Assembly (NCBI RefSeq): GCF_004010195.1
Contig: NC_057718.1
Span: forward strand, 5,151,051-5,171,050
Direction: 5' to 3'
DNA length: 20,000 nucleotides
Source of the DNA: Chiloscyllium plagiosum
Lineage: Eukaryota
Positions 1 to 20,000 of the stretch are shown here, piece after piece (the first letter of the stretch is position 1; the number at the start of each line of letters is the position of its first letter). A model generated the notes under the pieces. The model was not told the DNA's origin and did no database searches. It worked only from the letters and a program-made list of their open reading frames with translations. Position numbers and translations under genes: made by a program.

Positions 1-167
1 CTATCAAAGAGGCTTCTATGCTCACATGCAGGCCTCTGAGTCTATGTGCTCCTGGATTATTGACTCCCTCCCCTTGACTCTTAGAACAGACACCACCCAG
101 AGCTGGCAAGGCCCTGACAAGTCCCTTCCCCAAAAACCATCTGCCCCTCTTTTCCAATCAACTCATT

Positions 168-327
168 GAGTCTGTTTAAGACTGAGGGAGATAGGTTCTT
201 GATACTCAAGAACTACAGGGAGAAGGCAGGAGAATGGGGTTGAGAAACTTATCAGCCATGTTTGAATAGCAGAGCAGACTCAATGGGCTGAATGGTCTTA
301 TTGCTGCTCCTATGTCCTATGGTCTTA
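168..327 (+). mobile_element. CR1-type LINE 3' end remnant (intronic)
   Basis: 'tttaagactgag..gataggttcttg..gggagaaggcaggagaatgggg..cagccatg..gaatagcagagcagactcaatgggctgaatgg..ctcctatgtcctatggtctt' is the same motif series as the reverse complement of 10181-10370 and as 18460-18625. Confidence 0.75.
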
Positions 328-954
328 ACTCGCTCATGAAAACCCATTGCTTTGAGCAGGAATGGTTTTTCATTTTCATCTGTCCTAACATCATCTCATG
401 AGTCTCCAGTGCCAATTTCAGTTTACTAACAGTCCTGGAGCTCCAGGACAACAACAGTGTGAGTGGGATCCTGGGTCAACCAGCCCTTTAGCAGAATCAA
501 AGGCATGTGTGTGTATCTGGGAAGGACATGGTGTTCCTTCTCAGTTTCTACTTCCACTTCCCCAATTTACCACACCGAGCCTATGTATTGTCTCTCTTCG
601 GGTGGCCAGTTTTCCTAAATCTCCTGTCAGGAGTAGGAGCAGGAGGTCCTCAGAGGGACGACCAATGGAGTCTCTGTGTGTCACACAGCTTCGCTAACCC
701 CCCCCGCCCCAAAACTACACACACACACTGCGCATGTGTGCGCCACCACGTGGGGCCGTAAAAGGAGGGTACAGACACCATAACACACAGTGACGTTGCT
801 GTGAGGGGTGTCTTAACACACGTCACAGCTGTAGGAGTGAAAGTCAGAGCAGAGGAGGATTTCCCTACGTCGAACCTGTGCTGAATGATTGCTATGGCTC
901 TTTGCAGCTGCTTTCGATTGTCTGACCCTCTCCTTTCCTTTTGGGAATAAACAG

Positions 955-1016
955 ATCGAAATGAAGAGGAGGAACATGAAGAAAGACTGGAGATCAGGAG
1001 GAGGCTGACTCGCAAG
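955..1016 (+). CDS. PHACTR2: PHACTR family (most like PHACTR2) internal coding exon, 62 nt: (x)RNEEEEHEERLEIRRRLTRK
   Basis: Pyrimidine tract plus acAG acceptor (953-954) and AAG|GTAAAC donor (1017). The translation matches the PHACTR inter-RPEL linker (PHACTR2 KNEEEEQE..KRRLSRK; PHACTR1 [20 protein letters not shown]). It ends in phase 0, in frame with the next exon. Paralog assignment is less certain than family assignment. Confidence 0.93.
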
Positions 1017-2115
1017 GTAAACCTCAATTACCATTACCTGAAATGATTTTTACTGCAATCTCCAAAATAGATCTCAGTTGCTACTGAAAGGTTCTGTCTC
1101 TGAGCTACAGGATTGAACCAGTGACTGGTAGTAGGCGTTTTAATTTTAAAAGAACAAATTAGTAGGTATTTCAATAAATTAATCTTCCATAGAAGCAAAA
1201 CGCTCCTGAATAGTGTCTGGAAATTCATACAATTTAATTAAGAATGCTCCCTGCTCAGTGCTTGAACATTCCCCGTCTCCACGTAAGAAGATGCAGGGTT
1301 GCAGACAGTCCTGGGCTGCTGAGACTGGAGCTGATTGTTAAATGGGTTTGGCAACTTAGAGGCAAGGCTTCTGCGTGTGTGTGGGGAGAAAAATGTGACT
1401 CATCAGAAAAGAACATCTTCTGGGCAAATAACAGAAGGCTAATTTAACTGTTGTCATCTTAATGAAGAAATCAGTTCCTCCTATTTTGAATCCAAAATAT
1501 CAAAAGGGACCACAGTCTATTTACACATAGTTATAGAAATAATAGCAGTGAATCTCAACATGGACAGTTGTCTTTATGACTTTACATGGGTTTTCGCTGA
1601 AACTGTGCAACCAGAATTCATTGAGGATACACATTCCCCTCCAGTATTGCACAAATCAGACGGTAAATTGGCAACAGGTCCCACACATGTCAACTTCTTA
1701 CACCCCATTTCTCCTCTGCTGCAACTTCAGTTTCATTTCCATAAGCTAAACCATGTGAAGCGGCTGATCTTGTGATTTTTGCATTTGTGCTGAATATTTT
1801 TTACAGCCTTGTGACTCTGTTACCCTGATACAATTACCTGCTAGATCTGTTCATTGAGCAAGGAATAAAACTGTGTTGTATGAAGCTCCACTCTGTTACT
1901 GTGACACTGCATCCAGTATCACATTGAGTCCAGTGAGTGGAGAATTAACCAGTGCAGAAAGATCTTTGAGGTAATCATCCTCATAACAGAGGGTGCCATT
2001 TGACACGGTGCCTGTTGTACATTGAAGTCCACGTCAGTCTCTTGCCGATGCAATGTTCGATTGAGAGGAACTTGCAGATCTTCTGTGGCTAATGATTTGT
2101 CTGTCTTCCTAACAG

Positions 2116-2253
2116 CTTAGCCTCAGGCCAACAGTCGCAGAGTTACAAGCCCGGCGCATTCTGCGTTTTAACGAGTATGTGGAAGTGACAGAAGCCCAGG
2201 ACTATGATCGGCGAGCTGACAAGCCCTGGACCCGGCTGACACCTGCTGATAAG
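2116..2253 (+). CDS. PHACTR2: PHACTR coding exon, 138 nt: LSLRPTVAELQARRILRFNEYVEVTEAQDYDRRADKPWTRLTPADK (last RPEL motif and PP1-binding RVxF-PhiPhi-R-W string)
   Basis: cctaacAG acceptor (2114-2115) and AAG|GTGAGA donor (2254). Contains the RPxxxEL motif, the ILRF RVxF-type motif and the DYDRRADKPW hallmark. LSLRPTVAELQARRILRFNEYVEVT is as in PHACTR2. Partly visible in ORF 2179..2364. Confidence 0.97.
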
Positions 2254-2642
2254 GTGAGAACCTCCAGCACTTTCCCAATTGACACTGTCCAGCTGCCAGA
2301 ATTGGTGGAGCATGGGCATCCCAGAGGTAGGGGGGAAGCCATGGAGGGGTTTGCTCACAGATGAGAAATTTAAAATTGAGACTGTCCTAACTGGGAGCTA
2401 TTTTGGACCAATAAAGATCCCAAAGCCTCAGTATCCTCCTCACTCCCCTCCAACATTTCACCTCATTGTCTGCTCTGTTTTGGGGCCCCTCTCCTAACAT
2501 GGTTTCTGTGGCATTTCAAGGTGATGAAGGGGAGCATTTGTACAAACCCAAGTAAAGCCTGGTTTCAATGTCACTGACTTGACCTTCCCAGGTGTGTTGA
2601 GGAGGTTGCTGCAAACTGTGGGCTGCTCTCCTGTCTGTCTCC

Positions 2643-2930
2643 GCTCAGTGGGCAGCACTTAACCCTCTAAGTTCAAGACCTGCTCCAGACATTGCAGTTC
2701 CTAATCCAGGCTGGCATTCCGGTGTTTTACTGAGGAGTGAGCTCTGCAGCATTGGAGACCTCCCCTTCCAGATATGAGATAGAGGCTCTTCCTGGGTGAA
2801 CATAAGAGATGGAAAAGCACTTTATTTTGAAAAAGGATGACAGTTCTCCCAGTCTTCTGTTGGATATATAGATATCTCCCTCAAATAGCTGGCTGGTATG
2901 GCAGTGACTACCCTTTGAATGTGCTCCACT
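2643..2930 (+). mobile_element. Decayed tRNA-derived SINE with Deu-like central domain (SacSINE1/DeuSINE-like)
   Basis: A-box-like gctcagtgg and gttcaagacc, then caggctggcattcc..tactgaggagtg..gcac..tattttgaaa..gttctcccc. It resembles the DeuSINE core and the copy at 8890-9210. Family assigned from memory. Confidence 0.55.
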
Positions 2931-3357
2931 GAATGGGAAATCTATTGGAGGGGGTAGGCAGAGAGCTCGTGGTTTAATTCTGGCTGTCGCTTAGTGCACA
3001 GGGATTAATCTTCGTCAATTGTAGATTCCCCAGCACAAGGAAGACTGCATAGCAAGACCCCAAATCTGGCAGTGGTGGCCAGGGTCCGGTAACAGGAAAC
3101 AAGCCATCATTTTGCTTGTGTAGCCTGCCTTACTGCAGAAGCAGGGATTAACCATAGCCCAGCATGTGGTTGGTGCATTGTTGGTGGTTCTAATCGCTGC
3201 AGGTTAACACTGTCAGGCCGCTCTCCGCCCGGGGGCCGGGGAGTGGGTGGAGAGTTGCCGGTCACAGAAAAACAGCTGAATTGTTAACCTCAAACAAAAA
3301 CCTAGTGCTGGAGAAACTCATCATCTGTAGAGAGTGGGGGCGGGGGAACAGCGCTGA

Positions 3358-3718
<361 letters not shown>

Positions 3719-3734
3719 TAAGCTCGCTTTCGCT

Positions 3735-3851
3735 TCTCTCTCTCTCTCTCCCCTGTCACCCCACCCCCTCATCTCTTTCTCTCTCTCTCTCTCTCCCCCT
3801 GTCACCCCACCCCCTCATCTCTCTCTCTCTCTCTCTCTCTCTCCCCTGTCA
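3735..3851 (+). repeat. Compound minisatellite: (TC)n + ccctgtcaccccaccccctca, at least 3 units, running into the assembly gap
   Basis: The unit is repeated at ~3735, ~3772 and ~3818. The third unit is cut off by the N-run. Confidence 0.9.
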
Positions 3852-3964
3852 NNNNNNNNNNNNNNNNNNNNNNNNNNNNNNNNNNNNNNNNNNNNNNNNN
3901 NNNNNNNNNNNNNNNNNNNNNNNNNNNNNNNNNNNNNNNNNNNNNNNNNNNNNNNNNNNNNNNN
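3852..3964. other. Assembly gap (113 N)
   Basis: Run of N directly after the minisatellite. Confidence 1.
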
Positions 3965-4539
3965 CCTAGCCTCTTCCTCGTGTCCTACCCCCCCCCTCAC
4001 TCTGTCATAAATCCCGCTGTTGCTCCGAATGCCTGGCGTTACTGTTGTAAATGCTGCATTATGACATTGCATCCCTCCCACGTTTCCCCCTACTCCCTCC
4101 CTCGGTCAGCTGCGGGAAGTGCAGCTGCTGATATTCCCCACCACCGCTCAGGCAGCAATCACCACCTCCCCCCCCTCACCCTGAGCCCTTGAGGACATGA
4201 GTCACTTACAGAGTACTTGAGCATCCTACAGTGAGCTCAGTCTTCTCCCAAATGTCAGGCTTTGTACCCTCTGCTGTTTGGGAGCACTAACTGAATTACT
4301 CAGGTCATACAGTACTGAGCCGCAACGAGCAGGAACCAACTAGAATAAAAACAAAATTAAATAGCAGTCCCTTCGTCACCACCTTCTCTCTCTAGAACAT
4401 CTGTCCTCTGTAGCTCTGGGTGTCAATTTGTTTATTTTTGCAAGCTTTTAAAAGATTTTGCAACATTAGCGGTGCTGTGTAATTGCGAATTGCTGCTGTC
4501 GATGCTAATTGAAATTTGGACCCTGTTTCCTGCCTGCAG

Positions 4540-4555
4540 ATTTCACCGGCCATGA
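4540..4555 (+). CDS. PHACTR2: PHACTR terminal coding exon portion: (R)FHRP-stop
   Basis: tgtttcctgcctgcAG acceptor (4538-4539), then A TTT CAC CGG CCA TGA. This completes the split AG|A Arg codon and gives the canonical FHRP* end of PHACTR1-3. Confidence 0.95.
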
Positions 4556-7292
4556 AGTAATAAAGGCTCAGGGAGAGAGACTGAAATTGTCGAGGATTGA
4601 AGACGGTGCATGAGGCTACACCAGATGTGTTCTGTGCACCTTCCCTGCCAAGAGGCAGATGTTCAACAGAGGGCTGACCATGCAACAACAACAAAACCAT
4701 CACACACAAAAAAAAGTTTTAATATCTAAGTAATTTTTTAAAAAAGATTCTTTCTCTGTGGAGGCAGGCTGGCTTCTTTTGTTGAGGCAGGGGGGTGGGG
4801 ACTATGTTGATGTAATGGCAATGGAGATTGGGGGTTAGGTAGAGAGGTGATGATGGTGGGGGAAATGAATCCCAGATAAAGGGGAACTGTTTTTAAAGCT
4901 TTCCAGCAAAACAAATGTCATTCCCTCCTTGCTGCCAATGTGTCAGGCAGGTGACCAGTCAGTACTGTGGTGCTTTGTTGTTGTGTTCTCCAGTGTCCAG
5001 AACTATGGTCAGGGTGTTGTCTCCCTGCCATTAACAAGCTGTTCTCTGCTACCCTCTTGTTCTGGAGGAGGCAAACTGATTCTGTAAAGGGGGAACCTAT
5101 TCCTTCATGTAACTACAGCAAATGACTGCTATTAGCTGTTCAAAACTGCACAGAAAGCTGTCCTGATGGTAGCTCCAAACCATACACCACTCATATTCTG
5201 CATAAAAAAAACACATTGAACTAAAAAAAAGCCTCTAGTGTGTGTCTGTGGTGTTACTGGTTTCTCCTCTTACCTCCCCTCCTCCCCTCCTTCTCCCCCC
5301 CCACCACCCCCACCACCACCCCAACCCTCTGCTAATTTTCTAAGCCGGTAATACTTATTTATGGGATGTGCGGTGACTGCTTTAGTTGCCAATGTCTGTA
5401 ACAGAAGAAAATCTCTATTTTATTGTGTCAAGTGGGACATTTTAAGATGGGCATGAATTGACTGCTCAATGAGCTTAATGAGAGCGAAGCCTGATCCAGA
5501 CAAGAGTGGAGCTGTAGAGAGGCAGGTCAATGATGGTCAGTAACTCTTTCTCACTGGGGGAGGAAGGAGAGCTGGCACTAGGACCATAGGAAATGGAACC
5601 TAGATTCTAACCACATATTTAACTTTGAATGATGGAGATCAGACTGGGTTCAAGTGGATTAGAGCCATTGGCCATAGATTTTTTTTTTTCACTCATTTTC
5701 ACCCTCAACCCAACTTTCACCACAGCTCCCTCTGCCTCCGAAATGTACTTATTCAATTGGAAAGGGGTTGGGGGCTAGCTGGGCAAGTTGCCCTTGTTCC
5801 TGCAGAGCGTTTGGTAGTCTTTTTTTATTGAGACCTCAAGGACACCTTGATAAAACGTGTAACCATGTCCTCTCATTGTTTTGCTATGGCCTGACTGGTC
5901 ACGTTTCCCCACTCTGCTCACTTCCCCAGGGTGTCTTCACTCACTGCCCCAGATTACAGGGTAGCAAATGACGGTGATCTTTAAACCAGAAATCACCCCT
6001 AGACACTCATGCCTGAAAATGAAAGGTTTTGATCTGGGGAAACAAAGTTGGAGAGCCTTCATGTGAAAGGCTGATAGAAAGACAGTTAATGAGCTACAAT
6101 CACAACTCACCATGTCTTACTGCAGAGTGGGGAGCTGGCTATTTTCAAACCTTGCCATTGTACCAAAACACCCTCCAACCATTGTCCATCCAATTGACTC
6201 GCTTTCTCTTTAGTTCAACAATTTAGTCTTTCAAGTTTTATCAAAATGAAGGAGAGGGGAGAAATTTGGTATCTGCTTGTGTACTTTCTGTCTCGGCTCT
6301 TGCGTTTGTTATTTCTAACCCTGGACGGAGGACTTGGAATTGAGAAGGACCAAATTTTTTTTCCCAAATGGTTTGCGATATTCAGCCATTTTTTTTTTTC
6401 AAAAATGAAGATTCATGTTCAGTACAGGAGAAACCATGGTGGTTTGTGGTCAGTCAGGAGGGACAACTGTGAAAAAGGGCAAAGGCTTTGCTAACAAGGG
6501 TTGACTGGGGACACTGCTCAGGAGAATGTTTATTTTAATCAGTTGTAGTGGGATGCCAGAGTTACAATGGGGATGACAATTTTCTCAGATGGCAATTGGC
6601 TATCTGCTGTTGAAATGTAACTTTCCTGTGAATCCACTGAAGGGAAGTAAGAGAGTAAACGATTCCACATCGTTGAAAGAGTGTAAACTGATTGTGAATT
6701 TAAAATACTTCTGTAAACTGTGAGCTGGAAAAGAGGAAACATTGATATATGATGAAGTTTATACCCAGTATGCTGTCACATGTTGGTACATGATGCTGTG
6801 GACATCTAGTACGCTGCCAGATGAACTGTCATATGTTGTACTACATCCAGAGCTGTTTGATCTTGCCTCCAATATCTGCCGTGCTTGTCCACCCTCCATT
6901 ACAACCTGCTGACTCTGGGAACAGTAACTCCTTTATCCCCTGCCCTCAGCTATCAGCTCCTCCTTGTGTTGCCAGAGGAGATGGAGACCCATTCTTTCAT
7001 GTTTACTATTACCCTCCTTCCCTGTAGGGAAGCACGCTAGAAGAATGGCAGCAGCTTTCTGCCTTATCCCGGAATACCTTTTTTTTTATTAAGAGGTTTG
7101 AAAAGCAAATTAAAATGTAAGAGAAAACAATGCTCCAACTTAATCCTGAATGTTTTACTTGCAGAAGGTTGCAACCTATTCTGCAAGAATGAAATCACCC
7201 ACCCATTTTAGTTTGAAGATTACCTGATCAACATTTCTCTCACTTGCAATCCCCTCCCCCCCAACCCTATGTTTTTAGTTCCCAGAATACTT

Positions 7293-7480
7293 GGGTTGGT
7301 TAGCTCAGTTGGCTGGTTTGTGATGGCAACAGCATGGGTTCAGTTCCCATCACTGGCTGAGGCTACCATGAAGGATCCTCCTTCACAACCTCTCCCCCTT
7401 ACCTGAGGCACAGTGATCCTCGGGGTAAAACCACCACGACCCATCCCTCTCTGAGAGAGCAGCCCTCTGATGACTGTACC
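7293..7480 (+). mobile_element. tRNA-derived SINE inside the putative 3'UTR
   Basis: A box TAGCTCAGTTGG (7301-7312) and B-box-like GGTTCAGTTCC (7337-7347) at tRNA-like spacing. No cloverleaf forms, and the sequence continues into a SINE-like body (ctgagg..accatgaagg..acctctcccc..cctgaggc..gagagagcagccct). Confidence 0.7.
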
Positions 7481-8109
7481 TTACTTAACCACCCAAATTA
7501 ACCTCTCATTTCATTTGAGGCAGTGTTTCAGGCAATAAGACTGTATGGCGATGTCTAAACAGAAGTTCCAGGAAAACTAGACAGTTTTGTTTTCCCCCAG
7601 TTGTCCTGCACAACAGACAAGACTGGCAGCTGCTAAAGAAATTTTTACTGTTCTCAAATTTTGTTCTATCCTTCGTCTTATAGACGGAGGGACCTCTACG
7701 GTTGTACAACACCTGAATGTAAATTTGATTTATAAATTCTATTGGTTGTAAATAACTGGAAAAAAAAAGAATGTATGCTGTCTAGAATCGGCAAGTAATT
7801 CTACAAACTCTGTTTTATTTTGTAAAGTGTTGCAATATATATTCTATATATTTTCAAAAAAGTATCCCCAAGTCTCGCTTTTGTTTTAAATGCTGTGCTT
7901 TGTTCCTGTAATATTTCTACAGCGAACCCAGGTTACTTGTGTTTCTATGTTCTTAAAAGTTCCTACATTATACAATCTCTCTCTTTTAGGAGTATTTAAT
8001 GTGACATTGTTATTAGCTAACTATTGTTTTTCATCACTGAGCACAGTTCTGAAGTGCCTTAGTTACATGTTTTGGCTGACTCGTTCTGTAACCTGGTCAA
8101 AATTTCTTT

Positions 8110-8115
8110 AATAAA
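8110..8115 (+). terminator. Candidate polyadenylation signal AATAAA
   Basis: Canonical hexamer with an upstream TGTA (8087-8090) and a downstream U-rich element (ttttattttgatgt, 8161-8174). It lies at the boundary between unique and repeat-rich DNA. Confidence 0.65.
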
Positions 8116-8244
8116 ATTCCATCAAGTGCTCCTGCCCCTTGCCTCTTTCAGAAATTAACTTTTTATTTTGATGTCAGTACTTGAGAGGTCTGGTGGACTG
8201 ATCGTGAGTCCAGAGTACGTGTTTAAGAACAAATTGACATTGAC

Positions 8245-8385
8245 ATTCAGCACACCCCAGAGCTTTACAGGCAACGAAATATATTTCAAGTGTAGTCCCT
8301 TTTGGAACACAGGAAAATAGAGCAGCTAATCAATGCATAGTAAGATCCCAAAAAGGGTTACATGATAAACCACCAGGTATTTTGG
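8245..8385 (-). mobile_element. Decayed Deu-type SINE 3' portion
   Basis: Its reverse complement (ttgggatcttactatgcattgattagctgctctattttc..gactacacttgaaatatattt) resembles the tails of the 2643 and 8890 SINE copies. Highly diverged. Confidence 0.4.
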
Positions 8386-8889
8386 GTTAAGGGCTGTCTG
8401 AGCTCCCACATTTTCCCCCTCTTTGAATGAATCTATTATCTTCTAGTCCTACAGGCGCAATGGCTTGGGGTCTGAAAGACCCATGCCTGCAATCAGGCAG
8501 TTCTGCATTCCACTAAAGGTGCCCCTTTGCACAGCCCTGGAGTTAGAATGAGCACATATGTTCTTTTTTTTGCACTTCTCCTCACTTGGAATAAATGTCC
8601 CATAGAGCACACCTGTGACTTTGTGTGCGTACTGGAAATTTAAACCTGGATCAACTGTACACAGATCATGACTGTACCAACATTGCTCACAACAGCAGCA
8701 GTGTTCACTAGTAACATTACACAACAGTAGTGTTCACCAATGTGCCAACATGGCTCACGATTCTAATTCTGCTCACCACTGTCCAAAGTTTGAACACAAT
8801 TGACTGTCTTCATCACTGCAGTGACATTGCTCACAATTCTAGCTGTGCACCTTTTCCCCCCCACCCCCCCAAACTGTACCAACACAGGT

Positions 8890-9210
8890 TGATGGCACTC
8901 TCTCCCATGAGTGCTAAGGGTACACTTGTTCCAGCATCTAAGAACAAACAGGCTGACACTCCAGTGTGATACTGAGGGAGAGTTGCACTACAGTGTCTTG
9001 TAGATGAAACAATGAACCTGCCTACCAGATTGATGTGAAAGACCAGGAAGCACTAATTATGAGAATGAGAGTTGGTGCTGATATTCTGGCCAACATTTAA
9101 GAATGTGATATTGACTGCCAGATAAATGACAAGTTATACTGTCACAATCACGCCACTGTTTGTGAGAGCTAATTGGTGCCAATTGCTGCCATGTTTCAGT
9201 AGCTACAAGT
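8890..9210 (+). mobile_element. Decayed tRNA-derived Deu-domain SINE (SacSINE1-like)
   Basis: caggctgacactccagtgtgatactgagggagagttgcact..gatgaaac..gatgtgaaaga..gcacta..ctggccaacattta..ctgtttgtgagagct matches the recognisable DeuSINE core order. Confidence 0.6.
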
Positions 9211-9382
9211 CCTGAATTGTTTTCAAAGTTAACATTCTTTGTGTACATTTTAAAATGGATTTAGCTGCCATTGCTGATCATATGATGCAGGTTCACTACA
9301 ACTCTGGCACGTTCCAAAAGCTTTTACCAAGCAGAGCCTAGACATCAGCCTCCTACAATCTCACATTCTTCTTTTGTATGTG

Positions 9383-9878
9383 CATAGAGTCATAGACATG
9401 CACAGCACAGAAACAGGCCCTTCAGTTCAACTCATCCATGCCGACCAGATATCCCAACCTAGTCCCATTTGCCAGCACTTGGCCCATATCCCTCTAAACC
9501 TTTCCTATTCATATACCCATCCAGATGTTGTAAATGTACCAGCCTCTACCACTTTCTCTGGCAGCTCTCTGGCAGCTCATTCCATACACACACACACTCT
9601 GCGTGAAAAAGTTGCCCTTTAGGTCCATTTTAAGTTTTTCCCCTCTCTCCCTAAACCTATGCTCCCTAGTTCTGGACTCCCCCACACCAGACAAAAGGAC
9701 CTTGTCCATTTACCCTCATGATTTTATAAACCTCTGTAAGGTCACCCCTCAGCCTCTGATGCTCCAGGGAAAAACAGTCCCAGCCTATTCAGCCTTTCCC
9801 TTCTTCTCAAGCTCTCCAGCCCTGGCAATGTCCTTGTAAACCTTTTCTGAACCCTTTCAAGTTTCACAACATCCTTCC
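9383..9878 (-). mobile_element. 5'-truncated CR1-clade LINE (HER1-like) 3' end
   Basis: Minus-strand ORFs give KDVVKLERVQKRFTRTLPGLE and GVGESRTREHRFRERGE (CR1 ORF2 C-terminus). The short tail repeat catagagtcataga is at 9383-9396. Same subfamily as 13230-13758. Confidence 0.93.
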
Positions 9879-10180
9879 AAAAGTTAACAAATTCAAATGA
9901 ACTGTAAACAGTATGTCTCTCCTGTAGAGTTCGTAACAAAGAAAAAGTCATTGATCCATGTTATACTTGTGGAGGTGCTAAATAACCCTATCTAGCTCTA
10001 AGGGCGAAATTTGGATCATGGTCAGAAGGGTAGAGCTAATTGATCATTTGAAATTGACTCCTTCATGACCAGAACTCCTCTCATCTTTGAAAAGCTTGAT
10101 ATATATCTGACACCATGCCACAATGTGCTAAGGGTTTAATACAACAGCCAGGTTGCAGACCTTAGTCTGGATCAATTTAG

Positions 10181-10790
10181 ACCATAACACCGAAAGACCC
10201 CATAGGAGCAGAATTAGGCCATTGGGCCCATTGAGTTTGCTCTGCCATTTGGCCATGGCTGATCTGTTCTTCGAACCATTGTCTTGTCTTCTCCCTGTTA
10301 CCATAGATTCCCTTACTAATCACGAACCAATCTACCTTTGTCTTAAACATACTCAATGACTTGGCCTCCATTGCCCTCTGCGGTAATGGTTCCATAGAAT
10401 CACCACCGTCTGGCTAAAGAAATTTCTTTGCCTCTCAGTTCCAAAGGGTCATCCTTCACAATGAGGCTGTGCCCTTGGATCCTAGTCTCTCCTACTAATG
10501 AAAATATCTCCTCATCATCTTTATCCAGGCCTCTTGGTATTCTGTAAGTTTCAATCAGATCCCACCCCCCCCCCCACCTTATCCTTCTAAACTCCTCAAC
10601 TGCTCCTTACGTGACAACCCCTTCATCTCAAGGATCATTCTTGTAAACCTCCTCTGGACCCCTTCTCCACCAAAACACCAGCACATCCTTCCTTAGATAT
10701 GGGGTCAAAACTGTTCACAATATTCCAAATGCGATCTGACCAGAGCCTTAAACAGTCTCAGCAGTATATCCTTGCTCTCATAGTCTAGCC
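10181..10790 (-). mobile_element. 5'-truncated CR1-clade LINE 3' end, second subfamily
   Basis: Minus-strand peptide LPQRAMEAKSLSMFKTKVDWF is a CR1 ORF2 C-terminus, followed by a typical 3'UTR (gagcaaactcaatgggcccaatggcctaattctgctcctatg). Upstream RT-thumb remnants extend to ~10790. Confidence 0.88.
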
Positions 10791-11615
10791 TGAATGTAAC
10801 ATCGGAACAGACACAGTCAGACTTCAGATCAATAGCTTGATCTGCCTCAATGCTGAATAAGCTTCTTGAAACCTAATATCGATAGAAAAGCCACTTATTC
10901 CCAAGGAAGTGGACCAATTCCTGTCTATAAACATCATCTTGCTCTTCAGCACCAACCTTAAAGAAATTTTGCAAAAACCTGCTTTTAGACATCAGCTTTC
11001 TGGGATCTGACAATCATGTGAATTCAAAGCCATATCTTTGTTTTAGAAGTTATTCTTTTTTTCCCCTTTGTAAATATCATCACCCTTTTCAGTAACATTA
11101 TTACACACCTCTGGTGCTTGAATTCAGTGATCATGGCTCAAATGTAGAGACCCTACCACGGCACCACAGAGGTCTTTGCCTTCCTCGTATGCCTGTGGGT
11201 TTGCATGTGTGATGAGAACCATTCCCTAGGACTGAATGCAGCATTACACCATATTTCTGATTTCACTCCAGAAAGGAACACCTCACAAACCGGGGTTTAC
11301 AGGAAGCACACCAAACGCTGTTTCAGAAGGTGGAAACACAAATCAATACACCTTTGTCTATGTACAGAAGGTAAGAAAAGTAGAGTTTGATTTACTCCAC
11401 TCCCTTGTCAGTAACATAAACATGATCGTGTGTGTCTTGTCTTAGAGAATATAAAGGTGGATAAATCTCCAGGACCTGATCGAATGTGTCCCAGAACATT
11501 GTAGGAAATAAGGGAGGAAACTATGAGACCCCTTGCAGAAATATTTGCATCATCTATAACAATGGGTGAGGTGCCCAATGACTGGAGGGTGGCAAATGTT
11601 GTACCTTTGTTTAAG

Positions 11616-11649
11616 ATTCAATTCAATTCAATAAATTCAATTCATTTCA
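11616..11649 (+). repeat. (ATTCA)n pentanucleotide insertion within the CR1 RT fragment
   Basis: attcaattcaattcaataaattcaattcatttca interrupts the conserved PLFK|KG motif. Confidence 0.85.
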
Positions 11650-11745
11650 AGAAAGGTTGTAAGGAGAATTCGGGGAACTATAGACCTGTGAGTCTGACTT
11701 CGGTTGTGGGTAAATTATTGGAGGTGATTCTAAAAGATATGGACA

Positions 11746-11874
11746 TTTAGATTAAATTAGATTACATTACAGTGTGGAAACAGGCCCTTCGGCCCAACAA
11801 GTCCACACCGACCCGCCGAAGCACAACCCCTCTGGCGCTGTGAGGCAGCAGTGCTAACCACTGTGCTACCGTGG
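11746..11874 (-). mobile_element. Internally deleted tRNA-derived SINE (HE1-like) nested in the CR1 fragment
   Basis: The minus strand starts cacggtagcacagtggttagcactgctgcctcacagcgccaga (tRNA-like head with A box). It then jumps to a CR1-derived tail (ttgttgggccgaagggcctgtttccacactgtaa) ending in (TCTAA)-type repeats. Confidence 0.85.
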
Positions 11875-12330
11875 CAAAAATTGATTAAGGGTAGTCAGCG
11901 TGGTTTTGTACAAGGAAAATTGTTTCTCATAAACTTGACTGAGTTTTTTGAGGAAGTTACAAAAAAGATTGTTAATGGCAGGGTGGTGGATGGTGTTTAT
12001 TTGGATTTTAGTAAAGGCTTTGACAATGTTCTGCATTGTAGACTAATTAGTAAAGTTTGGTCACATAGGATTCAGGGTGAGTTTGCCAATTGAATACAAA
12101 ATTGGCTTAACATCAGGAGGCAGAGAGTAATGGCAGAGGGTTGCTTTTCAGACTGAGGGCCTGTGACCAGTAGTGTTCCACAGGGATCAGCTCTGGGTCC
12201 TCTTTTGTTTGTCATTTATTTAATGACTTGGATGAGAATACAGAAAGCATGATTAGTACATTTGCAGATGACACCAAAATTGGTGACAGAGTAGAGAGAG
12301 AAGAAGGTTTCCTAAGATTACAAAGGGATC

Positions 12331-13758
12331 ATGAGGTGCCACTATTTCAGAAGGATGGTAAGGACAAGCCAAGGAACTATAGACCGGTGAGCTTGATGGC
12401 AGTGGTGGACAAGTTGTTGGAGGGAATCCTGAGGAAGAGGAGGTACACTTATTTGGAAAGGCAAGGACGGATTAGGGATAATTAACATGACTTTGTGCAT
12501 GGGAAATCATGTCTCACAAACTGATTGAGTTTTTTGAAAAAGTAACAAAGAGGACTGATGACGGCAGAGCAGTAGATGTGATCTATATGGATATCAGTAA
12601 GGCTTTTGACAAGGTACTCCATGGGAGACTGGTGAGCAAGGTTAGATCTTATGGGATACAGGGAGAACTAGCCTCTTGGATACAAAACTGGCTCGAAGGT
12701 AGAAAAGAGAGGGTGGTGGTGAAGGGTTGTTTTTCAGACTTGTGGACAGTGGAGTGCCACAAGGATCGGTGCTGGGTCCACTACTTTTCTTCATTTATAT
12801 AAATGATTTGGATGTAAGCGTAAGAGGTATAGTTACTAAGTTTACAGTTGACATAAAAATTGTAGGTGTAGTGGACAGTGAAGAAGGTTACCTCAGATTG
12901 CAATGGGATCTTGATCAGATGGGCCATTGGGCTGAGGGGTGGCAGATGGAGTTTAATTCAGATAAATGCGAGGTGCTGCATTTTGGGAAAGCAAATCTTA
13001 GCAGGACTTATAGACTTAATGGTAAGATCCTAGGGAGTGTTGCTGAAAAAAGAGACTTTGAAGTGCAGGTTGATAGATCCTTGAAAGTGAAGTCTCAGGT
13101 AGATAGGATAGTGAAGAAGGCATTTGGTATGCTTGCCATTATTGTCAGTTCTTTGAGTATAGGATTGGGAGGTCACGTTGCAGCTGTACAGGACATTGGT
13201 TAGGCCACTATTGGCAGATTGTTCAATTCTCATCTCCCTGCTCTAGGAAGGGTGTCGTGAAACTTGAAAGGGTTCAGAAAAGATTTACAAGGATGTTGCC
13301 AGGATTGGAGGATTTGAGCTACAGGGAGATGTTGAATAAGCTGGGGCTGTTTTCCCTCGTGTATTGGAGGTTGAGGGGTCACCTTATAGAGGTTTACAAA
13401 ATCATGAGGGGTATGAATAGGATAAATACACAGTCCTTTCCCTGGGTGGGGGAGTCCAGAACCAGAGGGCATAGGTTTAGGGTGAGAGGGGAAAGATATA
13501 AAAAAGACCTAAGGGGCAACATTTTCACACAGAGGGTGATATGTGTATGGAATGAGCTGCCAGAGGAAGTGGTGAAGGCTGGTACAATTGCAACATTTAA
13601 AAGGCATCTGGATGAGTATGTGAATAGGAAGGGTGTAGAGGGATACGGGCCAAATGCTGGCAAATAGGACTAGATTAATTTAGGATATCTGATCAACATG
13701 GATGAGTTGTCCCGAAGAGTCTACTTCCATGCTGTATATCTCTATGACTCCATGACTG
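12331..13758 (+). mobile_element. 5'-truncated CR1-clade LINE (HER1-like): RT domain to 3' tail, inactivated
   Basis: Peptides VPLFQKDGKDKPRNYRPVSL, YMDISKAFDKV, SGVPQGSVLGPLLF, a degenerate catalytic motif (FTVD for FADD), [25 protein letters not shown] and FTQRVICVWNELP. Tail ctctatgactccatgact. Split over several frames. Confidence 0.96.
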
Positions 13759-13759
13759 T

Positions 13760-13870
13760 TGTTGGATATTGTCCATATGGTTTCTGGAAGGCATTTGGAA
13801 AGGTGTCATATGAAAGATTATTTGCAAAATTAAGGGTGGAGGGAATGATAGGTAATCTTCTGACAGGCTG
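13760..13870 (+). mobile_element. Older, highly decayed CR1 RT fragment
   Basis: ttggatattgtccatatggtttctggaaggcatttggaaaggtgtcatatgaaagatta resembles the VD..YMDF.KAFDKVPH.RL coding segment. Confidence 0.55.
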
Positions 13871-13877
13871 GTAATTG

Positions 13878-14192
13878 CCTTTTTTCTAGGATGGGGGATT
13901 TCAAGAAAAGGAGGCACATTCTTAAGGTGAGAGGAGAGAGATTTATAAAAGACATGAGGGGCAATTTTTTTTACATAGAGTGTGGTTCGTGTGTGGAATG
14001 AACTTCCTGAGAAAGTGGTGGATGTAGGTACAATCACAATGTTTAATAGACATTTGCATAGATACACGAACAGGAAAGGTTTGGAAGGATATGGGCCAGG
14101 AGCAGGCAGGTGAGATTAGTTTGGGATTGTGTTTGACACTGGCTGGTTGGACCGAAGGGTCTGTTTCTATGCTGTATGACTCTATGACTCTG
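13878..14192 (+). mobile_element. CR1-clade LINE 3' end
   Basis: Parallels 13435-13758 (aaggtgagaggagagagattt..gtgtggaatgaacttcctgag..ggaccgaagggtctgtttctatgctgtatgactctatgactct). Confidence 0.9.
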
Positions 14193-14231
14193 TGTCAGCC
14201 ATACCATGTGAGGACTGCAGAATGACTTTCT

Positions 14232-14395
14232 GTAGAGGACATTAGCGAGCCAGACAGGTTTTTATGACAATTGATTATGGTTTAATGGTTACTGTTTCAA
14301 TTCCAGATTTTACAGATTAAAATTCGGTTCCCCAGCTGTCATGTGAACTTCTGTCCCTAAAACATTAGCCTAGACATTTTCACTGCGCCACTGTC
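14232..14395 (-). mobile_element. Decayed SINE-like repeat remnant
   Basis: ggacattagcgagccagacaggtttttatgacaat..aattccagatttt..aacattagcct resembles the reverse strand of an abundant shark tRNA-headed repeat. Recognition only. Confidence 0.4.
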
Positions 14396-14635
14396 TCTCT
14401 GACTGCTAGTGACATTGATGATGATGTGCCACTAAGGTGGGATGGTAAATTTCAATGGAGCAACTGGTGTTTTTCCATCCTTTTCTGTATAGCCGCTCTC
14501 TCACTCCCTCTGGCCTGTTGAAACTGATTTCTCTGTGGACCCTTCCCAAACTCCTGCCATAACAAGTTACCTGGTTTTAAGGTGGTGCCAACTGGAAAGC
14601 GCCCGATCAGATCAATTGGCACCCAAGAGCGCTGA

Positions 14636-14733
14636 AACAAAAACAGAAATTGCTGGAAAAACTCAGCAGGTCTGGCAACATCTGTGCAGAGAAATCAGAG
14701 TTAACATTTTGGGTTCAGTGACCATCCCTCAGA
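14636..14733 (-). mobile_element. Single-arm Penelope-terminus-like element with decayed hammerhead core and probable 15-bp TSD
   Basis: Homologous to the left arm of 16750-16936. The minus strand reads CTGAGGG-ATGGTCACTGAACCC-AAAATGTTAAC. Flanks are acccaagagcgctga (14621-14635) and acccaagggtgctga (14734-14748), 13/15 identical. Confidence 0.75.
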
Positions 14734-15094
14734 ACCCAAGGGTGCTGAGCTTCTTGATCATCTCCGCCATCCCTCCACTGCATTATTGCATCATCAGGCA
14801 GCACCAGAACTGTAACCATGTGGCCTGGGAGATGGCAATCATTGTGTTGGAGTCTTTGCCATACAGTAAGGATCTTTAAGCTGGAATGTCTCTGCACAAG
14901 GACAGTCTGGGTCAGTGAAAGTAGGCATTCTTCTCAACTTGAGCTCTCCAGACCAAAGGAGGCCATCATTTTAAGGATGGCCAACTCTCAACCAACAGAT
15001 TGTGTCTACCCGAGGTTGGACAGTACCCGAAACATCATATTTTGCTGAATCTCCATTCTTTTCAGGGACATTTTTAGCACATGATCTGGTCAAC

Positions 15095-15455
15095 AGCGAG
15101 GAATCCTGTCGCGAGTAACTCCTCAGACTGTCCATTATCTACCAGGCACATGTCAGGAGTGTGATGGAATACCCCCCACTTGCCTGGATGGATGCAGCTC
15201 CAACAACACTCAAGAAGCTTGACACCATCCAGGACAAAGTAGCTGCTTGATTGGCACCACATCCCCAAGCATCCATTCCCTCTAATATCAACTCTCAACA
15301 TCAGCAGTGCGTACCAACTACAAGATGCACTGCAGTAATTCACCGAAGATCCTCAAATCCATCAATCACTTCCATCTAGAAGGACCAGGGCAGTAGATAC
15401 ACAGGGACATCACCAGCTGCAAGTTGCCTTCCAAACCACTCACCATCCTGACATC
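15095..15455 (+). mobile_element. L2/CR1-group LINE ORF2 C-terminal fragment (different family)
   Basis: Reads IYQAHVRSVMEYPPLAWMDAAPTTLKKLDTIQDKV, the Y...VR..MEY...W RT-thumb signature. Its 3' part is homologous to the reverse complement of ~17690-17745. Confidence 0.8.
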
Positions 15456-16007
15456 AGCTCATATGCATGTGGAGTCAGGGTCTGTAGGATTCAAAGGAGG
15501 ATGCCCTCTCTCACCATCCTCTGTAAACAGGTACATTCAATACACCTATTGCTGTTCACTCACAACAATGTTAGTCTCAGATTACTACAGTTTTAACATA
15601 AAAGTGAAGGTCTTTCAGGGACTCACTTCAGTAGTTCATGGAAAACTGAACTTCTGTAATCAAACAGCAATTTCCAAAACCCCTAATCCTCTTCCTTGGC
15701 ACTGCACAACAATCTGCCAGATCTGGGAGAAGACTTCGTTCCACACAAATTTTTAAAATATTAATTACTTTACAGTCTGGATGTTTTGTCTGCAATGAGA
15801 AATTTGTTCAGGACTTGTTGCCTTTTGTTTCATTTGATTTTCTAATGAGAAACTGAGAATCCCTCAGTACCCAACGAACAATAATAATTTATATTTATGC
15901 AACACCTTCATTAAAACATTCATCTATGTGCTACTCATAAACATTACCAAAAAAAAATTACATTGTTCCACTTAAAGAGACAGTGGCAATTATAATCAAG
16001 ATCATGG

Positions 16008-16189
16008 GGAGAAAGTGAGGTCTGCAGATGCTGGAGATCAGAGCTGAAAATGTGTTGCTGGAAAAGCGCAGCAGGTCAGGTAGCATCCCCTCTTCTCCTG
16101 AAGAAGGGCTTATGCCCGAAACGTCGATTTTCCTGTTCCCTGGATGCTTCCTGACCTGCTGCGCTTTTCCAGCAACACATTTTCAGCTC
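16008..16189. mobile_element. Non-autonomous fold-back element (Penelope-terminus/retrozyme-like) with 15-bp TSD
   Basis: Inverted arms 16040-16088 and 16142-16190 (48/49 complementary). Exact direct repeat taatcaagatcatgg at 15993-16007 and 16190-16204. Hammerhead core in the spacer. Confidence 0.9.
16096..16128 (+). ncRNA. Minimal type I hammerhead ribozyme motif
   Basis: CTGAAGA (16098-16104), A, stem II GGGC-ttat-GCCC (16106-16117), then GAA-ACGT-C (16118-16125) with palindromic ACGU and a GUC cleavage triplet. Stem I is only ~2 bp in this copy. Confidence 0.7.
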
Positions 16190-16749
16190 TAATCAAGATC
16201 ATGGTTAATGAGGGAGGCATAAGACACAACAGAGTGGTGGAGAATGATAAAGAGCTCATTAGAATTCTGAGTGTATGTCTCAAGCAGAGGAAGATACAGT
16301 CACCAATGAAAAGTAGAGATACAGACTAGGATTACAGACAAGCTTTGATATTGGATTGTTCTAGGGCTATTACAGAGATAGAGAGGGGCAAGGCCATGGT
16401 AGCTTTGAAAGCAAGAATGAAGATGGATCTAAAAGCATTTTCTCTGAACACTAAATGATCCTGTTCAAACTTTGCATCTTTTTTGGATTACATGTGAGCC
16501 TATAGTTCCCTGTTGCTTTCTTGCTGGTGTTGTGCAAATTCATGAAATATTAATTCAAAACTTGGGTTCTAAAGTCAACTGAACCATGTGTCGCTTTATG
16601 TTTGATTTGTGTTTCTACGTTGTAGGAGTTAAAAAAGGAAGTTCTAATGCCAGGATGTCTTAAGTTTTGTTAATATTCTTCTAAATTCGATTTTTAAAAA
16701 GAAAATCTTCGAGCTGATTAGTCCAATGATTAAGCAACATATATAGAAG

Positions 16750-16936
16750 AAACAGAAGTTGCTAGAAAAACTCAGCAGGTCTGGCAGTGTCTGTGCAGAG
16801 AATTCAGAGTTAATGTTTTGGGTTTGAGGAAGGGTCACCAGATGTGAAACTTTAACTCTGACTTCTCTTCACAGATGCTGCCAGCCCTGCTGAACCTTTA
16901 CAGCAACTTCTGTTTTTGTTTCTGATTTACAGCATC
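16750..16936. mobile_element. Older fold-back element with decayed hammerhead core
   Basis: The left arm aaacagaagttgct..ctcagcaggtctggcagtgtctgtg..cagagttaa (16750-16813) is imperfectly complementary to ttaactctg..cacagatgctgccag..gcaacttctgttt (16852-16915). The spacer is TTGAGGA-AGGGTCACCAGATGT-GAAAC. Confidence 0.8.
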
Positions 16937-17499
16937 AGTTCCTTTTTTTTAAAAAAAAGGGGTATTAAAAGACAACCAGATTGTCTTTCGACAAAGCCAA
17001 GTTTCACTCTGAAATCTGCCTTGTCCAGTATCACCGCCAGCTGAGATTGTAACAATGGAAAGTTCAATGTAATTGATTGAAAATTGTCACTATTGTGTTT
17101 GTCCTGATGAGTGAAGGATTAAAACCTTCAGCAGCGCATCATTCTTTTCAACAAGCTTTGAGGAAGAAAGTTTTAAAGTTGAGGCAATGCAGGGCTAGGA
17201 GATGGTGTGAGCCAGTGAGCAGAGGGTGAACCAGAGTTTGAGCAAGATACGACAACGGTAGCAGAATTTTGGGTGAGTTCAAGTTCATGGAGGGAAAATG
17301 GTGGAAGCTGAAAATCTGGCCCTGAGTGCATAGGGATAACCCTGAAATGTAGTTAACACTTCGATCAAGTATAAATTAGTGGCTCGTCACTGGGTACCTT
17401 TCAGCTGCAACCTTTCTCATTATTCCAGGCACATTACAGTGCCCAGCAAAGTTCTTTATCTTTCTTAATTATCTTATTGCTGTTCAGCCTTTCCTATTT

Positions 17500-17745
17500 A
17501 TTTATTTTTGGGACATTGACAGTAGTCAGGGCATTTATGACTTGTCTCTTATGGTCTTTGAGAAGGTGGTGGTGAGCTTCATTCTTGAACTACTACAGTC
17601 ATAATGGTGTACTGTAGATAAGCACACCGAGTTACTAAGCACTGCCAGAACTGTTACTTAGTAATAATGGAGAGGCAGTGATATAGTTTTCAGCAAGGAT
17701 GCTGTGTGACCTAGGGAAGAACTTAAAGGTGGTGGTGTCCTCACT
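17500..17745 (-). mobile_element. L2/CR1-group LINE 3' region remnant, same family as 15095-15455
   Basis: ggatgctgtgtgacctagggaagaacttaaaggtggtggtgtcc is the diverged reverse complement of ggacatcaccagctgcaagttgccttccaaaccactcaccatcc (15405-15448). Confidence 0.6.
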
Positions 17746-18384
17746 TGTTTGTAGCTCGCGCACAACATGGGTTTGGGAGTTGGTGTTCGAGGAGTCGTGA
17801 TGAGTTGCTCCCGTGATTTATATATGACAGACTTGAGATTGAGGCCAGGGTTGACCAGACCTACACTTGCCAATTCCGTGGGCTACACACCGAATCACAA
17901 GTGGAATTGTGGACTGAGTGACAGCAGATCGTCTGAATGTTGTGTCCATGATTAGCAAGACTTCAACGGGCTCTGATTGAGAATTCATAGTGTGGTAATT
18001 TAAGTGGAAGAGTGCACTGATAGTCTTACCCCATTGATCCACAAACTATCACAAAATGTATGAATATGTAAAACCGCAGTGAACTCACTTAGAATAAAAG
18101 CAATTCACACCAGGTTTCGTCACAACAGAAAAATAACTTTATTTATTGTAATGCAGTTAACTTTAATGAGAAAAGAGAAAGTGATTTCTAATCTACTGCT
18201 ATGCTACTTAAACTACACCCCTGCAAAACCCCAAATACATTCAGTAAATCAGGATAAAGACAGACAAAAGGTTTAACATCGATTCTATGGCTGCAAAAAT
18301 AATATAGAGCTGGTAAACAAAATTCTAAAGCCCAAGGCCTCAGACGAAGAAGTGGGAAGTTATTTTCTCTGTCCTTTTATTTTG

Positions 18385-18625
18385 ATGAGGAGGATTTTCC
18401 TCTCTCAGACGGTAGTGAATCTGTGGAATTCTTTACTGTGGAGGCTGGGTCATTGAACATATTGAAGACTGAGATAGTTTTTAAAACAGGAAAAGGATTC
18501 AAGAATTAAGGAGAAACGGTAGGAAAGTAGAGTTGAGGGTTATCAGGTCAGCCCTGGTCTAACTGAATGGCAGAGCAAATGTGAAAGGCTGAATGACCCA
18601 TTTGTGCTCTGAGTTCTTGTGGTCT
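18385..18625 (+). mobile_element. CR1-type LINE 3' end remnant
   Basis: tctcagacggtagtgaatctgtggaattcttta (SQ.VVNLWNSL), then gaggctgggtcattg..aagactgagatag..gaatggcagagca..ggctgaatgacc. Confidence 0.8.
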
Positions 18626-18785
18626 AGTTTTAACAATGAAGACATGCTGTTGACTGCAGGCTGAGAGTTGATCTTAATTCAACGGTTGATGGGTAGACTT
18701 GGCTCTGTTGTTCTTAAAATTCTTTCTTGTAAGATTTATCAGTTTTTCTGTGTTTGCCCCACTCAGGGTACTACAGTGAGTTAGG

Positions 18786-18802
18786 GAGAGAGAGAGAGAG
18801 AG
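18786..18802 (+). repeat. (GA)n microsatellite
   Basis: Directly visible dinucleotide run. Confidence 0.85.
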
Positions 18803-19508
18803 CAAGAAGGATCCTTTCTATCTGCAGGCTCTGGATGCCTTTATCACCTTGCTGCCTTGGCGCTTATAGCTTTCAAACAATTCCACAGCTCAACGAGAGG
18901 GCAGTGATGAGGCGAAAATAACTTCACTCAAAAAGATTCTCAGTGTTGCTGGGTCTCAAATTCTCTCCCTCACTGCTTCAAAAGATGATATTATACTGTG
19001 CAACTCAAATAAATATGCAGTACTTCATTTTCATAAGTTTCTCAACTCTCGCTGCACTGCAGCTGTCCAACTTACATTTCAGTTGATACTCCCAGTTGCG
19101 ATCTCTTACAACATGTCCACAGTATCTTCCAGCCTCAGTACATCCCAATATATTTTAGAGCCAACAAAGTATGTTTTGAATGTTGTTACTGTTGTGATTG
19201 CACTAGGAGACATAAAGTTAAGAAGATAGTGAGATCCAAGACTGGAATAGGTTAGGAAGCTCCAGTGACCATATTGTCACTGCGTCCTTCACACTAAATA
19301 CAGTTATTAGCCTGGGACACCCCTCTCTATACTACCTACCTCCTTTTAACCACAAAGAAAGAAAAATACACTGTGTGTGTGTGAGAGGGAGGGAGAGAGA
19401 CAAAGCGGAGTAAAGAGTCAGAGAAACAAACAACATGGAGACAAAAAAGAATGTGGCTCCGATCTCTGATCATACATCATGCTGCAAGAAATTGACCACT
19501 AATGCATT

Positions 19509-20000
19509 AACAAAGAACAAAGAAGATTTACAGCTCACAAACAGGCCCTTCGGCCCTCCAAGCCTGAGCTGATTCAAATCCACTGTCTAAATCTACTGCC
19601 CAATTCCTAAGCATCTGTATCCCTCTGCTCCCCAACTACTCATGCATCTGTCCAGACACACCTTAAATGAATCTGCCTGCCTATACTGCAATGCATTCTA
19701 GGCACCCACCACCCTCTGTGTAAAGTACTTGCTGCGTATATGCCCCTTAAACTTTCCACCTCTTGCCTTGAATGCGTGACCTCTCATTATTGAATCCCTT
19801 ATCCAGGAAAAAGCTTATCTCTATCTACCCTTTCTACACCCTTCATGATTTTGTAGACCTCAATCAGGTCCCCTCTCAATCTCCTCTTTTCTAATGAAAA
19901 CAGTCCTAACCTACTCAACCTTTCTTCATAGCTAGCACTTTCCATACCAGGCAACATCCTTGTAAACCTTCTCTGCACCCTCTCCAAAGCGTCCACATCC
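19509..20000 (-). mobile_element. CR1-clade LINE 3' end, continuing beyond the window
   Basis: ORF 19799..19996(-) reads [50 protein letters not shown]. The tail repeat aacaaagaacaaagaa is at 19509-19524. Confidence 0.95.

What the first reader, a model, noticed from the sequence alone, without database searches (positions are those of the whole stretch)
15993..16204. 182-bp non-coding fold-back mobile element with an intact hammerhead core and an exact 15-bp target-site duplication
Seen: identical 15-mers (taatcaagatcatgg) flank a 182-bp insert. Inside, 49-bp arms pair with one mismatch, and the loop carries CUGAAGA-A-GGGC(UUAU)GCCC-GAA-ACGU-C. Known: minimal type I hammerheads with a palindromic loop-3 region that cleave as dimers occur in Penelope-like element (PLE) terminal repeats and in retrozymes, and PLE insertions often have inverted terminal segments. 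Inference: this is a young, protein-free, ribozyme-bearing element mobilised in trans. A clean 15-bp TSD suggests staggered-nick target-primed insertion. It is the best candidate here for an under-described system.
Basis: partly seen in the sequence, partly recalled or inferred. Interest (0 to 1): 0.72.

Follow-up and report, generated by a model that had tools for sequence, protein, structure and literature searches.

The report
Head-to-head Penelope retroelement end fragments
The 182-bp hairpin is two short tail-end fragments of a very abundant Penelope-like retrotransposon, one of them carrying that family's usual minimal hammerhead motif, inserted head to head at one staggered break; it is an ordinary product of a known kind of element.

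Summary

A contig from a differently labelled organism crosses the site with a single 15-mer and no insert. The insertion is therefore real and lineage-specific.

It is not a fold-back element that propagates as a unit. It is two non-coding copies of the 3' module of a Penelope-like element (PLE), joined head to head.
- The same module lies downstream of a GIY-YIG endonuclease reading frame in 26 of 30 PLE loci.
- The module has two discrete 3' ends 33 nt apart, matching the PLE "tail". The left arm uses the long end and the right arm the short end.
- The tail 34-mer occurs 69,741 times and the hammerhead 32-mer 71,071 times.
- 13 of 30 sampled copies are inverted pairs, each with its own central junction. 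Target duplications span 7-17 bp.

All of this matches published PLE hallmarks. Ribozyme activity is untested: Rfam finds no hammerhead and covariation is not significant. Interest is modest.

The parts
15993..16007 (.). Left copy of the 15-bp target-site duplication TAATCAAGATCATGG
   Evidence: A contig of organism B holds a single copy and no insert (record 17).
16008..16088 (-). Left arm: inverted, 5'-truncated copy of the PLE 3' module (reference positions 890-970 of the L059 module). It lacks the hammerhead and ends at the 'long' terminus.
   Evidence: BLAST to the module that follows a GIY-YIG frame in L059. The outer end GGAGAAAGTGAGG is precise in all 26 same-orientation relatives.
16008..16040 (-). 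33-nt 'tail': the stretch between the two alternative 3' termini of the module
   Evidence: Arm 3' ends are bimodal at reference 928-943 and 968-970. The 34-mer 16008-16041 occurs 69,741 times at up to 1 mismatch, reversed control 0. A PLE tail of 30-40 bp is described.
16089..16095 (.). Private junction letters (CCTCTTC) between the two arms
   Evidence: Summed contig depth at 16089 is 165-229, against millions in the arms. Junctions differ among relatives.
16096..16189 (+). Right arm: sense copy of the module, from 2 nt upstream of the hammerhead core to the 'short' terminus
   Evidence: Piles of contigs whose likeness to the window starts at 16096 or at 16007/16008, with unrelated sequence before (table 7).
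16098..16125 (+). Minimal type I hammerhead motif: CUGAAGA, extra A, helix II GGGC/GCCC with loop UUAU, GAA, palindromic ACGU, C17. The formal cleavage site is 3' of 16125.
   Evidence: Read. The same parse is found in relatives. Features match those listed by Cervera & de la Pena 2014. No Rfam hammerhead match.
16190..16204 (.). Right copy of the 15-bp target-site duplication

Best explanation
The insert is a by-product of Penelope-like element (PLE) retrotransposition. It is two short, non-coding copies of the element's 3' module, inserted head to head at one staggered double-strand break. It is not a self-contained fold-back element.

Shown:
- The module consists of the hammerhead followed by about 64 nt to a 'short' terminus or about 97 nt to a 'long' terminus.
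- It is the last part of PLE copies that encode a GIY-YIG endonuclease.
- The right arm (16096-16189, + strand) is a module copy that starts 2 nt before the hammerhead core and ends at the short terminus.
- The left arm (16008-16088, - strand) is a 5'-truncated copy that ends at the long terminus and so carries the 33-nt tail.
- The site is empty in a related organism.

Inferred:
- A PLE protein made elsewhere (reverse transcriptase plus GIY-YIG endonuclease) nicked both strands 15 bp apart.
- Each 3' end primed reverse transcription on a separate PLE-module RNA, starting internally at one of two adjacent start sites.
- The two cDNAs met with their 5' ends in the middle and were joined with a few private letters. 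Repair of the stagger gave the 15-bp duplication.

The hammerhead is a passenger in this copy. In the source element it would act, if at all, as a weak, dimer-forming and probably protein-assisted ribozyme, as published for other PLEs.
For: (1) Link to PLEs.
- An older copy of the module in L017 lies about 250 nt downstream of a frame that matches Pfam GIY-YIG: 24.6 bits against a cut-off of 22.6.
- That 163-aa frame has 135,852 first-look candidates in the genome, 150 scored, 151 matches.
- In 26 of 30 such loci the module lies on the same strand 88-330 nt downstream. One of the 30 is the query's own place. L041, L046, L050 and L055 do not fit.
- In L059 the downstream module is 94.9% identical over 138 nt to the young family and ends at ...CACTTTCTCC.
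- L057 has one 546-aa frame with a weak RVT_1 match (20.9 bits, below the cut-off of 29.6) that runs into the endonuclease part.

(2) Two termini 33 nt apart. Arm 3' ends fall at reference 928-943 or 968-970 in 63 of 66 similarity-selected arms and 48 of 52 positionally sampled arms. Single copies flanked by their own target duplication use either end (L021 short; L075 and L086 long).

(3) Recurrent pairs, not one family. Thirty tail-bearing copies were taken in the order they lie on contig C1.
- 13 are inverted pairs, 15 are unpaired and 2 loci are one complex cluster.
- All 13 junctions differ.
- The partner's outer end is the short terminus in 11 of 13, the long one in 1, and unclear in 1.

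(4) Target duplications. The script found them in 21 of 30 rows of the first set, 6-15 bp, window included. It found them in 9 of 13 pairs and 8 of 14 monomers of the second set, 7-17 bp.

(5) Separately templated arms. A rare T variant (162 exact 32-mers genome-wide) is always paired with G in the other arm. This holds in 13 pairs of the selected set (two of them one duplicated locus) and in 4 of 4 pairs in a positional sample of 12 T sites. No T/T pair was seen.

(6) Empty orthologous site.

(7) Published properties of PLEs.
- Insertions are highly 5'-truncated, often have an adjacent inverted 5'-truncated copy, and often carry a 30-40 bp tail at one end only (Craig et al. 2021, passages).
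- A purified PLE protein nicks and extends both strands and starts reverse transcription at two adjacent internal sites, which delimit the tail (Frangieh et al. 2024, main text).
Against: - No RNA evidence. The one raw RNA run laid gave 0 reads, which is no test.
- Priming on both strands is inferred from the anatomy and from another species' enzyme in vitro. It was not observed here.
- Arms of a pair are more alike than arms of different pairs: 0.030 against 0.038 differences per site, 0 of 5000 permutations as low. Several pairs have mirrored rare variants. Two random RNAs do not predict this by themselves.
- The window's two arms both differ from the family majority at the same site (sense T and A against G). 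That is an unexplained coincidence.
- Four of 30 endonuclease loci lack the module in the expected place.
- Parts of the PLE loci read N, so the full element, its 5' end and its reverse transcriptase clade were not examined.
- The first set of 30 relatives was chosen by likeness to the window copy and is biased towards its architecture.
Confidence: 0.85

Rival explanations
1. The 182-bp fold-back is itself a non-autonomous mobile element: it is transcribed as a hairpin RNA with a hammerhead in its loop and copied as a unit by a PLE enzyme in trans.
For: - The own-genome search with the 182 bp gave 1791 first-look candidates, and the best 30 share the overall architecture.
- In that set the rare T variant sits in the hammerhead-bearing arm in 14 of 14 relatives, with G in the partner wherever the site is covered. 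This could look like descent from one asymmetric hairpin.
Against: - That set was selected by likeness to the query.
- In a positional sample of the same T variant, only 5 of 12 sites are inverted pairs. Five are long PLE 3' ends, 1 is a monomer and 1 is a partial head-to-tail copy. In one pair (L095) the T arm is the truncated one.
- The junction is private to the window copy (depth 165-229 at 16089), and junctions differ in 13 of 13 positional pairs.
- Outer-end combinations vary: long/short, long/long (L010, L069) and short/short (L102).
- Mirrored markers such as an extra A in both arms of L008, L010, L017, L019 and L030 cut across the T lineage.
Confidence: 0.06
2. Copy-back. A single cDNA was made, folded back on itself, and served as template for the second arm (hairpin-primed second-strand synthesis).
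For: - Some junctions lie inside the self-complementary helix II sequence, for example L078 and L068.
- Arms of a pair are more alike than random.
Against: - Copy-back predicts complementary arms. Yet T arms have G partners in all 17 pairs where both arms cover the site, and none is T/T.
- In the window and most relatives the truncated arm carries 33 nt of tail that the other arm lacks, so it cannot have been copied from that arm.
Confidence: 0.04
3. The roughly 100-130-nt hammerhead module is a dedicated non-autonomous element, a SINE-like or retrozyme-like 'mini-PLE' with its own transcripts, and not a fragment of full PLE RNA. The window holds two such units. This concerns the source of the template and is compatible with the anatomy given above.
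For: - Arm 5' ends are not spread as random truncation predicts. They pile up 2-6 nt upstream of C3: reference 839-856 in 19-20 of 30 positional copies. The same boundary shows as a pile of contigs whose likeness starts at 16096.
- Copy number is very high.
- Li et al. 2026 (Results section read) derive vertebrate non-LTR retrozymes from PLE terminal repeats. They found such retrozymes in the one cartilaginous fish they sampled.
Against: - No head-to-tail arrays. Among 100 exact hammerhead 32-mers on contig C1 there are 0 same-strand neighbours within 400 nt, against 5 opposite-strand pairs. One partial head-to-tail copy was seen in 12 (L094).
- The same module, with the same rare variant, continues upstream into PLE 3' untranslated sequence in 5 of 12 sites.
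- The pile of 5' ends is equally explained if the PLE RNA starts there and reverse transcription sometimes begins at the 5'-proximal copy of the start site.
- No RNA data.
Confidence: 0.3

Closest known systems
Insertions of endonuclease-bearing Penelope-like elements (Penelope/Poseidon, Neptune clades), as described by Craig et al. 2021 (PMC8557442, passages read) and Frangieh et al. 2024 (PMC11167929, main text read)
   Same: High 5' truncation; an inverted 5'-truncated copy directly adjacent; an optional 30-40 bp tail at one end only (33 nt here); a hammerhead in the terminal repeat; target duplications of variable length; a GIY-YIG endonuclease frame upstream of the module in the same genome.
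   Different: Here both copies are truncated to about 80-95 nt, so nothing coding is left and the whole insert folds as a hairpin. The clade of the shark element's reverse transcriptase was not determined, because parts of the loci read N.
Minimal hammerhead ribozymes of metazoan PLEs (Cervera & de la Pena 2014, PMC4209133, main text read)
   Same: CUGANGA and GAA boxes; one extra nucleotide between A9 and G10.1; a G10.1-C11.1 pair; no helix III but a palindromic 15.2-16.2 (ACGU), so a dimer is needed; a short helix I. That paper also reports thousands of solo motifs per genome and dual motifs on opposite strands 100-700 bp apart.
   Different: Helix II is 4 bp here, against 7-8 bp in the Schistosoma families. 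Helix I next to the core is only 2 bp in the window copy. Activity is unknown, and the published ones cleave poorly in vitro.
Non-LTR retrozymes of animals (Cervera & de la Pena 2020, PMC7229834, search listing and abstract only; Li et al. 2026 preprint 10.64898/2026.07.22.740005, abstract and Results read)
   Same: Small non-coding type I hammerhead-bearing repeats related to PLE terminal repeats, with dispersed monomers.
   Different: Retrozymes are head-to-tail tandem arrays that yield circular RNA. Here tandem neighbours were 0 of 100 and the copies are solo or head to head.
Twin priming of LINE-1
   Same: Both ends of a staggered break prime reverse transcription, giving an inverted 5' part flanked by one target duplication.
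   Different: Twin priming inverts a different, upstream part of one RNA. Here both arms are copies of the same 3' module, each starting at a defined internal start site.
MITEs and fold-back DNA transposons
   Same: A short, non-coding hairpin-forming insert flanked by a direct repeat.
   Different: Target duplications in the family vary from 7 to 17 bp. The arms are of unequal extent. Single-arm copies with their own duplications are common. The sequence is the 3' end of a retroelement.

Membership tests
Hammerhead ribozyme, minimal type I form of PLEs | Core boxes C3-U4-G5-A6-N7-G8-A9 and G12-A13-A14 | tested here: met
   CUGAAGA at 16098-16104 and GAA at 16118-16120. Among 60 parsed relatives of 67 found, 52 have an exact CTGANGA and 46 an exact GAAA.
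Hammerhead ribozyme, minimal type I form of PLEs | A15.1-U16.1 pair, cleavage-site nucleotide 17 not G, palindromic 15.2-16.2 so that two motifs can build helix III | tested here: met
   ACGU-C at 16121-16125. CGTC follows GAAA in 28 of 60 relatives; most other forms are CpG-decay variants. A-U is kept in 54 of 60 and C-G in 35 of 60.
Hammerhead ribozyme, minimal type I form of PLEs | Helix II with a G10.1-C11.1 pair, and one unpaired nucleotide between A9 and G10.1 | tested here: met
   A16105, then GGGC/GCCC. The extra A is present in 59 of 60 and helix II has 4 bp or more in 40 of 60. Other PLE families of the genome carry GGGU..ACCC, GGGU-UAC-ACCU and a 6-bp GGGUCA..UGACCC.
Hammerhead ribozyme, minimal type I form of PLEs | Helix I of about 4-6 bp | tested here: inconclusive
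   Window copy: G-C and A-U next to the core, then mismatches; further out the long arms pair. Family in PLE context: G-C, A-U, U.U, U-A. The third pair is unpaired in 45 of 60. In the predicted fold of this copy GAAGA of the core pairs with an upstream UCUUC.
Hammerhead ribozyme, minimal type I form of PLEs | Covariation supporting the helices | tested here: inconclusive
   60 segments, 10 pairs: 80.1% of cells paired against a shuffled mean of 80.2 (334 of 500 shuffles as high). Three pairs have double changes (295 of 500 as high). Slid controls give 15.6-46.0% paired, but the structure was derived from these sequences.
Hammerhead ribozyme, minimal type I form of PLEs | Match to a curated hammerhead model | tested here: not met
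   Rfam 15: 0 matches at gathering score in the window. At E up to 10 on 15900-16300, 8 matches, none a hammerhead; the best are generic miRNA-hairpin models far below their cut-offs. The Rfam models expect a helix III, which minimal PLE motifs lack.
Hammerhead ribozyme, minimal type I form of PLEs | Self-cleavage | not testable with these tools
The raw RNA run gave 0 reads.
Penelope-like element insertion | Sequence continuity with an element that encodes a reverse transcriptase and a GIY-YIG endonuclease | tested here: met
   Pfam GIY-YIG 24.6 bits against a cut-off of 22.6. The module is downstream on the same strand in 26 of 30 loci. L059 is 94.9% identical over 138 nt. In L057 a weak RVT_1 match (20.9 bits, below the cut-off) lies in the same frame. 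The reverse transcriptase clade was not tested.
Penelope-like element insertion | Optional 30-40 bp tail, often at one end only | tested here: met
   Two termini 33 nt apart. In the window the tail (16008-16040) is on the left arm only.
Penelope-like element insertion | 5' truncation with an adjacent inverted 5'-truncated copy | tested here: met
   Window arms cover reference 890-970 (inverted) and 844-937. 13 of 30 positional copies are such pairs.
Non-LTR retrozyme | Head-to-tail tandem repeats, each with a hammerhead | tested here: not met
   0 same-strand neighbours within 400 nt among 100 exact hammerhead 32-mers. This list covers only the first 8.5 Mb of contig C1 and exact matches only.
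MITE / DNA-transposon fold-back | Terminal inverted repeats and a target duplication of fixed length | tested here: not met
   Duplications are 6-17 bp. The outer ends of the two arms differ by 33 nt. Single-arm copies exist.
miRNA precursor (weak Rfam hits MIR2118, mir-335) | Score at or above the family's gathering cut-off | tested here: not met
   32.8 against 85 bits and 28.2 against 64 bits. These are generic long-hairpin matches.

The most novel reading that the evidence does not exclude
The shark genome may hold a natural, genome-scale record of how PLEs integrate. On this reading the tens of thousands of 100-130-nt units are 'strong-stop-like' cDNAs of an R-like leader of PLE RNA: the RNA 5' end lies just before the hammerhead, and reverse transcription starts at one of two internal sites. 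Nearly half of the insertions would then be head-to-head pairs because both nicked strands prime on two separate RNAs in vivo. So far this has been shown only in vitro, for one lizard element. A secondary lead is that truncated arms tend to start within about 15 nt of the hammerhead cut site, which would be a trace of cleavage in vivo.
Probability: 0.35. Interest if true: 0.55.

Novelty: new member of a known kind. Interest (0 to 1): 0.3.

Why it matters
For this window it matters little. The feature is one of roughly 70,000 copies of a PLE end module and should be annotated as a repeat (PLE fragment, inverted pair), not as a new system or a gene.

It matters somewhat for PLE biology. Such abundant, young, very short insertions, with sharp termini and intact target duplications, are convenient material. 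They allow in vivo tests of claims made from one in vitro system: two internal start sites, priming on both strands, and use of uncleaved RNA. They also bear on what the hammerhead does in these elements.

It is also a practical warning. Hairpins of this kind give spurious miRNA-precursor matches.

Tried and rejected
- Rfam: no hammerhead match. The miRNA-like hits are generic hairpin matches far below their cut-offs.
- Pfam GIY-YIG run directly over the genome: one marginal hit, useless. The endonuclease was found instead by walking upstream from an older module copy.
- Earlier findings of the scan, searched by sequence: nothing.
- RNA evidence: no RNA holder was listed for the stretch. The raw single-cell poly(A) RNA run X22 gave 0 reads, which is no test.
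- Covariation test on 60 hammerhead segments: not significant, so I do not use it as support.
- I dropped it after a positional sample showed the variant in long PLE ends, a monomer and a truncated arm as well.
- The idea that truncated arms start at the hammerhead cut site: starts lie at reference 868-892 in the similarity-selected set, which is biased towards the query's architecture, and only a few do so in the positional set. I keep it as a lead only.
- The reading frame from the ATG in loop II (read) stops after 28 codons, and the older family has TTTT in place of TTAT. It is not an ORF start.
- I made no structure or complex predictions, since the feature is non-coding.
- Literature searches listed no paper specifically on PLE hammerheads in sharks. 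Only the top 10-15 hits of each search were looked at, so I make no claim that it is unpublished. Supplements of the papers read were not opened, including the species tables of Li et al. and the supplementary figures of Cervera & de la Pena. They may list cartilaginous-fish motifs.
Full report
**The observation**

TAATCAAGATCATGG stands at 15993-16007 and at 16190-16204, around a 182-bp insert (16008-16189).

The repeat finder gives inverted arms 16036-16088 / 16142-16194, 53 nt and 96% complementary. The outer 5 nt of that match run into the right-hand 15-mer by chance likeness. The arms proper are therefore about 48-49 nt with one T.T mismatch (16081/16149).

As RNA the insert folds into one long hairpin: -114.2 kcal/mol, z = -13.4, and 0 of 200 shuffles as stable.

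The hammerhead letters are all there:
- CUGAAGA at 16098-16104
- an extra A at 16105
- GGGC-UUAU-GCCC at 16106-16117
- GAA at 16118-16120
- ACGU at 16121-16124
- C17 at 16125

It is the only such motif in the window on either strand.

**The decisive test for an insertion**

I laid public contigs on 15800-16400.
- In run X9 (label 'organism B', different from the window's 'organism A') one 545-nt contig aligns to 15800-15992. It then continues without a break (record positions 457 to 458) at 16190-16277. There are 10 other letters and 5 gaps over the 281 aligned bases. This is an empty site with a single 15-mer.
- In organism A the insert is present in two samples from two studies. An X5 contig runs from 15800 to 16029, and an X1 contig from 16169 to 16400.

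The insertion is therefore real and happened after the two organisms' lineages split, unless it was lost precisely, which is unlikely.

The window copy differs from the family's majority at 16130 and 16149 (table 3), and at 16081 judged from the alignment. That is about 3 differences in 170 alignable bases, which fits a fairly recent event.

**What the insert is made of**

The own-genome search with the 182 bp gave 1791 first-look candidates, 40 scored. An alignment of 30 loci showed three things:
- One end (GGAGAAAGTGAGG...) is precise in all 26 same-orientation copies.
- The other end (...TTTTCAGCTC) varies by a few bases.
- The middle differs in almost every copy.

The flanks of those loci held non-hairpin copies:
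- L023:12-138 runs from the hammerhead to ...CACTTTCTCC.
- L021:1364-1452 runs from CTGAAGA to TTTTCAG, between its own target duplication.
- L011:820-907 does likewise.

So the unit is the hammerhead plus about 64 nt (short end) or about 97 nt (long end). The window holds two units head to head.
- The right arm (16096-16189, +) starts 2 nt before C3 and ends at the short end.
- The left arm (16008-16088, -) is truncated before the hammerhead and ends at the long end.
- The 33 nt at 16008-16040 are the difference between the two ends.

**Link to a coding element**

Upstream of an older copy of the unit in L017 lies a frame reading ...CSRCGLLYIGETGHLLAERFREH.... It matches Pfam GIY-YIG above the curated cut-off, 24.6 against 22.6 bits.

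Searching the genome with that 163-aa frame gave 135,852 first-look candidates, 150 scored. In 26 of the 30 loci returned, the unit lies on the same strand 88-330 nt downstream of the endonuclease match. One of the 30 is the query's own place. L041, L046, L050 and L055 do not fit.

In L059 the frame ends, about 230 nt of untranslated sequence follow, and then comes the unit. It is 94.9% identical over 138 nt to the young family and ends at the long end.

In L057 a 546-aa open frame has a weak reverse-transcriptase match (RVT_1, 20.9 bits, below the cut-off of 29.6) and runs into the endonuclease part.

A retroelement frame with a C-terminal GIY-YIG endonuclease is the architecture of Penelope-like elements, as stated in the passages of Craig et al. 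2021 read. Parts of several loci read N, so I did not examine the whole element.

**Abundance and population structure**

- The tail 34-mer (16008-16041) occurs 69,741 times at up to 1 mismatch. The hammerhead 32-mer (16098-16129) occurs 71,071 times. Reversed controls give 0 for both.
- I took 30 tail-bearing copies in the order they lie on contig C1. Thirteen are inverted pairs, 15 are unpaired (14 short monomers and one longer PLE end), and 2 loci are one complex cluster.
- All 13 central junctions differ.
- The partner arm ends at the short terminus in 11 of 13, at the long one in 1, and next to N in 1.
- Arm 3' ends are bimodal at reference 928-943 and 968-970: 63 of 66 selected arms and 48 of 52 positional arms.
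- Arm 5' ends pile up 2-6 nt before C3: reference 839-856 in 19-20 of 30. The same boundary shows as a pile of contigs whose likeness to the window starts at 16096.
- My script found target duplications in 21 of 30 rows of the first set, 6-15 bp. Three of the 9 failures were rows aligned in the opposite orientation, where the script's boundaries were wrong.
- It found them in 9 of 13 pairs and 8 of 14 monomers of the second set, 7-17 bp.
- Among 100 exact hammerhead 32-mers in the first 8.5 Mb of C1, 10 have their own exact tail and 5 pairs lie on opposite strands 37-185 nt apart. None has a same-strand neighbour within 400 nt.
- Summed contig depth at the window's junction (16089) is 165-229, against millions in the arms.

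The hairpin as such is therefore not what multiplies. It is made anew at insertions.

**How the pair was made**

Two published facts fit the anatomy point by point.
- Craig et al. 2021 (passages) describe PLE insertions as highly 5'-truncated. They often have an inverted 5'-truncated copy directly adjacent, and a 30-40 bp tail that is often present at one end only.
- Frangieh et al. 2024 (main text) show that a purified PLE protein nicks and extends both strands. Reverse transcription starts at two adjacent internal sites, with the tail being the sequence between them. Uncleaved RNA is the main template.

I therefore infer two priming events, one at each nick of a 15-bp stagger. One started at the short site and one at the long site.

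One observation of my own speaks against the alternative that the second arm is copied back from the first. A rare T variant at the position of 16149 has 162 exact 32-mers genome-wide. It is paired with G in the other arm in all 13 such pairs of the first set, two of which are one duplicated locus. The same holds in 4 of 4 pairs among 12 positionally sampled T sites. No T/T pair was seen.

The truncated arm also carries tail sequence that the other arm lacks. It cannot be a copy of that arm.

Two things remain unreconciled:
- Arms of a pair are more alike than arms of different pairs (0.030 against 0.038 differences per site, 0 of 5000 permutations as low), with some mirrored rare variants.
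- The window's two arms both deviate from the majority at the same site (sense T and A against G).

Co-active subfamilies, or two modules of one RNA, could account for these. I cannot tell which.

**The hammerhead**

The motif shows each feature that Cervera & de la Pena 2014 (main text) list for minimal PLE hammerheads:
- the two core boxes
- one nucleotide between A9 and G10.1
- a G10.1-C11.1 pair
- no helix III, but a palindromic 15.2-16.2
- a short helix I

They also report thousands of solo motifs per genome, dual motifs on opposite strands, and only weak cleavage, as dimers, in vitro.

In this genome 60 of 67 module copies could be parsed:
- 52 of 60 have an exact CTGANGA.
- 46 of 60 have an exact GAAA.
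- 59 of 60 have the extra A.
- 40 of 60 have a helix II of 4 bp or more.

The two main families differ in the core region only at N7 and in loop II (CTGATGA...TTTT against CTGAAGA...TTAT). More distant families keep helix II with other letters: GGGU..ACCC, GGGU-UAC-ACCU, and a 6-bp GGGUCA..UGACCC.

A formal count is nevertheless not significant. 80.1% of cells are paired against a shuffled mean of 80.2. Three pairs have double changes, a value reached in 295 of 500 shuffles.

No Rfam hammerhead model matches.

Helix I beside the core is 2 bp in the window copy. In its predicted fold part of the core pairs with an upstream UCUUC.

I conclude that this is a bona fide member of the PLE minimal-hammerhead class by sequence. 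Its activity is unknown, and in this copy it is a passenger.

**Surroundings**

The flanks are single-copy: contig depth is about 3-45 across the flank bins, against millions in the arms. They hold no recognisable reading frame. Ten frames of 110 aa or more in the window were scanned, and only two, at 11.7-13.2 kb, match a reverse transcriptase.

The window holds further copies of a second PLE end-module family:
- a decayed solo copy at 14634-14735 (-)
- another head-to-head pair at 16750-16936
- partial matches inside a 112-bp tandem duplication at 3358-3581

**Verdict**

It is wrong in taking the hairpin for a mobile element of its own and for something under-described.

It is a new member of a known kind. 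The main residual interest is that this genome's tens of thousands of short, sharp-ended PLE insertions could serve to test the proposed PLE integration mechanism in vivo.

Noticed in passing
window 16750-16936: A second head-to-head pair, from a different PLE end-module family. Its arms are 16750-16818 / 16847-16915, 84% complementary. The right arm carries a decayed hammerhead (TGAGGAAGGGTCACC...GTGAAAC) and extends about 20 nt further out than the left arm. It matches the L026:783-895 type at 87.5%.
   Followed up: partly
window 14634-14735 (-): A solo, decayed copy of that second module family, 89% identical to L026:783-895. On the minus strand it reads CTGAGGGATGGTCACTGAACCCAAAATGTTAACTCTG....
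   Followed up: partly
window 3358-3581: Two tandem 112-bp units, 96% alike, each holding a 45-nt stretch 82% like the second module family (3374-3418 and 3486-3530). This is the only head-to-tail arrangement of PLE-module-like sequence seen in the window. No hammerhead core is recognisable.
   Followed up: no
window 11650-13200 (+): Degraded retrotransposon reverse-transcriptase frames: RVT_1 at 34.1 bits for 12703-13200 and 17.3 bits for 11761-12090. There is an internal 82-nt repeat at 11650/12349, and long inverted repeats link 9383-9883 with 13241-13754.
   Followed up: no
window 16081 and 16149: The only mismatch between the arms lies at the one site where both arms differ from the family majority (sense A and T against G). 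The T variant is rare: 162 exact 32-mers in the genome.
   Followed up: partly
L062-L091, right flanks: After ...CACTTTCTCC many copies read TC or TCA before the target duplication begins. The long terminus may therefore lie 2-3 nt further out than in the window copy, or untemplated letters are added.
   Followed up: no
L094 (G000:C1:88028707-88029087): A partial head-to-tail arrangement of the module: reference 855-892 directly followed by 842-936 on the same strand. It is the only tandem form seen among 12 sampled sites.
   Followed up: no
window 16034-16197: The hairpin gives weak matches to miRNA-precursor models: MIR2118 at 32.8 bits against a cut-off of 85, and mir-335 at 28.2 against 64. 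With tens of thousands of such hairpins in the genome, this is a likely source of false miRNA predictions.
   Followed up: no
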